This document shows, in pieces, positions 1 to 64,000 of a stretch of DNA of 64,000 bases (positions are counted from its first letter, which is position 1; each line of letters opens with the position of its first letter). The stretch lies in sequence record KT321315.1. One strand, given 5' to 3'. This stretch comes from Enterobacter phage phiEap-3. The notes beneath the pieces were generated by a model. It was not told the DNA's origin. It searched no databases and worked only from the letters and a program-made list of their open reading frames with translations. The position numbers and the translations under genes were made by a program.

Positions 1-2262
1 TTATTTCCACCGTATTAATTTCTTAAACTCACTGAGATTCTTTTCGTTGTTGTAAATCGGACGAATTGAATAAGAATCACTATGTTCAACAAGTGAAGCC
101 AGTAACGGGTTTAGTGATTTAAAGATTTCCCATGCCTGATCAACACGTTTTTTCATATTGCTGCGTTTAACACGCATTGATGCTATGGATTCACGCAGAA
201 TCGGACAACGCACCCTGGAAAGATTTTTGCCATCTTTTTCATACCCTTCCAGACACGCTATATGTTCTAGCGTATCAACAACCTTATACAGTTTTTCATT
301 GTATCGGTTTTTCACAATCCGATCAAGAGATACACCGAAACGGCTATGCAATGCGTCTGTTTCTGTTGAGTGTTCCTTACCAATCCATCCAGGCAAGCAG
401 TTATCTTTCAATGCCTTTTCGGATTTAACATACTGCTTGCACAGCATATCATCAAAGCATACCAGATTTGAATCTGGGATCCACTTCCAGAGGCTGTTGC
501 GGATAGCAAACACAACAGGGATCCCAGTATGGCGCATGATACGCGATAAAGTAGATTCTTTCATTGCGGAATCCATAGACAACCTGGAATTTTCACCATC
601 TAAGCGGCTATATTCATCAATACCATACAACCGAACACCTGGGGCTTTATCCAGTGATAAAAACTCTGATTTTGTCATAAACAGAGAAGTTTTTGCCAGA
701 TTGCCGTTACTATCCAACTCATAACGATATACGGTCGGGGTTTTTGGGCGCGGTTCTGAATTTTTCGGTGCATATAGCGCTTTTGATTTTTCGCGATCTG
801 CATCATAGATCTCTTTTTCTTTTGTCATTTCACTGGTACGGAGATACACAATTTCCGATTCATCAAAATGACCTTTTCGAACGATATCATTAACAATCTC
901 GCGCTTTGAATCATTATCGTAATACGCAACAAAGCTAACACGGCTTAGGTTATGCATTTTGGCATACCCGACGATATACGGTTTAACCGTGTTGGTATCC
1001 ACTTTTAACAGAATAAGTTTCTTCTGTTTCCACGGATAATAAATGCGCGTGATGTCCTGGCGTTTGGTTGTTTCTGGCTTATACTTGCTCCAGCGGCCTC
1101 CGCTACCAGTTACCTGATACCATGCATCTTTACCGTCGTATTCGTTCGCCCAATACCCAGCAATATAATCATCATTATATTTGTTTGGTTTGACTAGTTC
1201 GCTATGGATCCAACCAATAGAATCACCATTGATGCGAAAATTAGCATCTTTACCAACAAAGTTTTGTACCATTGAAGGCAGAGAATGGAACCACGTCAGT
1301 TTATCACGAACGGTTTGTAACTTCTCGAATTCTGATTTAACTCGATTGAAATATACCCGGCTGATTTGTTTCAGACGTTCTTTAACAATCCCTACTGTCA
1401 TTTTATCCATACTCAACTCTTCGCGAGAAGGCATGAAATCAAGTTCACCGATCGGGAAGTCAATAATATACGTATACTGGCTTTCTGTATAGCAATAGAA
1501 CATCGAGGTATCATACAAATCTTTATCCAGAGGATAAATGATGTTACCCATGCGAGCATATACACCGCTAGTGTATGCCGATTTATGACGGATCACCCCA
1601 CTATCATTGGTTGCTTCTTTCGGCTGATAGTTGATTTTGAGAATAGAAGCACCAACAAAGTTAGGACGAATATCAGTAAATGATTCGTATACCCTTGCTG
1701 CTTCGTTTTCCCATTCTTTGATATCTTCAACCTTAACCGGAACGGTGATAGTAACCCCGTTAGGTTCATCGCTTTCAATCTCATACAGAGGATCGCAGAA
1801 AGGTTCCCCATCATCCATATAGATTGTGTAACCGCATTTGATACCGTCTTTTACGGATTCCACCGTGAAAGCATCGGAATAGCAAAGCGGAGATTTGCAA
1901 CCCAGACCCATAGAACCGATCAGGTCGTTTGAATCATTTTTAGTTGATTCGAAGTAAACGGTAAACGCATCACTAACGAAATCAGGAGACATACCGATCC
2001 CGTAATCACGAATAACAAAACGAGGATCAACAGCAGTTGGCAACTGGACATCAAACGGGTTCTGATTTCCCGCTTCTTTGTGTCCATCGATCGCATTACA
2101 AGACAGTTCGCGAATGATTGCGCGGATCTTGTATTTGTATACTGTCGAAGAAAGGATCTTATACGCTTTCTTGTTTGCGCGTAGAGATAGTTTGTTTCGT
2201 CCCTTGCTGGTATCTGTACCAACGCGGTAGATGGTTTGCGGTGTATCTTCGCGTAATTTCAT
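1..2262 (-). CDS. rIIA: rIIA membrane-associated protein (lysis inhibition/Rex exclusion locus), GHKL-ATPase-like N-terminus
   Basis: 753 aa; N-terminal region aligns with recalled T4 rIIA (KILSS..KIRA..REL..NAIDGH, PRFV.RDFG.GMS); stop codon at nt 1-3. Confidence 0.85.
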   Translation of the reverse strand: MKLREDTPQTIYRVGTDTSKGRNKLSLRANKKAYKILSSTVYKYKIRAIIRELSCNAIDGHKEAGNQNPFDVQLPTAVDPRFVIRDYGIGMSPDFVSDAFTVYFESTKNDSNDLIGSMGLGCKSPLCYSDAFTVESVKDGIKCGYTIYMDDGEPFCDPLYEIESDEPNGVTITVPVKVEDIKEWENEAARVYESFTDIRPNFVGASILKINYQPKEATNDSGVIRHKSAYTSGVYARMGNIIYPLDKDLYDTSMFYCYTESQYTYIIDFPIGELDFMPSREELSMDKMTVGIVKERLKQISRVYFNRVKSEFEKLQTVRDKLTWFHSLPSMVQNFVGKDANFRINGDSIGWIHSELVKPNKYNDDYIAGYWANEYDGKDAWYQVTGSGGRWSKYKPETTKRQDITRIYYPWKQKKLILLKVDTNTVKPYIVGYAKMHNLSRVSFVAYYDNDSKREIVNDIVRKGHFDESEIVYLRTSEMTKEKEIYDADREKSKALYAPKNSEPRPKTPTVYRYELDSNGNLAKTSLFMTKSEFLSLDKAPGVRLYGIDEYSRLDGENSRLSMDSAMKESTLSRIMRHTGIPVVFAIRNSLWKWIPDSNLVCFDDMLCKQYVKSEKALKDNCLPGWIGKEHSTETDALHSRFGVSLDRIVKNRYNEKLYKVVDTLEHIACLEGYEKDGKNLSRVRCPILRESIASMRVKRSNMKKRVDQAWEIFKSLNPLLASLVEHSDSYSIRPIYNNEKNLSEFKKLIRWK

Positions 2263-2272
2263 TGTTTATTTC

Positions 2273-2509
2273 TCACTTAACATTAAAAATAACTTGGTCA
2301 CAAGAGTACTTTGACGGCTTTTTGTTCAGACCATATTCTACTACTTCACAATAAGTGTCAAGGAATTTTACCAATTTTTCTTCCTCGACCTGCTGTTTCT
2401 TCATATCAAGGATACCCATCACAATAGCAATGATAATAGAACAGAAGAATACGCAGATCCCAAATATGGTCAGATATTTTCCCAACTTAGGCGCATTATA
2501 ACGTGTCAT
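2273..2509 (-). CDS. small membrane protein (rIIA.1 position)
   Basis: 78 aa ORF with hydrophobic segment LTIFGICVFFCSIIIAIVMGIL; tightly packed downstream of SprT-like gene. Confidence 0.5.
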   Translation of the reverse strand: MTRYNAPKLGKYLTIFGICVFFCSIIIAIVMGILDMKKQQVEEEKLVKFLDTYCEVVEYGLNKKPSKYSCDQVIFNVK

Positions 2510-2512
2510 ACC

Positions 2513-3067
2513 TTACCCCTCTTTGCGAATGTACGCAAGTTCTTCATTGGTTACTGGACGGATATACAGACGGCCTTTTGTATATGCCTTGCGCCCACTG
2601 ATCCAAATGTTTTTCATATCCTTAACACCGTTCATCACATCGTTGTAAAACTTCTTATCAGCTTTAGCCTGATAGACTTCACGGCCTTGATAATCTTTCA
2701 TGAACAAACAATAAAGGATCTCATTCTTATCAACTAGATTAGCATCCTTTGTAGTTGTTTTACTTGGTGAAGGTTTAGCACCCAGGCGCAAGGCCATAGC
2801 TTGCCACACTTTACCATGTTCATAACCGCGCCCGACAAGAGCATGAGCGATTTCGTGTAAAAGAGTGTCTAAAATATCCTCGTAGATATCTTCCGCAACA
2901 TGACGACCAGATAGCTCGATCAGTTTTTTGGCATAACTGCAACGGCCCAGAGTTTTTGTAATGCGTCCATTGATCCGGAATGTCCAACCATTACTAATCA
3001 AACCATGTTTTTCCATCATGGTACGCGCCCAGTGGGTTACTTCCATTGCACTACGAGTTTTCAACAT
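2513..3067 (-). CDS. SprT-like zinc metallopeptidase domain protein
   Basis: HEIAH (HExxH) motif with surrounding SprT-like context; ORF-track start 3121 lies inside a terminator hairpin, so the start was moved to the downstream Met with AAGGAG Shine-Dalgarno. Confidence 0.55.
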   Translation of the reverse strand: MLKTRSAMEVTHWARTMMEKHGLISNGWTFRINGRITKTLGRCSYAKKLIELSGRHVAEDIYEDILDTLLHEIAHALVGRGYEHGKVWQAMALRLGAKPSPSKTTTKDANLVDKNEILYCLFMKDYQGREVYQAKADKKFYNDVMNGVKDMKNIWISGRKAYTKGRLYIRPVTNEELAYIRKEG

Positions 3068-3105
3068 TTTAGAATCTCCTTTGCTTGGTACAAAACCAAT
3101 ATAGC

Positions 3106-3131
3106 AAAAAGCCCCCTGCATTGCAAGAGGC
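3106..3131 (-). terminator. rho-independent terminator after gene 52
   Basis: minus-strand reading AGCCTCTTGCAATGCAGGGGGCT plus T5; same element as 55331-55359. Confidence 0.6.
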
Positions 3132-3138
3132 TTTGTAA

Positions 3139-4425
3139 TTATTTCAACTTCTTAGAAAGTTCTTTTAAATCATTGAGATACTCAATTTTAGGGGTTGTTT
3201 CTTCCCAGTATTTCAACTGTTTACGCAATTCTTCGGCTTCGTCTTCCAGCTTTTTGCTTTCGTCCGTGGTTAGATGGTAGATGTTCATAGCCACTAACAT
3301 TTCGGCATGATTCTCGCAACCTATCCACGTAGACACAAATTTAACCGCTTCGCTGCGATTAAGGCCACGCAGAGAATCAGGAGATTCTACCATTTGAGTA
3401 ATAAACGCAACCTTTGCTAGTGCTTTATCTAACGCTTCCTTAGTCTCCTGGATACGCTTATTGATACGCTGTTGATATACATTCATACGAATATCAACGA
3501 AATCCTTTAGAAGCGTTTCAGGGCGTTCATATGAGTATAGTTTGCCCTCAAAGATAACGTTAATGTTTGGGTTTGAGTTTTCAATCAAGCCGAAATCTTT
3601 CAGGATCTTTTCACGGGTTAGCCCATTAGCATACTCTCGCTTGAGCGTTACTTCATACCGAAAATCTTCTTTCGATAGATCCTTGTAGCTAACGATAACG
3701 CCTTTTTCTTCCAGCTTGTCAAGGATTGCGATGTATTTCACACGGTCATATTTCACTGGGATCTCAGTGATCACCAATTTGGTTTTACCTTGCAATTCAT
3801 AGGTGCCATAAATCGTACCGTCTGTGATTTCACCTTTAAAGTAAGGATATTTCAGATCCAGTGTGAAATCTTTATCATTAAGATATGCAATACACCCGTT
3901 AACAACTGATTTAGGATCATGAGGCGGAATGTTTGTTGCATATGCTTTTGCAATCCCGCTAAACCCGTTAACCAGTACCATCGGGATGATCGGGAGATAG
4001 TACGCTGGCGGTACGTGTTCCGGATCTTCATGAACTGGAGTTAAATCACCATCCATATAAATTGCTTTGAATATTGGCGATAGTTTGCACTTGATGTAAC
4101 GAGGTGCGCCAGGTTTCTTAACCAGACGGGAACCAAAGAACCCATCACGATCGAATAACGGAATGTTATTGCACCAGTGCGCCGCCATAAGGGATAACGC
4201 TTCTTCTACAGAGGTTTCCCCGTGGTGATATCCATACATAGCAACACCGCCAGCGATAGAAGCTACTTTCTGAAATCCCGTTCCGCCCTGCATAGCAGAG
4301 TGAATAAAGAAGCGGTGAACGGGTTTGAACCCGTCTACCAGGTGCGGGATCGCACGTGAATAAATCGTGTAAAGGGCAAACGTTAGCCCTTCCACCTGTA
4401 CAACATCTTTAATACTTCTTTCCAT
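3139..4425 (-). CDS. 52: DNA topoisomerase II medium subunit (GyrA-like N-terminal domain)
   Basis: 428 aa; GyrA-type motif DGFKPVHRFFIHSAM; size matches T4 gp52 (442 aa). Confidence 0.85.
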   Translation of the reverse strand: MERSIKDVVQVEGLTFALYTIYSRAIPHLVDGFKPVHRFFIHSAMQGGTGFQKVASIAGGVAMYGYHHGETSVEEALSLMAAHWCNNIPLFDRDGFFGSRLVKKPGAPRYIKCKLSPIFKAIYMDGDLTPVHEDPEHVPPAYYLPIIPMVLVNGFSGIAKAYATNIPPHDPKSVVNGCIAYLNDKDFTLDLKYPYFKGEITDGTIYGTYELQGKTKLVITEIPVKYDRVKYIAILDKLEEKGVIVSYKDLSKEDFRYEVTLKREYANGLTREKILKDFGLIENSNPNINVIFEGKLYSYERPETLLKDFVDIRMNVYQQRINKRIQETKEALDKALAKVAFITQMVESPDSLRGLNRSEAVKFVSTWIGCENHAEMLVAMNIYHLTTDESKKLEDEAEELRKQLKYWEETTPKIEYLNDLKELSKKLK

Positions 4426-6329
4426 TAGTCAACCTTAGAAAATTTGTGTTTTCCATTAACCCAATCTTTACGCGGATCGGATTCGTCACCGAAGCATAGT
4501 TCTAACACTTCTTTGTATTCGTCGTCAAGTACGATGACATCATACTTCAACTGATCACCCAGAACACGGTCGTAATCTTCTTTGCGTAAAGAACCCAGCC
4601 CTTTGATGTATCGTACATCTTTTGCTTTATCGCGGAAAGGTGCAAACTCATCAAGAGAATAGAACCATTTTTCCTCGCGCCCAACTTTAGCGATAACGAT
4701 CGGGGTTCGAATATATCGGATCCGTTTTTCTGCAAACAGAGAAGGCCAACGGCTAAAGAATGCAAGCAACAGGGTTAAAATGTCGCCGCCGTCAACGTCA
4801 GCATCGACCATGATACCGATATTATCATAAGTCATTCCGGAAGTATCACCAGGATGAATATTGAGGATAGCCATTAGCTCAAACAGTTCTTTGTTTTTGA
4901 TAATGTCTGTAAAACTCATACCCCATGTATTCAGAGGCTTACCACGTAGCGGGAAAGCGCCTTGTGTTTCTTCGTTACGGCATTCGATGAACTGACCAAC
5001 AGCGGAATCGCCTTCTGTCAGAAACAGTGTTGTTTCTACCCCTGGAGTATCGATACCGGAAGCCGGAACGTGTTTAGCAATCTTTGCTTTTTTCGCTTTC
5101 TTTTTCGCTTTGGTGATCGCGGCGGCTTCTGCTGCTTGTTTACGAATCAATGCGGATTCAATGATCGGAGTAATGATTTCTGGGGTATCCATAATCATTT
5201 TTGCGATCTTTTTATAGTTCAAATTCGCATGATTGTTAAACTCACCTGCTGTATTTGCCAATCGCTCTTTTGTTTGGCTATCGAATGCAGGTGCATTAAA
5301 GTTATGCAGGAATACCACAAGAGTTAAGCATTCTTTTACACGTGCTTTCGGGATCTCGATACTATGCTTTTTCTTGATCATGGGTTCAAGTTCAGAATAG
5401 ATACCATCGATCATACATTCAACATGAACACCGCCGTTTTTCGTATCCAGACCGTTAACAAAGGATTTCTGTTTAAACCCGTCCTCAGTGCTTGCCAGAA
5501 TGAAGCTGAGACGATTATTTGTCTGGACAATGGTTTTATCCCCATACATGGAAGCGTACAGCGGGAAGCGATTAGAGAGCGTTTCACCGTTATATGTGAA
5601 TTTCACAGACGGGAAAGCAACGGCAAGGGCCATTAAGCGATCCTTAATCACTTCTTTGGTTTCTTCATCGATACCAGTTACACCAAACATAGAGAAGTCT
5701 GGAGTAAACTTAACAGTAGTACCCTGTTCTTTGCTGGGGCTGGTTCGGTAATCGATGTTCTGTGCGCCGTCCGTACAGTTAATGGTTACTTTGCGTTTCC
5801 CGTTTGCAGTCTCGCCAATAAAAATCGAGCTATAGCAGTTTGTCAGGAAAGAACCAACACCATTCATACCCATCGTCACGCGGTTTTTATCATCGAAGTT
5901 AGAACCCGATTTTGCCATAGTCCATGCTGCAACTGGTTTAGGAACTATTTTCCCGTCTGGGGTTTTTACATCATCCTGGGGAATACCGCGCCCGTTATCA
6001 GAGATTTTAACCAGATTATGATCAATGGTTACATCAATCTTATTAGCATGTTTGAATTCAGTTCGGATCGCTTCATCAATCGAGTTATCAAGGATTTCGT
6101 TGATGATTTTAACCAACCCTTCCACGTACTCAACCTTGCGATATTGGCCCATTATGAAACGTTCGTGCGCCTCTTTGTTAACCGATCCGACGTACATATT
6201 TGGACGCAACCGAATATGATCGCGATCGCTCATACAAAATGATTCGTCAACCTTTGCGCCCTTTTTGGCTGGTTGCGGTTTCTGTTCTGGTTCATCATCT
6301 GCCAGAAGAAAATCTAAACTCATATTCAC
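4425..6329 (-). CDS. 39: DNA topoisomerase II large subunit, GyrB-like, gp39 and gp60 fused
   Basis: 634 aa GyrB-like (GHKL ATPase plus Toprim); the single ORF covers what T4 splits into genes 39 and 60. Confidence 0.88.
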   Translation of the reverse strand: MNMSLDFLLADDEPEQKPQPAKKGAKVDESFCMSDRDHIRLRPNMYVGSVNKEAHERFIMGQYRKVEYVEGLVKIINEILDNSIDEAIRTEFKHANKIDVTIDHNLVKISDNGRGIPQDDVKTPDGKIVPKPVAAWTMAKSGSNFDDKNRVTMGMNGVGSFLTNCYSSIFIGETANGKRKVTINCTDGAQNIDYRTSPSKEQGTTVKFTPDFSMFGVTGIDEETKEVIKDRLMALAVAFPSVKFTYNGETLSNRFPLYASMYGDKTIVQTNNRLSFILASTEDGFKQKSFVNGLDTKNGGVHVECMIDGIYSELEPMIKKKHSIEIPKARVKECLTLVVFLHNFNAPAFDSQTKERLANTAGEFNNHANLNYKKIAKMIMDTPEIITPIIESALIRKQAAEAAAITKAKKKAKKAKIAKHVPASGIDTPGVETTLFLTEGDSAVGQFIECRNEETQGAFPLRGKPLNTWGMSFTDIIKNKELFELMAILNIHPGDTSGMTYDNIGIMVDADVDGGDILTLLLAFFSRWPSLFAEKRIRYIRTPIVIAKVGREEKWFYSLDEFAPFRDKAKDVRYIKGLGSLRKEDYDRVLGDQLKYDVIVLDDEYKEVLELCFGDESDPRKDWVNGKHKFSKVD

Positions 6330-6330
6330 C

Positions 6331-6365
6331 TCTTTGTTTAATCACTGACATTATATAGGGTTCTA
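6331..6365 (-). promoter_or_regulatory. putative promoter for the topoisomerase genes
   Basis: minus-strand CTATATAATG (TATAAT -10) and AAGAGGTG Shine-Dalgarno upstream of the gene 39/60 ATG. Confidence 0.35.
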
Positions 6366-6392
6366 TGAAAAAGAAAACCCCTTTCGGGGTTT
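6366..6392 (-). terminator. rho-independent terminator
   Basis: minus-strand ACCCCGAAAGGGGT followed by TTTTCTTTTT. Confidence 0.65.
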
Positions 6393-6555
6393 ACTTGTTA
6401 TAAGGGAAACCATCACGAACCATTTGAGGTTTATCAACTGTTCGTTTTGCTTCGCCTCCGCAATCACAATCTTTCGGTGCATCACGGGTAGCAATGCTTG
6501 CCATTTTTGGAAATTCTTTATTACACTTAGTGCATTTATAGGTATAGGTAGGCAT
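6391..6555 (-). CDS. FmdB-family zinc-ribbon protein (unlisted small ORF)
   Basis: hand translation MPTYTYKCTKCNKEFPKMASIATRDAPKDCDCGGEAKRTVDKPQMVRDGFPYNK; CxxC...CxC zinc-ribbon pattern; ATG overlaps the stop of the upstream gene; followed by a terminator. Confidence 0.5.
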   Translation of the reverse strand: MPTYTYKCTKCNKEFPKMASIATRDAPKDCDCGGEAKRTVDKPQMVRDGFPYNK

Positions 6556-6995
6556 TAATAAATCTCTTTTAAACTCAACATCTTAACTAAACGGGCTTTG
6601 TCTATGCCAAAAACACATTGACGTGCGCCCGGATACAATTTTTCAACTTCGTATACCATGCAGACGAAACCAACATTGTGCATGTACTCGCGTTCATATG
6701 CATTGAACCAACGAGAAAGGCGCTGTATTGACTGAAAACCAAAGTATAACCCAGCCGCTTGAAAGTCTACATTATCTTTTTCAAGGTTGCGCATCAATCG
6801 ATTATCGTCATCCGGCGCTGGATGTCGGTGATCATCCATATCAATATAGATATCAGGATTCATACAGAATTGATCAAGCCATTCAGCAGTATCCATTGAC
6901 AAATAACGATTGACATATGGGCCACTTTTTGTTTGCCATTTTTCTGTACAATCATTCCAGAAAGAACAAGAAAATTCCACACGATATACGAACAT
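6555..6995 (-). CDS. hypothetical protein
   Basis: 146 aa ORF in a compact minus-strand operon. Confidence 0.55.
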   Translation of the reverse strand: MFVYRVEFSCSFWNDCTEKWQTKSGPYVNRYLSMDTAEWLDQFCMNPDIYIDMDDHRHPAPDDDNRLMRNLEKDNVDFQAAGLYFGFQSIQRLSRWFNAYEREYMHNVGFVCMVYEVEKLYPGARQCVFGIDKARLVKMLSLKEIY

Positions 6996-7017
6996 GATAT
7001 AATCCTCACAAGTAAAC

Positions 7018-7611
7018 TCAAGGTTTACAAGTACGATACCACTTATCTAATTTTTCGTCAAGCATTTCGTTGATAATTTTTGCAATTTCGTGCCGTCCGT
7101 GAGTAGTACCCAGTTCCAGGTAAATCACATCAAGTGCGCACACGATCGCATCAATACTTTCTTCAACGATATTACCGCCGCGTTGAGGCTGAATGAGGCA
7201 TTCGCTGATCTCGCCAACTTCCGCTGATAGGTGATGAACCACATCACTCTTCGTGCGTTTCTTCACTTTATGCGCGGTTTCGAAAAACTTATCAAGTACA
7301 ATCGCCGTTTCTTCTCGCGTTGCAGTATTCTCGGATGTCGTATCCATCGCATTTCGCAAAACAGTTTCCAAAGATGTAAAATAGTTTTCAAACACGTTGA
7401 AAGGGATCACATGAGGAACACCATTCAAAAACACACCTTCTTTACAAACATAATGGATTTTGCGCGGAATAGACAAACCGCCGCTGCGTTCCAAATGTCG
7501 TTTAATGCTTGCTACAAAATCGAAATCTTTTCCGTATCCAGCCAACATACTGTGATAAGTGAGTTGACCAATTTCCGGAACATAGAGATCATTTTCTTTA
7601 TACAGATTCAT
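7018..7611 (-). CDS. hypothetical protein with MazG-like NTP-pyrophosphohydrolase C-terminal motif
   Basis: 197 aa; HLSAEVGEISECL...EESIDAIVCALDVIY resembles the MazG EExxE/D helices. Confidence 0.4.
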   Translation of the reverse strand: MNLYKENDLYVPEIGQLTYHSMLAGYGKDFDFVASIKRHLERSGGLSIPRKIHYVCKEGVFLNGVPHVIPFNVFENYFTSLETVLRNAMDTTSENTATREETAIVLDKFFETAHKVKKRTKSDVVHHLSAEVGEISECLIQPQRGGNIVEESIDAIVCALDVIYLELGTTHGRHEIAKIINEMLDEKLDKWYRTCKP

Positions 7612-7909
7612 TTACAATACCTTTATGGTAGCCAAAAATATAACAATCAATCGAAGGACGTTCACCAGGGAAGTGAATGCATTGCATGATGCGTTCAGCC
7701 ATTAGATCTTCTCCCATGTATACCGAAGTAGTTTCTTCGTTGTAATGGGTATCATACGACGTTTTAAGCGTCATGCCCGGAAGCCCTGCAATGTGCATGA
7801 ATTTAGAATTGGTGCAAGGTTTTCCTACTTCACCGTTAACCATCAACACTGCATTAGTTTTACGTGCTTTTCTCATTTGAATTTCACCCCGATTTGCGAT
7901 ACGTTCCAT
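7598..7909 (-). CDS. hypothetical protein
   Basis: 103 aa ORF; 14-nt overlap with the downstream gene. Confidence 0.5.
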   Translation of the reverse strand: MERIANRGEIQMRKARKTNAVLMVNGEVGKPCTNSKFMHIAGLPGMTLKTSYDTHYNEETTSVYMGEDLMAERIMQCIHFPGERPSIDCYIFGYHKGIVNESV

Positions 7910-8469
7910 TCTTTTACGTCATCAACAATATCATAATGGTTGATGTATGGTAAAGCAATTTTTAAATTACTCGCGTCTTGAATGTTGCGTAAGAAACGAG
8001 TAGGAGAAAGAAGACACAACCGCTCGGATCCGTTGTTTCCTTTAGCGGCAAATGATAGGGTTTCTCCCCCGTCAATCTTCATATCAACAGAAATCGTTTT
8101 GAATTCTGGTGCGTATGACGTGATTTTGCCGTTGTCTCTCGGTGTACTATAGAAACATACACTTTGTGGGACATTATAACGGTCTGTTTCAATGTACATG
8201 TAATCGCCGTCAGTCATTCCCCACACAGTGTAAAGGGATCCGGTATAGTCACCAAAGGAATTTTTAAAATCTTCCTTCGTGGTGTATCCCAGAGAGCGCA
8301 ATTGCATAAGCTGGTTATGTTGTTCGATTGCGTCGGCTTTTTGTTGTTCCTGTACTTGCGCATCAATCGTTTCTTGCCAGGAATTATACGCATAGTAACC
8401 CACAACAGCGATTACAGCCATAACCCCTACAGCTTTCCAGATTTTAGCGTCTTCGTTTTTGTTACTCAT
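7873..8469 (-). CDS. membrane-anchored hypothetical protein
   Basis: 198 aa; N-terminal TM helix AVGVMAVIAVVGYYAY followed by a Q/E-rich coiled coil. Confidence 0.55.
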   Translation of the reverse strand: MSNKNEDAKIWKAVGVMAVIAVVGYYAYNSWQETIDAQVQEQQKADAIEQHNQLMQLRSLGYTTKEDFKNSFGDYTGSLYTVWGMTDGDYMYIETDRYNVPQSVCFYSTPRDNGKITSYAPEFKTISVDMKIDGGETLSFAAKGNNGSERLCLLSPTRFLRNIQDASNLKIALPYINHYDIVDDVKEWNVSQIGVKFK

Positions 8470-8486
8470 GCTATATTCCTTTTAAG

Positions 8487-8506
8487 AAAAAGGGCCGAAG
8501 CCCCTT
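8487..8506 (-). terminator. GC hairpin with CGAAG loop followed by T5 on the minus strand
   Basis: AGGGCCGAAGCCCCT family member. Confidence 0.5.
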
Positions 8507-8508
8507 TG

Positions 8509-8838
8509 TTAACGAAGATAAACCACATAACCGCTTTGGTCAATCGCGCGGTCTGCGTCATTGAAGATATTACCACGAATTCCTTTTGCTGGTGCTTTCC
8601 AGCTTGCAGGTTTCAGGATATTACCATCATTATCGATGAAGGCGGCAACAGAACGCTGATTGAACATTTCGCCTGTTTCTTTGTTGCGAGTATCCTGAAC
8701 AACGCGATGATATTTGCGACCTTTCTCCAGAACGAAAACAGTTTCGAAAGGAGAATCTTGGAAACGAGCGTTACGCGCTTTGTACATTGCTTCCAGGAAA
8801 GGGGCTGCTTTTTCTGCGAGGATTTCGAAAGTGTTCAT
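8509..8838 (-). CDS. hypothetical protein
   Basis: 109 aa ORF preceded by the conserved promoter/leader cassette and followed by a GC hairpin. Confidence 0.55.
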   Translation of the reverse strand: MNTFEILAEKAAPFLEAMYKARNARFQDSPFETVFVLEKGRKYHRVVQDTRNKETGEMFNQRSVAAFIDNDGNILKPASWKAPAKGIRGNIFNDADRAIDQSGYVVYLR

Positions 8839-8856
8839 GGTATATCTCCTAAAGTG

Positions 8857-8887
8857 TGTTTCGTTTCGATGTAAGTACTATATCAAA
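8857..8887 (-). promoter_or_regulatory. conserved promoter-leader cassette (TTTGATATAGT-N5-CATCGAAACGAAACA)
   Basis: extended -10 (TG-N-TATAGT) then conserved leader; drives gene 8509-8838. Confidence 0.5.
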
Positions 8888-8897
8888 GGTAGTTATT

Positions 8898-9122
8898 CTA
8901 TGCAAGGCTTTTTTCGTTATCAAGCAAATATTTTAAGTGTTCTTTTAATGCAGGGAGTTCGTTCAAATGGCGTTGCTTAACTTTCTCGTACTCTTTGCGT
9001 TCCCAGTTTTCAAGATTGCTTGCCAACGCTTCATCACAATAAGCGATCCCGCGTTCTGCATCCTGAACTTTCTGTTTCCATTGTGCAACTGCTTGTTGAT
9101 AAAGAGAACCGTTAACCATCAT
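8898..9122 (-). CDS. hypothetical coiled-coil protein
   Basis: 74 aa ORF with its own promoter/leader cassette. Confidence 0.5.
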   Translation of the reverse strand: MMVNGSLYQQAVAQWKQKVQDAERGIAYCDEALASNLENWERKEYEKVKQRHLNELPALKEHLKYLLDNEKSLA

Positions 9123-9136
9123 AATAATTTCCTCCC

Positions 9137-9158
9137 TTGTTTCGATGGGGTAACTATA
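9137..9158 (-). promoter_or_regulatory. conserved promoter-leader cassette (TTTGGTATAGT-N5-CATCGAAAC)
   Basis: family member upstream of gene 8898-9122. Confidence 0.5.
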
Positions 9159-9195
9159 CCAAAGCTACCCCAGAATGTTTTAACAAAAAGTGCTA

Positions 9196-9459
9196 TTAGT
9201 AGGTATCTAGTTTATACATTTTGCACCAGTTCATGAATTCTTCGAAAGTCTGAGTATTAACACGTTTTTCCTTCTTCACTTTCTTAGTGATTACAGGACG
9301 GTTAGTAAAACGTTTTTGCATTTTCACAGTGATTGCTACTTTATCGCCCAGGTCTTCAACCTTTTCAACCAGCGCCCACTGAGAACCAATTTCAGCACCG
9401 AAAGATAAACCAACAATCTCACCTGCTTTAACATTTGCTGCATATTTTACTTTAACCAT
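9196..9459 (-). CDS. hypothetical protein
   Basis: ORF-track start 9525 lies inside a terminator hairpin; start moved to MVKVKY, which follows a GAAAGGAA Shine-Dalgarno. Confidence 0.5.
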   Translation of the reverse strand: MVKVKYAANVKAGEIVGLSFGAEIGSQWALVEKVEDLGDKVAITVKMQKRFTNRPVITKKVKKEKRVNTQTFEEFMNWCKMYKLDTY

Positions 9460-9477
9460 TTTCGTATTCCTTTCTCT

Positions 9478-9531
9478 GTTTCGTTTCGATGAATACAAGA
9501 TACCAAAAAGCCTCCCGCAATGCAAGAGGCT
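9478..9531 (-). promoter_or_regulatory. terminator hairpin (9509-9531) then promoter-leader cassette (TTTGGTATCTT...CATCGAAACGAAACA)
   Basis: AAGCCTCTTGCATTGCGGGAGGCTTTTT followed by the leader family member; upstream of gene 9196-9459. Confidence 0.5.
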
Positions 9532-9547
9532 TCTTTAACAAAAAGTG

Positions 9548-9850
9548 CTATTTTATTTCTTTGAGCAATTTACGGATCCCGCCGCCCTGTGTCTTATCAA
9601 AGATTTTCTTTGCGTCAATAACAGAAGTGACTATGTGGTAGTTGTTCCCTTTTCCGTAAAACTCAAATTCGACCTTGTAGTCACTACGAAATTTCACAAA
9701 AACAAATTCACCTGCAAAATGCTTACGGAACTGCTTTTCGTTAATGTCCAACCATTCCTGTGTATCATCTAACTGATACATGCGACAAAACAGGATCGAA
9801 CCCATTACAACAATCATGACAAGGATAGCTAACGCGAATTCTGACATCAT
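9548..9850 (-). CDS. membrane-anchored hypothetical protein
   Basis: 100 aa with N-terminal TM segment. Confidence 0.5.
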   Translation of the reverse strand: MMSEFALAILVMIVVMGSILFCRMYQLDDTQEWLDINEKQFRKHFAGEFVFVKFRSDYKVEFEFYGKGNNYHIVTSVIDAKKIFDKTQGGGIRKLLKEIK

Positions 9851-10071
9851 TTACCCCTGTTTACTGATTGACGGTGTAACGTTTTAGGCACAACCGGATT
9901 TCGGTACGGTTTGACTTTGTGGATCACGGGTTCTTCCCCAACCAAATTAGGAAATTGGTTATTCCATTCCATCGAAAACGGATAAGGTTGTGACTTGAAT
10001 TCTTCGATCACACAGTTTACTAAACGATCGCCAATTACACCCAAAGCCGCCCCAATAATCGCTATACGCAT
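9847..10071 (-). CDS. hypothetical protein
   Basis: 74 aa ORF. Confidence 0.45.
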   Translation of the reverse strand: MRIAIIGAALGVIGDRLVNCVIEEFKSQPYPFSMEWNNQFPNLVGEEPVIHKVKPYRNPVVPKTLHRQSVNRGK

Positions 10072-10074
10072 AAA

Positions 10075-10257
10075 TCACCCCTTAATTGTGTCAAGTACAG
10101 TAAACCAGTCATGAAGCCATATCGTTGTTCTTACAGCGATATACGTTAATAAACTAATCAATGATACCGCTCCGCAAATAGCCAGCGTAATCAACAGCCG
10201 GATTTCAAATTTAGTAAAATTCATATCAATCTCCTTTCTGAGAACCCAATATAACAA
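10075..10257 (-). CDS. small membrane protein
   Basis: 60 aa with one TM helix. Confidence 0.45.
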   Translation of the reverse strand: MLYWVLRKEIDMNFTKFEIRLLITLAICGAVSLISLLTYIAVRTTIWLHDWFTVLDTIKG

Positions 10258-10287
10258 AAGCCCTCAACCGAAGTCAAGGGCTTTGTT

Positions 10288-10569
10288 TTAAATTTTTATC
10301 GGTTTTGGTAATCGAAGAACTATACCAGGATGGATCAGACGTGCATCCGGAATAGCATCACGGTTGATTTTGGCGATATCAGGCCAACGTTCACCAACAC
10401 CATACAGTTTCTTTGCTATAGAATACAGGCTATCACCTGGTTGCACGACATAGCGATCCGATTCAATCTTAACCAGATCCTGGTTAATGATATCTTCAAA
10501 GGCTTTTGCTTTTGCTTCGTTAATCGTGTTCCCGTAGTAATGGCGATCCATAATAGTTAATGTGATCAT
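10288..10569 (-). CDS. LysM-domain protein
   Basis: YVVQPGDSLYSIAKKLYG...IHPGIVLRLP matches the LysM consensus. Confidence 0.65.
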   Translation of the reverse strand: MITLTIMDRHYYGNTINEAKAKAFEDIINQDLVKIESDRYVVQPGDSLYSIAKKLYGVGERWPDIAKINRDAIPDARLIHPGIVLRLPKPIKI

Positions 10570-11237
10570 CGTTTCTTTCCTATGCTGTTTTCGTCTGTCT
10601 CTTCTAAGGATGGAGGTTCTTCCAGCCCCAGGGCATAACGTTTAGCATAGATTAGCATCAACGCATCTTTAGCGCAATCATGAATTGAATCATGCTGAAT
10701 GAATCCATCTAACATGCCTTTACGCAGTGGACACGTGGTCACTCCGCGAGTCAGTAAACGGTTTTCAATAGCTGTACGCACATCACGGCTATTCCAGAAC
10801 ACGGTCGGCATATCTTCAAACGTGTCAAGTTTCCCTGTCATAGTTCGTACAACATCGGTTAGCATAGAACGATCGAATTCAGGGCCGCGCGTATAATCGT
10901 ATGACTGCCAACGACTCACACCGTCAGCCGCTAAATCAGCAAAGAATTGTCGATGACCTTCGTACAAATCCATGTCAATATCGGAAGGGAACAAAACCCT
11001 TTGCGCTTCTTTAGATTGCTGTTTCCACCATTCGATCGTTTTTTCATCTTTGATGCGTTCTGGTTGTTTCCGGATGTCGAATTTATACTTTCTTCCTTTA
11101 GCAATCAGTTCCTGAAAGGTAGGAGGATCATAAGGATCATCAACAAACGGAACATAGCTAAGTTCAGCTAATTTTCCTTTTGGAAACGGGCCAATACTTT
11201 CATAATCAAATACGAAATCTACGGGTAAATGACTCAT
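10566..11237 (-). CDS. dexA: exonuclease A, DEDDh 3'-5' exonuclease
   Basis: 223 aa; aligns with recalled T4 DexA (TIEWWK.QS.EA, TTCPL.KG.LDGF..HDSIHDCAKD); sits next to dda as in T4. Confidence 0.85.
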   Translation of the reverse strand: MSHLPVDFVFDYESIGPFPKGKLAELSYVPFVDDPYDPPTFQELIAKGRKYKFDIRKQPERIKDEKTIEWWKQQSKEAQRVLFPSDIDMDLYEGHRQFFADLAADGVSRWQSYDYTRGPEFDRSMLTDVVRTMTGKLDTFEDMPTVFWNSRDVRTAIENRLLTRGVTTCPLRKGMLDGFIQHDSIHDCAKDALMLIYAKRYALGLEEPPSLEETDENSIGKKR

Positions 11238-11518
11238 TCGCGACCCCGCTTATATGATTCCATGAAATAGGCCAATGATAGCGCAACTTCCGGAGTAACA
11301 TCAACAGATTCGATCATGCCTGGAGTTACCGCCATCATCCCGAACTGACGAAGCCCACAACGAGCAATCGATTTTTCCAGTCGGATCATGTTTTCTACAG
11401 CCTCTGCAAAATTGTCCAGATGTTCCCAATCATGGTAATCTTCCATTGTCGAACGATCACTTTTCAAAATCAGATCGGCAACCAATTCAGCATAAAGGCG
11501 CGGAAGGTGAATATTCAT
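11234..11518 (-). CDS. hypothetical protein (dexA.1 position)
   Basis: 94 aa ORF. Confidence 0.5.
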   Translation of the reverse strand: MNIHLPRLYAELVADLILKSDRSTMEDYHDWEHLDNFAEAVENMIRLEKSIARCGLRQFGMMAVTPGMIESVDVTPEVALSLAYFMESYKRGRE

Positions 11519-11827
11519 TTAAAATCCCTCAAGCATGTTTTTGTTTTCACGAATGTTACGACCCATTTTCAAAGTATCAATGATCACTGCATACTCTTCA
11601 AAAGTGAATTCGATATCTTGTGAAATGTTTCCCCACGTATAGGTCGGCCCGTTAGGACAGTATAACCCAACTTCTTTGTTTGCGTTAACAACGCAGCGCA
11701 ATTTTGCAAACAACAAATTGATATCGATAGAATTAAACCCTTCGAGATAATCAAGCCCCTCTCTACCAATACGGTCAACTTCTCGCAAAATCTTTTCTAC
11801 ATCTTTGACTTTAACAATAATTTTCAT
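11519..11827 (-). CDS. hypothetical protein (dexA.2 position)
   Basis: 102 aa ORF. Confidence 0.5.
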   Translation of the reverse strand: MKIIVKVKDVEKILREVDRIGREGLDYLEGFNSIDINLLFAKLRCVVNANKEVGLYCPNGPTYTWGNISQDIEFTFEEYAVIIDTLKMGRNIRENKNMLEGF

Positions 11828-11837
11828 AAGAACCTCA

Positions 11838-11853
11838 AAGGGCCGAAGCCCTT
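11838..11853 (-). other. GC hairpin AAGGGCCGAAGCCCTT overlapping the dda stop codon (no T-run)
   Basis: member of the GGGCCGAAGCCC hairpin family; intercistronic. Confidence 0.45.
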
Positions 11854-13180
11854 AGACATAATCAACAGTGAATCGTGCGCGGGTAGTTCCTACATAAAGC
11901 AACTGCTTACACAATTCATAATCGGCGTATGCGTATGCATCGCGCGTGTACATGTATGAATGATCATACGTGCTTCCCTGACCTTTGTGATACGTACAAA
12001 CCGGAAGCGCCTTAACCGTCTGGAACTTGTTTTTGATTTGCCAGAACGAATACCAGGGGGCTTTGTATCCGGTTTCCTGTTTCATCTTCTTATACTGAAA
12101 CGCGACGTAGTTCAAATAATCGCCTAAACGTTCCTGCATAACCGGATCCGCGATAACCTGAATATCCGCTTTCGTATCCTCGAACATCGATTCTGTTTTC
12201 ATCAAGAAATAATCGATTTGAACCGGATCGCATCGGTCAGCTTTGATAGTATCAGAACGCGGTATGATTTCAAGGATTTTAATTTGCTCGTTGTTGTTAT
12301 AGATAACTTCAACAAACGAAACCCCATTCACACGGCCTTCTGTCACTAACGGTTCTTGCATCACAACTACTTCACCCACAATGAACGGCTGATCAGTTTT
12401 GTACAAGTGTTTGCGGATCACTGCGTTTAACTTGTCTACGTTTGCGTTAGTGTAAGCAAACATACGGTTATTGTTCAGGTCATCCGGAGTCTTAACACGG
12501 CTAAAATAACGTCTCAGGAAGTCACCAGCGTTTTCGTGCTTCATTACCCCTAGTTCACCATTCATGAGGGGCATTAACGGCTTACCGTCGCGTATAGCGC
12601 GTGATACCTGGATGATTGGGTTTCCTTCTGCCTGACGCATAATCTTATCCATGCGAATGACATCAAAAATTTCCTCATCAAAGAACGGTGAAAGCTCGGT
12701 GATCCCTTCGGTATTAACCGGACGGATCTGATCCTTATCACCCAATCCCAGGATCACCGCGCAACTCGGAATAGTACGCTTGATGATACGGAATAATTCT
12801 TTGTCAACCATCGAGACTTCTTCAACCACAAACACACGACATTCAGACAAATCAGCGGCTTTTTTGCCTTTTTGTTGTTCAAATACTCGTAACTCTTCGT
12901 TGGTTACGGGGCTGATTTTCAGTGCTGAGTGAATGGTCGTTGCATCCATGCCTACCGCCTCAGAGAGAACGTTTTTAGCCTGGTGCGTTGGTGCTGTCAA
13001 CCAGATCCCACTAATACCCAGTTTTTTCAATGTTTCAAACACAAATTTTACCAGAGTAGTTTTACCAACACCCGGCCCACCTGTGATAGTAGTATGGATT
13101 TTGTTTCTGATATTTTTAATCACTCGATCATGCGCGTTTTTCTGGTCTTCGCTCAGATCGTCAAAAGTTAATTCGCTCAT
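11852..13180 (-). CDS. dda: Dda SF1 DNA helicase
   Basis: 442 aa; Walker A GGPGVGKTT and C-terminal LLYVG.TR match recalled T4 Dda. Confidence 0.88.
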   Translation of the reverse strand: MSELTFDDLSEDQKNAHDRVIKNIRNKIHTTITGGPGVGKTTLVKFVFETLKKLGISGIWLTAPTHQAKNVLSEAVGMDATTIHSALKISPVTNEELRVFEQQKGKKAADLSECRVFVVEEVSMVDKELFRIIKRTIPSCAVILGLGDKDQIRPVNTEGITELSPFFDEEIFDVIRMDKIMRQAEGNPIIQVSRAIRDGKPLMPLMNGELGVMKHENAGDFLRRYFSRVKTPDDLNNNRMFAYTNANVDKLNAVIRKHLYKTDQPFIVGEVVVMQEPLVTEGRVNGVSFVEVIYNNNEQIKILEIIPRSDTIKADRCDPVQIDYFLMKTESMFEDTKADIQVIADPVMQERLGDYLNYVAFQYKKMKQETGYKAPWYSFWQIKNKFQTVKALPVCTYHKGQGSTYDHSYMYTRDAYAYADYELCKQLLYVGTTRARFTVDYV

Positions 13181-13467
13181 ACTTTAATCAATACCCCTTG
13201 AATACTTGCGTGTTCAATAAACCAACGCATATCTTTCTTTTTCTTTTCGGTTACGGTTTCAACTTCTTCCTTTCGAAAGAATCGGCTAAGACCACTTTGT
13301 TTAACTGGATTCATCTTATCATTATATTCTTTGATAATCGAATTTTTATACTCGTTAGCATCGTCCGGAGATAGAAACAACAAAGGTGTTAACTCTCCTT
13401 CCTTAATGAAGGGAATTTTAAACCCGTCTTTATCCTTACTAACGACGATATAATATTTTGTAATCAT
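13177..13467 (-). CDS. hypothetical protein
   Basis: 96 aa ORF. Confidence 0.5.
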   Translation of the reverse strand: MITKYYIVVSKDKDGFKIPFIKEGELTPLLFLSPDDANEYKNSIIKEYNDKMNPVKQSGLSRFFRKEEVETVTEKKKKDMRWFIEHASIQGVLIKV

Positions 13468-13649
13468 TCTCGCCCCTCATAACAAACGTAGAATATTCCA
13501 ACAAACCAAAACACTGATAGTATAATCAGTAAAAGTTTTCTTTCAACGCCATTTACGTGAAACACACACCAACCGAAAAGATATGTGATCATCGCGCAAA
13601 CACCATAAGAAAGAACCCCAACAGCTACTAGCGCGATGATCGGATCCAT
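13464..13649 (-). CDS. small membrane protein
   Basis: 61 aa with two hydrophobic segments. Confidence 0.45.
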   Translation of the reverse strand: MDPIIALVAVGVLSYGVCAMITYLFGWCVFHVNGVERKLLLIILSVFWFVGIFYVCYEGRE

Positions 13650-14185
13650 TAGTAGTTGTTAGCCCAACGGCGGAGGTTTTCGGCTTGTTTCAGTGCATAC
13701 AGTTTGTAGATGGTTTCCGCATCCATACCCAGCGCCAGGAATTTGCACATAAAGAAATGCCACTGATCGATAAGTTCAAACAGAACTTCTAAACGATCCT
13801 CTTCACTCAGATCCGCAAATTTAGTATTGCGTAATTCCTGGTGATTTGCTTTCCACGGTTTCCAAACACCGGATGCAGGTTTAACACCGCGAGACATTCC
13901 ACCCAGAGCGGTATACAATTCGCGGGTTTCGTCGGCGATCGCGTCGTCTTGCAGTTTCAGCCAATCAAGGATTTCTCCGCAAGTTTCCAGATTATCCGGA
14001 CGTGGAACCCAATGCAGCGTATCAGACAGGCTTTGTTGTGCATGGTTTTGTAAATCCAGCATGGATTGTAAAGGATCGCCATTACGGGCCAGAACCTTTT
14101 GATATTCGGAATCTACAAATTCCAGATCTTCCGGGTTAACCAGGTGCGCACATGAATTAAATACAGGAGTTTTATCAGTAGTCAT
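13649..14185 (-). CDS. 56: dCTP/dUTP pyrophosphatase (gp56-like, MazG family)
   Basis: 178 aa; ASGVWKPWKA and YKLYALKQAENL align with recalled T4 gp56. Confidence 0.8.
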   Translation of the reverse strand: MTTDKTPVFNSCAHLVNPEDLEFVDSEYQKVLARNGDPLQSMLDLQNHAQQSLSDTLHWVPRPDNLETCGEILDWLKLQDDAIADETRELYTALGGMSRGVKPASGVWKPWKANHQELRNTKFADLSEEDRLEVLFELIDQWHFFMCKFLALGMDAETIYKLYALKQAENLRRWANNY

Positions 14186-14192
14186 ATCAATC

Positions 14193-15218
14193 TCATTTTT
14201 TCGGTGATTTGTCCCACGACTTAAATCGAAGTTTTGCCGTGAGTCCAGAAACAGTATTATCTTTCAAATACTGCATAATTTCAAGTTTAGTTGCGCCGTC
14301 CGTTTTTATCATTTCGTTGATATCTTTGGAAGGCCACGGGCATTTATCCCACATTACAACCTTTTCTCCAGCCTCAATCAATTTAAAGAGGCGGTGAGTA
14401 GTATCCGGATGACGTGCTTCATTGTCAAGAACCCAGACACGCATATTTTTATACGGAACCTCAGAAAGCGCAAGCTGTCCACCAGTGATAGCGCCAGCAT
14501 TATCAACAAACAGGCTATCTAATGGCCCCTCAAGAAGATAAACCGTTTTTAACGGATCTATCGTATCCTGTCCGTAAATCTTGGTTGATTCCTCACAGGC
14601 TTTGATTGTGATATATTTCGACTTTGCACCGTCACGTAAAGCACGGCCCTGGAAAGATTCTATTTTACCTTTCTTATCGAAGATAGGGATCACTAATCTC
14701 GGTTCTGGTTTTGCGATCGGATAGGTATCCGGATTCACCGTATTAACCAGTTGTTGCCATTCGCGAGTAAACCACAACCGATCCCACTTGTCACGGGGAA
14801 TACAACGATTCTGCACATATTTTATGATCGGATGTTCATCCGGCAAGGTATCTAACCTTTCGCAGAATTGAAGAGTAGGAATAAATTTCTTCTCTTCCTT
14901 CGGTGGTTCTGTATGTGTTGGCTTTAACGAATTGCGATCCTTAAACGATTCCATGAGATAATCACGGTAATCGTCTGGATAATATTCTTTCAGGAATACG
15001 CTAAACGGTACACCATAACCACAGTTAAAACAACCACAATTCATATGATCACCCTTTTTAGAAGGGTAGATCCAAAATCGTTTTTTGTACTTGTCTTTCA
15101 TTGAGTCGCCGCAAATAGGGCAACGCGCATTGATGCTTAATGCCCCCGATTTACGAACGATTTCGCTTTGAGGCAATGATCCCATGATTCGGGTTGCAAA
15201 TTCTATATCAAGATACAT
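14193..15218 (-). CDS. 61: DNA primase
   Basis: 341 aa; zinc finger CPICGDS...CGCFNC and a C-terminal Toprim-like region align with T4 gp61. Confidence 0.88.
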   Translation of the reverse strand: MYLDIEFATRIMGSLPQSEIVRKSGALSINARCPICGDSMKDKYKKRFWIYPSKKGDHMNCGCFNCGYGVPFSVFLKEYYPDDYRDYLMESFKDRNSLKPTHTEPPKEEKKFIPTLQFCERLDTLPDEHPIIKYVQNRCIPRDKWDRLWFTREWQQLVNTVNPDTYPIAKPEPRLVIPIFDKKGKIESFQGRALRDGAKSKYITIKACEESTKIYGQDTIDPLKTVYLLEGPLDSLFVDNAGAITGGQLALSEVPYKNMRVWVLDNEARHPDTTHRLFKLIEAGEKVVMWDKCPWPSKDINEMIKTDGATKLEIMQYLKDNTVSGLTAKLRFKSWDKSPKK

Positions 15219-15221
15219 TTC

Positions 15222-15482
15222 TTACCTCAGTTGACTATCTTTCGATCCTCGTCGATTATACCCGGCGCTGATCATTTCGTCATGTTCTTTTTGGCATTCA
15301 ATACAATAACGGCAACCCTTCACGATAGCCCTACGTTTTTCGGGTATCGGATCCCCACAATCAAAACAATGCGTTAATGATTCTCCGTTTCTGATTTGAG
15401 AACGTGCAAAATCTATCGCATTGTCTATTGTTGCCTGAATGGTATCTTGAACACCGTCAGCAGGGCCAAATCCAACCGCCAT
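15222..15482 (-). CDS. TraR/DksA-type C4 zinc-finger protein
   Basis: CFDCGDPIPEKRRAIVKGCRYCIECQ fits the TraR/DksA CxxC-N17-CxxC consensus. Confidence 0.6.
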   Translation of the reverse strand: MAVGFGPADGVQDTIQATIDNAIDFARSQIRNGESLTHCFDCGDPIPEKRRAIVKGCRYCIECQKEHDEMISAGYNRRGSKDSQLR

Positions 15483-15537
15483 TGTAAATCCTCCTAATCA
15501 AATGATTTGAATATCATAGACTAAGAGGATTTTTCTG

Positions 15538-16035
15538 TCAACTGGTTAATTTCTTTTTCTTTTTACCTGCACGGGTAACGCCTAATACTTTCGGCCCGAT
15601 GTTGGTTACTGCTCCAGTAGTCACACCAGAAGCAATCTTTTCTGGATCGCCGCCAGAATCACCCGCGACCATATCCTCTAACATACGCCCCTTATCATAA
15701 TATTCTTTGAGGCGTGGAACGTTCAACATGATTTCTTCATGCTCTTGTTCTGTCAGATTGTAGCGATTGCGTAAGGTATCATATGAACTGGTTAAGTTCA
15801 TAAACCCAGTCATATACGGAACAGAATTCATTCGACGCTTGATATGGCGTACTGAACGATGAAAAGGAGAATACGCTTCTAACTCTTCTTTTGTTTTGGG
15901 GTTGCGAATTACTTCGCCTTGTCCATCAAGGATCCCCAGCTTGTAAGCAGTCCATTCAGTCCAGGGCTTTTTGAGTAGCCGGATCATCCGGACGCTATAT
16001 GTTAAATCCATATTTTTAACTAATTGATCACTCAT
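15538..16035 (-). CDS. hypothetical protein with a basic C-terminus
   Basis: 165 aa ORF. Confidence 0.5.
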   Translation of the reverse strand: MSDQLVKNMDLTYSVRMIRLLKKPWTEWTAYKLGILDGQGEVIRNPKTKEELEAYSPFHRSVRHIKRRMNSVPYMTGFMNLTSSYDTLRNRYNLTEQEHEEIMLNVPRLKEYYDKGRMLEDMVAGDSGGDPEKIASGVTTGAVTNIGPKVLGVTRAGKKKKKLTS

Positions 16036-16040
16036 GATTA

Positions 16041-17045
16041 TTACTCTATTGTGAAAGTGAATAAATCAGATTTGGTTTCGGGTTCAAACTCCATACAAAC
16101 AACTTCGCATAGTGGTTTAACCCCTTTCCAATCCTCCAGGTAATACCCAGTATCTATACCGCATCCAGGATTCATAACAAGGCCAGTTTCATCAAGAAAC
16201 TTTTTGCATTTACTTGATGTGGTGCTGTCATCTTGCCGGAAACAATGTGTTTTCGAATACCGGAAATTTGCAGACATTTGAGGGATTATGAAAGTTCCCT
16301 GACGCGCGATCTGTGATGCACGTTCGATTACTTTATACTCAAATTCCGCCCCTGTATACTTACCCTTAAAATCAGAGGTTTTGATTTTACCAAAAGGCGG
16401 ATTACTGATCGCCATATCAAACACCTGATTAAATTCAGTTGTTAAGGCGTCTCCATGCACCCAAGAGGCTTCTGGTACGATACGCTTACCTAACTCATAG
16501 TATGTGTGATTTAACTCAACACAGACGATTTCACGCGGCGTATTGTACATCATGTAATGAACCATAGCGAAAGATAATCCACCGATACCAGCACACAGGT
16601 CAATAACGCTTCCACCTGTGCAAGCATCGATTGTGAAATCGCGAGCAAGTCCAATAGGGGTAAAGAACGCCCCTAATTCAGAGTTGTTTGTAAACGCGCC
16701 TTCATGAAAGTTTTCGATAATGAACAACTTCTCTTCGTAAGTTAGCGCTTTGTCAGAGTGAACCAGATCCATTATCTGATTGTGCTTCTTGGTTTCCGCT
16801 TTCGTTAACTTTGCCATTGTCCCAGCTATACAATAATGTTGTTTCATTCGGATAGAATTCCCATCCGTCCACGTATCCGGTTTCCCAGTCAGTAGTTTGT
16901 TCAAAACCACAGATCCATTCATACACACCCGGAGGCATTTCGATAGAATCAGGAAGCCCGATATCTTCCGCGCTGCGTCCACATTCAAAGAATGCATCAT
17001 GAATGAATGGTCGAGATAATACCGTAACATAACCTTCATCGTCAA
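16041..17045 (-). CDS. SAM-dependent N6-adenine methyltransferase (motif I then NPPF; N6_Mtase/gamma-like order)
   Basis: VIDLCAGIGGLSFA (motif I) followed about 65 aa later by ISNPPFGK (motif IV); the true start is probably an internal Met near 16770-16816, because the N-terminal extension overlaps ORF 16753-17142. Confidence 0.6.
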   Translation of the reverse strand: MTMKVMLRYYLDHSFMMHSLNVDAARKISGFLILSKCLRVCMNGSVVLNKLLTGKPDTWTDGNSIRMKQHYCIAGTMAKLTKAETKKHNQIMDLVHSDKALTYEEKLFIIENFHEGAFTNNSELGAFFTPIGLARDFTIDACTGGSVIDLCAGIGGLSFAMVHYMMYNTPREIVCVELNHTYYELGKRIVPEASWVHGDALTTEFNQVFDMAISNPPFGKIKTSDFKGKYTGAEFEYKVIERASQIARQGTFIIPQMSANFRYSKTHCFRQDDSTTSSKCKKFLDETGLVMNPGCGIDTGYYLEDWKGVKPLCEVVCMEFEPETKSDLFTFTIE

Positions 17046-17142
17046 CAGCTACGATCCAGCGCGAACTGTGAGGACTATCGAACTTCGGTTCTTTTTCGTC
17101 CATATCCGCTTTTATTTCAGCCTTACAAAAATCAATATTCAT
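16753..17142 (-). CDS. hypothetical protein
   Basis: 129 aa protein-like ORF in a different frame that overlaps the annotated MTase N-terminus. Confidence 0.4.
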   Translation of the reverse strand: MNIDFCKAEIKADMDEKEPKFDSPHSSRWIVAVDDEGYVTVLSRPFIHDAFFECGRSAEDIGLPDSIEMPPGVYEWICGFEQTTDWETGYVDGWEFYPNETTLLYSWDNGKVNESGNQEAQSDNGSGSL

Positions 17143-17426
17143 TTCAAACCCTCTTTAACACCCTCTTTCATGGCTTTCCAGGTAGAACCTGCTTCACCAT
17201 TCAGGGCGGCGAATACAAATAGTAAGATAGCAAGGACAAGATTCACGCCAGCAATCACCATGATTTTGCTATACACGAAAATGTAAGGCATTGCCACCAC
17301 CCACCAACTAAAAGAATTACCAGTTACGATGTTGAGTGCTGCAAGTAAGAAAGTGATAACGAATGCGATTTTCATAATGTCCTCCTTTGTTATGATTAAG
17401 GTATCATCTTTTGCGAAAGAATGCAA
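17139..17426 (-). CDS. multi-TM small membrane protein
   Basis: 95 aa; hydrophobic throughout. Confidence 0.5.
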   Translation of the reverse strand: MHSFAKDDTLIITKEDIMKIAFVITFLLAALNIVTGNSFSWWVVAMPYIFVYSKIMVIAGVNLVLAILLFVFAALNGEAGSTWKAMKEGVKEGLK

Positions 17427-17444
17427 TACCTACAGATACAAAAA

Positions 17445-17460
17445 AGCCCCTTTCGGGGCT
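17445..17460. terminator. bidirectional terminator
   Basis: AAAAAGCCCCTTTCGGGGCTTAATTTTTT (A-run, hairpin, T-run). Confidence 0.6.
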
Positions 17461-17467
17461 TAATTTT

Positions 17468-17722
17468 TTATGCGTTATTGATGAGATACCGAAGAACGTT
17501 TTTCGCTTGTTCCTCATTACAACCAACTTTGAAACCAGGTTCGATAGGGAGGAAGTTCCAGAGGAAATCAACACTTCCTTCAACGTCATCTTTGCCTTTT
17601 TCCAGCATCGCTAACAGTAAACCTTTGTTTTTGATGCTGTTTACGATTGCGTCAAAATAACCATCGCTGAAATCAACATTCGGGTTCAGCATTTCGTTGT
17701 AAGGGTTGTTGAATACGTTCAT
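17468..17722 (-). CDS. hypothetical protein
   Basis: 84 aa; consensus-like promoter upstream at 17735-17790 and a bidirectional terminator downstream. Confidence 0.5.
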   Translation of the reverse strand: MNVFNNPYNEMLNPNVDFSDGYFDAIVNSIKNKGLLLAMLEKGKDDVEGSVDFLWNFLPIEPGFKVGCNEEQAKNVLRYLINNA

Positions 17723-17734
17723 TTTGAATCTCCT

Positions 17735-17790
17735 TTGTTTAACTCAGTATCTTGTCTACGTGAGTTATATTACCACAATGGAGATTCAGG
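17735..17790 (-). promoter_or_regulatory. sigma70-like promoter
   Basis: minus-strand TTGACC-N16-TGTGGTAATAT (extended -10) upstream of gene 17468-17722. Confidence 0.45.
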
Positions 17791-17801
17791 TCAATACCTT
17801 T

Positions 17802-18071
17802 TTACGATTTTTTGAAAAATTTTTCGTATTTGGCTTTTACCCAGCGATACATATCTTCGGCCTTGTCACTGGAAATCAGTGAGAACAGAAGATAGATCGC
17901 AACACCCACCAACACAACGCCTACAACAATGTAGACGGGTAATAGAACTGGGAAGAGAACCCAGAACCATGACATTTGCGAGAAGCCGAACACTTTAGCG
18001 GCTGCAAAAATCAGAGTTAGTCCAGTCAGCAGTTTGATAGCTGGAATCGGAATCGTTATAGTCTTAGTCAT
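17802..18071 (-). CDS. small membrane protein
   Basis: 89 aa with two or three TM helices. Confidence 0.5.
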   Translation of the reverse strand: MTKTITIPIPAIKLLTGLTLIFAAAKVFGFSQMSWFWVLFPVLLPVYIVVGVVLVGVAIYLLFSLISSDKAEDMYRWVKAKYEKFFKKS

Positions 18072-18114
18072 TTCATTACCTTACATTCTTTATGGGGCTA
18101 TTCGCCCCAGTCAA

Positions 18115-19551
18115 TTAAAATTGAATGTCAGATTTTGCAATCTGTGCCATTTTATCACGTCTGGTAGATTCAGCCTGTTTAATCATCGGGCCTTGTGTCT
18201 GTTCTACTGTTCTAGGCATAGTGTTGCCGTGGTAGTCAGATTTAAACCCGTATTCGCTGTTGTCGGTATCCATCCAGCGCTGATTACCCTTGCGAACTTC
18301 CAGCTTGAACTTGTTGAAAGTGTTCTTATCACCATAACGGGATTTGATTTGCTTGAACAGTTGCATACCCTGATCAGCTAACTCTTCCGTCTCAATCACA
18401 GCTAACATAAAATCAGCCGTAGCAGGTAAACCAGCGGATTCCGCAACATCACCCATACTCACATCCGAACTATCCCATGCAGAACGACCAACCTGTGCGC
18501 CTGTCCACATTACGGTATTAGTTTCAACAGCAAGACCGCGTAGTTCTTCGGCAATTGCTTTAACCAGAATATAGGTATTCTCAGCACCTTTAACACGGGT
18601 TGAAGTACAGATCCCCAGGTAATCGACAATGATCACATCCGGAACAAACTGTTTCTTCAATTTAAGCTCTTTCACAAGCGCTCTAAAGTGGTTTGCACCT
18701 GCACCCGATGTAGGGTACTGCTTGACCACCAAACGCCCAACCTTACCCGCTTTAAGGCGCTCCATTTTGTTCTTATAGTCTGCGTATGTAATGTTCCCTT
18801 CGTCGATGTCATCCATAGTCACATCAAGAAGGTTAGCATCGATACGCTTAGAGCAAACATGCTCTGCCATTTCCATAGAAATGTAAAGAACGTTTTTACC
18901 CTGTTGCAGATAATCAGCCGCAAGAGAACATAAGCCCAGTGATTTACCAACGTTAACACCAGCCATGATGATATTCAGTGTACCACGTTCCGCGCCGCCT
19001 TTGGTGATTGCGTTCAGGATCGGGATACCAAACGGAATTTTCATCGCCTTCGATTGGTAAAGCATCCACCGTTTTTCATAATCTTCGAAATAGTCATGAC
19101 CTACTGAACTATCGAATGAAATTGCTAATGCTTCCTCCATGATTTCAGGGATAGCCCCAACACCAGGAAGTTTCTTGTTCTGTTCTGCCAGTGGTTTTTC
19201 TGCGTTCGCCTGGATTTCGATTGCACGAGAAAGAGCACGATACATTGCTTTATCTTTGCAATATGTTTCCGTTTCCTTCATTAGCCAATCTAAATCTTCT
19301 GGCGCATTTTTCAGCGACTGAATCGCCTTTTTCGTGTCTTCGTAGACTACATCACTTAGATTTCGTTTGTCAAGCGCAACCTCTAAAGCAGTTTTTGACG
19401 GAATGCCGTTGAATTCCTGTACATGTTTATCAATGAGGTCAAACAAAACTTGTGCATTGCCTTCGAAATATTCCTTTTTCAGATGGGGCCATGCTTGGAC
19501 AAAATATGTCCCGTTATAAATCAGGTTAGAAAATATTGTATCAACGATCAT
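18115..19551 (-). CDS. 41: replicative DnaB-like helicase
   Basis: 478 aa; extended alignment to recalled T4 gp41 (GAETGTLNV.MAGVNVGKSLGLCSLAADYLQ). Confidence 0.92.
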   Translation of the reverse strand: MIVDTIFSNLIYNGTYFVQAWPHLKKEYFEGNAQVLFDLIDKHVQEFNGIPSKTALEVALDKRNLSDVVYEDTKKAIQSLKNAPEDLDWLMKETETYCKDKAMYRALSRAIEIQANAEKPLAEQNKKLPGVGAIPEIMEEALAISFDSSVGHDYFEDYEKRWMLYQSKAMKIPFGIPILNAITKGGAERGTLNIIMAGVNVGKSLGLCSLAADYLQQGKNVLYISMEMAEHVCSKRIDANLLDVTMDDIDEGNITYADYKNKMERLKAGKVGRLVVKQYPTSGAGANHFRALVKELKLKKQFVPDVIIVDYLGICTSTRVKGAENTYILVKAIAEELRGLAVETNTVMWTGAQVGRSAWDSSDVSMGDVAESAGLPATADFMLAVIETEELADQGMQLFKQIKSRYGDKNTFNKFKLEVRKGNQRWMDTDNSEYGFKSDYHGNTMPRTVEQTQGPMIKQAESTRRDKMAQIAKSDIQF

Positions 19552-19560
19552 TGTATTGCC

Positions 19561-19881
19561 TTATACCAGGTTGCTGAACATCATGAAAAAGTTGTAAACC
19601 TTTTGTTTGAATACATCCCATAATGTCAGTTTAGGCTTTGGGACAACTGAACCCTTTTCAAGCTCTTTGATCTGTGCATAAATTGCATCATGCACCAGCG
19701 GGATCAACGCTTCTTTGTCTTCGTCTGGGGTACTGAATTCTACTTTCAGCCCATGATCCCAAAACACCTTATGAATATAAACCAGATGCGCAACACCTTT
19801 TTCATCGTTAATCAGAAGTTCCTGAATAACATCTTTCATCGCTTCATCAATATAATTCTTTGCTTTGCTCTCGATATCCAT
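19561..19881 (-). CDS. gp40-position protein
   Basis: 106 aa ORF between uvsX and 41 as in T4; similarity not confirmed. Confidence 0.4.
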   Translation of the reverse strand: MDIESKAKNYIDEAMKDVIQELLINDEKGVAHLVYIHKVFWDHGLKVEFSTPDEDKEALIPLVHDAIYAQIKELEKGSVVPKPKLTLWDVFKQKVYNFFMMFSNLV

Positions 19882-19896
19882 ACATTGCCTCGGTTA

Positions 19897-19913
19897 TGGG
19901 GCCGAAGCCCCAT
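19897..19913. other. GC hairpin GGGGCCGAAGCCCC between uvsX and the gp40-like gene
   Basis: hairpin family member; T-run on the plus side only. Confidence 0.45.
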
Positions 19914-19917
19914 ATTT

Positions 19918-21075
19918 TTATAAAATTTCGTTGTTTTCTTCGATATCATCAAATGATTCTGGGATATCGTCATCATCCAGATCAGGATCTGGGATGCTAT
20001 CAGTGCTGTATAAATCTTCCAGCGCGGAACCATCACTGATTTCACGATCTGGGATCTTATACTTTTCTTCGATAGCTTTCAAGAATGGTTGATGAGTAAA
20101 CAGAGGACGCCAGAATTCAACGCTATTTGTTTCTGACTCACGCCATTTCTTTTCTTCAATTTCGAGTTCGCCAGTCTCAGTATTCAGGAAAGCGCGGTTG
20201 CGCCAGCCTTTGGTTACGGTCTGTACAAAGTTCATTTCCATTGCCAGATCCAAAAGGCCAGAATACATACTAATACCGCCTTCATAGGTAACATGCAGCG
20301 GGAATTTTGATTTCTCTTTCACGAATCGAGATTTTTCGATATTCATGATGAAATCATAACCCACCACCTCAGTACCTTCTTTCACCTGTTGTTTACCCAG
20401 GATGATCGCAGTATCAGCGGAATACATTAAACCAGTACCACCGGAAATAACTTTCTTGCTGTACATTTCTTGCGTGTCATAGGTATGACAGATACAAACC
20501 ATCGGGATATCCAGGTCAGCCAGATAAGGCGTAACCATACGGAACATACCTTTTAATGCTTTTGCTCGCGTCATATCCTGTTTATCGTTATCAGACAGCG
20601 CGTCAGCAAGTTCTTTTTTACTTGCCGTGTTGCCTACTGAGTCAACGAATACAATCACCTTATCACCGCGTTCAAGCGCGTTAAGCTGGCTTACAACGTC
20701 ATTACGCAACTGCTCGACCGTCGTGATACGAGTATACACAACACGATCCGGATCAACACCCATTGATTTCAGATAGGATTTAGTAACACCTTTTTCTGAA
20801 TCGTAGAACAGGCACACAGCATCTTCATACGTTTTGAGATAAGCCGCTACGGTCAGCAAACCTAAGTTTGATTTGAAGTGTTTGGACGGGCCAGCGAAAA
20901 GGGTAAGACCAGAAGTTAGGCCACCGTTAAACGCACCGGACAACGCCAGATTCAGAATCGGCACACGGGTTCGCGTGATGGTAATATTGTTGAATACGTC
21001 GCTTTCAGAAAGTACAGATGCAGTTTGGCTATTCGAGTTTTTGATCAGTTTTTTTAGTAGTGCTTTGTTTGACAT
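19918..21075 (-). CDS. uvsX: UvsX RecA-like recombinase
   Basis: 385 aa; aligns throughout with recalled T4 UvsX (LFAGPSKHFKSN, MTRAKALKGMFRMVTPY). Confidence 0.92.
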   Translation of the reverse strand: MSNKALLKKLIKNSNSQTASVLSESDVFNNITITRTRVPILNLALSGAFNGGLTSGLTLFAGPSKHFKSNLGLLTVAAYLKTYEDAVCLFYDSEKGVTKSYLKSMGVDPDRVVYTRITTVEQLRNDVVSQLNALERGDKVIVFVDSVGNTASKKELADALSDNDKQDMTRAKALKGMFRMVTPYLADLDIPMVCICHTYDTQEMYSKKVISGGTGLMYSADTAIILGKQQVKEGTEVVGYDFIMNIEKSRFVKEKSKFPLHVTYEGGISMYSGLLDLAMEMNFVQTVTKGWRNRAFLNTETGELEIEEKKWRESETNSVEFWRPLFTHQPFLKAIEEKYKIPDREISDGSALEDLYSTDSIPDPDLDDDDIPESFDDIEENNEIL

Positions 21076-21128
21076 TTAATTTTTCCGATTTATTCATTGT
21101 CATTCTATATATCTCACTAGTTAATGAA

Positions 21129-21144
21129 AGGGGCCGAAGCCCCT
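21129..21144 (-). other. GC hairpin AGGGGCCGAAGCCCCT between genes 43 and uvsX
   Basis: hairpin family member. Confidence 0.45.
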
Positions 21145-21149
21145 AGAGT

Positions 21150-23849
21150 TTACCAGTCACCGAACAGGTCGTTTAAACTGGCACGTTTTTCATAATCAAT
21201 TTTACATACTTCTGTGATGTTAGTCAATGGACTAATAACATGTTTTTCAAACATACCCGGATAATCTACCCATGCGAGAATATCACTTTCGATCTCTGCT
21301 GGTAGTCTATTTCCGGATTGCCACGCGATGCAATCAGCTTGCCACGGGTTTTTATCCCTTAGTGGTAGAACCATTACCTTTTCACCTTCCATGATTGGTG
21401 TAACACCATCAATACCAGCAGTGAAACGGTTAAAGAACAGCACCCCTTTAATATGGTTTGGTGTTCCCTTTATTGGATAGCCAGCACCATCGCGATATTT
21501 CGAAATGTTGTTGGCAGATGATACACCAGCAATTTCCCTGTAGTCAAGCTCCTTATATTCTTCTTCGAACTTTTTATAATGTTCGTGCAAAGATAATTCA
21601 CCTTCTTGCAGGATACGGCGGATCGCTTCTTTCAGGAATACTTTCACAGAGGTCGGAGTACTCGATCGCTGTGTTTCCATACCCATGATTTTCAATTTCG
21701 GTTTTTCATAGCGGGTTCCTTCGGAGTCCCACACGTTAGCCGCATATCGTTTTTTAGCAGTCCAGAAACTTCCCAATCCTTCGGAACCCAGCGGAGGCCC
21801 AGAAATGATTTCACGATCCATAAACATCAGGTGTTCCACGTTGTTCATGTATTCGCAAAGTTCACGATACCCTTTATCGATCATCGGTTCCATTCTTTCT
21901 TTAGCAAAGCGATCCAGGAAGTCAACCCAATGGTTATTATCCTTAAATTTAGCCTCACCGCCAACTTTTGCAATCACGTTATCCATGCAAACATAAATGG
22001 AGTCAGTATCACAGTATCGAACATATGCATGATCCGTAGTACCGCACAGGTCATTAAGGTATTCGTTTACCTTACGTTCAATCCACTGGATAGCCAACTG
22101 CCCGAACATGGTGATCGCGCTGGCGTTTCGTAGATCGAAGTATCGGAAGTGTTCATTACCCAACGCACCATAAAGGGAGTTGATAGAAATCTTACGGTTA
22201 AGCTGTGCTGTGTTCGCTTGTGCGATCTTCTTCTCACACACGCGCTTAACTGCTTTAAGCATTTGTTTCGTAAGAGTTTTCAGAACTGCTTTCGATTCAT
22301 CACTGAAATCTGTATAGAAATCAAAGTCAGGATCAACCATTTGGTTATGCGCGTCTGTTAAATGTTCGAGTTCATGCTTGATGAGTTCAAGATTTCGCTC
22401 ACCCGCCATCATTCGTTTTTTCCACATCTTACGCTGATCAAATACTTTCTTGATCTCTACTGGGATCACGCCTTTGATATCACGGCGGAACATCCACCCG
22501 TTAGGAGAACAGCTAAATTCATCGCTAGGGCGCGGCGCTGTCTTATTAATATACTCTTCAAGAGCACGTACCGCAAAACTTCCCATAATCGTTTCAGGGC
22601 TTATATTCACCTGTCGGATGATGGAAGGGTACAGGCTTGTTAAGTCGAACGATACCATGTATTTGTAAGGCCCAGGAACAGGATCCTTCACAAATGCCCC
22701 AGGGTAAGGGGTTTTAGTATGGCGTCGGTTTTCCGGAATAACAACCTTATCTTCACGCAGAGAGTTATAAATGATCGCGTCCCACGTTTTCAGCGGAGAC
22801 ATAACCCCAGGGAAGTTAATTTTTGCATAGTACGCTACAGACAGAACCAGTTCAATAAAGTTTCGTTTACCATCGATATCAAGTACACGGATAACGTCAA
22901 CAATGTTGTACGTGATGTACAGTTGGTGATCTCGCTGGCGTAGTTCAGACAGGGAACCTTCATACTCAACTTTATTTTTACCAGTTTCGTATTCCGCGAT
23001 CGCGTCCAGGCGGTAAGATGGTTGCGGGGTAAAGCTGAATTTCTTATACAGCGCCATACCATCCATTTGAGCAACGCCGGAAATATCATATCCTAACTGT
23101 TCGTTGCCGTAAGCGTCAGTAGTGGTTCTGGCGGTTACTTTACCAAACGGGCTAAAATGCCTTACCACGTTTTGACCGAAAATGTTCAGGTATCGCGTGA
23201 TGATATATGCAATATCGAATTTGTCAGAGTTCCATCCGGTTACAATAACAGGGGTTCGCTCTTTCCAATCTTTGATATACGCAGACAATAACGACTTCTC
23301 GGTCTGGAAAGACCGATAAACAATTTTGTTTAAATCTTCTTCGCTAATGTCTTTGCGATCAACGTTTGCAGCGCACCATTCAGCAAGGCCACCCTCAACC
23401 AGATCGTATACATAGAATTTATCTTCGATGCTATCGTAATGGGTAATCGCATCGATTGGATATTTCGCTTCACGCGGATCCGGAAATTCCGGAGCGGTCA
23501 CCTCGATATCGAGAGAAGCAATACGAATGTGTTCGCGGTTGTATTCAATTTCATTCCGGTACATGTCAGAAATGTATGCCAGGCGGTAATCATCCATACC
23601 TAGCGCTTCCATTCCAACATCGCGCATACGCTGCATCCAGTTTTTAGCTTCTTTGATGCTGTCAAACTGTTTTTTGAGGCAAGGCTTGCCGTAAATGTCT
23701 TTGTATGGGGTTTCTACGCCATTCATAGCGTGTTGATACATTACTGGCGCATATTTCGTCTTACGTACCTGTTCGGTGCCGTTAGAGTCAACGAAGCGCT
23801 CATAAATGGTATCTCCCATTTGTTCAACTGATAGGTAAAATTCATTCAT
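21150..23849 (-). CDS. 43: family-B DNA polymerase
   Basis: 899 aa; exo and pol motifs (YCDTDS, SLYPSII, KxxxNSLYG); size equals T4 gp43. Confidence 0.95.
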   Translation of the reverse strand: MNEFYLSVEQMGDTIYERFVDSNGTEQVRKTKYAPVMYQHAMNGVETPYKDIYGKPCLKKQFDSIKEAKNWMQRMRDVGMEALGMDDYRLAYISDMYRNEIEYNREHIRIASLDIEVTAPEFPDPREAKYPIDAITHYDSIEDKFYVYDLVEGGLAEWCAANVDRKDISEEDLNKIVYRSFQTEKSLLSAYIKDWKERTPVIVTGWNSDKFDIAYIITRYLNIFGQNVVRHFSPFGKVTARTTTDAYGNEQLGYDISGVAQMDGMALYKKFSFTPQPSYRLDAIAEYETGKNKVEYEGSLSELRQRDHQLYITYNIVDVIRVLDIDGKRNFIELVLSVAYYAKINFPGVMSPLKTWDAIIYNSLREDKVVIPENRRHTKTPYPGAFVKDPVPGPYKYMVSFDLTSLYPSIIRQVNISPETIMGSFAVRALEEYINKTAPRPSDEFSCSPNGWMFRRDIKGVIPVEIKKVFDQRKMWKKRMMAGERNLELIKHELEHLTDAHNQMVDPDFDFYTDFSDESKAVLKTLTKQMLKAVKRVCEKKIAQANTAQLNRKISINSLYGALGNEHFRYFDLRNASAITMFGQLAIQWIERKVNEYLNDLCGTTDHAYVRYCDTDSIYVCMDNVIAKVGGEAKFKDNNHWVDFLDRFAKERMEPMIDKGYRELCEYMNNVEHLMFMDREIISGPPLGSEGLGSFWTAKKRYAANVWDSEGTRYEKPKLKIMGMETQRSSTPTSVKVFLKEAIRRILQEGELSLHEHYKKFEEEYKELDYREIAGVSSANNISKYRDGAGYPIKGTPNHIKGVLFFNRFTAGIDGVTPIMEGEKVMVLPLRDKNPWQADCIAWQSGNRLPAEIESDILAWVDYPGMFEKHVISPLTNITEVCKIDYEKRASLNDLFGDW

Positions 23850-23895
23850 TGGATCTTGTCTTCTCCATTAATATAATGTTCCATTGTAACACCAC

Positions 23896-24225
23896 CTACA
23901 GCAAATTCAAGTTTACTCGATGTTCTAAAACCAACAACCCTTCTGCTAACAAGTCGCGGATCTTTCTCAGTTGAACAAGCTGGCGTTCAAGTTTAAACCC
24001 GTCGAATAACATGCTGAAAATACTGGAATTGACACTATGATATTTTGCTTCTGCAATGCCCTGGTTAACCATCATGATAGCTTTGTTAACCATTAGTTTC
24101 CTTTCCGTTACTGTATGTTCATCCAGTTGACAGGTTGCAAGGGAAACCAAATCATCATAAGCACGTTGGTCAATAACGTTATCCATACGGGCCGCGAAAA
24201 TCTTATTCATGTAAGTGCGGATCAT
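23896..24225 (-). CDS. hypothetical protein
   Basis: 109 aa ORF. Confidence 0.45.
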   Translation of the reverse strand: MIRTYMNKIFAARMDNVIDQRAYDDLVSLATCQLDEHTVTERKLMVNKAIMMVNQGIAEAKYHSVNSSIFSMLFDGFKLERQLVQLRKIRDLLAEGLLVLEHRVNLNLL

Positions 24226-24509
24226 TGCGCGTCCTCCATTCTTTTCATAAAGACTTCTTTTGCTTGTTGGATCAAGTCCAGAGATTTTTTAATTCGCTCA
24301 TAGAAATGAGTGGTTTCAACTTGATTGCATAACAATGTGTACTCTGAAATGTTACGATCGTAAAATCCAGGAAAGTAGTGCTGTGCATAGCTGTAAGTGC
24401 GGGTATCTGACAGATTGCAAGTTAACGATAACAAGATGTCATCTTTCACAATCGGGATGATTAAAGTTTCGTTGGATTTGATTGAATCAATGATTTCGTT
24501 AATAGTCAT
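24222..24509 (-). CDS. hypothetical protein
   Basis: 95 aa ORF. Confidence 0.45.
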   Translation of the reverse strand: MTINEIIDSIKSNETLIIPIVKDDILLSLTCNLSDTRTYSYAQHYFPGFYDRNISEYTLLCNQVETTHFYERIKKSLDLIQQAKEVFMKRMEDAQ

Positions 24510-24547
24510 AATATATCCCTCTCAATGGTGTACACCCAATATAACAA

Positions 24548-24576
24548 AGCCCCTGCACGAATGCAAGGGCTTTTTG
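24548..24576. terminator. long-stem hairpin with CGAA loop flanked by A-run and T-run
   Basis: AGCCCCTGCACGAATGCAAGGGCTTTTTG, downstream of regA. Confidence 0.5.
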
Positions 24577-24577
24577 A

Positions 24578-24940
24578 TTAGTGACCGATCCGGTACTTGT
24601 ACTTGAGGATCCAATCTGCTTTTTGCGAGTGAGTCAGTACGCGGAAGTTGTTTTCTTCTGCAAACTTCAACCCAGGGGTTACGATCTTAACCATGCCCCA
24701 CTCTTCGAGAAGTCGCGCAATGTTGTTCCGGCGTAGTTCGTCTTCTTCCGTCATATCGACTTGACGACCATCGAGTTTCAACAGTTCTTTAAAATGCACG
24801 ATAAAATACTTACCTTGCTTTTTCAGAATGTGGCACGATTGCCAGAGCATTTTCTTTTTGTTGTTTGCAATACCAATACGGGTTAGCGTTTCACGGATCT
24901 TTAAAAAAGAATCGTCGCTGATTAGTTGAATTTCTAACAT
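24578..24940 (-). CDS. regA: RegA translational repressor
   Basis: 120 aa; near-colinear with recalled T4 RegA (FLK..ETLTR.GIANNK, QSCHIL.K.G.Y.IVHFKE). Confidence 0.88.
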   Translation of the reverse strand: MLEIQLISDDSFLKIRETLTRIGIANNKKKMLWQSCHILKKQGKYFIVHFKELLKLDGRQVDMTEEDELRRNNIARLLEEWGMVKIVTPGLKFAEENNFRVLTHSQKADWILKYKYRIGH

Positions 24941-24943
24941 ACA

Positions 24944-25507
24944 TCACCATTGTTTAATCAATTTTTCCAATTTCTTTTGTTCAGCTTTGTTTTTCACAAT
25001 ACCCAACAAAGACAGAGCGACCTTTGCGTGTTTTCTTTTCCAATCCTCGAACATTCCGAGGTCTTTAAGTTCCTGCAAATATTCCATCGCTGTACGTGTA
25101 TTTACACTGTATTTTTCGCGAAGGATTTCGATAATAATTTTCTCTTCAAAATCTTCCGATAGTTTAGCCCATGCACCGAAGCGTTTAGCCTTCCTAACAG
25201 AGTTGAGATAATAGTTATAGTGCATTTGGTCAGAGATACTACCGCCTACCAGATTCATCACATAAGCGTTATATATCGTGTCTATGTGCTGGCTCATTGC
25301 GTTGTCTACAAAGTACTTATCATACACATCATCGATAACCAACGGAGTTTTACCGTTGTTGATTTCATCTATGATGTTAAACAAGGTGTTTTCTTTATCC
25401 TTGCCGTACTCTTTGACCAGTTCTTCAACCTTATCCCAATCTTTAGAAAGCCAAGCGGATTCATGCGGGGATAACTCTTCTTCATCCAGAAATTCCGCCA
25501 GGCTCAT
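24944..25507 (-). CDS. 62: clamp-loader small subunit
   Basis: 187 aa, same length as T4 gp62; C-terminal KEQK.L.KL..W. Confidence 0.8.
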   Translation of the reverse strand: MSLAEFLDEEELSPHESAWLSKDWDKVEELVKEYGKDKENTLFNIIDEINNGKTPLVIDDVYDKYFVDNAMSQHIDTIYNAYVMNLVGGSISDQMHYNYYLNSVRKAKRFGAWAKLSEDFEEKIIIEILREKYSVNTRTAMEYLQELKDLGMFEDWKRKHAKVALSLLGIVKNKAEQKKLEKLIKQW

Positions 25508-25509
25508 GA

Positions 25510-26508
25510 TTACGCCTCCCAGACCATAGAAAGCATCAGGTTCATCAACAGATATTGCAGATGAATTTCTTTATTCATCGCCAGCCCATATTGCGCGTTG
25601 TTTTCGCCTACAATCTGGATCAGCGCGATTTTCGAATCCTGATTCACGATCGGGTAAATCGTATCAGTCAATTTTCCGATAAAGGTATCGTATTCTGACG
25701 CATATTTAATAACCTCAGAGCGCAACCCTTTATAGTTCTTTTCTTTCAGCAGGGTAATGATATGAGACACATCAGAACCAACGATCTCATTCAGGATCCC
25801 AGCATCAATTTCACCACGTTTCGAGTAGAACCCGATCGCTTTGATAATAGAACGCGCATCCGGATAATGCTCTTTAACAAACGCTGCAATGACTTTAGGA
25901 TCATACTTGATATTCTCGATTTCAAGGATACCGAAACAACGCTTGATTAACTGTTTCATCAGTTCGATACGTTCAGCATCAGACGGAACACCGAATTTAA
26001 CAGGAGGACAACGAGAAAGCAGAGCACTATGCACACCGTTAATGTTGTTCGCCGTTACAATCACAGAAACGTTTTTACTGTATGCTTCGATAAAGCTACG
26101 TAAGTGTTTCTGTGCTTCCGCCATACCAGAACGATCGAATTCATCAATGATGATAATCTTTCCGCCTGGTTTCTGCGTCATTGATGAAGCAAAACGATCC
26201 AGTTCATTACGAATGAAGTTTACACCACAGTTCGAACCGTTGACAAAGAACACCTCAGCATCAACCTCACGGGCCAACACAAGCGCGAGGGTCGTTTTAC
26301 CAGTGCCAGGGGAATCAGATACAAGGGTCATGTTCTCAACGCGCCCAGATTTGATTATGCCCCGCATAGCGGCTTTGTCGCCAGAAGGTAAAATACACTC
26401 TTCAATCGTTGTTGGGCGATAGCGCTGATCCCATGCAAATTCATCAGGAGATCGAGAGATTTTACCGTATTTGGTTTCGATGATTTCAATATTTTCACTA
26501 AGTTCCAT
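25510..26508 (-). CDS. 44: clamp-loader AAA+ subunit
   Basis: 332 aa; SPGTGKTT, IIDEFDRSG.AE.Q.HLRSF.EAYS match T4 gp44. Confidence 0.92.
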   Translation of the reverse strand: MELSENIEIIETKYGKISRSPDEFAWDQRYRPTTIEECILPSGDKAAMRGIIKSGRVENMTLVSDSPGTGKTTLALVLAREVDAEVFFVNGSNCGVNFIRNELDRFASSMTQKPGGKIIIIDEFDRSGMAEAQKHLRSFIEAYSKNVSVIVTANNINGVHSALLSRCPPVKFGVPSDAERIELMKQLIKRCFGILEIENIKYDPKVIAAFVKEHYPDARSIIKAIGFYSKRGEIDAGILNEIVGSDVSHIITLLKEKNYKGLRSEVIKYASEYDTFIGKLTDTIYPIVNQDSKIALIQIVGENNAQYGLAMNKEIHLQYLLMNLMLSMVWEA

Positions 26509-26538
26509 AATATACCTTCAAAATAAATGGTGTAAAAG

Positions 26539-26556
26539 AAAGGGGCCGTAGCCCCT
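26539..26556 (-). other. GC hairpin AAGGGGCCGTAGCCCCTT between genes 45 and 44
   Basis: hairpin family member, followed by a T-rich tract on the minus strand. Confidence 0.5.
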
Positions 26557-26566
26557 TAAAACTATC

Positions 26567-27232
26567 TTACTTGAATGTGCTACTTGCTTCAAGTACTACG
26601 ACGTAAGCAACGCCGTTATCAGAAGAGAATTTTGCGGCCCCTTTGGAGGAAATCTCTACTTTGTAATCGCTGTTGATGAACTGCATGTTATCAATCTTCA
26701 TATCAAAATTGAAAACATTGTCGCCTTCATACTCACCGACTTCAACAGAGAAAGTTGATTGACTTTCTTTGCTTTTCGCGGTGATGACCAGTTTACCATC
26801 AATCGGTTCGACGGACAGGTCGGTCAGTTTCATCATGCGAGACGCTTTGATCAGTTTTTCGAAATCGTTAGCCGTAATCTGGAAAATCAGATCTGCTACT
26901 GGCATCACCAGACGTTTTTTCGGTTTCGGGATCGTGGTTGCGTCTGCTGAACGTTCGATGATCTTCATCTTGTCACCGCGAATCACGATTTCACCAGTGG
27001 AAATATCATGAGTGATTTCCGCGTCAGTGCCGACGATGTTCAGCATGTTCAGGAATGAGTTGAGATCGTAGATACCAACATCTTCATCAATCACATCAGC
27101 AATTTCAGCTTCTGCGTATACAACGCTGTTGATTGATTTCGTCATGATGAATGAACCTTTGGTCAGCATGATCGAAGAGTTGATTTGAGAAAAGTTTTTC
27201 AGGATATCAATAGTTTGTTTAGAGAATTTCAT
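26567..27232 (-). CDS. 45: sliding clamp
   Basis: 221 aa; aligns with T4 gp45 (MKFSK.T...LKNF..INS.IML..G.FIMT...N). Confidence 0.88.
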   Translation of the reverse strand: MKFSKQTIDILKNFSQINSSIMLTKGSFIMTKSINSVVYAEAEIADVIDEDVGIYDLNSFLNMLNIVGTDAEITHDISTGEIVIRGDKMKIIERSADATTIPKPKKRLVMPVADLIFQITANDFEKLIKASRMMKLTDLSVEPIDGKLVITAKSKESQSTFSVEVGEYEGDNVFNFDMKIDNMQFINSDYKVEISSKGAAKFSSDNGVAYVVVLEASSTFK

Positions 27233-27258
27233 ATTCAGCCTTTAGTTTTCAATAAGTG

Positions 27259-27528
27259 TTACTTAATAAGTGATTTTACAACGGTTTCTGCTGCTGTGTC
27301 AAGCATATCAGCCATTTCTTTAACGGTTGTACGCTTCGGATCTTCGCGGCGTTCGCTGGTAAGTTTACGATGTTCCGCAACCACTTTTTCATCAATGTCA
27401 CGATAGTGTTTAAAACGTTCCTCTTGAGGCATAGCTTTAAACAGTTCTTTTGTTTCGTCCGAGAGTTTAGCAACCCAGGATTTACGGACGCGGTTCATGT
27501 AGTCAACAAAAACATTACTTTCATTCAT
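27259..27528 (-). CDS. hypothetical protein
   Basis: 89 aa ORF between 32 and 45. Confidence 0.45.
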   Translation of the reverse strand: MNESNVFVDYMNRVRKSWVAKLSDETKELFKAMPQEERFKHYRDIDEKVVAEHRKLTSERREDPKRTTVKEMADMLDTAAETVVKSLIK

Positions 27529-27560
27529 ATATTTCTTCTCTAACTTAGAATTCTTTGAGT

Positions 27561-27576
27561 GGGGGCCGAAGCCCCC
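27561..27576 (-). other. GC hairpin GGGGGCCGAAGCCCCC immediately after gene 32
   Basis: hairpin family member. Confidence 0.5.
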
Positions 27577-27583
27577 GCTTGTA

Positions 27584-28555
27584 TTACATGTCTAACAGTT
27601 TATCCAGGTCATCATCACCGGAGCTATCAGAATCATCCAGGTCGAACGGTACGCCGTCATCTTCGCCTACCGGAACCGATGCTACACCACCAGATGATTT
27701 CACATCAGATGTCTGATTGTCAAACTTAGCCATTTCGTTATCGAAGTTGCTCAGTTCGCTATCAAGGTCAGCGGAAGCGCTGGAACCAGCAGAACCGATC
27801 GAACTACCCATAACTTTATTGAAGCGAGTAGTCAGGTCAGCCAGCGGTTTGAATTCGCTTTCGGCGGTGATCGGGCGGAGATCGCTCATACCTTCGAAAA
27901 TTGCTTTCTGAACTTCTTCATCGTCGATGTTTTTGATCTTAGCCGGAACACCAAACGAACTATCGTCATAGTTAGGCCAATCACCAACTTTTTTCGCTTT
28001 CAGGGTGAAGTTAGCACCATCAAACGGACAGGTTACAGCAATACCCGGTTCATCAAGTTCTGGATTACCGTTAATTGCGGCGGTGATCTTGTCCATGATT
28101 TTCTTACCGAAGCGGTATTTGAACACCTTACCTTCGTTTTCCGGAGCGCCTGGGTCTTTAACGATCAGGACGTTAGCCCAGAAACTTTGTTTACGACCGA
28201 TCTGGCTCAGTAGCTTATCTTCTGGCCCGTTTTTGTTGGCTTTAGCCTTCTCATACAGATCGTTTTCGGAAATGTACTTACATGCAGGACAGCCGTCATA
28301 ATCGCCGTGGGTAGAGGAACAGTTCTCAATGTACCACTGGTTGTTTTTCTTGAAAGAGTGGCTCACGATACGGACGAACGCCAGTTCATCATCGGAACGT
28401 GCTGGGAGGAATCGAATAACGGCGGAACCGTTTTTCTGTGCGTCCAGGGTCAGTTTCCATTCTTTCTCATCTTTCTGGAAGCCGGAACCACCTTTCAGAT
28501 TTGCTACCTGTGCCTGGAGTTTAGCGGGATCTTGACGTTTAAAAATGCTGCTCAT
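27584..28555 (-). CDS. 32: single-stranded DNA-binding protein
   Basis: 323 aa; strong alignment to T4 gp32 (YIE.CSSTHGDYD, KVFKYRFGKKI.DKI) with an acidic C-terminus. Confidence 0.92.
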   Translation of the reverse strand: MSSIFKRQDPAKLQAQVANLKGGSGFQKDEKEWKLTLDAQKNGSAVIRFLPARSDDELAFVRIVSHSFKKNNQWYIENCSSTHGDYDGCPACKYISENDLYEKAKANKNGPEDKLLSQIGRKQSFWANVLIVKDPGAPENEGKVFKYRFGKKIMDKITAAINGNPELDEPGIAVTCPFDGANFTLKAKKVGDWPNYDDSSFGVPAKIKNIDDEEVQKAIFEGMSDLRPITAESEFKPLADLTTRFNKVMGSSIGSAGSSASADLDSELSNFDNEMAKFDNQTSDVKSSGGVASVPVGEDDGVPFDLDDSDSSGDDDLDKLLDM

Positions 28556-28590
28556 ATTCTGTTTTCTCGTTTAGTTTAGTTTGATTAACG
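28556..28590 (-). promoter_or_regulatory. putative gp32 autoregulatory translational operator (unstructured leader with tandem ACUAAA repeats)
   Basis: minus-strand AAUCAAACUAAACUAAACGAGAAAACAGAAUAUG directly upstream of the gene 32 ATG; T4 gene 32 mRNA has an analogous UUAAA-repeat leader bound by gp32. Confidence 0.4.
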
Positions 28591-29230
28591 TTTGTTTCAT
28601 TAAGTTTCGATATTTTATGATATCTTTTTCAGTAAGGTCAAATATTTTTCTGTATGCCTTTAACTTAATGCTAAAGTCAGACCAAATAATATCATCAGCT
28701 ACTTGATCGTGTTTATTTATGATACCTAAAAATGAGTCAAAAATCAAAAACGATTCGTAAGATATCACATTTGACAGGACAAGTTTGCTTATGTAAGACG
28801 TTGATGATTTTTCGCTGTACTTAAACACCAGAGACACGGGGATCTCTTTCATTTTGGCGAATTCGTACACGTTTTTAACGTCATCCACAAACACGTTATC
28901 TAGTCTTTGTAACTTTCCTATGTACTGCCTGTAAAAGACAATACTATCTTCATCAACATCGCCTACCCAGAAATCCGGATTGGCTACGAAGTTGGAGAGG
29001 AATATAAAATAGATTTCTTTGAATGTAAAGCGTTGAGCTAATTTTACAAAGAAATATCTATCCTTTCGCTTGTTAAAGGCGTTTTCACTAACTTTGATCT
29101 GCCAGTTGTATTGAAGGACATCAAAACGCCCCTGGAAATGAGTTTTCATCGCCAGATATAACTTGTATACAGACAAAGGCACAAGCCGTGAATTCGCCTC
29201 GCTATCAGCAAACGGAGCTTTAAATCTCAC
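28571..29230 (-). CDS. 59: helicase-loading protein
   Basis: 219 aa; YKLYL..K.H..G..DV..YNW matches T4 gp59. Confidence 0.82.
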   Translation of the reverse strand: MRFKAPFADSEANSRLVPLSVYKLYLAMKTHFQGRFDVLQYNWQIKVSENAFNKRKDRYFFVKLAQRFTFKEIYFIFLSNFVANPDFWVGDVDEDSIVFYRQYIGKLQRLDNVFVDDVKNVYEFAKMKEIPVSLVFKYSEKSSTSYISKLVLSNVISYESFLIFDSFLGIINKHDQVADDIIWSDFSIKLKAYRKIFDLTEKDIIKYRNLMKQTLIKLN

Positions 29231-29472
29231 ATGAAGCCGTCCAGAGTGGTTGATGAACTATGTTCAAGCGCAACCGATGGGCGAAGCATGTTTCCTTTGA
29301 TCGCTTCGTCGCTAATCTTATCAAGGATCGCGCGAGGAACCGTTTTATTCAGCATCGCATAATCAATGGAATTTTCATCCATCCATTGCAGCGTTGCTTC
29401 CATGTAGGTTGCCCCCTCAGAGGCAACCAGATTTTCGATATACAAACCGACTTCGGTCTTATTTCCGATCAT
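29227..29472 (-). CDS. 33: late-transcription co-activator
   Basis: 81 aa; EAT..W..ENSI...LLRPSV matches the T4 gp33 core. Confidence 0.75.
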   Translation of the reverse strand: MIGNKTEVGLYIENLVASEGATYMEATLQWMDENSIDYAMLNKTVPRAILDKISDEAIKGNMLRPSVALEHSSSTTLDGFM

Positions 29473-29475
29473 GCT

Positions 29476-29739
29476 TTACGCCTTATCGATCATATCATAC
29501 AGTTCGATCAGTTCGTTGTTTTCTTCTTCGAAAGCGGTACGGGCCTGTTCATGATACAGTTTGAACAGTTTCCCGAAGGTTTTTCCGTCGATACCGAAAT
29601 CAGTTTTTGCTTTGGATTTGATATCCTTGAAAGTACCGTTGAAGATCTCAACTTGAGTTTTCACGTTGGATGCTTCTTTGATCAGTTCTTTTACCTTTTT
29701 TGCTACATCAGGGTTTGTTTGTAAAAATTCTACACTCAT
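29476..29739 (-). CDS. dsbA: dsDNA-binding protein DsbA
   Basis: 87 aa; aligns with T4 DsbA (FIKEAS, GIDGK.F..L..LYH, EL.ELYD). Confidence 0.82.
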   Translation of the reverse strand: MSVEFLQTNPDVAKKVKELIKEASNVKTQVEIFNGTFKDIKSKAKTDFGIDGKTFGKLFKLYHEQARTAFEEENNELIELYDMIDKA

Positions 29740-29748
29740 TTTGTTACC

Positions 29749-30684
29749 TCAAAAATCACTCAGTTTTTCGAACATACGGGAAAGTTTGTTATCCATGAAG
29801 TAACGTTCCATTTTGGCTTTACTTCCGGATTTTGGAGTATTATACGCTTCAATAATCGAATTTTCAATATCTTTTGGTATAAATTCGAAATCGCGTAGTT
29901 CCTCGTTTTCTTTGTAACGAGCGGCCCATTCAGGGGTCATCAACGTTGTCGGGTCGTCTGCCTCCAGCCATGCCTCTAACTCAGAGGATTTTACCGCTGG
30001 GGCGCGTTCTCCTTCAACCTTCGTCACAATATAATCATTTCTAATTTTAATGCAAGCGATACTATCTTTTTTATCGCCTTTGATATTTTTGTATCGCAGA
30101 TCGTTACGTGGCGAACCGTACTTAGGCGTTACCCATTTTTTCTGGGGAGGCGACCATTGACGAACACCGTTATATTTCTGTAGTTGTGTAAAGTCGCTAT
30201 CAGCGGAAACCACTAATACTCGTCTACCTTCACCAACAGCTTTTTTCGTAACAACAGCAATTATATCATCAGCTTCCGCGAATTCAACCTTTAATCCAAG
30301 ATAAGGCATATTCTGGCGGATTTCTTCGAACACCGGATTCAGGAAGTTGTTCAAACGATCCCAATCCCATTCTGATTCTTCGTGTTCGATCTGACGACGT
30401 TTTTTGTAGTACCAGGCTTTTTGCCTACGCCAGTAATTTCTGTCATCGAAGGCAATCACGATTTCTGGATACTCACCTTTAAATTTTACAACGTTAAACC
30501 GTAAAGTGTCAAGCACCAGATGACGAATCATTTCGATCGTGATGGATGCTTGTTCCTTTGGTTTGAAGTTGTTCATCAGTGTAGCGATGGAAATGTTAGA
30601 GATATCGATGACCATAGTATCATCGGGTTCCCCTTCATCTTGCATCAGCTTGTTCAAGTTAAACATGCTTGCAAAACTGCTCAT
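29749..30684 (-). CDS. rnh: RNase H / FEN-family 5'-3' exonuclease
   Basis: 311 aa; aligns with T4 RNase H (SADSDFTQLQKY..V.QWSP, IKGDKKD). Confidence 0.88.
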   Translation of the reverse strand: MSSFASMFNLNKLMQDEGEPDDTMVIDISNISIATLMNNFKPKEQASITIEMIRHLVLDTLRFNVVKFKGEYPEIVIAFDDRNYWRRQKAWYYKKRRQIEHEESEWDWDRLNNFLNPVFEEIRQNMPYLGLKVEFAEADDIIAVVTKKAVGEGRRVLVVSADSDFTQLQKYNGVRQWSPPQKKWVTPKYGSPRNDLRYKNIKGDKKDSIACIKIRNDYIVTKVEGERAPAVKSSELEAWLEADDPTTLMTPEWAARYKENEELRDFEFIPKDIENSIIEAYNTPKSGSKAKMERYFMDNKLSRMFEKLSDF

Positions 30685-30764
30685 ACATACCTCAATTTTT
30701 CAAAGAACGGGGTTATTGTAGTAACTTACGAAATGAAGTCAATACAAAAGACCATAAAAATTTT

Positions 30765-30906
30765 GATCAATAATACTTGATCTGATCAAATTTATGATCT
30801 ATAATTTATTAATTAATAATTATTTTACTACAATGATCATTGTAGGTCAAGTACTAAAATCAATAAATTTTATATAATTTAGATCTGATCTATAGATCAT
30901 TAGATC
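30765..30906. promoter_or_regulatory. GATC cluster (9 sites in about 140 bp) in the AT-rich divergent intergenic region, with several TATAAT-like boxes
   Basis: GATC at about 30765, 30779, 30784, 30796, 30835, 30882, 30887, 30895 and 30903; repeated TGATCT/AGATCT/GATCTA units; sits between divergent rnh (-) and 55 (+). Confidence 0.6.
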
Positions 30907-30988
30907 TACTTTAACCTTAAATAATATAGAATGAAATTTGATTTTGTCTACAGTTATTATATAATATTCTTAACTTCAAAGAGGAAAT

Positions 30989-31516
30989 ATGAATACTATG
31001 ACTAAAGAAACAACCAATATCTACGCAGACAATGAAAAATTATACCCTATCCTCTGTGCATGGAAAAAGCAAATCGCCGAAACAGGTGATCGCAAAATGC
31101 CTAATGAGTTAGGTGCTGCTATTATGGATATTGCAAACGGGCTATCACGTCGTTACAACTTCAACCGTTATTCCGAAGATTGGAAAATGGATATGATTGA
31201 TGACGGAATTTCCGCTGCAATCTCAGGACTGCATAACTTCGATGAAACTCGTTATACCAACGTTTACGGTTACATTAACAAAGCATGTTGGCAAGCATTC
31301 GTAACACGTATTCTGTACGAGAAAAAAGAGAACGCGAAGAAATATAAATTCTTCCTTGAGCACGTTTACGACTGCGAAGATTCAGATATGGTTAGTATTG
31401 CAGACGAAGGTTTCATTCAAGATCTACATGACAAACTATCTCAGTACGAGGCTTCCGCCACCAAAACCAAAGACAAGGAAGCGGAAGTATTCCCAACATT
31501 GGAAGATTTTCTATGA
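30989..31516 (+). CDS. 55: late-promoter sigma factor
   Basis: 175 aa; SGLHNFDETRYTN and neighbouring blocks match T4 gp55. Confidence 0.88.
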   Translation: MNTMTKETTNIYADNEKLYPILCAWKKQIAETGDRKMPNELGAAIMDIANGLSRRYNFNRYSEDWKMDMIDDGISAAISGLHNFDETRYTNVYGYINKACWQAFVTRILYEKKENAKKYKFFLEHVYDCEDSDMVSIADEGFIQDLHDKLSQYEASATKTKDKEAEVFPTLEDFL

Positions 31517-31728
31517 AAGCAATAATTGACTTAAACAAAATATTAACTGATATCGATTACGAAATTGACTTGCTACCCTACTTCGTAAAATTAGAGTTGC
31601 AAAACGTGGGAATCCCGGTTATCATCGATCCAACTGACGTAAGAAACCCCGATTTCGAAGTAGAAGAAGGGGTTTTGTCTTATATGATAAACGCCGAAAC
31701 TATGATCATGGAGATCACTTATGATTGA
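31513..31728 (+). CDS. hypothetical protein
   Basis: 71 aa ORF. Confidence 0.45.
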   Translation: MKAIIDLNKILTDIDYEIDLLPYFVKLELQNVGIPVIIDPTDVRNPDFEVEEGVLSYMINAETMIMEITYD

Positions 31729-32047
31729 TGAAGAGAAAGAAGTACTAACCAGTGTGGAAGAAGTGGATCCGGAAGAGGAAATTCGACAAAAGATCCAGGC
31801 ACGTGTAGAAGCCGACGCATTGAAGCGAGCACAAAAATTCATTAAGAAGAACCGGACTGAGATCAAACGCCTCCGTAGACACGCAGAGGAAGCCCTATTC
31901 AGGGGTAATAAGGTTCAGTATGTGTATGCGGTTAAGAAACTACGTGATATGCTCAAACAGCCGTATACAGAGGATTTCATTGATACGATGTGGAACACTT
32001 CACTAGCATCAATTCGAAATATCGTAGCTTCACAACAGAAGCACTAA
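31721..32047 (+). CDS. hypothetical charged/helical protein
   Basis: 108 aa ORF. Confidence 0.5.
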   Translation: MIDEEKEVLTSVEEVDPEEEIRQKIQARVEADALKRAQKFIKKNRTEIKRLRRHAEEALFRGNKVQYVYAVKKLRDMLKQPYTEDFIDTMWNTSLASIRNIVASQQKH

Positions 32048-32054
32048 CAAACAA

Positions 32055-32072
32055 GTAGCCCCGAAAGGGGCT
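32055..32072 (+). other. GC hairpin TAGCCCCGAAAGGGGCTA upstream of gene 47 (no T-run)
   Basis: read directly. Confidence 0.45.
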
Positions 32073-32083
32073 ATGAGGGTCTT

Positions 32084-33130
32084 ATGAGAAAGTACTTAAT
32101 GATCGGGGATACTCACGCTGGCTTGCGTCAGGACAACCCCTGGAATGAAGAAAACCTATACAATGTATTCGTGCAAATCGTAGAACACTGCAAAGCAAAT
32201 GGCATTACCGAGGCTTTCCATGCTGGTGATTTCTTTGATGTGCGCAAGGCCACCACACAAACCACGATGAAATTCATTCGTGAACGTATTGTGCCACTAC
32301 TGGAAGAAGCCGGATTACATATCTATGTTCTGGTTGGGAACCACGATTGCCAGTTTAAAGACAAGATCCGCCCTAACTCACCGCGAGAGATTCTTGATCA
32401 GTATGATTGCTTTACTGTTGTTGATGAACCGATGACAGTAAATCTTGATACTTCTCCGCTACAATCAATCGATTTGATCCCGTGGATTTGTCAAGAAAAC
32501 ACCCAGCAGATTTTTGATTTCATCAAAAAGTCAAAATCTCAATACTGCTTAGGACACTTTGAACTGTCCGGATACTATTTCTATAAGAACAGTAAAGCGG
32601 ATCATGGGCTTGAACCTGATTTCTTAAAGAAATATGAGATCGTGTATTCAGGCCACTATCATCACGCTAACGAAGGTGCTAACGTTTTCTATATCGGTAC
32701 ACCGCTTACCATGAGCGCGAACGATGAGGACGAAACCAGGGGCTTTTATGAGCTATCTTATGGCGACGGTAAACGTGAATTAACTTTCATTGCTAACCCA
32801 GTATGCCATCATCGCCGGATCACCTATCCGGATCAAAAAGATGTTGATGTTGCTGATTACAAAAATTGCTCTGTTCGTTTGATTGTACGCGAAGTTGATA
32901 ACGATTTGCCTAAGTTTCAAACAAAACTGGAAGAAACAGTTTATGAGTTGAACATTGTCGATCGTGTGATCACTGATTCAGAAGTTGATACTGACTTTGA
33001 AATCAAAAGCGTATCTGGATTGATTAGTGAGTACATCAACAACATGCAGATCACTCCAGAAGAAAAGACCGAAGTATCTGCAATAATGAGTGCATTGTAT
33101 GCAGAGGTTACGAGCAATGGAAATAGTTGA
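32084..33130 (+). CDS. 47: recombination nuclease subunit, Mre11-like
   Basis: 348 aa; metallophosphoesterase motifs GDTH, GNHD, GHYH. Confidence 0.88.
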   Translation: MRKYLMIGDTHAGLRQDNPWNEENLYNVFVQIVEHCKANGITEAFHAGDFFDVRKATTQTTMKFIRERIVPLLEEAGLHIYVLVGNHDCQFKDKIRPNSPREILDQYDCFTVVDEPMTVNLDTSPLQSIDLIPWICQENTQQIFDFIKKSKSQYCLGHFELSGYYFYKNSKADHGLEPDFLKKYEIVYSGHYHHANEGANVFYIGTPLTMSANDEDETRGFYELSYGDGKRELTFIANPVCHHRRITYPDQKDVDVADYKNCSVRLIVREVDNDLPKFQTKLEETVYELNIVDRVITDSEVDTDFEIKSVSGLISEYINNMQITPEEKTEVSAIMSALYAEVTSNGNS

Positions 33131-33404
33131 TTACGTTAATATTTTAAACGAAGAAGGGCGATATAAAGCCCTTTATAAAATGTTTGGATTTGATGTGATT
33201 GTTGCAGTACAGCAGGATTCCTATAATGAGTATGTGTCATTGGGATTCACTCTGATTAAAGACAACTATCACGAAACAAAGGTTTGGACATTTACTGTCC
33301 TGAATAGCATGGATGAAGATTCCGTGATATACTGCTTTGATAGCACGATTACAAACATGATTAGTGATATATCCCAAAGGATAATTGATGAAACTCAAAT
33401 TTAA
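33117..33404 (+). CDS. hypothetical protein (46.1 position)
   Basis: start moved to MEIVDY; overlaps the gp47 stop by 14 nt. Confidence 0.45.
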   Translation: MEIVDYVNILNEEGRYKALYKMFGFDVIVAVQQDSYNEYVSLGFTLIKDNYHETKVWTFTVLNSMDEDSVIYCFDSTITNMISDISQRIIDETQI

Positions 33405-35085
33405 AACATTGACTTATCAAAATATCTTGTCGGTTGGTAACGTACCGATCGTCATTGATTTTGATTCAGCAAAGAAAACCCTCATTACGGGTAAAAACGG
33501 CGGTGGTAAATCCACCATGATCGAAGCGCTTACATATGCTCTCTTTGGTAAGTCATTTCGTGATCTGAAAGTCGGGCAACTGGTGAACAGTATCAACAAG
33601 AAAAAATGTCTGGTTGAACTGTTGATCGAATACGGCAATGATGAATATAAAATCATCCGTGGACAAAAGCCGAAAGTATTTGAGATCTGGAAGAATGGCG
33701 AAAAACTGCCGGAAGATTCAGCCGCTGGTGATTATCAGTCACAGCTTGAATCAATGTTGAATATTAACCTGGTTGGGTTTAAACAGGTTATCGTTCTGGG
33801 TACTGCTGGTTATGTTCCTTTCATGGAACTGAAAACACCAGACCGCCGTAAATTGGTTGAAGATTTGCTGTCTCTGTCTATTATTAGTGAAATGGACAAG
33901 CTGAACAAATCATACATCCGTGGTGTTAACCGTGAACTGGATACGCTTTCAATGCAGATTGGACACGTACAACAGCAGATCGCAACACATCAAAAGTTCA
34001 TTGACGAACAACGGGCAAAAGCAAATCAGAATACGGCGCGTTACCAGGATATCTATGATTCTCACGTAGAAACAGCAAAACAAATCAAAGCACAATTGGT
34101 CGAACTGCAAAGCCAGATCGCAGAATGTGTGATCAATGGTGAAGACCAAACAGCAAATATTCAAAAATTGCGTGATGGTTATACGCGGCTCTCAATGAAC
34201 GTAGAACAGTTGCAACGTCTTGAGGTGATGTATCGCAAGGGTGGTGAATGTCCGGCCTGTAAACAGCCAATTAGCCCCACTCCTGAACGCATGGAAGAGA
34301 TTGCCGAGAACATTAAAAATGGTACTCAGAAACTTACGCTGATTAAGAACAAGCAAGATCAGCTACAGAAAATCATGGATGATTTACTAACACAACAACG
34401 TACACTAAATGGGCTGAAATCCAAATACGAATCACTACGCGGTACACTTCAAAATGAAGTTGCAGCGGCTAAACGTGTTCGGGCTGTCATGGATAAAGCA
34501 CAGGAAGACGTGGTGATCGACGAATCTCCAGTTGAAAAACTCCGTGAAGATGAAAAGGATCTTGATTCTAAACGTTCTGGATTTGTCAAGGAAAAATATT
34601 TCAGAGGTATTGTTACGGATCTGCTGAAAGATTCCGGCGTTAAAGCGAGCATCGTTAAACGTTATATTCCTTACTTCAATAAACAGATTGCGCACTATCT
34701 GGATCTGTTGGGTGCTGATTATCAGTTCACTCTGGATGATGAATTTAACGAATCGATTAAATCGCTGGGTCGTAATGATTTTAGTTACGCATCGTTCAGT
34801 CAAGGCGAAAGAGCACGTATCAACCTTGCTTTACTGTTCACCTGGCGCGATGTAACCAGTAAAATTTCTGGTGTTGATTTATCCCTTCTGATTCTGGATG
34901 AGGTTTTTGACGGGCCGCTTGACCGAGAAGGCTCATATGCAATCAAAACTTTACTTGACAGCATCGAAGGCAACACTATCATTATCAGTCATCAGGATCT
35001 GGATCCGCAAGACTTCGATCGACATATCACCATGCAGAAAGTTGGACGGTTCACAAAGTGTACTATCAATGATCGAGGTGCATAA
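33385..35085 (+). CDS. 46: recombination ATPase, Rad50/SbcC-like
   Basis: 566 aa; Walker A GKNGGGKST, long coiled coil with CPACKQP zinc hook, signature and D-loop at the C-terminus. Confidence 0.9.
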   Translation: MMKLKFKTLTYQNILSVGNVPIVIDFDSAKKTLITGKNGGGKSTMIEALTYALFGKSFRDLKVGQLVNSINKKKCLVELLIEYGNDEYKIIRGQKPKVFEIWKNGEKLPEDSAAGDYQSQLESMLNINLVGFKQVIVLGTAGYVPFMELKTPDRRKLVEDLLSLSIISEMDKLNKSYIRGVNRELDTLSMQIGHVQQQIATHQKFIDEQRAKANQNTARYQDIYDSHVETAKQIKAQLVELQSQIAECVINGEDQTANIQKLRDGYTRLSMNVEQLQRLEVMYRKGGECPACKQPISPTPERMEEIAENIKNGTQKLTLIKNKQDQLQKIMDDLLTQQRTLNGLKSKYESLRGTLQNEVAAAKRVRAVMDKAQEDVVIDESPVEKLREDEKDLDSKRSGFVKEKYFRGIVTDLLKDSGVKASIVKRYIPYFNKQIAHYLDLLGADYQFTLDDEFNESIKSLGRNDFSYASFSQGERARINLALLFTWRDVTSKISGVDLSLLILDEVFDGPLDREGSYAIKTLLDSIEGNTIIISHQDLDPQDFDRHITMQKVGRFTKCTINDRGA

Positions 35086-35276
35086 TGTTAGAAAGAGAAT
35101 TTGAATTAGAAACCGCTCCAGAAATAGAGAGGTTTTATCTCCACAACAATTTTCTTGAAGAAAAACATATAGTTACTATGAGAGATGTTGAGGAAGCATT
35201 CAAAAATAATCCTATAGAGTTGACGCGAATCAAGAACAACAAAAGTTCTGTTTGGTTCCTCGAAAAAATCTATTGA
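35085..35276 (+). CDS. small hypothetical protein
   Basis: 63 aa; ATG overlaps the gp46 stop; followed by a terminator. Confidence 0.4.
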   Translation: MLEREFELETAPEIERFYLHNNFLEEKHIVTMRDVEEAFKNNPIELTRIKNNKSSVWFLEKIY

Positions 35277-35302
35277 CCGAAATCCATAAATACAGTAAAG
35301 TA

Positions 35303-35336
35303 GCCCATGTAACGAAACGTGGGCTTTGTTTTTATT
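35303..35336 (+). terminator. rho-independent terminator
   Basis: AGCCCATGTAACGAAACGTGGGCT followed by TTGTTTTTATTTGAGG; a similar T-run/Shine-Dalgarno block recurs at 37098. Confidence 0.6.
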
Positions 35337-35349
35337 TGAGGAACAATAA

Positions 35350-37059
35350 ATGATCACCGAATCCAAAATGACTTATCAGGAAGCACTGAAAGTTTTGGGC
35401 GCAACTGGTAGCGAAACCAGCGCTGAAATGTCCAGACTCTTCAAACGTGCATCCTTACGCAATCACCCCGACCGTGGTGGTAGCAATGAATTAATGCAGA
35501 AAATCAACCAGGCTTACGATGTCGTTACAAAAACTGGGCCTAGTGGCGCACGTTCTGAGACTGCTGGTGATGTTCGCGCACGTTATGCCCGTCAAAAGAA
35601 AGAATGGGAAGAAAAAGTTGATGCTTACTTTGTAGTGGCGAAAAACTATTTCAGCACCAAATTTAACGCACAGGAATTTGCGGAATACTTCACCAAATAC
35701 ACTGGATTGCCTACCACTTTCAAACAGGAAGTAACAAAAGGTAGTCACGGTGTTTATGCTTCGTTCCGTTTCACTTCTGGTGATGCTTACTTTGATTTCG
35801 GTTTCAACTGCACCCCTCCTAATGGACAAGGGTTAGCCGCACCGGATTCATCTGCACTGGGTAGCGTTTCTGTTAGTACCTTTGTACTGGTTGGAACTAA
35901 AAAACACAAAATGGCAAGCCGTGATTATCAATGGGGCAAAAACCCAGACAAGATCACTCCGGAAAGCCTGTTCCCGTCTAAAAAACTGGAAAGCATTTTC
36001 AGCCCTGTACAGAAAAATATCAAATACAAACGTGCTGACTACCTGGCGTCATTCCGTAAGCTGTTAGGCGCTGACGTTAGCGGAAACGATATCTTTGTTG
36101 AAGTTGGTACACTGAAAGTTCGTTTCTATCGTCACGTATTCATGCGCAAAGGTGCTTATGTGTTTAGCGCGGTGTATGATCCTGCTGTATCTAAGTATCG
36201 TCCGGCTGCACAACTTCGCGGAACCATGTTCGAAGACGAAGACGGTGCTTGCCTGGATATGATCGTTGATACGTTCAAAGAGTTGCAGAAACTGAAACCG
36301 AGTGTTCAAGGCGTTGTGAACGCTATCGATAAGATGAACGCAGAGTTTGCAGCGGGACATCGTTCAGCATCTTTTGTTAAACGTGTAGCTGCTCAGGAAG
36401 CCGCGCCGAAGCCAGAAGAGAAGCCAAAACGCACTGTTAATCGTATCGGTAAAGAGGAATACTTCGCAGCACTAAAAGATATTGGTGCTCGTGTAATGCC
36501 TACCAGCGGTTATGTTGAATTTGATAACGGCGCTGGTGTTACTATCAACTTCAAGCGTATTGTTGTAAACCGTAAAGCATACTACTCATTCAGTAGCTTT
36601 GATTTCATGTACTCTGGTCAGAAACACATTGAGTGGTTGAAAGGAATCGATATCGCAGAAGATACCAAAGGAGCAAGCATTAGCCTACTCACTGATACTC
36701 TGAAATCTTTACGTGGGATCTCTGACTGGAACACTGTTAAGAGCGCTTTAGATCAAATGAATTCTAACTTCAAAGCGGGTAAATTCTCCGCACCTCATGT
36801 GAAGAAGGAAGCAGAGCAAAAAGCACCGAAACAGAAAGACGAAATCGGCGCACAGCCTACCAAACCACAGGCGGCTAAGAAAGATACACCGGAAGTGGAA
36901 AAATCACAGGCTGTTCATGCAGCACGTGAGAAAGCGAATATGAACAACACTATTCGTAAAATGATGACTATGTTAGTCAAAGCACAGCGTAAAGACACTC
37001 CGGAAGATATCAAGAAGGAAGTTGATGCAGCAATTCAATTGTGGCGCTTGACTTACTAA
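35350..37059 (+). CDS. J-domain (DnaJ-like, HPD motif) protein with internally repeated C-terminal modules
   Basis: N-terminus YQEALKVLG...LRNHPDRGG...KINQAYDVV is a canonical J domain; modules repeat (e.g. LKPSVQGVVNAIDKMNAEFAAGHRSASFVKR versus LRGISDWNTVKSALDQMNSNFKAGKFSAPHVKK). Confidence 0.8.
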   Translation: MITESKMTYQEALKVLGATGSETSAEMSRLFKRASLRNHPDRGGSNELMQKINQAYDVVTKTGPSGARSETAGDVRARYARQKKEWEEKVDAYFVVAKNYFSTKFNAQEFAEYFTKYTGLPTTFKQEVTKGSHGVYASFRFTSGDAYFDFGFNCTPPNGQGLAAPDSSALGSVSVSTFVLVGTKKHKMASRDYQWGKNPDKITPESLFPSKKLESIFSPVQKNIKYKRADYLASFRKLLGADVSGNDIFVEVGTLKVRFYRHVFMRKGAYVFSAVYDPAVSKYRPAAQLRGTMFEDEDGACLDMIVDTFKELQKLKPSVQGVVNAIDKMNAEFAAGHRSASFVKRVAAQEAAPKPEEKPKRTVNRIGKEEYFAALKDIGARVMPTSGYVEFDNGAGVTINFKRIVVNRKAYYSFSSFDFMYSGQKHIEWLKGIDIAEDTKGASISLLTDTLKSLRGISDWNTVKSALDQMNSNFKAGKFSAPHVKKEAEQKAPKQKDEIGAQPTKPQAAKKDTPEVEKSQAVHAAREKANMNNTIRKMMTMLVKAQRKDTPEDIKKEVDAAIQLWRLTY

Positions 37060-37075
37060 TCAAATGAACTATAAT

Positions 37076-37106
37076 GGGAACTGTTAACGCAGTTCCCTTT
37101 TTATTT
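37076..37106 (+). terminator. rho-independent terminator
   Basis: GGGAACTG-TTAACG-CAGTTCCC followed by TTTTTATTTGAGG. Confidence 0.6.
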
Positions 37107-37118
37107 GAGGAAAATATT

Positions 37119-37409
37119 ATGAGTTGTCCAACATGGTTACGTTTGGAAAATCTGAAAGAAGGTACACAAAAACGGATTTATATTAATCTTGGTTGGGTTC
37201 CGCCTACAGATTTTCAAATGGCTGAGATTTTAATCAATGCTGTTAAAGAAGTAAGCGACACTTACGAATGGGAAAGGCTCTATTTTCCTTTGATTGGTTT
37301 GTATATGACGCGAAATAAATTTGAAGAAATGAAACTTGCTGTTATTCGCGCTACGATTATTAATTCCCAACAAAGATTTACTTTGAAAAATGCATGGAGT
37401 TCTGAATGA
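37119..37409 (+). CDS. hypothetical protein
   Basis: start moved to MSCPTW, downstream of a terminator T-run and GAGG Shine-Dalgarno. Confidence 0.45.
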   Translation: MSCPTWLRLENLKEGTQKRIYINLGWVPPTDFQMAEILINAVKEVSDTYEWERLYFPLIGLYMTRNKFEEMKLAVIRATIINSQQRFTLKNAWSSE

Positions 37410-37636
37410 TTATTCAAGTATCTGTACAGGGTGACACTCTGACTGTCACCGAATCCATCAATACCGCTCTTGCTGTATGTCGTGACCATATCTCACAAAA
37501 TCCTCCAGTGACTGAGATCCTGGAAATTGATGTTTGGGATCAGATTGGGATGATCGACGCATCATATGGATTTACCCCGCGAGAGGAAGAACTATCTCGT
37601 ATCGAATCATGGCTGAATGAACAGGAAACGGAATGA
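37406..37636 (+). CDS. hypothetical protein
   Basis: 76 aa ORF. Confidence 0.45.
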   Translation: MIIQVSVQGDTLTVTESINTALAVCRDHISQNPPVTEILEIDVWDQIGMIDASYGFTPREEELSRIESWLNEQETE

Positions 37637-37890
37637 AACTCCCTAAGAACACAACACTACTAACCCGCGAAAAACTTCACTCTGTTGATTGGTGTCCTCT
37701 GGATATCATGATTTTTGATATTGAATCTCGCGTGATCAATGCAAAATATCAGGGGTGTAGTATTTTCTCTGTTGAATTCGAGAAGATTCGCGGATATGAT
37801 GAGAAGTATAAAGAAAAACTGAAAGTTATGATTGAAGCATTAGGCTATATTGTAACTGTTGAAGACAACAAAATGTGGATCGCAATATGA
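37633..37890 (+). CDS. hypothetical protein
   Basis: 85 aa ORF. Confidence 0.45.
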   Translation: MKLPKNTTLLTREKLHSVDWCPLDIMIFDIESRVINAKYQGCSIFSVEFEKIRGYDEKYKEKLKVMIEALGYIVTVEDNKMWIAI

Positions 37891-38465
37891 GCATAGTAAA
37901 AGCGGTGTTTGCACTGGGGCATGATATCTACCACGATGATTTCGCTTTTGGATATCAGCAAGGCTTGCCGTGGGGCCACTGTAAAGAAGATTTACAAAAC
38001 TTCAAAGAAGAAACCGCCGATAGCGTTTTGATCATGGGTGCAAATACGTTTACCTCTCTTCCGGGTAAACTACCTGGTAGGATCCATTGTGTTCTGTCTG
38101 GTTCCGGTAGCTTTTTGAAAACCAAAAAAGGCGACGTTGCTGATTACGTGATCCACGGTGGCGGGTTGTCTGCTGCTATTGGTACAATGCAAGCAACACA
38201 CCCAGATAAAAATGTGTGTGTCATCGGTGGTAAGGGGTTGCTTTTAGATTCAATCAATAATAAAATGGTTGATGAAGTAGTTTTGACACACATTTACGGA
38301 CATCATGTATATAATGCCCCATCATTTAAACGCGATGTTTCGTTTACTGCTTCTGAATTGGGTGATGCATTGTTAAAATATGAATTTACTGATTTCAAAA
38401 CTCAGTACATCAAAGAACATGAACGCATTGAAAAAATCGTAGTCGATCGATATAAAAAGGTATAA
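37887..38465 (+). CDS. frd: dihydrofolate reductase
   Basis: aligns with T4 Frd (GLPWG..K.DLQNFK..T....IMGA.TF.SLP); start chosen at MSIVKAV. Confidence 0.82.
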   Translation: MSIVKAVFALGHDIYHDDFAFGYQQGLPWGHCKEDLQNFKEETADSVLIMGANTFTSLPGKLPGRIHCVLSGSGSFLKTKKGDVADYVIHGGGLSAAIGTMQATHPDKNVCVIGGKGLLLDSINNKMVDEVVLTHIYGHHVYNAPSFKRDVSFTASELGDALLKYEFTDFKTQYIKEHERIEKIVVDRYKKV

Positions 38466-38466
38466 A

Positions 38467-39342
38467 ATGAAACAGTATCTGGATATTATTAAACTTGTAC
38501 TTGATAACGGTGTTGAGTCAACTGATCGCACTGGTGTAGGTACTATTCGTATTTTCGGCGCACAAGCCCGATGGGATCTAAACAGAGGTTTCCCCGCAAC
38601 TACCTGTAAAAAACTATTCTTCAAGCCGTGCAAGCATGAATTGCAATGGTTCCTGTCCGGTTCAACCAACGTTGAAGAACTTCGCCGGATGACCTGGGGT
38701 GAAAATAGTGATAAGCGCACAATCTGGGATGATAACTATGAGAAACAAGCTATTGATTTAGGATACGATTCTGGTTATCTGGGGCCAATCTATGGTCATC
38801 AATGGCGTTCATTTGGTTCTCTTTATGGGGATGATGATAGTTATTATGGCGGTAGTGGTGTTGATCAGATTGCAAAAGTCATCGAACAACTGAAATCAAC
38901 TCCAGACGATCGCGGGATCATCGTTTCTGCCTGGAATCCTGCTGATCTTGATGATATGGCTCTGCGTCCGTGTCACTGTTTCTTCCAGTTCGTTGTAATC
39001 AACGGTAAACTGTCTCTACAGTGGTATCAGCGTTCAGTTGATGTCTTCTTAGGGTTGCCGTTCAATATCGCCTCCTATGCTCTCCTGACGCATATTATCG
39101 CTGATATTTGCGGGTACGAAGTGGGTGATCTGGTTTGGACTGGTGGTGATGTCCATATCTATAAAAATGCGGTTGAACAGGCAAAAGAACTTTTACAGCC
39201 TAACCGTTCACCAATGCCATTACCGATTCTAAAAATGCCGAAGGTAAATAGCTTACTTGATTTAGATCAAGAATTCTTTGACTCGATAACCTTAGAAGGG
39301 TATCATAATCACGGCTCTCTAAAAGCTGAAATGGCAGTATGA
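38467..39342 (+). CDS. td: thymidylate synthase (ThyA-type), intronless
   Basis: 291 aa; MKQYLD...DRTGTGT...HELLWFL ThyA signature; continuous ORF, no group I intron. Confidence 0.92.
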   Translation: MKQYLDIIKLVLDNGVESTDRTGVGTIRIFGAQARWDLNRGFPATTCKKLFFKPCKHELQWFLSGSTNVEELRRMTWGENSDKRTIWDDNYEKQAIDLGYDSGYLGPIYGHQWRSFGSLYGDDDSYYGGSGVDQIAKVIEQLKSTPDDRGIIVSAWNPADLDDMALRPCHCFFQFVVINGKLSLQWYQRSVDVFLGLPFNIASYALLTHIIADICGYEVGDLVWTGGDVHIYKNAVEQAKELLQPNRSPMPLPILKMPKVNSLLDLDQEFFDSITLEGYHNHGSLKAEMAV

Positions 39343-39347
39343 AAAAT

Positions 39348-39367
39348 GGGGCTTCGGCCCCTTTCTT
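39348..39367 (+). terminator. rho-independent terminator after td
   Basis: GGGGCTTCGGCCCC followed by TTTCTT. Confidence 0.6.
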
Positions 39368-39381
39368 AACAAGGTAAGAGA

Positions 39382-41634
39382 ATGAATGACATTAAAGTAG
39401 TAGTAAAATCCTCTGGTGTACGCCAGCCGTTTGACAAAGAAAAAATATACAAAGTGCTCAAGTGGGCCTGTGATGGTCATAATATCGATGTTCGTGCATT
39501 CCTTGAAAATGTATTAGAACTGATCCGCGATGGTATGACTACCAAACAAATTCAACGTATCGCTATCAAGTATGCAGCAGATCATATTTCTGTTAAAGAA
39601 CCGGATTGGCAATACGTAGCATCAAATCTTGAAATGTTTGCATTGCGTAAAGACGTTTACGGTCAGTTCGATCCTATCCCGTTCTACGATCACATCGTTA
39701 AAATGGTTGAAGCGGGGAAATACGATAAAGAGATCCTTGAAAAATACAGCAAGCAAGATATTCAAGTTTTCGAACGTGCAATTGATCATGATAAAGATTT
39801 TGAATTTTCGTATGCTGGTTCCCAACAGTTAATCGGGAAATATCTGGTTCAGGATCGCGATACTGGCGAAATCTTTGAAACCCCTCAGTATGCGTTTATG
39901 CTTATTGCAATGTGTCTGCATCAGGAAGAAACTGGATTAGCACAGGTTACGCATATTGTTGATTTTTATAACGCAATTTCCGATCGCAAACTGTCTCTAC
40001 CAACTCCAATTATGGCGGGTGTACGTACTCCTACGCGCCAGTTCTCCAGTTGTGTAGTAATTGAATCGGGTGATTCTCTTGGTTCTCTTAACGCTGTAAC
40101 CTCTGCGATCGTGAAGTATATTTCACAACGTGCTGGTATTGGGGTTAACGCGGGACATATTCGCGCAATGGGTTCTAAAATCCGTGGTGGTGAAGCTGTT
40201 CATACTGGTGTGATTCCTTTCTGGAAACATATCCAAACCGCTGTTAAATCCTGTTCACAGGGTGGCGTTCGTGGTGGTGCTGCAACACTGTATTATCCTT
40301 TCTGGCATCTGGAAGTTGAAAACCTTCTGGTGTTGAAGAACAACAAAGGCGTAGAAGAAAACCGCGTTCGTCATCTTGATTACGGTGTACAGCTTAACCA
40401 GTTGATGTATAAACGCTTAATGAATCGTGATTACATTACGCTGTTTAGTCCGGATGTTGCTAACGATCGTCTGTATGATCTGTTCTATGAAGCCGATCAG
40501 ACTGCATTTGAAGAACTGTATGAAAGCCTGGAAAAAGACCCAACTGTTCGTAAGAAACGTATCAAAGCGGTTGACCTGTTCCAACTTTTAGCACAGGAAC
40601 GCGCACAGACAGGACGCAAATACATTTTCAACACTCATCACGTCAACCAACAGGGTAGTTTTACGGTTCCTGTCCGTATGTCTAACCTCTGCTGTGAGAT
40701 TGCGATCCCAACGTCGCCGCTGGATGACGATGATAAAATGGCTGGTGAAATTGGATTGTGTACGCTAATGGCTATCGTTCTGGATAACGCTGATATCAGT
40801 GAATTCCCGAAACTCACGCGTATTGCGGTACGTGCGCTTGATAACCTGCTGGATTACCAGAACTACCCTGTAAAAGCCGCTCTGAAAGCTAAACAGCGTC
40901 GTTCTCTGGGTGTTGGTATCACCAACTATGCATCATGGTTAGCAAGCAACTATTGCGACTACTCAGAAGCGTATACAGACAAAGTTCATGAATTAATGGA
41001 AGCGTTTCAGTTTAACCTTCTCGTTGCTTCTATGGAACTGGCGAAAGAACGTGGTGCGTGTGGATTGTACAACGATACCAAATACGCTCGCGGGTTACTG
41101 CCTATCGATTGGTATTGCAAAACTGTTGATGAACTGGTAGCACCTGTTTATAATTGCGATTGGGAATGGTTACGTAGTCAGATTAAGAAATACGGCTTGC
41201 GCAACTCTACTCTTTCTGCTTTAATGCCTTGTGAAAGTAGTTCACAGGTTAGTAACTCTACCAACGGGATCGAACCTCCGCGCGGTTTAGTGAGTATCAA
41301 ATCTTCGAAAGAAGGACACTATAACCAGGTTGTGCCTAACCAGAATAACCAGATTGATTTCTATGATCTGCTCTGGGATATGGCTAAACGCGGTAACAAA
41401 GGGTATCTGTCTCATGTAGCAGTTATGCAGAAGTTTGTCGATCAGTCTATTTCTGCAAACACCAACTATGACCCGGCAAACTATGAAGACGGGAAAGTTA
41501 AAACAGAAGACATCATTGATGATCTGCTGTATGCTAACTACTACGGTGTTAAAACTCTGTACTATCATAATACGCGTGATGGTGCTGGTGATGAAGAAGA
41601 AGCCGCAGAAGATTGCGCGGGTTGTAAGATTTGA
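39382..41634 (+). CDS. nrdA: ribonucleotide reductase class Ia alpha subunit
   Basis: 750 aa; catalytic NLCCEI and C-terminal CxxC tail. Confidence 0.92.
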   Translation: MNDIKVVVKSSGVRQPFDKEKIYKVLKWACDGHNIDVRAFLENVLELIRDGMTTKQIQRIAIKYAADHISVKEPDWQYVASNLEMFALRKDVYGQFDPIPFYDHIVKMVEAGKYDKEILEKYSKQDIQVFERAIDHDKDFEFSYAGSQQLIGKYLVQDRDTGEIFETPQYAFMLIAMCLHQEETGLAQVTHIVDFYNAISDRKLSLPTPIMAGVRTPTRQFSSCVVIESGDSLGSLNAVTSAIVKYISQRAGIGVNAGHIRAMGSKIRGGEAVHTGVIPFWKHIQTAVKSCSQGGVRGGAATLYYPFWHLEVENLLVLKNNKGVEENRVRHLDYGVQLNQLMYKRLMNRDYITLFSPDVANDRLYDLFYEADQTAFEELYESLEKDPTVRKKRIKAVDLFQLLAQERAQTGRKYIFNTHHVNQQGSFTVPVRMSNLCCEIAIPTSPLDDDDKMAGEIGLCTLMAIVLDNADISEFPKLTRIAVRALDNLLDYQNYPVKAALKAKQRRSLGVGITNYASWLASNYCDYSEAYTDKVHELMEAFQFNLLVASMELAKERGACGLYNDTKYARGLLPIDWYCKTVDELVAPVYNCDWEWLRSQIKKYGLRNSTLSALMPCESSSQVSNSTNGIEPPRGLVSIKSSKEGHYNQVVPNQNNQIDFYDLLWDMAKRGNKGYLSHVAVMQKFVDQSISANTNYDPANYEDGKVKTEDIIDDLLYANYYGVKTLYYHNTRDGAGDEEEAAEDCAGCKI

Positions 41635-41639
41635 TTAAT

Positions 41640-41658
41640 GCCCCTTCGGGGGCTTTTT
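41640..41658 (+). terminator. rho-independent terminator after nrdA
   Basis: GCCCCTTCGGGGGC followed by TTTTT. Confidence 0.65.
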
Positions 41659-41670
41659 AAAGGTAAAGAC

Positions 41671-42846
41671 ATGTTAACAGTAATGAATACAAACCCAGAT
41701 CATAACCACTTAGATCAACCTATGTTTTTTGGTGAAGATACTGGTGTTGCACGTTATGAATCGCAGAAACACAAAGTTTTCGAAAGCCTGACGCAAAAAC
41801 AGCTTTCTTTCTTCTGGCGTCCGGAAGAAGTCGATCTGTCTACTGACCGTATGCAGTATGCAAAACTTCCTGAACATGAAAAAATCATTTTCGATTCTAA
41901 CCTACAGTATCAAACCCTGTTAGATACCATTCAGGGACGTGGGCCTAACCTCGCATTTTTGCCAATTGCATCCGATGTGAGTATGGAAACCTGGATCGAA
42001 ACGTGGGCGTTTAGTGAAACCATCCACAGCCGTAGTTACACGCATATTCAACGTAACTTGCACATTGATCCTTCTGTACAGTTCGACCAAATCCTTCGCA
42101 ATGAAGCGATTATGAAACGTTCCGCATCAATGACACGGTATTATGATACTCTGATTGATGAATGTCATAAGCTGAAAACCATCATGATGCTACAGGAACA
42201 GGTTAGCGGCTATAAACCAAATGATCCGGCTGTCGTGTATTATAACGAGCAATACACTAAACAGGCCACTAAGTGCAAAGAAGCGCTGTACCTTTGTATG
42301 CACGCTGTGAACGCTCTGGAAGCGATCCGTTTCTATGTGTCGTTTAGTTTCACCTTTAACTTTGCTGAACAAGGCAAGATGGAAGGCAACGCGAAAATTA
42401 TGCGCCTGATTGCGCGTGATGAAGCATTGCATCAGAAAGGTACTCAGAGTAAAATCCGTTTGTGGCAAATGGGTAAAGATGACCCAGAAATGGTTGAAAT
42501 CTCCCGTAGGCTGAAAAAAGAAGCAACGGCGATTTTCCTGGAAGTATATGAACAGGAAAAAGAATGGGCTGAACATTTATTCTCTGTTGGTGATGTAGAA
42601 GGTGTATCGTTGAAAAGCACTATCGCTTATATTGAACACCTTACAGATCAGCGTATGCGAGCGGTAGGGCTTGATTCACCATTCACCCCGATCCCTAACC
42701 CGTATCCGTGGATGAATAAATGGCTCAAAAGTGATAACGTACAGGTTGCCCCGCAAGAGGTTGAAGTAAGTTCTTACCTCGTCGGAAACCTGAATACTGA
42801 AATCAGCGATGAAGCGTATGCAAAATGGGCCAGCAAATACGCGTGA
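41671..42846 (+). CDS. nrdB: ribonucleotide reductase class Ia beta subunit, intronless
   Basis: di-iron and tyrosyl-radical motifs; ORF-track start 41638 lies inside a terminator hairpin, so start moved to MLTVMN. Confidence 0.9.
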   Translation: MLTVMNTNPDHNHLDQPMFFGEDTGVARYESQKHKVFESLTQKQLSFFWRPEEVDLSTDRMQYAKLPEHEKIIFDSNLQYQTLLDTIQGRGPNLAFLPIASDVSMETWIETWAFSETIHSRSYTHIQRNLHIDPSVQFDQILRNEAIMKRSASMTRYYDTLIDECHKLKTIMMLQEQVSGYKPNDPAVVYYNEQYTKQATKCKEALYLCMHAVNALEAIRFYVSFSFTFNFAEQGKMEGNAKIMRLIARDEALHQKGTQSKIRLWQMGKDDPEMVEISRRLKKEATAIFLEVYEQEKEWAEHLFSVGDVEGVSLKSTIAYIEHLTDQRMRAVGLDSPFTPIPNPYPWMNKWLKSDNVQVAPQEVEVSSYLVGNLNTEISDEAYAKWASKYA

Positions 42847-43138
42847 TTGTCGGGTAGTAAACAAGTACAAAACTGATTGGGATGTCGATATTCAAAGAGG
42901 TACGAAGTTCGGCAACCCTTATCACACAGGAACCAGGGGAGAAAACATTTTAGCGTTTATCCCCTGGTTCCAGAATCAGGTTCGTACTGGGGCGATCACG
43001 ATTGAAGAATTGAAAGAACTTGATGGAAAGAGGCTTGGTTGTACCTGTGCGCCTCTTCCCTGTCACGGTGATTACATCGCGCATGTGGTTAATGTTTTGT
43101 GTGGTAAGAAAAGATCACTTGACTTTTTGGATATATAA
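42809..43138 (+). CDS. Cys/His-motif small protein
   Basis: GCTCAPLPCHGD motif; ORF overlaps the nrdB 3' end by about 30-38 nt. Confidence 0.45.
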   Translation: MKRMQNGPANTRDCRVVNKYKTDWDVDIQRGTKFGNPYHTGTRGENILAFIPWFQNQVRTGAITIEELKELDGKRLGCTCAPLPCHGDYIAHVVNVLCGKKRSLDFLDI

Positions 43139-43141
43139 TGT

Positions 43142-43507
43142 ATGAAATCTGAATTCAACTTAACCCTTGATAAATGTGGTCGCATCGATCGAAGTTTTGT
43201 TAAGTGTGGCGAACTTAGGCATTGTGTTTATTTTATTGCAATTAACGATGAAATAGTATATGTTGGTAAGTGTAGAGATATGTGGAAGCGTTTAGACACA
43301 TATCGCAATGCAAAGTATTGGAGAGAAGCTAACCCCAGCAACATCTTAAAAACGTGTCGATTGGAAATGGCTATCAAAAAACGAAAAACTGTGAAACTTA
43401 TCGTGACTACTCACGATGAAAATACATATCATGATTATGAAATCAACATGATACGAAAATACAACCCTGAATGGAATAAACAGCACTATGACAAAGGCAC
43501 AAACTAA
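43142..43507 (+). CDS. denA: endonuclease II, GIY-YIG family
   Basis: VYFIAINDEIVYVGKCRDMWKRLDTYR and NPEWNKQH align with T4 EndoII; sits downstream of nrdB as in T4. Confidence 0.8.
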   Translation: MKSEFNLTLDKCGRIDRSFVKCGELRHCVYFIAINDEIVYVGKCRDMWKRLDTYRNAKYWREANPSNILKTCRLEMAIKKRKTVKLIVTTHDENTYHDYEINMIRKYNPEWNKQHYDKGTN

Positions 43508-44645
43508 AATTATCAATACCCTTTACAAACAACTCATGCAGTTGTGCGGTGAATCCGAAACATTTTTCTTCGTTGATCAAGTAACCGTGATGGGTACACC
43601 TGTTCGAATCTTTAACTATCGCATGGCCTCATATACAGACTGGCTAAAGCCTGGTGCTCTGGAATGTCGCGGTATCATGTTTGAAATGAATGGAGATACC
43701 CCCGTATCAATCATCAGCCGCCCTATGGAGAAGTTTTTTAACTATGCCGAGGTAAAGGCATGGGAAGCGCTTAACGAGTCTCCTATTGAATTAGGCGACG
43801 TTTTAGACGTGATGATTAAAGAAGATGGTTCCTTGATATCAACTTTCCTTGATGGTGGATTTCTGTCTGTTAAGTCTAAAGGTTCGGTTAAATCAGAACA
43901 AGCTATGGATGCACAAAGTGTGTTAATGGCAAACCGTGAATTGCTGACCCGCTTAACTGAGATCGCAAAAGAAAACTATACGGTGAACATGGAATACGTT
44001 TCCCCGAAAAACCGTATTGTCGTTGGTTATGATTCTCCTGATCTGCGTATCCTGAACGTCCGTCACAACATCACGGGTGAATACATCCCTTATGATGAAC
44101 TCTTTGCTGACGCGCTGTTACGTGCGTATCTGGTTAAGCGTGAGAATATCGAAGTACTGGATCTGGATGCATTCGCAAAAGAAGCATATCAGAATGAAGG
44201 ATTCGAAGGCTATGTTGTTCTGACAACGAAAGGTTTTGTAAAAATCAAAACAAACTGGTATGTCAATCTGCATCGCACAAAAGATAGCATTACCAACAAT
44301 AAGGATCTTTTCCTAAATATTGTTGAGAATACGGTCGATGACCTGAAACAGCTATTCAGTTCGGATCTGGTCTCTCTGAAAAAGATTGACGATTTCGAAA
44401 AACTTTTCCTTGATAGTCTCAATCGTTTAAGTGCAAAAGCATTCAAAGCCATTGAAGATAACAAAGGGAAATCGCGTAAAGATTTTGCTATCAGTCTTAG
44501 CGCGGATTTGTCAAACGACGGTCGGATCATCTTCGGGCCTCTTATGAAGTATTTCGAAGAAACCGATCCGCAAAAACTGGTTGATCGCATCATTGAAATG
44601 ATGGTTAAAAATTACGATCAGTTCATTCCTGAACAATATAAATGA
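43488..44645 (+). CDS. rnlA: RNA ligase 1
   Basis: 385 aa; long alignment to T4 Rnl1/gp63 (YRIF.Y..ASY.DWL.P.ALECRGIMFEM.G..PV.I.SRPMEKFFN). Confidence 0.9.
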   Translation: MTKAQTKIINTLYKQLMQLCGESETFFFVDQVTVMGTPVRIFNYRMASYTDWLKPGALECRGIMFEMNGDTPVSIISRPMEKFFNYAEVKAWEALNESPIELGDVLDVMIKEDGSLISTFLDGGFLSVKSKGSVKSEQAMDAQSVLMANRELLTRLTEIAKENYTVNMEYVSPKNRIVVGYDSPDLRILNVRHNITGEYIPYDELFADALLRAYLVKRENIEVLDLDAFAKEAYQNEGFEGYVVLTTKGFVKIKTNWYVNLHRTKDSITNNKDLFLNIVENTVDDLKQLFSSDLVSLKKIDDFEKLFLDSLNRLSAKAFKAIEDNKGKSRKDFAISLSADLSNDGRIIFGPLMKYFEETDPQKLVDRIIEMMVKNYDQFIPEQYK

Positions 44646-44965
44646 GGTTCATAATGCCTAAGATATCATCTTGGGTATGGCCTGTAATCGTGGGGCTATC
44701 TTTGATAGCCCTTTTTTACATTGCAGTCGATACCAAAATTGAAAACGCATCGTTACGCAAGGATATCAAATCTTTGCAAGATGATGTGAAGAAAGTAAAA
44801 GAGACAAATACAAGCAATACTGTTATCTACGTGGAACAAAAATCCAAAGATCAGCAGTTAGTCAAGGATGCGGGGCGCAAACATCTTTTGTTTGAGAAAC
44901 CTGGATTGATTGAAATCAAAATCAACAAATCCTTCGACGAATACATGCAGGAATTTGAAAAATGA
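44642..44965 (+). CDS. i-spanin-like protein (N-terminal TM, periplasmic coiled coil)
   Basis: 107 aa; TM VWPVIVGLSLIALFYIAV then a coiled coil; paired with the downstream lipoprotein; T4 spanins (pseT.3/pseT.2) also flank pseT. Confidence 0.55.
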   Translation: MRFIMPKISSWVWPVIVGLSLIALFYIAVDTKIENASLRKDIKSLQDDVKKVKETNTSNTVIYVEQKSKDQQLVKDAGRKHLLFEKPGLIEIKINKSFDEYMQEFEK

Positions 44966-45276
44966 AATTAGCAATGATAGCATTACTTGGTGTTTTTCTC
45001 GTTGGTTGTGCTGAACAGCCACCTGTTAAGGTGCTTCCTACGCTACCAGCAAAGGTTAACCCAGTGAAGGTAAAATGGAAAGTAATTGCAGACGTTAGAG
45101 AGATCGACGGGAAACAATACCTTGTAATGCCATATGACGGTAATCCTTATGTTGCATTGACATATCCAGATTCATTGATTTTACGTAGCTGGATGAATGA
45201 CGTTAAACGACAAAAGGATCAAACCGATAATGTTCTGTGTACGTTGGGATACCCTGAGAAATGCAAATCAAAATAA
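44962..45276 (+). CDS. o-spanin-like outer-membrane lipoprotein
   Basis: lipobox LVGC with signal peptide; proline-rich mature N-terminus. Confidence 0.55.
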   Translation: MKLAMIALLGVFLVGCAEQPPVKVLPTLPAKVNPVKVKWKVIADVREIDGKQYLVMPYDGNPYVALTYPDSLILRSWMNDVKRQKDQTDNVLCTLGYPEKCKSK

Positions 45277-45434
45277 CCAAAACGTTTTTTCGTGACATAA
45301 CAGAAGGAAAAGTTTATACTGCGAAAAAGGATAAAGAAGGTCTATGGATAGAAAACGATTGGAATCGTGATATGTGGCTCAATCTGACGAATGAGTATAA
45401 CAAAGAACTAATTGAATATGAGATAGTGAAATGA
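45261..45434 (+). CDS. small hypothetical ORF (unlisted, 57 aa)
   Basis: hand translation MQIKITKTFFRDITEGKVYTAKKDKEGLWIENDWNRDMWLNLTNEYNKELIEYEIVK; ATGA overlap with the pseT start. Confidence 0.4.
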   Translation: MQIKITKTFFRDITEGKVYTAKKDKEGLWIENDWNRDMWLNLTNEYNKELIEYEIVK

Positions 45435-46315
45435 ATCTGTTTATGACTATTGGCGTTCCAGGTAGTGGAAAAACTACCTGGGCGCATGAGAAAGCCCGTG
45501 AATTGGGTAATACTGTTACGATCTCTCGCGATGATCTGCGTAGCTCTTTGTATAATGCTGGTAAAGGTGCTGGCGGATACAAATACACCAAAGCTAAAGA
45601 AGAAATGATTGCGGAAATGCAGGATCACGTTGTTATCTCCACTCTGAAAGATGGTAAAAACGTGATCATACACAACACGCATCTGAAAGAAAGTGATAAA
45701 AATCACTGGCGTGAAATTGCATTGGAACACAAAGCAGATTTTCATATCGAATACTTTGATGTGTCCATTGTTGAACTGCTTCGCCGTAACCACAAACGCG
45801 GTCGTGATGCATTACCCGTTTCACGTCTTTGGGAAATGTTTAATCAGTATCGTAAGATCCGTGGGTTCGTACCAGCAATGGAAATTGTCAACCCCCACAA
45901 TCAGAAGTGTGTGATCTTTGATGTTGACGGTACGCTAACAAAAGTAGGGCAACGTAGCCCGTATGACTTTACCAAAGTGATCAATGATCCGCCAAACATC
46001 CCGATTCAGCAACTGTTTCACCTGTACAAAAATGCAGGGTATAAATGCGTCGTTGTATCTGGGCGTGAAGGTAATCCGCAATGCGCACATGATACATGGG
46101 TTAGCCTGTTAAGTTATGGTGTTGAACCGGATGAAATTTTTATGCGTCAAGAAGGCGATACCAGGACAGATTTTGAAGTAAAAGAAGAAATTTTGTTTGA
46201 CAAGATTTTAGATAAGTATTATCCTGTTATTGCAGTGGACGATAGAGACACTCCGGTCGGAATGTGGCGAGCAAACGGGATTCCGTGCTTACAAGTCGAT
46301 TATGGTGATTTCTGA
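45431..46315 (+). CDS. pseT: polynucleotide 5'-kinase / 3'-phosphatase
   Basis: 294 aa; GVPGSGKTTWA kinase P-loop; C-terminal HAD motif VIFDVDGTL; colinear with T4 Pnk. Confidence 0.9.
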   Translation: MNLFMTIGVPGSGKTTWAHEKARELGNTVTISRDDLRSSLYNAGKGAGGYKYTKAKEEMIAEMQDHVVISTLKDGKNVIIHNTHLKESDKNHWREIALEHKADFHIEYFDVSIVELLRRNHKRGRDALPVSRLWEMFNQYRKIRGFVPAMEIVNPHNQKCVIFDVDGTLTKVGQRSPYDFTKVINDPPNIPIQQLFHLYKNAGYKCVVVSGREGNPQCAHDTWVSLLSYGVEPDEIFMRQEGDTRTDFEVKEEILFDKILDKYYPVIAVDDRDTPVGMWRANGIPCLQVDYGDF

Positions 46316-46349
46316 TTGACATCTAATGTGGGTATGTTAAAGTACCCAC
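46316..46349 (+). promoter_or_regulatory. sigma70-like promoter (TTGACA) overlapping a 7-bp stem-loop (promoter-early-stem-loop type)
   Basis: TTGACA at 46316-46321; hairpin GTGGGTA/TACCCAC at 46328-46349; then Shine-Dalgarno AAGAGGA and ATG 46368. Confidence 0.5.
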
Positions 46350-46367
46350 ACAAAAGAGGATTACATT

Positions 46368-46655
46368 ATGAACGTTATTCGTGAAGATAAAGGCATCATG
46401 GTTGAACTTGGCGATCGCATTCGCGTAGAAAATCTGGGCGATTTTAATCAAAAAGTTCGTTTGTTGTGCCAAAAAATTGCTAACAAAATCCAGGAACAGA
46501 GAAAAGCACCAGGCGGGTTTGAAGTTAGCGCCACTCCGGTTTCTCAGTACTCGTACATTGTGTATATTCATGACGTGGATACTAACAGCACCCAATCTTT
46601 CGGGCTGGTGTTAAATCCTATTACTGGCTACGTTACATGGGCGGTTGTATTATGA
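46368..46655 (+). CDS. hypothetical protein
   Basis: 95 aa ORF. Confidence 0.5.
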   Translation: MNVIREDKGIMVELGDRIRVENLGDFNQKVRLLCQKIANKIQEQRKAPGGFEVSATPVSQYSYIVYIHDVDTNSTQSFGLVLNPITGYVTWAVVL

Positions 46656-46903
46656 AAGTAAAAATTATTGATAGAGCGATGATCACGGACGAATCTGTAT
46701 ACCCGGATCCTCGTTATTATGGCGGTGTTTTCGGATACATCAAAGGAACTGATATTGATGTAGTAACAAGTCCGATCGCTGAATATGATATCAACAAAAA
46801 TCAAACAGAAGTTCGCGTTACTACAATCAACGGTTCAGAATATATCGTTGAAGCGACTCCTGATTTTATCAAACAGTTACTAAAGGTGATGAAAGATGCT
46901 TGA
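46637..46903 (+). CDS. hypothetical protein
   Basis: 88 aa ORF. Confidence 0.45.
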   Translation: MGGCIMKVKIIDRAMITDESVYPDPRYYGGVFGYIKGTDIDVVTSPIAEYDINKNQTEVRVTTINGSEYIVEATPDFIKQLLKVMKDA

Positions 46904-47180
46904 TCATCCTGGCTCTATGAGCATGGTTCTCCTGGAAGCATTAAAGGCATATGATATCCCTTGTCATTTCGGTGAAGTAACTGTTAATACTATCGTTGAC
47001 GAAATCGACAACCCAAATACTTTCATTGCTTGTCTTGTTCGAAAATTCACAAGTTGTTTTCGTCCGAGTCCAGAAAAAGTAGTAATTAGTTCTGTTTCTG
47101 CACATCATCGAGTGTTGGATGATGGAAAGATTCAAGTTTACTGGAAAGTTCTTTATCACGTGGTATATCATGAAGATTGA
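46896..47180 (+). CDS. hypothetical protein
   Basis: 94 aa ORF. Confidence 0.45.
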   Translation: MLDHPGSMSMVLLEALKAYDIPCHFGEVTVNTIVDEIDNPNTFIACLVRKFTSCFRPSPEKVVISSVSAHHRVLDDGKIQVYWKVLYHVVYHED

Positions 47181-47676
47181 TGATATTATGTTTATGCTTA
47201 GAGCGGTAAGCGCTTCTAAGTTCTCTCAATGTGTCTCTGTTAATGTCGGTGCTGCGTTGAGAAATGGTAACGGGCGTGTGTTTGTAGGCGCAAATAATAC
47301 GGTTGATCCTAGTCATCGTTGTACAGATCAGTGCAATCACTTATTAGATGATAACGGGAAACTGAGTGAAGAAAAGCGCCCTGAACATTCACAATGGTCA
47401 GATCGCAACGAAGTACACGCAGAAATGCGCGTTATTATGCTGGCGGCGTCTCATGAACAAATCAAAGACGCAACTTTGTATACAACTCATTCCCCTTGCT
47501 CACAATGTGCGAAAAATATCGAATTTTGTGTTGCAACAGGTATGATTAAGCGTGTAGTATATCTACATAAATACGATCGTGGTGGCATCGAGTGGATATG
47601 GCGTCTACAGCAATACGGTGCCGAAGTAGTACAACTTGACCCCGAAGAATTGAATAAACATTTTCGGATCAAATAA
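47170..47676 (+). CDS. cd: dCMP deaminase
   Basis: HAEM and SPCSQCAK zinc-binding deaminase motifs; start moved to MKIDDIM. Confidence 0.85.
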   Translation: MKIDDIMFMLRAVSASKFSQCVSVNVGAALRNGNGRVFVGANNTVDPSHRCTDQCNHLLDDNGKLSEEKRPEHSQWSDRNEVHAEMRVIMLAASHEQIKDATLYTTHSPCSQCAKNIEFCVATGMIKRVVYLHKYDRGGIEWIWRLQQYGAEVVQLDPEELNKHFRIK

Positions 47677-47679
47677 CCA

Positions 47680-48033
47680 ATGAGTAAATGTATGTCTGAA
47701 CTGAGTGTAAAAGCATCCTTTGAATATGTCCTGATTGAAACCAACGCTAAAGCGGCTGGAACTGAAATTGTATCACCTTCTGGTATTGTGACTGGTGTTC
47801 GTCAACACGGCGAGGAACCGATCTACGGCACAGTGTTATCATGTGGGCCGGATGTACCGGAAGAATATAAAACCCTGCTTATGGGTAAGCGCGTACCGCT
47901 TCCTCATGCACAAATGGCAAACGTGCCGGATCCTGAACTGATTGCAGGAAAGGCAACAAAAGAAGAAGCTCGCAAGTATCCGGTTAAATATGTAACCGCA
48001 CACTATAAAGCGATTCAAGCAATTTACGAATAA
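47680..48033 (+). CDS. 31: GroES-like co-chaperonin
   Basis: 117 aa; C-terminal AHYKAIQAIYE matches T4 gp31 CHYKAIPCLYK, with mobile-loop-like region; sits near cd as in T4. Confidence 0.8.
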   Translation: MSKCMSELSVKASFEYVLIETNAKAAGTEIVSPSGIVTGVRQHGEEPIYGTVLSCGPDVPEEYKTLLMGKRVPLPHAQMANVPDPELIAGKATKEEARKYPVKYVTAHYKAIQAIYE

Positions 48034-48043
48034 GAGATCCAAC

Positions 48044-48295
48044 ATGGCTAAACAAATTCAAGCAATCATCGCCGATACCGTCGCAAAATCCAAAAAACTT
48101 TTCGACAAAGGCGACATCCTCGAAGCACCGACCCGCATCGATGTAATGACTTCAATGATCATTGATGCTCACCAGGGAAAACTAAATTCCCGTGCTTCGG
48201 AAGTAATGGAATACATCGTACAGTTCGAGGATGTATGCAAATACGCCAAAGCTGTTGATCCGGCTGTTCGCGAAATCTACCGCAAACAGTTCTAA
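48044..48295 (+). CDS. hypothetical protein (rIII map position)
   Basis: 83 aa ORF next to 31; identity as rIII not verified. Confidence 0.4.
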   Translation: MAKQIQAIIADTVAKSKKLFDKGDILEAPTRIDVMTSMIIDAHQGKLNSRASEVMEYIVQFEDVCKYAKAVDPAVREIYRKQF

Positions 48296-48302
48296 AAATA
48301 TC

Positions 48303-48379
48303 GGCCCCTTAGCTCAATAGGTAGAGCTAATCACTCATAATGGTTAGGTTCCCGGTTCAAATCACGGGAGGGGCCACCA
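48303..48379 (+). tRNA. tRNA-Met/fMet (or Ile2) with CAU anticodon
   Basis: 7-bp acceptor GGCCCCT/AGGGGCC; D-arm GCTC-AATAGGTA-GAGC; anticodon arm AATCA-CTCATAA-TGGTT; T-loop GTTCAAATC; discriminator A and encoded CCA. Confidence 0.75.
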
Positions 48380-48384
48380 AACAA

Positions 48385-48461
48385 GGCAAGGCACTTAGAG
48401 AAGCGGGAGGAACAGAATCAGATTCTGTTGGTTGTAGGTGCAAATCCTACCCTTGCCACCA
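48385..48461 (+). ncRNA. aberrant tRNA-like element
   Basis: perfect 7-bp acceptor GGCAAGG/CCTTGCC plus A-CCA; good T-arm GTAGG-TGCAAAT-CCTAC; weak 3-bp D-stem; the anticodon region folds as a 7-bp/5-nt hairpin or as a 7-nt loop reading CAG without the long variable arm a Leu tRNA needs. Confidence 0.4.
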
Positions 48462-48610
48462 AATTTGGGTGCGTAGCGCAATGCCGTTAAATGGTTCGGA
48501 ATATGCAACCTTATCCACGGGAAAGGCTCTGTTGGTATCCGGTAATAGGTTCCCCGGAATGCGGGGTGAAGTAAAGAAACTTCCAGCCCACTAATTTTAA
48601 TGAGGTTTGT

Positions 48611-48892
48611 ATGAAATTTCGTGAAACTGTGAAATACCATAACGCGGTCGAACATACACAGATTTTTGTTGATATGTCTCCTGCAAAATTCAAAGAACGC
48701 TATGGCATGACATTTAATGAATGGAAAAATGGATTGTCCGATGAGGACTACCGAAAAAACTTCAAATTCAATGAATGTTATGTGGATGATGATCCTTACG
48801 ATCTGGATATTTTTGGTAAAACAACGCCTCTCATTGAGAATTCGCCAGAACAGCTTTACGAATCTTGTATTGACTCTGCATACGAAATTTAA
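48611..48892 (+). CDS. hypothetical protein
   Basis: 93 aa ORF. Confidence 0.5.
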   Translation: MKFRETVKYHNAVEHTQIFVDMSPAKFKERYGMTFNEWKNGLSDEDYRKNFKFNECYVDDDPYDLDIFGKTTPLIENSPEQLYESCIDSAYEI

Positions 48893-48901
48893 AGAGATAA
48901 C

Positions 48902-49324
48902 ATGAAAAATTTACAAAAACTGTTTAAAATGTCTCCGACAATTAGAAAAATCATCGGAGAAAATAGCAATCTAACGAATCGCAACAAAAAGTTGATGGAA
49001 TTTTTTGTAAAAGAGTTCGATGATTTTGATTCTGAACTTCGTAAAGCGCTTGAAGCATATTCCAAACAAGGGTTCTTTGCGTCACCGCAAGTGAATAGTA
49101 AGAAAGAGTATAGCGAACGATTCTTTGATTGGGAGATTGTCAACCTCGTTCGCAGAACAAATGTATCTCCGAGCAATCACCAACTAATTTCTCTTGATAC
49201 TTCGGTATTCTTCATCCAGTATCTTATTAGTGGTGGTTTCAAAAACCCTGCAATTCCGTTTACAAATGAAGCGATTATCAGTGAATTTGATGAATCATTT
49301 GTATACATCAACACAAACAAATAA
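48902..49324 (+). CDS. hypothetical protein
   Basis: 140 aa ORF followed by a terminator. Confidence 0.5.
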   Translation: MKNLQKLFKMSPTIRKIIGENSNLTNRNKKLMEFFVKEFDDFDSELRKALEAYSKQGFFASPQVNSKKEYSERFFDWEIVNLVRRTNVSPSNHQLISLDTSVFFIQYLISGGFKNPAIPFTNEAIISEFDESFVYINTNK

Positions 49325-49330
49325 TCAAAC

Positions 49331-49356
49331 GGCTATCTTCGGATAGCCTTATTTTT
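49331..49356 (+). terminator. rho-independent terminator
   Basis: GGCTATCTTCGGATAGCC followed by TTATTTTT. Confidence 0.65.
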
Positions 49357-49359
49357 GGG

Positions 49360-49932
49360 GTGTCTATGCGCTTTTTAAAGTATGCAAGTTGGATCGTACT
49401 CGTCCCTCTTGACATTATTACTGGAGTATTAGCAATTCTGTTTGCCCCGTTTGTTGTACCGTTCTACAACGAGAAAACAGGGCATCTTCCTAAAGGCTTC
49501 CGGTGGATGGAAACCTTCGATAACCCTATTGATGGTGATGGTGGACATATCCGCCGTTGGGCGTCCATACGCTATCATCTGGGGGATTTTGGGGTATACA
49601 TGCAGCGTGTTGGCTGGTTGTGGAGAAACAAGGCTTATAACTTCGCATATCACGTTTTAGGACGTGAAGCGACAAGCAAATTCAACTGGAAAGGCAACCC
49701 AAAAACAGAAGGTGGGCCGAACCCTGTAAATCATGGGTATCTGCTCATGTGGAACGAATCAGCATGGGGTTTGTACGTTTACAAACCGTGGATACAGATC
49801 CACAAAGTGCAATTCTGTTTGCGCGTTTATGCTGGATGGAAGCTGAAACAAGAAGTTAGCGACCCAGTTAACCTGGATCGTGCAATGCTGGCGTTTCATT
49901 TCAACCCGTTCAGGTATTATGTAATCAAGTAA
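49360..49932 (+). CDS. membrane-anchored hypothetical protein, Trp-rich
   Basis: 190 aa; N-terminal [25 protein letters not shown]. Confidence 0.5.
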
Positions 49933-49942
49933 AGGTAATACA

Positions 49943-50305
49943 ATGAAAGCATTTCAAATTTTAGAAGGTTTGCATACTGGTACAATCTATCTGGAAGAAG
50001 GTAACGACGTTCGGATCGTAGTATCAAAAACATTAACTATGGATTCTGTGATCGGCAAAGCTCGCGTTACTCCGTTTGCAAAGCGTGAGATCGAGATCGA
50101 ATATCAGCCAACTGTTAAAGTGGAAGGTGGACAACATTTAAACGTTAACGTGTTGCGCCGAGAAACTCTCCTGGATGCGGTTGAACATCCTGAAAAATAT
50201 CCGCAATTGACGATCCGTGTATCTGGTTATGCAGTGCGTTTTAACTCACTGACCCCTGAACAGCAACGCGACGTTATTGCTCGTACCTTTACAGAGAGTC
50301 TATAA
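49943..50305 (+). CDS. grcA: autonomous glycyl-radical cofactor (GrcA/YfiD-like)
   Basis: C-terminal 60 aa [59 protein letters not shown] carries the RVSGY glycyl-radical motif and, from memory, is nearly identical to E. coli GrcA; the N-terminal half is divergent. Confidence 0.8.
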
Positions 50306-50574
50306 TGGCAATTGCTGATATCAAGGGTTATAAACCCCATACTGATAAAAAAGTAGAAACAGTAAACCGTATCAAAGATGCTGAAAATGCATTAGGTGCA
50401 ATCCTGGAAGATATCGAACAGCGACTATCAAATTCAGATATTGATTCTCTGATAGAGGAAGAATTAGATGAGGTGCTTGAACGTATCCATCAAGTTCAAC
50501 TGGCGAAAGATCGACTGAAAGAAGCCTCTATGTGGGCGTGTCGTGCGGTGTTCCAGCCCGACGAAAAATATTAA
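50305..50574 (+). CDS. hypothetical acidic protein
   Basis: 89 aa ORF followed by a terminator. Confidence 0.45.
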   Translation: MAIADIKGYKPHTDKKVETVNRIKDAENALGAILEDIEQRLSNSDIDSLIEEELDEVLERIHQVQLAKDRLKEASMWACRAVFQPDEKY

Positions 50575-50579
50575 AAATC

Positions 50580-50610
50580 AAGCCGTTGCCGAAAGGTAGC
50601 GGCTTTTTTC
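50580..50610 (+). terminator. rho-independent terminator
   Basis: AAGCCG...CGGCTT followed by TTTTTCGTTTTT. Confidence 0.55.
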
Positions 50611-50629
50611 GTTTTTACATAAAAAGTTG

Positions 50630-50658
50630 TTGACTCCCTTCTCACATTCCCTTATAGT
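50630..50658 (+). promoter_or_regulatory. near-consensus sigma70 promoter TTGACT-N17-TATAGT
   Basis: -35 TTGACT at 50630-50635; 17-bp spacer; -10 TATAGT at 50653-50658; directly downstream of the terminator at 50580-50610. Confidence 0.6.
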
Positions 50659-50699
50659 TAATCCCGTAGACAAGAAAACACTTTTATGAGGATGACATT

Positions 50700-50993
50700 A
50701 TGAAACGCTCTTACAACATGAATGAACTGGTTTTCTTCAAAACTCGTCGTGAAGCCCGTGCTTACGTTCTGGCGGCTGGTAAAAATACTTCTGCTGCTAT
50801 CGATATGGGTACTGATAAAGCCGTTGGTGCTCGTTGGGCCGCTGTTATCGTTATCGCTGCTCCGGTTACTCCGGTTAAAACTCTGGTACTTGGTGCGCGT
50901 CACACTGAAACTCTTAACACTGCTGCAAGCGGTAGGGGCCACGAAGTTAAAGTGTTCAAGAAGCGTTCTTATCTTTCATGTGCAAGGGGTTAA
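50700..50993 (+). CDS. small Ala/Gly/Thr-rich protein with host-like high-expression codon usage
   Basis: 97 aa; codons dominated by GCT/GGT/CGT/ACT/CTG; ORFs open in all frames across it; strong promoter upstream. Confidence 0.55.
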   Translation: MKRSYNMNELVFFKTRREARAYVLAAGKNTSAAIDMGTDKAVGARWAAVIVIAAPVTPVKTLVLGARHTETLNTAASGRGHEVKVFKKRSYLSCARG

Positions 50994-50995
50994 TT

Positions 50996-51235
50996 ATGGC
51001 ACGATTCATATATAAAGTGGAATACGAAAATACTGAATTATCCGATACCTTTTTGAAGATGATTCGTGACCACGGGCAACGTCTGGAAAGAGTAACGATT
51101 GATACTGCGTTTGATTGTCCTGTTGGGTTGGTTCTAACATTATCTTGCAGCCCTGCAAAAGAATCAGCCCGTGTTGAAATGTTACATAAACTAAATGCAT
51201 TTTATGAAGGTGGTAGTGTATGGCGAGTATTGTAA
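50996..51235 (+). CDS. hypothetical protein
   Basis: start moved to MARFIYKVEY. Confidence 0.45.
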   Translation: MARFIYKVEYENTELSDTFLKMIRDHGQRLERVTIDTAFDCPVGLVLTLSCSPAKESARVEMLHKLNAFYEGGSVWRVL

Positions 51236-51622
51236 AATTTTTCACCGACTCAGTGAAAGAAATTAAAAGCGCTCTGGAACAATGGAACACTCGCTGTGAT
51301 GTATCCATTAAATCAGAGTACGAAACAACTTATGATCGTTATGATCAGGCCCGTGGCTTGCACAATAACCCCCATGAGGTGGAAGTGTGAAATACTACGG
51401 ATTCAAAACGAGTCATTTTGGTAAAGCGTATCGTACAGAAAACATCGATCGCAAACGACCGTACTATGATTCTTTAGTACGCGCGGGACGCAAACGCGCT
51501 CGCCAGGAAGGGAAGAAAGAAGGTGAAGATCGTGGATAATTGGAAAACATGGGTATCAATTATCGTTGGTGTTATCATCGGTCGGGGTTTGTATGATTTA
51601 ATATTTTCGGCGGGGGTTCATT

Positions 51623-52063
51623 ATGGACATTGGTTCTGGTAGTCAGTACCCATCATGCGCATTGAGCAACTTCGCCCCTCATCCATTCACGTTTGACGGG
51701 GTAGAATGTGCATCAATGGAGGGCTTTTTACAAAGCCTTAAATTCAGCAATCCCGATATGCAAGCCCATGTATGTACTCTGGTAGGCAAGGCCGCAAAAT
51801 TCAAAGGCAAAAAGAAAAAATGGTGGACTAACCAGACCCTATACTGGAAAGGTATCCCTATTCATCGTTCCTCTGAGGCGTATCAAATCCTGATTGAAAA
51901 CGCATATAATGCGTTATTCCTTAATGAAGGGTTTCGCCGTGCGCTGGCAGCAACCGGAAAAAGTACCTTGACACATTCAATGGGAAAGAATAAAATAAAC
52001 GAAACTGTACTGACTGAAAGAGAGTTTGTACGCAACTTAACCCGATTGAGAGATCTGTTATGA
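51623..52063 (+). CDS. NADAR (YbiA-like, DUF1768) domain protein
   Basis: LSNFAPHPFTFDGVECASMEGFLQSLKF resembles the NADAR N-terminal consensus. Confidence 0.5.
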   Translation: MDIGSGSQYPSCALSNFAPHPFTFDGVECASMEGFLQSLKFSNPDMQAHVCTLVGKAAKFKGKKKKWWTNQTLYWKGIPIHRSSEAYQILIENAYNALFLNEGFRRALAATGKSTLTHSMGKNKINETVLTEREFVRNLTRLRDLL

Positions 52064-52323
52064 GTGAAAAAGAAAGAGTAGAATGCGTGTTTCTGTTCAA
52101 AGGCGCGATTAATCCATTAGCGTTACTGTATGCGCAACATGCATTACGTTCAACGTTGATTCAGAGTGTTATCTATAAAGCAGGTGTGTATTATGTTACC
52201 ATCGGCGCAAATAACATGGTTGTTATTGAATCCTACGTTAAGGAATGTGCATTAAACGGCGTTGTCTTTGATAAAGTCGATTTTGATGCTGGGGTAGATG
52301 CTGTTTATATGTATAAGGGTTGA
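52060..52323 (+). CDS. hypothetical protein
   Basis: 87 aa ORF. Confidence 0.45.
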   Translation: MSEKERVECVFLFKGAINPLALLYAQHALRSTLIQSVIYKAGVYYVTIGANNMVVIESYVKECALNGVVFDKVDFDAGVDAVYMYKG

Positions 52324-52324
52324 T

Positions 52325-52546
52325 ATGAGTTACGTAGTTTATTTCGATTGTTCGGATCTCGATCCGTTCGTTCTTCAACAGGCAAAGAAATATCATCAGG
52401 ATGTCGTTGGCATTGGTGTAACAAATGATGATATGTTGTGCATCGAATTTGAATATTATCGGACATTTGAGCGTGATTATTTCCTGGGTGAATTGAACGC
52501 ATTCAAAAGTACCCTTTTCTTTGATCGTTATGAGGTTATATCTTGA
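52325..52546 (+). CDS. hypothetical protein
   Basis: start moved to MSYVVYFD (ATGA overlap). Confidence 0.45.
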   Translation: MSYVVYFDCSDLDPFVLQQAKKYHQDVVGIGVTNDDMLCIEFEYYRTFERDYFLGELNAFKSTLFFDRYEVIS

Positions 52547-53157
52547 AACCTGTTATTCTTACCGATATTGACGGGATCGCCGTAAAATGGCAAAGCGGCC
52601 TCCCGTTCTTTTTGTCTAAGCACAACATGCCTACTGATATTGCATTGGAAATGGTTACGGATGAAAAATTTCGTGATATGACTGAAATCTTCGGATGTGA
52701 TCAGCAGTTGGCTAAAATCCTTATGGAAGAATACAATAACAGTTCTTTCATTCGTTATCTGAACGCGTATGATGATGCATTGATTGTGATCAACCGTCTG
52801 AAAACGCAATATGATTTCGTTGCCGTTACCGCCCTGGGAACAACACCAACAGCAAGCCTTAACCGAATTGCTAACCTGAATACTCTTTTTCCTTCTGCGT
52901 TTAAAGAGGTGATGGTCGTGGGCCACGGTGAAACAAAAACTCATCGTTACCTGGAAGCAAAAGCAAAGTATGGTAATCGTCTGGTTTGCTTTGTCGATGA
53001 TCTCGCGATAAACTTAAACGAATGTCATAACGTCATTAGTCAGTTGCCGTTATTCCATATGTTACGTGGTGAACGTGAAGAAACAAATGCACCTCACCAG
53101 TTAGTAAAATCGTGGTTTGAAATTGAAGAGAAACTAAATGATCTTGTCAATCCTTAA
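52543..53157 (+). CDS. HAD-superfamily hydrolase, possibly 5'(3')-deoxyribonucleotidase-like
   Basis: motif I ILTDIDGI (DxDG), 204 aa. Confidence 0.45.
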   Translation: MKPVILTDIDGIAVKWQSGLPFFLSKHNMPTDIALEMVTDEKFRDMTEIFGCDQQLAKILMEEYNNSSFIRYLNAYDDALIVINRLKTQYDFVAVTALGTTPTASLNRIANLNTLFPSAFKEVMVVGHGETKTHRYLEAKAKYGNRLVCFVDDLAINLNECHNVISQLPLFHMLRGEREETNAPHQLVKSWFEIEEKLNDLVNP

Positions 53158-54667
53158 TGAACTTGCTTCTACTCTGAAAACTAAAGAGAAAGAAGCAATT
53201 TTAAAACGTAATGCAGATAATGAATTGTTGAAAGAAGTTTTCCGCATTACGTATACAAAACAGATTATGTTTTATGTGCGTCAATTCCCTCTGGTAGAAG
53301 GGAAACCAGGCACAACACCGCTTTCCGATGCAATCAAAGCATTGCTGGAAGATTTAGCAAGCCGGAAATATACAGGCAATGCAGCGCGTGATCGTTTACT
53401 GGATATTGTATCATCAGTGAACATTAACGATCGTGAAGTGCTACGCCGTATCATTAACCGCGATCTGGAATGTGGTGCTGGCACAACCTTACCAAACCGG
53501 GTATGGAAGAAACTTATACCTGAACAGCCTCAATGCCTCGCTACGCCGTTTAGCGAAAAGGCTTTACGTCGCATCATTTTCCCGGCTTACTCGCAGCTTA
53601 AAGCCGATGGTGCGCGTTGTATGGCTGATTTGTTGGAAGCATTAAACCGTAAGGTATCGAGGGCGGGTAACGAGTACGAAGGGTTAACCCAACTTGATAT
53701 CGATCTGAAAAAGATACGTGATTATCTGGGATATGATGTAGTTCTGGATGGAGAATTGATTTATGTTCCTTCCGGAACCGTACCAACATTACCTGAACCT
53801 GAAACAGACATGCCTTTTTCTTTATCTGCTTTCATGGACGATGATGATAACGACATTGCGCTATTTGCGGAAGAAGTTAGAAAAGTATCGACCCCAGAAG
53901 AAGAACAGGCCGAAGCAAAACGCGAAGAAGGGAACGGGATCGTAAACAAATCTCTGAAAGGGACGATCACCGAAGAAGAACAGCGAAACATTGTTTATGT
54001 TGTTTGGGATATTATTCCATATGAGGTGTATTACGGCGAAGCTGAAAGTGTTCAGACTTATGATGAACGGTTTAGCCTGTTGCGTGATATCCTCCTGGAT
54101 CTTTCTCTGCCTTCTGTTCGCTTGATTCAGTCTAAGCTAGTGAATAACATTGCAGAAGCGAAACAGGACTATAACAATTACCGCAATGACGGTAAAGAAG
54201 GTTCTATTCTCAAAAACAGAAACTTCAAATGGAAAGATTCGCGAGTAGCTGATCAGGTTAAGCTGAAAAACAAAACCCCGATTGAACTACGGATCATTGA
54301 TATCTACGCGCACACTAAAGAAGACCATAAGGTCGGCGGGTTTGTTGTGGAAGATTTATCCGGAATGGCTCGAACGAATACCGGATCTGGGTTAACTGAT
54401 ACAGATTATCGTTACGATGATGATGGTATTACCCGTGTATACATTCCATTAGATGAACGTGGTGAACTGGATCGCGAATACATCATGGCGCATAAAGATG
54501 AATACATTGGGGCCATTGTAGAAATGGAAGTTGACGGCCTCCAGAAGTCGAAAACGCGTAAGAAAGGGGAACCGGAATACAGTTTCTTCCTTCCTATTAT
54601 CAAGAAGATAAGACGCGATAAGACTGAACCAGACGATATTCATGTTGTCTTTGCAGATCTATTTTAA
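53138..54667 (+). CDS. 30: ATP-dependent DNA ligase
   Basis: 509 aa; N-terminus MILSILNELAS...EAILKRN..NELLK aligns with T4 gp30; adenylation motif KADGARC. Confidence 0.9.
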   Translation: MILSILNELASTLKTKEKEAILKRNADNELLKEVFRITYTKQIMFYVRQFPLVEGKPGTTPLSDAIKALLEDLASRKYTGNAARDRLLDIVSSVNINDREVLRRIINRDLECGAGTTLPNRVWKKLIPEQPQCLATPFSEKALRRIIFPAYSQLKADGARCMADLLEALNRKVSRAGNEYEGLTQLDIDLKKIRDYLGYDVVLDGELIYVPSGTVPTLPEPETDMPFSLSAFMDDDDNDIALFAEEVRKVSTPEEEQAEAKREEGNGIVNKSLKGTITEEEQRNIVYVVWDIIPYEVYYGEAESVQTYDERFSLLRDILLDLSLPSVRLIQSKLVNNIAEAKQDYNNYRNDGKEGSILKNRNFKWKDSRVADQVKLKNKTPIELRIIDIYAHTKEDHKVGGFVVEDLSGMARTNTGSGLTDTDYRYDDDGITRVYIPLDERGELDREYIMAHKDEYIGAIVEMEVDGLQKSKTRKKGEPEYSFFLPIIKKIRRDKTEPDDIHVVFADLF

Positions 54668-54672
54668 TAAAA

Positions 54673-54706
54673 AGCCCTTGACTCCGGTCGGGGGCTTTGT
54701 TATATT
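54673..54706 (+). promoter_or_regulatory. terminator hairpin overlapping a sigma70 promoter TTGACT-N17-TATATT
   Basis: hairpin AGCCC...GGGCT at 54673-54696; TTGACT 54678-54683; TATATT 54701-54706; then leader CATATCGAAACG. Confidence 0.55.
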
Positions 54707-54741
54707 GCATATCGAAACGTAAATCACTGAGAGAATATATT

Positions 54742-55311
54742 ATGACTAGTAGTTATCAGAAACACAAAACCCTTATGGCAAACCTGTCCGGTAAACATAT
54801 CGACGAAGTAAAATCCCTGCTGACAGTAACCGAAGGCTCCCGTTTTGACACAAATCACATTATCAAACCTTCTGTGAAGAAAGTACTGAAAGTGATTTAC
54901 CGACATCCGGTGTATCAGTGCGTTCATATCATGAACAGCAACGCATTTATTTTCGTATATAACGAATCCGATGATACGTGTGTTGGTATTTTCCGAAAAC
55001 CTAACTTTGAATGCATGAGCGAAGCGGCTGTTGCAACCCCTATCGTTGAAGAATATCCGGATTATGTTCAACGCAACATGCGTTATGTGCAATCCCGACT
55101 TGATTATGCACACGATTTCAATTCTGACGCGGTAGAAGCGCTGGCGGATATCCTTTGCAAAAACCAGAAAGATCGTCAAATGACAAAATATCTGACAGAT
55201 CCAACACCGTCAACAATCCGAATTTCTGTTGAAGTTCCGTTTGAAAATCATTTCATGGCGGTTGAAGCGCTTGCTAAACTTGGTTTAGAAGTGAAAACAG
55301 AAGCCGTTTAA
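54742..55311 (+). CDS. hypothetical protein
   Basis: start moved to MTSSYQ, downstream of the promoter and leader motif. Confidence 0.5.
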   Translation: MTSSYQKHKTLMANLSGKHIDEVKSLLTVTEGSRFDTNHIIKPSVKKVLKVIYRHPVYQCVHIMNSNAFIFVYNESDDTCVGIFRKPNFECMSEAAVATPIVEEYPDYVQRNMRYVQSRLDYAHDFNSDAVEALADILCKNQKDRQMTKYLTDPTPSTIRISVEVPFENHFMAVEALAKLGLEVKTEAV

Positions 55312-55330
55312 TAGCACTTTTTGTTAAAGA

Positions 55331-55359
55331 AGCCTCTTGCAATGCAGGGGGCTTTTTTG
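55331..55359 (+). terminator. rho-independent terminator
   Basis: AGCCTCTTGCAATGCAGGGGGCT plus T6; near-identical element on the minus strand at 3106-3131. Confidence 0.65.
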
Positions 55360-55385
55360 TATAGTGTGTTCATCGAAACGAAACA
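55360..55385 (+). promoter_or_regulatory. conserved promoter-leader cassette TATAGT-GTGTT-CATCGAAACGAAACA
   Basis: family member upstream of gene 55400-55603. Confidence 0.5.
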
Positions 55386-55399
55386 CGGAGATAAACAAA

Positions 55400-55603
55400 A
55401 TGGCTCACATGATGAAGAAAGCAGAATTCCTTAACCTGGTTAAAGATTGCGGATTCGCTCACTTGAAAACTTTTCGTGGTAGTGTTTACCTCTATGACCG
55501 TGAAATCCAGGTTGCAGAAGTCTATTGCGCTTCTAACATGCAAGAATCTGGCATTATCTCTGCAATGAACCAATCAATCAAATACCGTAAATGGATGGGC
55601 TGA
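55400..55603 (+). CDS. hypothetical protein
   Basis: start moved to MAHMMKK after GGAG Shine-Dalgarno. Confidence 0.45.
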   Translation: MAHMMKKAEFLNLVKDCGFAHLKTFRGSVYLYDREIQVAEVYCASNMQESGIISAMNQSIKYRKWMG

Positions 55604-55605
55604 TT

Positions 55606-55782
55606 ATGAAAGTTAACGTTTCTTATGAATCTCGCGTTAATGGCGCACAGTGGCGGAAGCTGGATAACGGGCAAGTAGAAAGGCGTTTACCTGGTTCCGA
55701 TGAATGGACACTTGCGGCAGTGTTGGAAACCGAAATCGATCTGGCAACAAAAGACGGCATTTTGTTTGAGGTGAAGAAATGA
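55606..55782 (+). CDS. hypothetical protein
   Basis: start moved to MKVNVSY. Confidence 0.4.
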   Translation: MKVNVSYESRVNGAQWRKLDNGQVERRLPGSDEWTLAAVLETEIDLATKDGILFEVKK

Positions 55783-55943
55783 TCACACTCAGTGATTATC
55801 TTCTGTTTACTGCTTTTTGGGTGGCGTCGATATTCATAACTGTTTTGATTTACAACAAACGTGATGATTTTGGGTTGTTATTATTCATTCACGGGCTTCC
55901 TCTTTCTATGTGGATCGTGATGACTGCTGAAATTCTCCATTAA
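55779..55943 (+). CDS. small membrane protein (unlisted, 54 aa)
   Basis: hand translation MITLSDYLLFTAFWVASIFITVLIYNKRDDFGLLLFIHGLPLSMWIVMTAEILH; ATGA overlap with the upstream stop. Confidence 0.4.
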   Translation: MITLSDYLLFTAFWVASIFITVLIYNKRDDFGLLLFIHGLPLSMWIVMTAEILH

Positions 55944-56006
55944 TAGCACTTTTTGCTAAAACTATCCTGTTCTTGTTTGGTATAGTGTGTTCATCGAAAC
56001 GAAACA
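55941..56006 (+). promoter_or_regulatory. 3'-boundary motif TAATAGCACTTTTTGCTAAAAC followed by promoter-leader cassette TTTGGTATAGT-GTGTT-CATCGAAACGAAACA
   Basis: family members; upstream of gene 56026-56289. Confidence 0.5.
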
Positions 56007-56025
56007 GACAAAAGGAACTACGAAA

Positions 56026-56289
56026 ATGGCTAGAACAATCAAAGATTTCCACGATGACCAGATTATCTCTAATGCAATGGGTGGACGCATGATCCTGTTG
56101 ATGGACAGTGACGGTGATATCGTACTGGTTGTTGAAAACGTAGTTCACTACAGTAACCGTAGTCTGGAAGGGATGTTTAACTGGTTGATGCGCCAGCATA
56201 GCGCGGAGAAAAGCAGTCTCCCAGCGGCATGTAAAGCCCACGCTAAAAACCTGGTAATTATCACTAAGTTAAGAATCAGATCTTACTAA
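56026..56289 (+). CDS. hypothetical protein
   Basis: start moved to MARTIKD after the promoter/leader cassette. Confidence 0.45.
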   Translation: MARTIKDFHDDQIISNAMGGRMILLMDSDGDIVLVVENVVHYSNRSLEGMFNWLMRQHSAEKSSLPAACKAHAKNLVIITKLRIRSY

Positions 56290-56295
56290 AAAGTT

Positions 56296-56313
56296 GCCCC
56301 TTCGGGGGCTTTT
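56296..56313 (+). terminator. rho-independent terminator
   Basis: GCCCCTTCGGGGGC followed by TTTT; same hairpin as 41640. Confidence 0.6.
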
Positions 56314-56336
56314 AACCCCAACAAAAGGAACATCAC

Positions 56337-56627
56337 ATGAACTTCATCGATATCAACAAAGATTTGGAAGGTAAAAACATCAAACTCGTTAACCGTGAAA
56401 TGTTAGAGAGTCTTGGTAACGGTGGCGAAAAATTCAGTGAAGAATTCTATAACAATTTATCGTTGATGACGGTCAAGCGCGTTGATGTTCAGGGTGGTTC
56501 TGGTTGGGTTTCTGCAATTCCGGTTTCCCTGGTAGATCAAGCAACATATGACCCAGTTGCTGATTCATGGGATCTAGAAATGCCGTTGGTATTCGAAGAA
56601 GTCATGAAGTGCTACGAAATCGCATAA
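56337..56627 (+). CDS. hypothetical protein
   Basis: 96 aa ORF. Confidence 0.45.
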   Translation: MNFIDINKDLEGKNIKLVNREMLESLGNGGEKFSEEFYNNLSLMTVKRVDVQGGSGWVSAIPVSLVDQATYDPVADSWDLEMPLVFEEVMKCYEIA

Positions 56628-56638
56628 GGAGATTTATC

Positions 56639-56893
56639 ATGAATTTCAATAAAAACAACAAAGCGATCAGCGAAACAATCACCAACAAGAAACACGCTAT
56701 CTTTATCACAAAATACTGTGAAGGTGTTACTCTGCTGTATCGTCGATATGCTGTTATTGAACTATCCCCATGTATCTATAAAACCTATAAAGAAAACAAT
56801 GGATACTGGGAACGTTGTGATGATCTGGTTAGTTTTCTTATGTGGAACGGTGAGTTTCAAGGATATGACGATATCACTCCGTTGATAAAATAG
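56639..56893 (+). CDS. hypothetical protein
   Basis: start moved to MNFNKNN after AGGAG Shine-Dalgarno. Confidence 0.45.
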   Translation: MNFNKNNKAISETITNKKHAIFITKYCEGVTLLYRRYAVIELSPCIYKTYKENNGYWERCDDLVSFLMWNGEFQGYDDITPLIK

Positions 56894-56946
56894 CACTTTT
56901 TGCTAAAACATTAACGATGTCATTTGGTATAGTATGTTCATCGAAA
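56888..56946 (+). promoter_or_regulatory. 3'-boundary motif AAATAGCACTTTTTGCTAAAAC followed by promoter-leader cassette TTTGGTATAGT-ATGTT-CATCGAAAC
   Basis: family members; upstream of gene 56962-57261. Confidence 0.5.
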
Positions 56947-56961
56947 CAAAGGAGACTAACC

Positions 56962-57261
56962 ATGAAAAACTTATTCACTGTGCCAGCATGGATTGACCAC
57001 AAAGGCGATTACGATTTTATCAACTTCTTTGAGGTTATGGCTTTACTGAATATTGAAAATCAGTGGGTTCGTATGACAGCCAATGATCAGCGTAAACTGT
57101 TCGGTGTTACCCTGTTTGGCAAAAAGCAATTCATGGTTAAATCTTCTGGTGAAGTAATGGTTTGTTGGTCTACTTGCTTCGGAACTGATTCTGAAATCGT
57201 TACTGTCAATCGTGATAATTTGAAAGAAGCAATCAACGACAAAAAGGCGCTTGTATTATGA
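56962..57261 (+). CDS. hypothetical protein
   Basis: start moved to MKNLFTV after AAGGAG Shine-Dalgarno and the promoter/leader cassette. Confidence 0.45.
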   Translation: MKNLFTVPAWIDHKGDYDFINFFEVMALLNIENQWVRMTANDQRKLFGVTLFGKKQFMVKSSGEVMVCWSTCFGTDSEIVTVNRDNLKEAINDKKALVL

Positions 57262-57551
57262 GTAAGGGTACAATGGAAATTAGCGAAGAAGAAGTTAAAG
57301 AACGGTTATCAGTAGCAAGGAGATTCCTTGAATCTATCGATCCGGATAAACTTGGAAAATGCCCCGATACTATTTGCCTTAATTGTGGGCGTTCTGTTCT
57401 TGTTGGTAAGTGTTGCGATAATCCAAATATCGTTGTGATGGAAAAGGAACAAGTATCCCCCGAAACATGGGATCAGATCCAGGAAATCATTAAAAATCCG
57501 CCAGCGCCAACTAAAAAATTACGTGAATTGATGACAAGGAAAATGAAATGA
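57258..57551 (+). CDS. Cys-rich (zinc-finger-like) hypothetical protein
   Basis: CPDTICLNCGRSVLVGKCC. Confidence 0.45.
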   Translation: MSKGTMEISEEEVKERLSVARRFLESIDPDKLGKCPDTICLNCGRSVLVGKCCDNPNIVVMEKEQVSPETWDQIQEIIKNPPAPTKKLRELMTRKMK

Positions 57552-57925
57552 GCAAATTTAAACTGAGTGCAACCGTTCGCCTTATTCGTTGGAATGGTGA
57601 AGAGATCCGTTATGATGACCCTGAATTCGCCCATGAAATTCTTTCGCATCGTCTGGGATTGAAAAACGCGTCATTGGTTCAGACTGTTAAAACATCAGCA
57701 GATCCGGAAATTTGGCGTTGTGTTATCCTGGATCTCGATAGCAACATTGACTATGACGATCCTAAGAACTATCCGCTTCTGGAAGCACAAGTTGATAATG
57801 CTCCAGAAGACAGACAGTGTTTTTTGGTTGAGTTACCGCGTGAACATTACGAAAACATCATAAAGGCCCGTAGAAAGGTCAACAACAATGTTTTCGATCT
57901 CCACCTCGGATTATTTGAGGATTAA
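57548..57925 (+). CDS. hypothetical protein
   Basis: 125 aa ORF. Confidence 0.45.
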   Translation: MSKFKLSATVRLIRWNGEEIRYDDPEFAHEILSHRLGLKNASLVQTVKTSADPEIWRCVILDLDSNIDYDDPKNYPLLEAQVDNAPEDRQCFLVELPREHYENIIKARRKVNNNVFDLHLGLFED

Positions 57926-59031
57926 GTACTGCTAGTTGTGTTCGTAGTAGCGGCGCTTGTAGGTTCCCCCACCTGTATACATTCAAGTGTTTGCAGGTGG
58001 AAATCTTTTGATACGTCTCGAACACATTCAACGATCAGATATTTTCCTGCATACTCTTCCCCAAATACCTCAATGATTGTTCCTACCTTAACATCTAAAC
58101 GACCCTGCTTTATATCGAATCGGATCCGGCGTTCATAGCTGGATAGCAATTGCATTTTAGAAGCCTGGAACGGTTTACCTTCTGAATCTGGGTTCTGAAA
58201 GTTGGTATCATAGATTGCATTACGGTTTGTGAAGATCCATGTATTCTCTGTGTCTGTATCAGCCAGTATATCACCGTACATCTTTTTATCAGTCAATGAC
58301 AGACTAAAGAAACTGGCGTCTTTAAACAGCGTTGTGTTATCCTTATGGGTAATATACTGGGCTTCTGTGAATATGACAGTATCGCCAACAAACACGTTAT
58401 CAACGTTAAATTTGTATGCTGGGATCGGTGTCTGGGCCAGAATGTCAGTTGAACTTTTAAGGAAAATACCGGAACCGTCTTCCCACAGATAACAGAAGTC
58501 AGAAGAAACTACACTTTGCCCGTTGTCCCTGATATAATCAAATATATCCTGATATGTACCATTTAGACATCCAGGAGGGATACGTATGTTACCGCCGTCA
58601 ATTTCGGGGGTAAGCAGTTTCATTTTGCTATACAGTGCCGTCATACACTCTGTAATCGTCTGTACGGCGTTATTGCTAAATGAACGGGCAAACTTACGTC
58701 TGAACGTTTTGTGCAGCGGAGAGAGGTTCATACGCAGCACAGAACGGTTTTTATCGTCAGTATCTACGTTAGAGTAAAGCAATCCGTAATAATGTTGTTC
58801 CTGTGTACCGTTATACTGGAAAGATACCTGTATGATCGGCTGGATAAGTTGCTGATAGATTAACTGTGCGTCGTATATCTGCATCAGCGTTTCCGATGAG
58901 CCGTTAATCATCGTCTTTTCACTAAACGAGACAAGAGCGGGTAGCAATTCAGTATATGCGTTATCAATGTATTTTTCGTATGATGTATATAATTTAATCG
59001 ATGTGACTCGATTGACGATTTTTTCAGCCAT
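57922..59031 (-). CDS. 27: baseplate hub subunit
   Basis: 369 aa; N-terminus SIKLYTSYEKYIDNAYTEL...TLMQIYDA parallels T4 gp27 SVKLFDSYDAWSNNRFVEL...GMLQFYDS; Thr/Ser-rich C-terminal tail; minus strand, divergent from 28. Confidence 0.6.
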   Translation of the reverse strand: MAEKIVNRVTSIKLYTSYEKYIDNAYTELLPALVSFSEKTMINGSSETLMQIYDAQLIYQQLIQPIIQVSFQYNGTQEQHYYGLLYSNVDTDDKNRSVLRMNLSPLHKTFRRKFARSFSNNAVQTITECMTALYSKMKLLTPEIDGGNIRIPPGCLNGTYQDIFDYIRDNGQSVVSSDFCYLWEDGSGIFLKSSTDILAQTPIPAYKFNVDNVFVGDTVIFTEAQYITHKDNTTLFKDASFFSLSLTDKKMYGDILADTDTENTWIFTNRNAIYDTNFQNPDSEGKPFQASKMQLLSSYERRIRFDIKQGRLDVKVGTIIEVFGEEYAGKYLIVECVRDVSKDFHLQTLECIQVGEPTSAATTNTTSST

Positions 59032-59053
59032 AAAAATCCCTCCTAATATATCC

Positions 59054-59073
59054 TATTTACTAAATAGTAAATA
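59054..59073. promoter_or_regulatory. perfect palindrome TATTTACTA-AA-TAGTAAATA between divergent genes 27 and 28; contains TAAATA cores reminiscent of the T4 late promoter TATAAATA
   Basis: read directly; gives the same TAAATA-containing sequence on both strands. Confidence 0.4.
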
Positions 59074-59676
59074 ATGACCCAGGTTCAATTTGAGGCAATA
59101 ATGAAAAATAAAACTCTTGATAAATTTATGACTACACGGCTTGAAATCAAGAAGACTAACGTTAAAACCGTTCATCTTCCGGATGGAACAGCCATTGAGA
59201 TTCCTAAGATGTCGTATCGTCATTTTGTAAAGATTAAGACTCTGAAAGATGACCCAGTTGCGATCATGCGATTCATCATTGATGACATCAAACCGCGTGA
59301 ACTGACAGCAGCGGAAATTGAATTTGTGTTGATCCATATGTATGCACACAATAACGCTGATTATGCCAATACGCTTAAAGAAATTGGGCTAAATCTTGAT
59401 GACCTCAAAATCTCCGAACCTTGCTATGATTTTACGTTTAACAATGTGCGGTTAGTCTTTGACAACCCCAGCCTGTTAAATGCTCACCTTCCGTTCCTCA
59501 TCAAAGAGGCATATGTTGACGGTAAGCCAGTAGAATTAACTGAGGATAAACGAGACGAATTAATTAATTGCCTGTACCGATTCGAATATGATCAGGTATC
59601 GCGTGGTGTCCTCCAGGAAGTATACATTATCCATGAGGGGAAAACCATCAAAGGGCTTAACATCATTGGTGAATGA
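59074..59676 (+). CDS. baseplate hub protein (gp28 position)
   Basis: 200 aa ORF between 27 and 29; assignment rests on synteny only. Confidence 0.4.
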   Translation: MTQVQFEAIMKNKTLDKFMTTRLEIKKTNVKTVHLPDGTAIEIPKMSYRHFVKIKTLKDDPVAIMRFIIDDIKPRELTAAEIEFVLIHMYAHNNADYANTLKEIGLNLDDLKISEPCYDFTFNNVRLVFDNPSLLNAHLPFLIKEAYVDGKPVELTEDKRDELINCLYRFEYDQVSRGVLQEVYIIHEGKTIKGLNIIGE

Positions 59677-61466
59677 TAATGGCTAACTCTTATTTCAACG
59701 AAGAACAAAAGAAAAAGTTTCTGAACAGAAACAACAGCAAACAACCAGCGGTCACCAAAGTAACAGCCTCCCTTGATGCTGAAAGCGCCCGTGACCTAAA
59801 GGAAATCAACGATAACACCCTTGAAAGTGCAATCAATACGCTTGATATCAAAGAAGGGTTGAAATCGTTCGAAGAAAAATTCCGTGACAAGTTCGCGGGG
59901 TTCAAAGAACAGTACGAAGAGGATAAAAAGGAATCATTAGCCGAACAACTACCTGATTTCGTCGGCCCGATCCGTCCTATATCCTTAACCGATGATAACT
60001 CAAAAACTGTTGACAATACAGTAAACGTTAACCAAAATGGTCAGTTCGGTAAGCTGGAAGAAAACACTGAATCTATTTTTCATGCTATCAACAAACTTGT
60101 TGATTTATATGAAAATACTGATAAGCATAAGCCGCTTCCTGAACCAGTGGAAGAACCTGATCCGTATGTTGACACTAAGAAAAAACGCATCATTGATGAT
60201 GAAGACAAAAGAAGCAAAACTCTGGATAGCATTGCTAAAAGTCTGGTTTCTATTAAAGGCTTTACATCGCAGATCCTTAGCCGTTTCATTGGTTACTCTC
60301 TGGAAGCAATGGCAAAGTTTGCTAAATGGACGCTCCTTATTGGTTCGCTAATCTTTACATTCGATGTGTTGCGCGTCACAATACGCAAATGGTTCGAAGA
60401 TATCCTGAAAGAAGGGGAATCCTCAAAGAAACTATTTGGTACATATCTGGGTAACGTAAAGGCTATCGTAACAAAGATTGAAGAAGGTCTGAACAACTTC
60501 AATATGAATAACTTAGGCGAATCACTTCGTGATTTGTTCGTTGAGCCTATGAAGCTGTTGGGGCAAACTGTACAAACGGCAATCACTGAGGGTATCGGTC
60601 GCCTTATTCAATCATTGGGTGAATCAACTGGTATCGACAGCATTACCAATGCCGGACGCGGAATGCAGATCACCGCTTTACGTGATAAACAGAAATTTGG
60701 TCTTGAGTTGACCAAAGACGATATTATCATGATTAAGAAACAAGAACTGGCAGAACAACAGGAAGCATTGGAAAAAGAAGATAAAGCCATTGCAGCACGT
60801 CAGGCGTTGACGATCACTCCTAGCCAGATCCCTAATGGTTCGATTTACAAAGTAGCTCCTACTGATTATCAGGAAAGAAATCAGAAGATTGTCGATGCTG
60901 ACAAAGAACGCCTGGATACTATGAAAAAACACACCGACGAATTAAAAAGTCAGGTGAAATTGATTGAAGGCAGTGCAGAAGAAGCACAGAAGTTAGCCGA
61001 TGAGGAAAACAAACGCAACAGAGAGCGTGTTCGTCAGGCACAAATCGAAGCGGATCGCCTGAAACAAGCGCGTAAGGAAGGCAAACAACCGCCAGAAGGA
61101 TCCGAGAAAAAAGGCGATGATCTGTTGGGTAAAGCAACCAATTATGCTAACTCTGAAAATCTGGATGCAGCCGATATCAAATACATTAACGATGAACTGT
61201 TGGATCAGCTTGAAAAACGTCGTAATGAAGGCAATCTGGACGATGTACAGAAGGATAGAATCTCTGACCTTATCGAGCAATTACAAAACAAGATTGCAGC
61301 CCGTACAGAATCCAGCGCCCCGATCGACGCACAGCCACCGTTAGCAGCAAATAAACCGGATGCTGATAAAGCAAGCAACATTCAGGTTAACAACAAAACT
61401 GTTAACAACAACGTAACTCATTCAGTACAACGCACAGAGCATAAACCGCTCGTAGCGCTGGCATAA
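59673..61466 (+). CDS. 29: baseplate hub / tail-length determinant
   Basis: 597 aa (T4 gp29 is 590); long coiled-coil, Q/E/K-rich protein sitting before 48 and 54. Confidence 0.6.
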   Translation: MIMANSYFNEEQKKKFLNRNNSKQPAVTKVTASLDAESARDLKEINDNTLESAINTLDIKEGLKSFEEKFRDKFAGFKEQYEEDKKESLAEQLPDFVGPIRPISLTDDNSKTVDNTVNVNQNGQFGKLEENTESIFHAINKLVDLYENTDKHKPLPEPVEEPDPYVDTKKKRIIDDEDKRSKTLDSIAKSLVSIKGFTSQILSRFIGYSLEAMAKFAKWTLLIGSLIFTFDVLRVTIRKWFEDILKEGESSKKLFGTYLGNVKAIVTKIEEGLNNFNMNNLGESLRDLFVEPMKLLGQTVQTAITEGIGRLIQSLGESTGIDSITNAGRGMQITALRDKQKFGLELTKDDIIMIKKQELAEQQEALEKEDKAIAARQALTITPSQIPNGSIYKVAPTDYQERNQKIVDADKERLDTMKKHTDELKSQVKLIEGSAEEAQKLADEENKRNRERVRQAQIEADRLKQARKEGKQPPEGSEKKGDDLLGKATNYANSENLDAADIKYINDELLDQLEKRRNEGNLDDVQKDRISDLIEQLQNKIAARTESSAPIDAQPPLAANKPDADKASNIQVNNKTVNNNVTHSVQRTEHKPLVALA

Positions 61467-61476
61467 GGAACATATA

Positions 61477-62550
61477 ATGAAGTTTTCTATTATTGATGAC
61501 AGTATAAACACTCTCAAAAATATTAAAAATCGCGGTATCCCCTCTGGGGGTGCCGCTATCACAGAATCCGTATTAAAGCAAACTATCGTTACCGCCGAAT
61601 TTCCGGCCCAACGTGCAGCAGGTATCGATAACGCTTATAATGCTTCGAGTCTGTATAATAACGGCCTTCTGTTCACTGCATATGATTTTAATGGTGTTGG
61701 TAGTAAAGACAACTATCGTTCATTACGTCAGGCAGCACAGAACCCAAAACAAATACTATCATCTGCGACGGGTAATATTAAGTACAAACAAGTGTTGAAT
61801 AGTTCTATTGGTACTATGGAACCTGTTTGCCAAATCCTGCTACCGCGAAGCCTGAACGATAATGAAGTAAACAGCCACCGCTATCAAGATGCAAACGATA
61901 GTTTCTTAACCAAAGGGTTGAGCCGTGTTGTTTCAAACATGGTATGGGGCGCTGTAGAATCCGTTTCTGGCGGTATTATGGCAGACCGAAGAGAAGCCCT
62001 TGATGTTGGTACTAAAGCCGCTTTCCAGGGTTCTGACAAGCGAACAAAGATGTATTACAATACATTCGTGATCGAAAGCCGTAACGATTTGCTGGAACTG
62101 ATTAAAATCTACTATCTGTTTACTGTTCTGGGATACGGTACAACTTCTGGCGGTACTGCTAAAGAGGTTGCTGCATTGGTTAAACAGTATTACGGTGTTC
62201 TGGGTGCTAAAACCGCTAACGCAATTAGCCCTTCCAGTAGCCCAGTAACAGCGTCAGATTTTGATAATAGTCTGGGTAACGATGTGGTTGATTTCATTTC
62301 AAACGTAGAGGTTATTAAATCGCCCCCTGTCTGGTTTATTCGTGATTTCCAGTCTGGGGATTCCTTGCGTTTACCTCATTCAACCTTTGGGCCAGCAGGT
62401 ATTACCAGTGTTCGCTTTGGTCGTTCTATTGATAATATTGTAAATACATTAAGAGAATCACCAAATACCCCGATCTCACTTGAGGTCGAAATTCAATTTA
62501 TGGAACTGATCGATATGCGTCAGGATTCTATTTTTGATACAAATTACTAA
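61477..62550 (+). CDS. 48: baseplate tail-tube cap
   Basis: 357 aa (T4 gp48 is 364); immediately upstream of the clear gp54 homolog. Confidence 0.65.
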   Translation: MKFSIIDDSINTLKNIKNRGIPSGGAAITESVLKQTIVTAEFPAQRAAGIDNAYNASSLYNNGLLFTAYDFNGVGSKDNYRSLRQAAQNPKQILSSATGNIKYKQVLNSSIGTMEPVCQILLPRSLNDNEVNSHRYQDANDSFLTKGLSRVVSNMVWGAVESVSGGIMADRREALDVGTKAAFQGSDKRTKMYYNTFVIESRNDLLELIKIYYLFTVLGYGTTSGGTAKEVAALVKQYYGVLGAKTANAISPSSSPVTASDFDNSLGNDVVDFISNVEVIKSPPVWFIRDFQSGDSLRLPHSTFGPAGITSVRFGRSIDNIVNTLRESPNTPISLEVEIQFMELIDMRQDSIFDTNY

Positions 62551-62556
62551 GGAGAT

Positions 62557-63423
62557 ATGATGTTTTACAACGTAGATGAATTTTTATCAGGTATGGCTAA
62601 TCGCGATTTTCAGCGTAGCAACCTGTTTAGCGTTGTATTTGCAACCAGCCCTGCATCACGTATCCTTGACAACACGATCGGTAGTATTCGAGATACTTTG
62701 ATTGATGGATCTATTAGTTCTATCAACGCGAACAACCCGAACGAATTCATTAATGCTATCACTGGCGGTGTGAGTAAATTGTTTAGTTACACCGTTGATA
62801 AAGCGATTATGTCGCTGAACAAAACAGGATTTAGCAAAATCATCGGGGCAATTAGTCCCCGTTTGATTACTTCCCTGTTTGGTGATAGCATGTATGGACA
62901 ACTGCTATCTGAATTCCGTGATGAAATGATGTATAATATGGGTTTAAGCATTATGGGAGTTAACCTCCCTGGTAAATCCATTGGGTACGAGTACGTTTAT
63001 AATGGTGGCGTACCTCAAATCAGATTCACTCGCCCTGAGAATGGGGAATTGTCGTTGACGTTCCGCACCGATTCAGAAGCCCGTAACCTGAAAATCTTTA
63101 ACGAATGGATTTCCGCTATTCGCGATGATGTAACAGGACAATACGCCTTCATTGATGAAGTGACAAGTACTATTCAGGTTAACTTACACGATCGTGATGG
63201 TTCACCGCATACAACATACGTATTTCAGAAGTGTTTGCCCGTCAAAATCAGTAACAGTGAATTGAGCTATGAGAACAACAACGAAATCTGGACGTTTACT
63301 GTTGATTTTGCCTATAAAACATCATGGGTTGTCGAGGCTGATAAAGAAGGCTGGGAAGGGTTCAAACAATCCGTAGAGGAAGGTTTAGCCATTGCAGCAC
63401 GTACCGCAATTACAGGACAATAA
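62557..63423 (+). CDS. 54: baseplate tail-tube initiator
   Basis: 288 aa; FQRSNLFSVVFATSP, DSEARNLKIFNEWISAIRDDVTG, IQVNLHDRDGSPHT align with T4 gp54. Confidence 0.88.
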   Translation: MMFYNVDEFLSGMANRDFQRSNLFSVVFATSPASRILDNTIGSIRDTLIDGSISSINANNPNEFINAITGGVSKLFSYTVDKAIMSLNKTGFSKIIGAISPRLITSLFGDSMYGQLLSEFRDEMMYNMGLSIMGVNLPGKSIGYEYVYNGGVPQIRFTRPENGELSLTFRTDSEARNLKIFNEWISAIRDDVTGQYAFIDEVTSTIQVNLHDRDGSPHTTYVFQKCLPVKISNSELSYENNNEIWTFTVDFAYKTSWVVEADKEGWEGFKQSVEEGLAIAARTAITGQ

Positions 63424-63424
63424 A

Positions 63425-63442
63425 GGGGCTACGGCCCCTTTT
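63425..63442 (+). terminator. rho-independent terminator after gene 54
   Basis: GGGGCTACGGCCCC followed by TTTT. Confidence 0.6.
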
Positions 63443-63451
63443 GAGGATCTT

Positions 63452-64000
63452 ATGTTTGATATTATTCGAGTAACATTACCATCAGGGATCAAACGATTCC
63501 CTATGTTTACAGTTAAAGACCAGTTTAAACTAATGCTGACCCGTATTGATATGGAAGGTCGGCCCCTTAAAGAGCAACAGGAAATACTGGATGAAGTGCT
63601 GGATCTGCTTTATCCTGGGTATTCCAAAACAGAACAGGAATACATTTTCAGCCGGGTGTATTGTGGTTCGTTCGGTAAAAACGTTATCAAGGTTGTGATA
63701 GGCGGTAAAGGCGGGGGCCACTCCGAAGCCTTCATGGTGATTAATGATATTCAACTAGAAAATGAATACAAGCTGAATGATGAAATCACATTAGGGTTTA
63801 ACTTCCCCCGTACACGCAATACAAGCGAAGAGTTGTTTCTTGAATGTATCAGTTATGTAATATACAACGAACAGCGCTATGAATGGACATCACTAACCGA
63901 AGAAACAAAAGAAAACATTCTTGATATCGTCGAACTTGATGATGTCGAAAAAATCGTTACTATGCTAACGAAATCGGTTGATGTGTCTATGCGCGGTAAA
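63452..64000 (+). CDS. hypothetical protein, 3'-truncated by the window end
   Basis: ATG at 63452 after the terminator; open to nt 64000 (183 codons). Confidence 0.5.
   Translation, partial: MFDIIRVTLPSGIKRFPMFTVKDQFKLMLTRIDMEGRPLKEQQEILDEVLDLLYPGYSKTEQEYIFSRVYCGSFGKNVIKVVIGGKGGGHSEAFMVINDIQLENEYKLNDEITLGFNFPRTRNTSEELFLECISYVIYNEQRYEWTSLTEETKENILDIVELDDVEKIVTMLTKSVDVSMRGK

Follow-up and report, generated by a model that had tools for sequence, protein, structure and literature searches.

oriC carries 11 GATC sites in ~245 bp, and SeqA is present in the host family (Enterobacteria) of the phage considered here. Together with oriI and oriII of V. cholerae, oriC belongs to the GATC-dense origins that are read by SeqA/methylation (PMC2865523). 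The known Dam-controlled promoters, among them IS10 pIN, IS50, P1 cre, Mu mom and dnaA P2, have one to three GATC sites, and the pac site of phage P1, whose cleavage is under the control of Dam, is a single site with two sets of TGATCA/G hexamers (4 + 3) on either side of the cut. [quoted passage not shown] The three related, GATC-dense cassettes of a T4-like phage that are analysed below are of a type for which no description was found in the literature searched.

A GATC-dense cassette between rnh and gene 55

The window (the whole stretch of 64,000 nucleotides that was analysed) belongs to a T4-like Slopekvirus of the Klebsiella phage KP15/KP27 type. The region of interest, R1 (30685–30988, 304 bp, 22% G+C), is intergenic, and was delimited from open reading frames, the KP27 and KP15 annotation and base composition. 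It is flanked by rnh (29749–30684, minus strand), which encodes an RNase H / 5'-3' exonuclease and heads the leftward block rnh-dsbA-33-59-32, and by gene 55 (30989–31516, plus strand), which encodes the late sigma factor and heads the rightward block 55-orf-orf-47-46. Both assignments, made from open reading frames and the KP27 annotation, agree with the names given in an earlier reading of the letters alone (the sequence-only reading), which had also placed the region between divergently transcribed blocks. The gene map bears this out: everything to the left of R1 back to rIIA lies on the minus strand, and everything to the right up to ~56.9 kb of KP27 lies on the plus strand. R1 lies at the main transcription divergence point. 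Comparison of positions 30550–31100 with the Rfam covariance models gave zero matches at E ≤ 1, and a search for a hidden gene in the R1 area returned only low-complexity ORFs of 20–34 aa and antisense ORFs overlapping rnh.

The cluster of nine GATC sites reported in the sequence-only reading is real. The sites fall within 142 bp (30765–30906) of DNA with 19–20% G+C, a stretch in which 18 of the 28 G+C nucleotides are part of a GATC. Nine sites were never reached in shuffles of the 304-bp region, whether single nucleotides were permuted (20,000 shuffles; mean 0.56, maximum 5) or dinucleotides were preserved (5,000 shuffles; mean 1.09, maximum 6), and the Poisson probability of nine sites in one 142-bp window at the genome-wide rate is 6e-7. 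The runner-up separate 150-bp windows of the 64 kb hold 4 sites, and nowhere else do 150 bp contain more than four or five. The R1 cluster is non-random. The baseline of one site per 256 bp against which it was originally judged is wrong in both directions, with one site per 154 bp in the genome and ~1 per 500–600 bp predicted from the local composition. An apparent genome-wide excess of GATC (423 versus 272) was rejected, because it vanishes under the second-order Markov expectation, with an observed/expected ratio of 0.99 given the trinucleotide content.

Alignment of R1 with RB43, EC-W2, Invicta, Phynn and one metagenome relative shows homologous flanks on either side of a non-homologous centre. 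This centre, a Slopekvirus-specific cassette of ~170 bp (30746–30916, edges approximate), contains all nine GATC sites. A box common to Slopekvirus and its sister genus Pseudotevenvirus, TTAAATAATATAGA (30917–30930), is aligned at the right edge of the swapped segment. Within the cassette, a left sub-cluster of four sites (30765–30799; starts at 30765, 30779, 30784 and 30796) and a right sub-cluster of four (30882–30906; starts at 30882, 30887, 30895 and 30903) flank a ninth site at 30835, with successive spacings of 14, 5, 12, 39, 47, 5, 8 and 8. The corresponding hexamers are TGATCA and TGATCT (three each), AGATCT (two) and AGATCA (one). The left sub-cluster holds a 13-bp palindrome, TTGATCtGATCAA (30777–30789), and the strings ATGATCTATAAT and TGATCTATAAT, and the right sub-cluster holds TTAGATCTGATC, a 12-bp palindrome, GATCTATAGATC (30887–30898), and TAGATCTA (30901–30908). 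The ninth site lies in a perfect 18-bp palindrome, CTACAAT-GATC-ATTGTAG (30828–30845), which centres an imperfect dyad of ~112 bp (30779–30890), with inverted-repeat pairs that share a centre near 30836 and a blastn alignment to its own inverted copy (73%, 112 bp).

Where the sequence-only reading mentioned TATAAT-like boxes, R1 has four sigma-70-like promoter matches, for which the KP27 record likewise carries annotations. R1 has 7 promoter matches against 3.8 expected, such matches being cheap in DNA of 80% A+T. Two promoters lie outside the cassette and are free of GATC, namely the rnh-proximal one (30715–30742, minus strand; TTGACT-16-TACAAT), which is kept in Pseudotevenvirus, and the gene 55-proximal one (30938–30965, plus strand; TTGATT-16-TATAAT), which has a counterpart there. 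Two further promoter-like sites are predicted within the cassette. That of the plus strand, TTGATC-17-TATAAT (30777–30805), includes three GATC, of which the first falls within the −35 hexamer, the second within the spacer, and the third directly borders the −10 hexamer (ATGATC-TATAAT). In that of the minus strand, TTGACC-17-TAAAAT (30822–30850), the spacer consists of the 18-bp palindrome. The predicted starts of the two, near 30812 on the plus and 30815 on the minus strand, nearly coincide and, judging from these coordinates, RNA polymerase could therefore not hold both sites simultaneously. At the level of sequence, each site (30777–30805, plus; 30850–30822, minus) faces 60–100 bp at ≤20% G+C.

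Related cassettes in Slopekvirus and Pseudotevenvirus

The whole 174-kb genome of KP27 contains only three segments of ≤25% G+C, all of them GATC-dense. These are R1 and two regions outside the window, R2 between gp3 and orf206 (gp3<->orf206) and R3 between gp24 and uvsY (gp24->uvsY), the latter directly upstream of uvsY. On the KP27 map, R1, R2 and R3 are found at about 31.3, 100.6 and 135.1 kb. The GATC counts of R1, R2 and R3 are 9, 9 and 7 over the merged low-GC segments, and 9, 10 and 5 (24 in total) over the intergenic coordinates alone. R1 matches R2 and R3 in blastn at 72–75% over 120–180 bp (E 6e-13 to 4e-8), and the strings TGATCTATAAT and TTAGATCTGATC of the two R1 sub-clusters are common to related cassettes, both being found again in R2. 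GATC occurs 24 times in R1–R3, where none of the 23 remaining permutations of these four bases exceeds 5, and its density is 1.7–2.3 per 100 bp versus 0.32 in other AT-rich stretches. Composition was rejected as the cause of the cluster, since shuffles and ordinary AT-rich stretches are GATC-poor and the other base orderings are scarce in R1–R3. The sequence-only reading had asked whether AT-rich DNA elsewhere in the genome is comparably dense. This holds for the only two other equally AT-rich regions, both of which are related to R1, but not for ordinary AT-rich stretches, which have ~7-fold fewer sites; the cluster is therefore a trait of a three-member element family and not of AT-rich DNA generally. 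R1 and R2 coincide with two deep minima of the cumulative GC skew and with the two major strand-switch points, and gene orientation accounts for the skew minima just as well.

A different cassette is found in 63 of 63 matching Pseudotevenvirus genomes, nearly all of which have it three times; in the representative genomes that were inspected, it is present at every one of the three syntenic sites. This recurrence speaks for a functional equivalence of the three sites. The cassettes of Pseudotevenvirus (RB43, RB16, Miller) resemble those of Slopekvirus in that three copies occupy the same three intergenic sites, with an A+T-rich core and dyad symmetry, and the inner stem of RB43, CTACA...TGTAG, resembles the Slopekvirus palindrome CTACAAT...ATTGTAG. 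By contrast, their sequence is unrelated: the outer arms (GAGCGAAGCGAA / TTCGCTTCGCTC) are rich in G+C, the loop of ~30 nt (TTTATATTTTATATATAGAGAAAA) is conserved, and only 1–2 GATC are present, compared with the dense Slopekvirus cassettes. The Pseudotevenvirus element is a long, hairpin-forming inverted repeat with compensatory changes in its inner stem, and this covariation indicates that it is under selection. The two genera, which have diverged to ~75% DNA identity, retain the gene-proximal promoters at both flanks. The Pseudotevenvirus cassette is annotated in none of the records and appears to be likewise undescribed. More divergent relatives, in which conservation of the GATC sites could be judged, were sought in IMG/VR and metagenomes with gp55 and the cassette pattern; all sequences retrieved were either Slopekvirus copies identical to those known or regions of the Pseudotevenvirus type.

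The phage encodes a Dam protein (Pfam D12 methyltransferase, E = 1e-34) that is 56% identical to T4 Dam, as well as a C5-cytosine methyltransferase. Methylation, envisaged in the sequence-only reading as that by host Dam, would consequently have a source besides the host, and the cytosine that was assumed there to be unmodified may not be wholly so. The GATC sites of R1 are very probably Dam targets. An unexplained resistance to restriction enzymes is described for KP27 (PMC5219037); reports on the methylome, transcription starts or marker frequency of Slopekvirus were not found in the literature searched. A direct link between the presence of Dam and that of the clusters was rejected, because the Pseudotevenvirus Dam is orthologous (79–88% identical), yet clusters are absent from that genus.

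Comparison with described systems

In GATC density within A+T-rich non-coding DNA, R1 (9 in 142 bp) is similar to the oriC-type origins. The analogy to oriC drawn in the sequence-only reading nevertheless fails at the initiator sites. No DnaA box (TTATCCACA or TTWTNCACA) is present in 30685–30988, even at one mismatch, and the oriC 13-mer GATCTnTTnTTTT does not form a tandem series, a single GATC-led counterpart (GATCTATAATTTA at 30796) being present at ≤2 mismatches. R1 further differs from oriC, oriI and oriII in lacking an IHF site, iterons and an initiator gene, and consensus sites for Fis were likewise sought in R1 and not found. Identical GATC 11–12-mers, as in V. cholerae oriII/RctB-type iterons, do not occur in R1, and the adjacent ORFs match no Rep/initiator family. 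Membership among the iteron origins was rejected, as R1 has no direct-repeat family and no initiator-like neighbour. Spacings of 12–14, 21 and 31 bp are present among the R1 sites, with no clean phasing for SeqA. Because a virulent phage replicates many times per infection, once-per-cycle control is not an obvious need.

The T4 origins, which belong to the same virus family, are similar in another respect, as the promoter-like sites described here face very A+T-rich DNA. Like oriE, oriF and oriG, R1 and R2 are located at points of transcription divergence and skew switching. The T4 annotation places oriF at the 5' end of uvsY, whose transcript serves as the primer, and R3 is located at the uvsY promoter. 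The other positional matches are loose: oriG is inside gene 34, 2.2 kb from rnh, and gene 34 is elsewhere in the Slopekvirus phage, and oriE is inside gene 5, 3.4 kb from gene 3, the neighbour of R2. The T4 origins have 0–1 GATC within 200 bp on either side and are mutually unrelated, whereas R1–R3 are related and GATC-dense. A search of the three cassettes for the MotA box (WWWTGCTTNA) gave none in R1 or R3 and one in R2 (KP27 100510), and in this R1 differs from the MotA-dependent T4 middle promoters. As the T4 origins have 0–1 GATC and the sister genus has no cluster, GATC is not required for the general role of the three sites.

The second analogy of the sequence-only reading, that with P1 pac, does not hold. 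R1 resembles pac in having two groups of four GATC about a centre, over ~140 bp, in a Dam-encoding phage, and the 4 + 1 + 4 layout over 142 bp is a superficial reminder of it. However, TGATCA is found at only 3 of the 9 sites, the others being TGATCT, AGATCT and AGATCA, the phage has a gp16/gp17 terminase and neither PacA nor PacB, R1 has no IHF site, and each genome carries three cassettes where pac is a single site. The predicted −35 and −10 elements that contain or abut a GATC are reminiscent of the Dam-regulated promoters, from which R1 differs by a number of GATC far above any known case and by their location mostly outside the promoter hexamers.

Possible roles of the cassettes

The reading that we favour, at a probability of about 0.4, is that R1–R3 are T4-style hubs for early transcription and replication initiation, each combining promoters with an unwinding element and read through Dam methylation; its basis is the anatomy and synteny of the cassettes. 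At R1, a ~170-bp AT-rich cassette would have been inserted between the conserved rnh- and gene 55-proximal promoters, and each cassette would act as an early-transcription hub and as a probable transcription-primed (R-loop) origin of replication. The sigma-70 promoters within it would fire into very easily melted DNA, and the GATC sites, as targets of both the T4-like Dam of the phage and the host Dam, would render the replication history readable. In the injected genome, the cassette sites would be fully methylated, and they would become hemimethylated upon the first passage of a fork. At the hemimethylated stage, binding of host SeqA and/or an altered promoter strength could silence or re-time the element, and re-firing of the origin and early divergent transcription would then yield to recombination-dependent replication and late expression.

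It is possible, if doubtful, that the cassettes of both genera are three modular, sequence-defined origins at fixed positions, with the firing of those of Slopekvirus gated by Dam state; the reader of this gating would be SeqA or another factor. If so, they would be the first origins, or origin-promoter switches, known to be licensed by methylation in a virulent phage of the T4 type, and would show that sister lineages can exchange entire origin cassettes without displacing the promoters that flank them. We know of no sequence-defined origins beyond T4 and its closest relatives. If the GATC sites are read via methylation, the widespread Dam of T-even-like phages would acquire a cis-regulatory role; to our knowledge, no clear phenotype has been assigned to dam mutants of T4.

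Somewhat unlikely is a purely transcriptional role, in which the cassettes would be divergent promoter switches that are sensitive to methylation, and not origins; full versus hemi-methylation would set the transcription of the flanking genes, and rnh-dsbA-33-59-32, 55-47-46 and uvsY would be controlled in the manner of IS10 pIN, P1 cre and the dnaA promoter. Such a switch agrees with the GATC that lie in or beside the −35 and −10 hexamers, the spacer and the start of the cassette promoters, with the TGATCTATAAT module that is present twice in R2, with the GATC 0–3 nt upstream of the −10 hexamer in two R3 promoters, and with that just upstream of the −35 hexamer in R2 and R3 (AGATCTTGAAT). It also agrees with the nature of the genes that flank R1 and R3, which are regulators of replication, recombination and late transcription. 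The ~35 promoters annotated elsewhere in the genome have no GATC, which led us to reject GATC as a general trait of the phage promoters and sets the cassette promoters apart as a distinct class. However, known Dam-controlled promoters have 1–3 GATC and not nine, several of the sites, such as the four at 30882–30906, are without a convincing promoter around them, and the conserved gene-proximal promoters are GATC-free and lie outside the cassette. A promoter switch would moreover leave unexplained the extreme A+T content, the dyad and the GATC-poor hairpin cassette of the sister genus.

We consider it unlikely that the cassettes are operator arrays for a sequence-specific binding protein of phage or host, with T-T/A-A-GATC-T-A/T-A as the site and Dam in an incidental or modulatory role. 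The flanks of the 24 sites show more bias than the background (T at −3 and A at +2 in 15/24 each; C at −1 never), perfect palindromes are present in R2 (TTAGATCTAA) and in R1 (TAGATCTA, GATCTATAGATC and TTGATCtGATCAA), and the swap of the cassette as a unit between genera is expected of cis sites that co-evolve with a lineage-specific binder. Against this, the flanks are heterogeneous, with T or A on either side, the spacing is irregular, and no iteron family was found in R1. A search for a trans-acting binder next door gave only matches to families of unknown function for orf206, beside R2, and the two small ORFs that follow gene 55, while DsbA matches the expected DsbA family and is common to the sister genus.

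It is distinctly unlikely that R1–R3 are a functionless AT-rich GATC repeat, the remnant of a promoter module that was mobile or duplicated, spread to three sites and preserved through low divergence and gene conversion. R1–R3 do share modules, R2 containing two tandem units that resemble R1, and independent GATC origins are therefore fewer than 24. The 304 bp of R1 are 100% identical in most of the 111 Slopekvirus records, compared with 99.3–99.5% for the flanking 1.9 kb, but Slopekvirus genomes are >99% alike, which makes this conservation weak evidence. Nevertheless, R1 is conserved no less than the adjoining coding DNA, and GATC is found in many non-homologous contexts and spacings. In R3, all five GATC are kept in four phages with varying AT spacers, and in phage KMI7 one GATC is lost and another gained 28 bp away, a turnover that maintains the count. 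A mere relic is also at odds with the covarying three-copy cassette that the sister genus, at ~75% DNA identity, has at the same sites.

Very improbable, finally, is a structural or recombination element that would form a cruciform or be cut by endonuclease VII or terminase to provide ends for recombination-dependent replication or packaging, since the ~112-bp imperfect palindrome about its perfect 18-bp core, a single-stranded DNA fold better than shuffles (z = −3.5), the compensated inverted repeat of the sister genus and the pac-like layout are outweighed by T4-type headful packaging genes, by three copies instead of one, by the scarcity of the P1 hexamer and by a centroid fold in which the 18-bp palindrome is the sole element and only its 7-bp central stem is robust in the ensemble.

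As sequence-defined elements at conserved positions, the three copies are testable origin/control candidates for a large group of phages of Klebsiella, Enterobacter, Citrobacter and Cronobacter that serve in therapy work. Being repeats, the three cassettes in practice interrupt assemblies and draw GATC-specific errors in long reads. Awareness of them aids genome finishing and phage engineering, in which they are best treated as landmarks that are possibly essential and not to be deleted.

The rnh–gene 55 intergenic region

The GATC cluster is located in a 304-bp intergenic region, R1 (30685–30988), between a leftward block on the minus strand, formed by gp32, gp59, gp33, dsbA and rnh (29749–30684), and gene 55 (30989–31516, plus strand), which is followed by two small ORFs, gene 47 and gene 46. 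The gene identities assigned in the sequence-only reading agree with the ORFs and with the KP27 and KP15 annotation; positions in KP27 (HQ918180.1) minus 460 give positions in the window. Over the 1.9 kb around the cluster, identity to more than 100 Klebsiella phages is 99.3–99.7%; these belong to the genus Slopekvirus (family Straboviridae, T4-like) and include KP15, KP27, Miro and Matisse. R1 itself is 100% identical in most of 111 Slopekvirus records, in which the surrounding 1.9 kb is typically 99.3–99.5% identical. In KMI7, the GATC at 30779 is lost (GATT) and a new one is gained at 30750 (GACC to GATC).

Recounting bore out the reported cluster of nine GATC sites, which occupy 142 bp and start at 30765, 30779, 30784, 30796, 30835, 30882, 30887, 30895 and 30903. 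This span contains only 28 G or C bases, 18 of which lie within GATC. Shuffling of R1 predicts a mean of 0.56 sites (mononucleotide) or 1.09 sites (dinucleotide-preserving), with a maximum of six per shuffle in 25,000 shuffles of both types, and the runner-up separate 150-bp windows of the 64 kb hold four sites each. The excess at R1 is about 10-fold or more over the prediction from regional composition. The baseline of one site per 256 bp used in the sequence-only reading was wrong, the genome rate being one per 154 bp. Genome-wide, GATC in KP27 has an observed/expected ratio of 0.99 under a second-order Markov model, so the apparent excess over shuffles at that scale is a trinucleotide effect.

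Four sigma-70-like sites are predicted in R1 by agreement between the KP27 record annotation and a consensus scan. Two are gene-proximal, one on the rnh side (30742–30715, minus strand, TTGACT-16-TACAAT) and one on the gene 55 side (30938–30965, plus strand, TTGATT-16-TATAAT). The two inner sites (30777–30805, plus strand, TTGATC-17-TATAAT; 30850–30822, minus strand, TTGACC-17-TAAAAT) face each other, and to judge from their coordinates the predicted starts, at about 30812 and 30815, nearly coincide. Of the three GATC sites carried by the predicted plus-strand inner promoter, one is part of the −35 hexamer, another falls in the spacer and the third abuts the −10 hexamer. In its minus-strand counterpart, a perfect 18-bp palindrome, CTACAAT-GATC-ATTGTAG (30828–30845), makes up the spacer, and an imperfect dyad of about 112 bp is centred on this palindrome. 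Further perfect palindromes are TTGATCtGATCAA (30777–30789), GATCTATAGATC (30887–30898) and TAGATCTA (30901–30908). The Slopekvirus-specific centre of R1 (about 30746–30916), here called the cassette, holds all nine GATC sites; its single-stranded DNA fold is more stable than shuffles (z = −3.5), with the central hairpin alone being robust. Scans of R1 for a DnaA box and for IHF or Fis consensus sites were negative, as were those for direct-repeat iterons, Rfam families and credible ORFs.

A three-copy family and its counterpart in Pseudotevenvirus

Only three segments of the whole KP27 genome have 25% G+C or less over 150 bp, and every one is GATC-dense. Besides R1, they correspond to R2, between gp3 and KP27_206 (KP27 100437–100805), and R3, between gp24 and uvsY (KP27 134943–135255), both outside the window. 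The merged low-GC segments hold 9, 9 and 7 GATC sites for R1, R2 and R3, respectively; over the intergenic coordinates alone the counts are 9, 10 and 5, for a total of 24. R1 aligns with R2 and R3 by blastn at 72–75% identity over 120–180 bp (E 6e-13 to 4e-8), R2 contains two tandem R1-like units, and the strings TGATCTATAAT and TTAGATCTGATC are shared. None of the 23 alternative orderings of the same four bases occurs more than five times in R1–R3 (range 0–5), compared with 24 occurrences of GATC. Per 100 bp, R1–R3 contain 1.7–2.3 GATC, versus 0.32 in 50 further stretches of moderate AT-richness (about 30% G+C, together 8.2 kb). The sequence-only reading had named a similar density elsewhere in AT-rich intergenic DNA as telling against its proposal; such density is found in the two sister copies but nowhere else, which strengthens the case that GATC is selected there. 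In four phages whose R3 differs by an indel and a number of substitutions within the AT spacers, all five GATC sites are kept, a pattern that is not significant alone.

The regions were compared with the sister genus Pseudotevenvirus (RB43, RB16, Miller, CfP1, Invicta and EC-W2), whose flanking genes share about 75% DNA identity. The rnh/gene 55 arrangement is the same, the gene-proximal promoters align, and so does a box, TTAAATAATATAGA (30917–30930). The central ~170 bp of R1 is occupied in Pseudotevenvirus by unrelated sequence with only one or two GATC sites. This replacement cassette, of about 150–160 bp, occurs three times per genome in almost all of 63 records, none of which annotates it, and in the representative genomes read the copies lie at the same syntenic sites (rnh/gene 55, RB43 L003:1256–1412; gp24/uvsY, RB43 L033:696–854; gp3/orf, CfP1 L034:473–631; coordinates within the compared sequences). 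Its outer arms are invariant, G+C-rich inverted repeats, GAGCGAAGCGAA and TTCGCTTCGCTC. The inner stem of about 10 bp varies in sequence by species while keeping its pairing, with compensatory changes at six pairs, and encloses a conserved A+T loop, TTTATATTTTATATATAGAGAAAA. Both sister lineages therefore maintain a three-copy non-coding cassette in these positions, each with its own sequence. Nothing argues more strongly for a single specific job of the three sites, to which the GATC-rich cassette would be the Slopekvirus solution.

Several minor features were observed at these regions. The edges of R2 form an imperfect 42-nt inverted repeat (TGACGGGGTAA... / ...TTACCCCGTCA), and among R1–R3 only R2 matches a MotA box. 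By eye, an ACGGGG box (CCCCGT on the minus strand) directly follows a −10-like hexamer at the left border of R1, R2 and R3 (window 30707–30712, and 485–490 and 34955–34960 of the compared KP27 sequence L010), in the contexts TACAAT-AA-CCCCGT, TATATT-A-CCCCGT and TATTAT-CCCCGT; the leftward promoters may have it in common as a start or discriminator motif. Directly downstream of R2, between genes 3 and 2, KP27_206 (L010:806–1594) is a 262-aa ORF (phrog_7322) with no match in a Pfam search; CfP1 has a hypothetical ORF of similar size at this position, and T4 has no gene there. A metagenome contig (ERZ1026872 NODE-38, L029) starts at about 30890, inside the right GATC sub-cluster, and several partial GenBank records (phiKp_19, phiKp_15, W8-3, W8-4 and W9-2) end in or near R1–R3. 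Such ends most probably reflect assemblies breaking at the three AT-rich repeats rather than physical ends of a genome.

Methyltransferases and possible functions of the cassette

KP27 encodes a Dam methyltransferase (KP27_267; Pfam D12 class, E = 1e-34) as well as a C5-cytosine methyltransferase. Its Dam is 56% identical to T4 Dam, and the Pseudotevenvirus orthologues are 79–88% identical; Dam is therefore ancestral, and the clusters alone are new. The CPRSB record (L023, OM971649.1 131000–171000), in which most genes are split into fragments, differs from the window at five of the nine cluster sites, mostly by GATC to AATC. Across 37.5 kb, this record shows a 2.7-fold enrichment of substitutions inside GATC; G-to-A at position 1 and its complement, C-to-T at position 4, account for 32 of the 51 GATC substitutions. 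Long-read miscalling occurs at 6mA sites, and the CPRSB changes are probably a basecalling artefact of this kind rather than real divergence, which would be an indirect hint of methylation. The paper on KP15 and KP27 presents these methyltransferases and predicted promoters, and does not mention GATC clusters or origins (PMC5219037).

The T4 origins oriF and oriG consist of a promoter followed by an A+T-rich unwinding element, where an R-loop of the transcript primes replication with no need for a specific sequence, and oriE, oriF and oriG lie near switch points of transcription direction and nucleotide skew (PMC3016281). R3 directly precedes uvsY, the place given to oriF in the T4 record, which names the uvsY transcript as the primer; R1 and R2 correspond only approximately to oriG and oriE, which lie 2.2 kb and 3.4 kb, respectively, from the shared marker genes. 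In KP27, R1 and R2 lie at the two deep minima of cumulative GC skew, positions that double as the main two strand-switch points. GATC-dense, A+T-rich DNA is a hallmark of the class of origins, exemplified by oriC and by V. cholerae oriI and oriII, whose state is read by way of Dam methylation and SeqA (PMC2865523). On the basis of these parallels, we favour, with a probability of roughly 0.4, a cassette of promoter plus unwinding element that would serve as an early-transcription hub and probable origin with methylation-read GATC sites. The sites would report the state of the DNA, fully methylated when parental and hemimethylated when newly replicated, to SeqA, RNA polymerase or both. The interpretation given in the sequence-only reading is partly supported. 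Against the favoured reading, T4 origins have no GATC clusters, Pseudotevenvirus has Dam yet manages without them, gene orientation accounts for the skew minima equally well, and in R1 the site spacings show no clean phasing for SeqA.

A purely transcriptional, Dam-sensitive switch is possible though unlikely: GATC sites in and beside promoter hexamers are consistent with it, but neither their number nor the sister-genus cassette fits. An operator array, bound by a protein recognising a longer palindrome around GATC, is doubtful; the flanks of the 24 sites lean to T-(T/A)-A-GATC-T-(A/T)-A and the cassette swap is lineage-specific, as such an array might predict, but no candidate binding protein was found among KP27_206, the two small ORFs after gene 55 and DsbA. 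That the family is a neutral repeat is improbable given the covariation and positional conservation of the Pseudotevenvirus cassette. A cruciform, cleavage or pac-like element, suggested by the dyad symmetry, is very improbable in view of the T4-type terminase, the three copies and P1-type hexamers at only three of nine sites. Dam-site clusters at origins and promoters are an already known kind of element. The literature searched appears to contain no description of a GATC-studded cassette present in three copies at origin-like positions in a virulent T4-like phage, nor of the wholesale swap for a structured hairpin cassette in Pseudotevenvirus.

Other promoters and words in the KP27 genome

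GATC is absent from the approximately 35 promoters annotated elsewhere in KP27. Most annotated promoters have the form AAAAAGCCC-TTGCAT/TTGACT-stem-loop-GGGGCTTT-g-TATATT, followed by ...ATCGAAACG, without GATC; a G+C-rich hairpin fills the −35/−10 spacer, and is often doubly annotated as a terminator. Examples are at about 2638–2666, 8408–8436, 9290–9318, 10041–10070 and 24538–24566 of the window (KP27 3098, 8868, 9750, 10501 and 24998), with many others genome-wide. They resemble the promoter-early stem-loops reported for RB43-type phages. Counting both strands of KP27, there are just 12 occurrences of the T4 late-promoter octamer TATAAATA. Among 4-bp palindromes, CTAG (observed/expected 0.40) and AGCT (0.59) are strongly avoided across the whole genome, with GATC being neutral.

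Follow-up and report, generated by a model that had tools for sequence, protein, structure and literature searches.

The 64,000-nucleotide stretch of the Enterobacter phage phiEap-3 genome analyzed here (GenBank record KT321315.1; hereafter, the window) contains an open reading frame with an ATG start at 35350..37059 on the + strand, as are all coordinates given below. GenBank labels for this 569-aa gene are mostly "hypothetical," with a few records giving "tail protein," "small t antigen," or "dihydrofolate reductase". A Shine-Dalgarno sequence (GAGGA, 35338-35342) lies 7 nt ahead of the ORF, and the protein matched phrog_7739 end to end (profile positions 1-565 of 565). Our analysis identified it as a full-length Rki-type J-domain protein, an ortholog of KP15 gp055 and RB16 Rki16. 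At the nucleotide level, the window is 98-99% identical to phages KP15, KP27, and Miro, placing it among the KP15/KP27-like Slopekvirus. The gene order is 47, 46, a gp45.2 homolog, the 569-aa ORF, three small ORFs, frd, td, and nrdA, so the gene occupies the slot between gene 46 and frd given in the original prediction, with the gp45.2 homolog and the three small ORFs also lying in that interval. The RB43 locus shares this slot (47-46-45.2, rki, small ORFs, frd-td-nrdA). Outside the locus, the window carries the GroES-like co-chaperonin gene that had been proposed at 47680: the ORF at 47680..48033 aligned over its full length with T4 gp31 (1g31_A; E=5.1e-16), and it also matched phrog_931, which is labeled "head morphogenesis."

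As a single sequence, the 569-aa protein scored 20.9 bits against the Pfam DnaJ model (PF00226), for which the gathering cut-off is 27.8, and Pfam returned nothing beyond this sub-threshold match over the full length. Most homologs have a precomputed PF00226 assignment. A profile built from 21 homologs matched solved J domains exclusively in the PDB, always through residues 6-69, with E values of 7.5e-9 for Tim14 (2guz_A) and 5e-8 for E. coli DnaJ (5nro_B). Foldseek superposed the AlphaFold model on Tim14 (2guz_A) with a TM score of 0.75 and a probability of 1.0. The domain spans residues 1-70 (35350..35559), with helices at residues 9-16, 24-37, and 46-62, and helices II and III are joined by the loop that carries the HPD tripeptide (residues 39-41; 35464-35472). 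The model shows at most a weak helix IV, in line with what was noted for Rki (PMC3486835). K32 and H39-P40-D41-R42 are invariant in 21 of 21 homologs, and the segment shares 76% identity with the RB43 J domain, whose function has been shown by experiment. Because the resemblance is significant at both the profile level and the fold level, it is not incidental; the N-terminal ~70 residues, originally predicted to form a J domain, are a real one based on the homolog profile, the Tim14 superposition, and the invariant HPD.

Several Slopekvirus proteins match the full-length protein at 100% identity, and KP15 gp055 matches it at 99.3%. In TBLASTN analysis, the phiEap-3 protein aligned over all 569 residues, at 73% identity, to RB43 057w (Rki) and 058w read through the intervening stop codon, such that two annotated CDSs lie under one match; its alignment to RB16 Rki16 is collinear over the full length, at 73.5% identity. 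Perrody et al. 2012 (PMC3486835) named KP15 gp055 (D5JF99) as a "fusion" of Rki and ORF058w like RB16 Rki16, and they demonstrated by western blot that RB16 carries the uninterrupted form. Since gp055 was named in that work, the gene is already in the literature, and it is a known member of the Rki family rather than a new one. Among the papers searched, those from 2013 onward contained nothing specific on the fused form. The suggestion that the repeat architecture differs from that of Rki did not hold, as RB43 encodes the same 565-aa architecture, split by a single TAA.

The position of that stop codon aligns with codon 242 of the phiEap-3 gene (36073..36075; GAC, Asp), which lies 14 residues into the first of two repeats described below. 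Over 1698 nt, RB43 and Citrobacter phage CfP1 differ at one position only, T versus G at nt 712 (codon 238), and RB16 also has G at the corresponding position. Of the 60 sequences that best matched the RB43 locus, only the three RB43 records have the split. The annotated start of RB43 058w is an internal Met within a strand of the first repeat, with no Shine-Dalgarno-like sequence upstream. We infer that the 237-aa RB43 Rki is a very recent one-nucleotide nonsense allele and that the RB16 and KP15 proteins are not fusions; because the G-to-T change in codon 238 is the sole difference between RB43 and CfP1 over this length, the long form would be the normal one, and there is good support for the RB43 stop being derived. 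Comparing the window with phage Lw1, we obtained dN/dS values of ~0.13 before and ~0.12 after the RB43 stop position, which are approximate given that synonymous sites are near saturation (pS 0.56-0.72) and which indicate purifying selection on the whole ORF. The part downstream of the stop position thus appears to be functional where it is retained. In Aeromonas phage 65, the conserved K(K/R)ADY motif at the start of the first repeat is the site of a 1-nt insertion (+1 G) relative to phage 65.2, and the product is 244 aa long; this may be a second independent truncation, at the boundary between the first repeat and the N-module described below, or it may be a sequencing error.

Beyond the J domain, AlphaFold predicted a long helix (residues 72-104) leading into what we call the N-module (together 35563..36027), which comprises a helix at residues 107-118, six strands within residues 122-194, and short helices to residue 216, with pLDDT mostly 80-93. 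The N-module is 76-83% identical to RB43 and is the counterpart of the RB43 Rki C-terminal domain; residues 76-237 of Rki form one protease-resistant domain that is required for toxicity (PMC3486835). Repeat 1 (R1; residues 228-357; 36031..36420) consists of a helix, a six-stranded beta sheet, and three helices, and repeat 2 (R2; residues 368-487; 36451..36810), which is found in the long-form lineage only, has the same topology. A linker at residues 351-364 has low AlphaFold confidence. R2 is followed by a linker that is predicted to be disordered and in which K, E, A, P, and Q are abundant (residues 488-518; 36811..36903; pLDDT <50) and by a C-terminal helical hairpin (residues 519-569; 36904..37056) with helices predicted at residues 516-546 and 551-568 (pLDDT 80-92); the hairpin is kept in long-form homologs. 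For the C-terminus of 058w, only a weak PTZ00121-type similarity was reported (PMC3486835). Across the full protein, pLDDT averages 80, and across residues 221-502 it averages 82.6.

R1 and R2 represent a tandem duplication of ~125-130 residues (228-357 versus 368-487/498), with 35% identity over 127 aligned residues. Their Smith-Waterman score is 132, compared with 33.7 +/- 5.6 for shuffled sequences (z=17.7), and HHalign matched the two sub-alignments over 117 columns with a probability of 99.1% (E=4.9e-19). Both repeat signals in the original prediction were recovered within this larger unit: the two similar peptides are the C-terminal helices of R1 and R2, and the recurring beta-rich block is the beta sheet of each copy. 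A third copy within residues 76-227 was considered and rejected, as Smith-Waterman shuffles against R1 and R2 gave z=-0.6 and 0.9 and the HHalign probability was <1%. The secondary structure of the N-module, a helix and then six strands, nonetheless resembles the pattern of the repeats. Outside the J domain, Foldseek found no significant match in the PDB, returning only weak PUR/MRP/Mediator-type ones. PsiB-like, frataxin-like, and RWD-like alpha+beta sandwiches were considered for R1 and R2; the fold resemblances seen, to PsiB and to PUR/MRP-type domains, are weak and non-significant. Matches in BFVD were restricted to family members (RB43 058w and the J-proteins of Aeromonas phages 65 and 65.2), and no known virion fold was found among the repeats in these searches. 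The refuting outcome named in the original prediction, a known virion fold for the repeats together with an incidental N-terminal resemblance, was not seen. Nor did the fold searches point to a function for R1, R2, or the tail.

To look beyond close homologs, we searched a profile of residues 86-502, with the J domain left out, against 1.84 billion representative sequences. This search identified 289 clusters, almost all ~346 aa long (median 346) and matching only through R1, and the relatives fall in phrog_13942. A J domain is directly upstream of the module in 133 of the 147 distant relatives examined, 130 of which have the HPD. Judged from these sequences, the conserved family core consists of the J domain, the N-module, and R1. 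The R2 repeat, linker, and hairpin extend this core in particular lineages, namely Pseudotevenvirus, Slopekvirus, and a few others. The 47-46-45.2 slot is also occupied by one of the short forms. Another relative, P0138 (1442 aa), has the J domain and module at the end of a polyvalent protein that also contains 2'-5' RNA-ligase-like, SprT-like, and ART-PolyVal domains; this domain company suggests an effector-type context, seen in a single sequence without genomic context.

Both flanks of the gene share a layout of promoter, hairpin, and identical 14-mer. Upstream, a pattern scan predicted an early-type promoter at 35273..35301, with a -35 box TTGACC (35273-35278), a 17-nt spacer, and a -10 box TAAAGT (35296-35301), preceded by an A-rich UP-like stretch. 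This region aligns column for column with the sequences upstream of rki in RB43 and Lw1, and both boxes are invariant. In RB43, the early promoter of rki is TTGACA/TAAAGT with an UP element, and both transcript and protein are early (PMC3486835). A terminator-like element at 35302..35335 consists of the hairpin AGCCCATGT-AACGAA-ACGTGGGCT (35302-35325), which begins 1 nt past the -10 box, and a T-run. Based on its sequence, the hairpin would be terminator-like for read-through out of genes 46 and 45.2, and a transcript from the adjacent promoter would miss most of its 5' arm. RB43 and Lw1 also have a hairpin at this position, although its stem differs in sequence. The 14-nt sequence TTTTATTTGAGGAA, which combines T-run and Shine-Dalgarno sequence, has its first copy at 35330..35343. 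Downstream, a predicted cassette at 37048..37112 comprises TTGACT-16-TATAAT (37048-37075), a hairpin (37076-37097), and the second copy of the 14-mer (37099-37112), which precedes the next gene's ATG at 37119. These are the only two exact copies in the 64 kb; the idea that the 14-mer is a common intergenic motif was rejected, as looser matches occur at chance level. In the KP27 record, a promoter and terminator are annotated at the equivalent of the downstream cassette, and the equivalents of both hairpin/T-run sites (35302-35325 and 37076-37097) are annotated as terminators, in agreement with the flanking terminators of the original prediction.

What the protein does can be approached through experiments on its orthologs. 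In pull-downs, RB43 Rki binds DnaK in vivo, and it stimulates the DnaK ATPase via its HPD; the H38Q substitution causes loss of Rki function (PMC3486835). Association of Rki with sigma-32 is DnaK dependent, and FtsH-dependent turnover of sigma-32 is blocked; the stabilized sigma-32 raises heat-shock proteins, including GroEL, and improves phage yield (PMC3486835). RB43 lacking rki grows poorly (PMC3486835). [quoted passage not shown] The strong experimental phenotypes are those of the truncated RB43 allele.

We consider it likely, by analogy with these orthologs, that the 569-aa gene encodes the full-length form of Rki, a type III J-domain protein of RB43-like and KP15-like T4-type phages that acts early through DnaK and sigma-32. 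The protein would be made soon after infection and engage Klebsiella DnaK as its orthologs do, and this engagement would stabilize sigma-32; the extension formed by R1, R2, and the tail may moderate or redirect the activity on DnaK and sigma-32. Raised GroEL could then serve the gp31-dependent folding of the major capsid protein. This link from the J-protein to gp31 and GroEL, also discussed by the authors of the Rki study, is plausible but weak because GroESL overexpression suppresses the rki deletion only weakly (PMC3486835). The original interpretation was therefore right about a phage J-domain protein, with redirection of DnaK as the best-supported function given the ortholog experiments (PMC3486835), and wrong in setting the architecture apart from Rki.

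A tentative extension of this reading is that the natural Rki-type protein is a two-part DnaK adaptor, in which the R1/R2 sandwich and hairpin bind a second partner and restrain toxicity, and that RB43 Rki is a nonsense hypermorph; the second partner is the speculative part. If this were true, the published RB43 phenotypes would exaggerate the behavior of wild phages or give a misleading picture of it. A more distinct alternative, which we regard as unlikely, is that the full-length protein is a targeted co-chaperone delivering DnaK to a client or site recognized by R1-R2 and the C-terminal hairpin. The client would be a phage or host protein, possibly nucleic-acid-bound, and the sigma-32 and toxicity effects would largely be exaggerated side effects of the RB43 truncation. 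Purifying selection on R1, R2, and the tail as strong as that on the J domain is consistent with such a role, as are the conservation of the J domain, N-module, and R1 across the 289 clusters, the origin of the RB43 stop in a single recent nucleotide change, and the weak, non-significant fold resemblances to PsiB and PUR/MRP-type domains. [quoted passage not shown]

It is improbable that the protein acts instead as a DnaK blocker or counter-defense effector, which would lock or titrate DnaK and thereby switch off a harmful DnaK-dependent host process, with the rise in sigma-32 as a consequence. [quoted passage not shown] The occurrence of the J domain and module in the P0138 polyvalent protein fits an effector, but it is one sequence lacking genomic context, and no defense system is linked to DnaK here. 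The notion of a virion or structural protein with an incidentally J-like N-terminus, for which the "tail protein" label on one record of an identical gene could be cited, is effectively refuted by the significant J-domain matches, by the early-type promoter and the position of the gene in the early region, and by the early, cytoplasmic nature of RB43 Rki (PMC3486835).

In practical terms, the gain is a correct annotation of the gene in KP15-like phages, a group in wide use as candidates for Klebsiella therapy. The scientific gain is modest: the 565-570-aa protein is reframed as the normal form, RB43 Rki as a truncation, and the core of J domain, N-module, and R1 as widespread in phages. To our knowledge, Rki is the only experimentally characterized family of phage J-domain proteins. 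Our additions to it are incremental: we define the repeats, show that the RB43 stop is probably derived, outline the core of the family and how widely it occurs, and describe flanks that resemble PeSL cassettes.

Among known systems, the closest are RB16 Rki16 (D9ICB9, RB16p058) and KP15 gp055 (D5JF99), whose uninterrupted ORFs of 565-569 aa occupy this locus and encode the domains in identical order. The phiEap-3 allele is 4 residues longer than that of RB16, in the linker after the J domain, and the host is Klebsiella for the KP15-type gene, including this one, and E. coli for RB16. RB43 Rki (ORF057w, Q56BZ1, 237 aa) and ORF058w (305 aa) are collinear with the protein and have the HPDRGG loop, promoter boxes, and neighbors in common with it; unlike the phiEap-3 gene, RB43 has a TAA at codon 238, and because this stop lies inside R1, RB43 makes the J domain and N-module only. 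The short-form J-proteins (phrog_13942; 337-338 aa in Aeromonas phages CC2 and 65.2) combine the J domain, N-module, and R1 in a single ORF with ~34% identity over residues 7-274, whereas R2 and the two elements that follow it, the disordered linker and the hairpin, are missing from them. The flanks of the gene have, as far as their sequence tells, the layout of PeSL cassettes, in which a compound sigma-70-like promoter is joined to a stem-loop; in T4-type phages, such cassettes place an early promoter and stem-loop at the borders of variable genes (PMC2839356, PMC4122927). KP15 and RB43 are left out of both of these accounts.

Among J-domain proteins more broadly, Tim14/Pam18 and the polyomavirus T-antigens, which are type III proteins with an HPD(K/R)GG loop, come closest to residues 6-69 in both sequence and fold but are unrelated to the 569-aa protein outside the J domain; indeed, the J domain is the only region that it has in common with cellular J-domain proteins. 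Beyond residue 69, no match to the DnaJ C-terminal domains was found by sequence or fold. No ORF of at least 40 aa in the window contains a CxxCxGxG motif, and the 64 kb contain no small ORFs resembling the DnaJ zinc finger, such as those reported in RB43 (ORF179c/191c), which may lie outside it. E. coli DnaJ and CbpA (type I/II) share the J domain, with the K-R motif of helix II and the HPD-R motif; RB43 Rki cannot replace DnaJ (PMC3486835). Unlike them, the phage protein has a long helix after the J domain rather than a G/F-rich region, and it is devoid of the CxxCxGxG zinc finger and C-terminal client-binding domains; it is therefore a type III J-domain protein.

At the rki-058w locus (1,698 nt), RB43 and Citrobacter phage CfP1 differ by a single nucleotide in total (L003:3712 in the RB43 locus vs L011:712 in the CfP1 locus); this sole difference is the T that creates stop codon 238 in RB43. 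The domain boundary at which the RB43 stop falls is almost the same as that at a frameshift in Aeromonas phage 65. Compared with Aeromonas phage 65.2 (L009:1501-2514), phage 65 (L010:201-1215) carries one extra G, which shifts the reading frame at the conserved KKADY motif and breaks the 337-aa J-protein into ORFs of 244 aa and 64 aa. This insertion could be genuine or a sequencing error. In both Aeromonas phages, the short-form J-protein gene is preceded by gp3 and a dNMP kinase gene, not gene 46, and a tRNA-Leu gene lies directly 3' of it (L009:2568-2649 in 65.2; L010:1269-1353 in 65).

Matches to the 569-aa protein were fragmented or incomplete in three phage records. The protein was matched in three pieces in Klebsiella phage CPRSA (OM971648.1, H51) and in two pieces in Klebsiella phage CPRSB (OM971649.1, H52), with three CDSs under the match, and the match in KMI7 (MN101221.1, H68) spans only 44% of the protein; either disruption of the allele or faulty assembly may account for this. 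Where database records match the J-domain gene, the underlying feature is labelled "tail protein" in PP889503.1 (H49), "small t antigen" in PV833086.1 (H35), and "dihydrofolate reductase" in PP889464.1 (H121/H144), all of which look like annotation errors; most of the remaining records label it "hypothetical protein."

The profile search with the J domain left out identified a distant relative of 1,442 aa (P0138), a polyvalent protein in which residues 975-1266 comprise a J domain and an Rki-type module. Its further domains are 2'-5' RNA-ligase-like, SprT-like, and ART-PolyVal (ADP-ribosyltransferase).

Among neighboring genes, gene 46 and gp45.2 of Escherichia phage Lw1 are separated by a mobE homing-endonuclease gene (L004:473-1183, minus strand), an insertion on the opposite strand just upstream of the Lw1 rki gene; unlike Lw1, both the window and RB43 lack it. 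Elsewhere in the window, the ORF just upstream of gp31 (47119-47676, plus strand, 185 aa) contains HAE...PCSQC in its translation, the zinc-site signature of cytidine/deoxycytidylate deaminases, and is presumably a homolog of T4 cd.

Two cassettes with a common layout flank the J-domain gene, one upstream (35273-35343) and one downstream (37048-37112). Each consists of a sigma-70-like early promoter, a directly adjoining hairpin, and a T-run with an identical 14-mer, TTTTATTTGAGGAA, that includes the Shine-Dalgarno for the gene that follows; the 14-mer has no further exact copy in the 64-kb window. The hairpin starts 1 nt past the -10 box; therefore, it may terminate read-through transcription while sparing transcripts begun at the adjoining promoter. 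For the downstream gene, the mechanical ORF list gives 37074-37409, with an ATG at 37074 that lies within the -10 box and hairpin. We favor ATG 37119 (37119-37409, 96 aa, phrog_5175), given how KP27 is annotated and that the 14-mer supplies a Shine-Dalgarno. On both flanks, the layout agrees with that of the promoter-early stem-loop (PeSL) cassettes of T4-type phages, for which a role in the shuffling of variable genes has been proposed (PMC2839356, PMC4122927).

Follow-up and report, generated by a model that had tools for sequence, protein, structure and literature searches.

A GrcA-type glycyl-radical protein in a Slopekvirus: probable ortholog of T4 Vs.6/Y06I with a long-resident radical domain

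A small open reading frame at positions 49943 to 50305 of a 64,000-nt stretch of Enterobacter phage phiEap-3 (KT321315.1; the whole stretch is referred to here as the window) encodes a protein that ends in the radical domain of the bacterial autonomous glycyl-radical cofactor GrcA, also called YfiD. The locus raises the question of how a phage came to carry so host-like a sequence and what the product may do for it. A first, sequence-only reading proposed that the 3' half of a host gene had recently been captured and fused to a new N-terminus, and that the product acts on host anaerobic metabolism or supports an anaerobic RNR. The features of the locus and its surroundings are as follows.

49943 to 50305, plus strand: grcA-like gene, probable ortholog of T4 vs.6 (Y06I); 120 codons, then TAA (ORF list, PF01228, 6owr, PHROG 1209)
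49943 to 50122, plus strand: N-terminal half, codons 1–60; diverged homolog of the GrcA-specific N-terminal region
50123 to 50302, plus strand: C-terminal half, codons 61–120; glycyl-radical domain of the pyruvate formate-lyase (PFL) type
50225 to 50227, plus strand: Gly95 codon GGT, predicted radical-bearing glycine (RVSGY position; GrcA/PflB alignments)
49932 to 49936, plus strand: Shine-Dalgarno-like AAGGT, about 7 nt 5' of the ATG (read from the sequence)
49331 to 49348, plus strand: terminator-like hairpin 5' of the DUF7338–grcA–acb2-like unit (consensus scan only)
50580 to 50605, plus strand: strong terminator-like hairpin, an 11-bp stem and then a T-run, 3' of the acb2-like ORF (consensus scan only)
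50630 to 50658: promoter-like site beyond the acb2-like ORF (consensus scan only)
49360 to 49932: DUF7338 ORF, upstream neighbour of grcA (Pfam)
50305 to 50574: Acb2/Tad1-like ORF (hairpin domain), downstream neighbour of grcA (Pfam)
39382 to 41634: nrdA, class Ia RNR (Pfam scan)
41638 to 42846: nrdB, class Ia RNR (Pfam scan)

The reading frame is intact from ATG to TAA and encodes 120 aa. Its Shine-Dalgarno-like site overlaps the preceding ORF's stop codon, its own TAA shares bases with the following start codon (TAATG), and two terminator-like hairpins, seen in consensus scans only, bracket the three-ORF unit DUF7338–grcA–acb2-like. The product has its own start, Shine-Dalgarno-like site and stop and is flanked by unrelated ORFs; it is a stand-alone small protein, as is characteristic of the GrcA family. 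Its position in an early-gene region next to a vs.4/Acb2 homolog is conserved, and the grcA–acb2-like arrangement is also found in Jiaodavirus, Pseudotevenvirus and Karamvirus. A 2.5-kb stretch around grcA matches over 100 Klebsiella phages of Slopekvirus, a genus of the Straboviridae, at 97.6–98.8% identity; in several Slopekvirus records the gene is already called ‘autonomous glycyl radical cofactor GrcA’, and the exact protein, which is also present in NCBI, occurs on 375 contigs under the UniRef name ‘Autonomous glycyl radical cofactor, Slopekvirus’. Analysis by tblastn recovered homologs in about 1,586 phage records, 104 of them at an identity of at least 99%, and the phages concerned include T4, T2, RB69, T5-like phages and a Yersinia jumbo phage. 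Disruption of the ORF in related phages, which the sequence-only reading had named as evidence against itself, is not what is seen, as 1,528 of the 1,586 records are aligned at a coverage of at least 80%. Judged by its frame and its distribution, the ORF is a real and conserved gene.

The C-terminal half places the product with proteins of the GrcA/YfiD type. Pfam Gly_radical (PF01228) matches residues 60–101 (E 4e-18, 66 bits against a cut-off of 22), and the best PDB match by phmmer is E. coli GrcA/YfiD (6owr, E 3e-40; residues 19–120 aligned to GrcA 25–127), with the pyruvate formate-lyase PflB in second place at E 1e-27. Among NCBIfam models the top match is TIGR04365, ‘autonomous glycyl radical cofactor GrcA’ (E 5e-44, residues 18–120); the score of 149.6 bits lies under the curated equivalog cut-off of 170 for this model (IPR011140), which was made for naming bacterial proteins, and the shortfall is attributed to divergence of the N-terminal half. 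PHROG 1209 covers residues 1–120 with an E of 4e-59. The RVSGY motif picked out in the sequence-only reading occupies residues 92–96, so that G95 is the presumed radical glycine; it is predicted to be the equivalent of G102 of E. coli GrcA and G734 of PflB, the radical glycines of those proteins (PMC12338860). Over its last 60 residues the protein shares 60/60 positions with K. pneumoniae GrcA, 58/60 with E. coli GrcA and 50/60 (83%) with E. coli PflB 700–759. The near-identity to enterobacterial GrcA proposed in the sequence-only reading is thus borne out, far beyond chance, and the match is no weak, motif-level resemblance. Every residue that is invariant in the bacterial GrcA radical domain is kept in the phage protein, G95 included, with a pN of 0.

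The N-terminal half had been regarded as unrelated to GrcA, a new N-terminus acquired by fusion, but it is instead a diverged homolog of the GrcA-specific N-terminal region. When proteins were cut just before the PFL-homologous EGGQH motif and their N-halves compared alone, window residues 1–58 matched all 92 distinct bacterial GrcA N-halves by phmmer (best E 1.6e-5), and profiles of T4-like and bacterial N-halves aligned by hhalign with a P of 1.8e-9 (probability 96%, about 24% identity over 45 columns). The two groups are linked by the N-halves of T5-like phages, which match the T4-like ones with a value of 5e-18 and the bacterial ones with 4e-16. By tblastn, residues 1–120 or 10–120 align to the grcA of many Enterobacterales, Pasteurellaceae and Vibrio, and a 34-sequence full-length alignment holds columns conserved in both phages and bacteria (Q5, I6, R24, K29, D34, R48, E49 and P56). 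The half therefore belongs with the N-terminal region that is specific to GrcA and absent from PFL, at the low identity of about 24%. The 11 residues upstream of EGGQH align to GrcA REVPVEVKPEV, unlike PflB; this stretch and the homology of the N-half therefore point to descent from a full-length grcA. As far as these alignments go, the gene is a diverged full-length descendant of grcA, neither the tail of a pflB nor a fusion. Compared with the Pseudotevenvirus allele, the N-half has a pN/pS of 0.08/0.49.

Structure prediction by AlphaFold2 from a 34-sequence alignment gave a mean pLDDT of 76. Residues 1–50 are modeled as a five-strand beta domain (pLDDT 90–93), a folded state seen in the AlphaFold2 model of the Slopekvirus protein only; the linker at residues 57–69 is of low confidence, and the C-half is of moderate confidence. 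Foldseek returned YfiD (6owr) and PFL for the C-half model and no significant fold match for the N-half model, for which there were only KOW/SH3-like hits at E > 0.1. In YfiD, the N-half is needed for binding cleaved PFL, yet it is disordered in solution by NMR (PMC8683613). The folded N-domain predicted for the phage protein may correspond to the state it takes when bound, or to folding that is conditional.

GrcA proteins encoded by phages have been familiar from the T4 genome onwards. The gene of the window is an ordinary, already known member of the T4 Vs.6/Y06I family: over 120 aa it is 76.7% identical to T4-type phages, in which it is annotated vs.6 or GrcA, with a range of 75–77% for T4 and RB69. 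A review lists Y06I and E. coli YfiD as the only two spare-part proteins validated to date, both being radicalised by the PFL-activating enzyme and restoring the activity of oxygen-cleaved PFL (PMC8683613, citing Wagner et al. 2001). The preferred reading, drawn by orthology and given a probability of roughly 85%, is that the gene is the Slopekvirus ortholog of T4 Vs.6/Y06I and encodes a GrcA/YfiD-type spare part for oxygen-cleaved PFL. Host anaerobic or microaerobic metabolism, proposed as the target from the sequence, would fit this function, as the T4 ortholog Y06I rescues cleaved PFL biochemically according to the same review (PMC8683613).

If so, grcA would be expressed in a short unit with the DUF7338 protein and the Acb2-like anti-CBASS protein. 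The host PFL-activating enzyme PflA, a radical SAM enzyme, would abstract a hydrogen from Gly95 in the RVSGY loop, and the C-terminal 60 residues would dock into host PflB after oxygen cleavage of the PflB radical domain at G734. [quoted passage not shown] Binding to cleaved PFL would most likely be supplied by the diverged N-half, which, with no more than about 24% identity to E. coli GrcA, may differ in its binding properties. Homology, motif, conservation, selection pattern and the absence of recent transfer are established in the present analysis, and radical installation by PflA and rescue of PFL in Klebsiella are expected of this protein by orthology. The rationale may be that a lytic phage, which shuts off host gene expression, brings its own spare part; fermentative energy and acetyl-CoA production would thus survive oxygen exposure in gut-like microaerobic niches.

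Other roles for the same domain have to be weighed. The protein might repair another PFL-type glycyl-radical enzyme, such as the 2-ketobutyrate formate-lyase TdcE, instead of or besides PflB. E. coli genomes have a median of 2–3 places similar to the 3' half, and it has been suggested in a review that GrcA-like proteins might serve other glycyl-radical enzymes; however, PFL is the only demonstrated target of the family (PMC8683613), and such a target is considered unlikely here. This alternative is compatible with the spare-part explanation. A less probable role still is that of a decoy or inhibitor, which would titrate host PflA or block PFL unproductively and so redirect pyruvate flux. Partner binding could indeed be altered in a protein whose N-half has diverged, is shorter than the bacterial one and is without the NSFWLLD and ARC motifs, but the T4 ortholog reconstitutes PFL activity in vitro, as stated in the review (PMC8683613), and preservation of the whole radical domain, G95 included, at a pN of 0 is more than a decoy requires.

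Support for an anaerobic RNR, the further role suggested in the sequence-only reading, holds in one part and fails in another. The relative vB_KpnM_05F (98.6% identical) has nrdD and nrdG annotated, about 100 kb from grcA, and the phage would therefore be equipped for anaerobic growth; within the 64-kb window, only nrdA and nrdB, and no nrdD, came up when the 20 largest ORFs were scanned with Pfam. The genus thus encodes both nrdD and nrdG, and the grcA homolog of Yersinia jumbo phage fHe-Yen9-03 is found two genes 3' of nrdD, which would suit a spare radical domain for the phage's own NrdD or some other support of it. Such a role is nonetheless highly improbable and was rejected on sequence, as BLASTP against Slopekvirus NrdD gave no meaningful alignment of residues 61–120 (the best segment, E 0.049, lies in the unrelated N-half). 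The domain, moreover, shares 83% of its residues with the PflB C-terminus and is best matched by the family models of GrcA and PFL, and nrdD is about 100 kb away from grcA in the genus. As the radical domain is without similarity to NrdD, the partner should be PFL. The gene fits a picture in which enterobacterial T4-like phages are equipped for oxygen-fluctuating gut niches, having a spare part for PFL as well as an anaerobic RNR and the activase that goes with it.

The remaining question is that of origin. In the account first given of the locus, the gene is a chimera that arose recently, when the 3' half of a host grcA was captured and joined to an unrelated phage N-terminus. The C-half is host-identical at 60/60 positions while the similarity of the N-half is weak, 3'-half replacement does occur elsewhere (T4, Jiaodavirus KP185) with a jump in GC3 from 0.18 to 0.42–0.58, and the allele of Slopekvirus phage 150040 has a divergent C-half, all of which could be taken in its favour. 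The C-terminal 60 residues are, however, almost invariant across Enterobacterales, Pasteurellaceae and Vibrio; protein identity is therefore uninformative on the age of a transfer, and identity to a host protein in so invariant a domain is no evidence that the transfer was recent.

Capture was consequently assessed at the DNA level against K. pneumoniae, Klebsiella sp., E. coli and 80 other bacterial grcA loci, with a codon-by-codon display; the K. pneumoniae reference was taken from a chromosome record mislabelled as a plasmid. Only 144 of 180 nt of the C-half match K. pneumoniae grcA (80%), and the 36 differences are all synonymous and evenly spread. The DNA alignment to E. coli grcA is limited to nt 178–363, at 83–84% identity. 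Against all 20 bacterial grcA compared by the Nei-Gojobori method (19 from Enterobacterales or Pasteurellaceae and one from Vibrio), the pS of the C-half is 0.58–0.87 and thus saturated; against Klebsiella-type grcA, pN is 0.000 and pS 0.77. The best of 82 bacterial C-halves has at most 151 of 180 identical bases, the top bacterial match being 84%. Two checks had been proposed along with the capture idea, nucleotide identity with a breakpoint and the GC3 of the two halves, and neither favours it: GC3 is 0.35 in both halves, compared with 0.41 ± 0.05 for the large ORFs of the window, and no compositional break between the halves or conversion tract was found in the window allele. Conversion of a short patch at codons 77–87, which would have brought L77 and E81, was considered as well and rejected, since no stretch identical to Klebsiella sp. 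exceeds 6 codons (20 nt), and a run of that length is not significant (chance probability about 0.2 given 35/60 differing codons, by our own estimate).

With an N-half that is itself homologous to that of bacterial GrcA, a recent chimera is barely credible for this gene, and all four alternatives, those concerning function included, have little or no support. The window allele is, on the evidence of its synonymous sites and composition, a long-resident grcA homolog under very strong purifying selection, with no recent capture.

Recent replacement of the 3' half by host DNA is, by the same comparisons, real in other phages, the window allele not being such a product. In T4, nt 179–363 are 98.4% identical to a common E. 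coli grcA allele, present in all 5,426 genomes, and the similarity ends abruptly at the EGGQH codons; against the first E. coli allele used, the T4 C-half is identical at 173/180 bases. The RB69 C-half is like that of T4 (171/180), and in the Klebsiella Jiaodavirus KP185, 129 of the 132 bases at the start of the C-half agree with K. pneumoniae grcA. GC3 rises in T4, RB69 and Jiaodavirus from 0.18–0.23 in the N-half to 0.42–0.58 in the C-half. The alleles of Karamvirus, Bragavirus, Eneladusvirus, T5 and Priunavirus are ameliorated, like that of the window. Slopekvirus 150040 differs from the window allele at 21/180 C-half bases, against 6/183 in the N-half and 2.6% in the 5-kb flanks (Fisher P 1e-9), and its residues at positions 77 and 81, E and K, are of the E. 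coli type; for the divergent C-half of phage 150040 or Xman, no donor was found, as no sampled bacterium or phage exceeded 84% identity. The 3' half of grcA thus looks like a recombination hot spot across phages. No description of this pattern was found in the searchable literature on host-derived 3' halves of phage grcA, a T4-genomics review included, and it is a modest by-product for the study of phage evolution: near-pure host DNA in T4, RB69 and Jiaodavirus, and an ameliorated half here.

A tentative extension, held to be possible although doubtful, is that the gene evolves as two modules, a phage-lineage-specific N-half and a hot-spot 3' half that is overwritten by host or phage alleles, with the window allele tracking its host. 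Overwriting by E. coli in T4 and RB69 and by K. pneumoniae in Jiaodavirus would be examples of the one kind, and 150040 an example of phage-phage exchange. Residues 77 and 81 are L and E (Klebsiella type) in the window protein and E and K (E. coli type) in T4; in such a scheme the window allele would be an old, fully ameliorated end state, with L77 and E81 kept by selection for fit to host PFL and PflA. Strict host tracking at these two residues is weakened by the occurrence of E/K in Enterobacter and Klebsiella Pseudotevenvirus phages and in Slopekvirus 150040, and the match of L77 and E81 to the host could alternatively be an ancestral state or chance. Were evolution by two modules to hold, grcA would offer a compact natural marker for the hosts that a phage has had in its history, and an instance of host tracking at the protein level.

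In comparing the phage protein to known systems, its relation to bacterial GrcA/YfiD (E. coli P68066, 6owr; K. pneumoniae GrcA) is that of one stand-alone protein of about 14 kDa to another. The phage protein has 120 aa where the bacterial one has 127, and its N-half, at about 24% identity, is without the bacterial MITGIQIT...NSFWLLD and ARC motifs. This half is predicted to be confidently folded, whereas that of YfiD is reported to be disordered (PMC8683613). The phage gene lies in an early-gene-like cluster of a lytic phage, in contrast to bacterial grcA, which lies next to ung/srmB. The likeness to the C-terminal domain of PflB (residues ~696–759; 2pfl, 1h16) extends to 50/60 identical residues, RVSGY included, and to the predicted fold; unlike in PflB, however, the domain is free-standing and is accompanied by the GrcA-specific N-half. 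GrcA homologs of T5-like phages (Demerecviridae) are also full-length with an ameliorated 3' half, GC3 being equal in both halves, but they belong to a different phage family, are about 52% identical overall and have 11 substitutions in the last 60 residues. The closest counterpart is T4 Vs.6/Y06I, likewise from the Straboviridae (T4-like phages), which has the same 120 aa and aligns without gaps at about 76% identity (34/60 in the N-half and 57/60 in the C-half). An Acb2/vs.4 homolog lies downstream in the window, T4 and RB69 alike; the order in T4 and RB69 is vs.6–vs.5–vs.4, whereas in the window grcA and the acb2-like gene are not separated by a vs.5. The two also differ in the history of the 3' half, which in T4 is 98.4% E. 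coli DNA from nt 179, with GC3 rising from 0.18 to 0.42, and which in the window is 80–84% identical to any bacterial grcA, with a GC3 of 0.35 in both halves.

In several other phages, the 3' half of the grcA gene (vs.6 in T4 and RB69) is almost host DNA, as is seen at the following loci:

T4 (L083, NC_000866), 5558-5920, minus strand: vs.6/grcA
RB69 (L002), 5001-5363: vs.6/grcA
Jiaodavirus Klebsiella phage KP185 (L085), 3001-3363: grcA

The E. coli grcA gene shares 98.4% DNA identity with nt 179-363 of T4 vs.6, and K. pneumoniae grcA matches that of KP185 at 129/132 nt. In all three phages the EGGQH codons form a sharp breakpoint, and GC3 jumps from ~0.2 to 0.42-0.58 in the 3' half. Taken together, these near-host 3' halves, the sharp EGGQH breakpoint and the jump in GC3 point to repeated replacement of the 3' half in the host-to-phage direction.

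Within Slopekvirus, one allele is mosaic relative to that of the window:

Klebsiella phage 150040 (L089, OP045497.1), 2501-2863: grcA

It differs from the window gene at 21 positions in the C-half (180 nt) and at 6 in the N-half, with 2.6% divergence across the 5-kb flanks, and the encoded protein is of the E. coli type at two residues, E77 and K81.

Some public records of bacterial grcA are unusual in themselves. An Enterobacteriaceae-type grcA is found in an assembly labelled 'Vagococcus sp. WN89Y' (L008), probably because the assembly is contaminated or mislabelled; CP125156.1 (L087), deposited as a plasmid, is a K. pneumoniae chromosome of 5.37 Mb; and grcA of K. aerogenes NCTC10006 is frameshifted as recorded in LR134122.1 (L088).

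The surroundings of grcA in the window, all on the plus strand, are as follows:

48303-48379: tRNA-Met (CAT) gene, ~1.6 kb upstream of grcA
49331-49348: terminator-like hairpin, consensus match only
49360-49932: DUF7338 ORF, 190 aa, listed start GTG (DUF7338, E 3e-65; PHROG 2143)
50305-50574: Acb2/Tad1-like ORF (Pfam Acb2/Tad1 hairpin domain, E 4e-17)
50580-50605: terminator-like hairpin, consensus match only
50630-50658: sigma-70-like promoter TTGACT-17-TATAGT, past the second hairpin, consensus match only

The Pfam match identifies the ORF directly downstream, by sequence, as a homolog of the anti-CBASS sponge T4 vs.4; its start overlaps the grcA stop, and the two genes are apparently co-transcribed. 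The upstream DUF7338 ORF appears to be the first gene of a three-gene unit, DUF7338-grcA-acb2, with one hairpin on either side, and the tRNA-Met gene keeps its position in Slopekvirus and Pseudotevenvirus relatives.

Among the 20 largest ORFs of the window, Pfam scans show class Ia nrdA/nrdB (39382-42846) as the only ribonucleotide reductase genes. In a near-identical Slopekvirus relative, nrdD/nrdG lie ~100 kb from grcA, in a part of the genome beyond the window's coverage, and in a Yersinia jumbo phage a grcA homolog follows an anaerobic RNR large-subunit gene, two genes downstream:

vB_KpnM_05F (L093, LR746310.1), 16044-18167 and 20722-21213: anaerobic RNR NrdD and activase NrdG
fHe-Yen9-03 (L097), 595-957: grcA homolog

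A further homolog is annotated in a Providencia phage:

PR1 (L098, KY363465.1), 322-813: GrcA homolog, 163 aa

Its alignable part is limited to residues matching 51-120 of the window protein, and its long, hydrophobic N-terminal extension is unlike the GrcA N-half; the N-terminus may have been truly replaced or the start codon mis-called. For the window protein, AlphaFold2 confidently predicts a five-strand beta domain at residues 1-50 (49943-50092; pLDDT 90-93), for which fold searches of the N-half returned weak KOW/SH3-like matches only. In E. coli YfiD, by contrast, the equivalent half is reported from NMR to be disordered in solution (PMC8683613).
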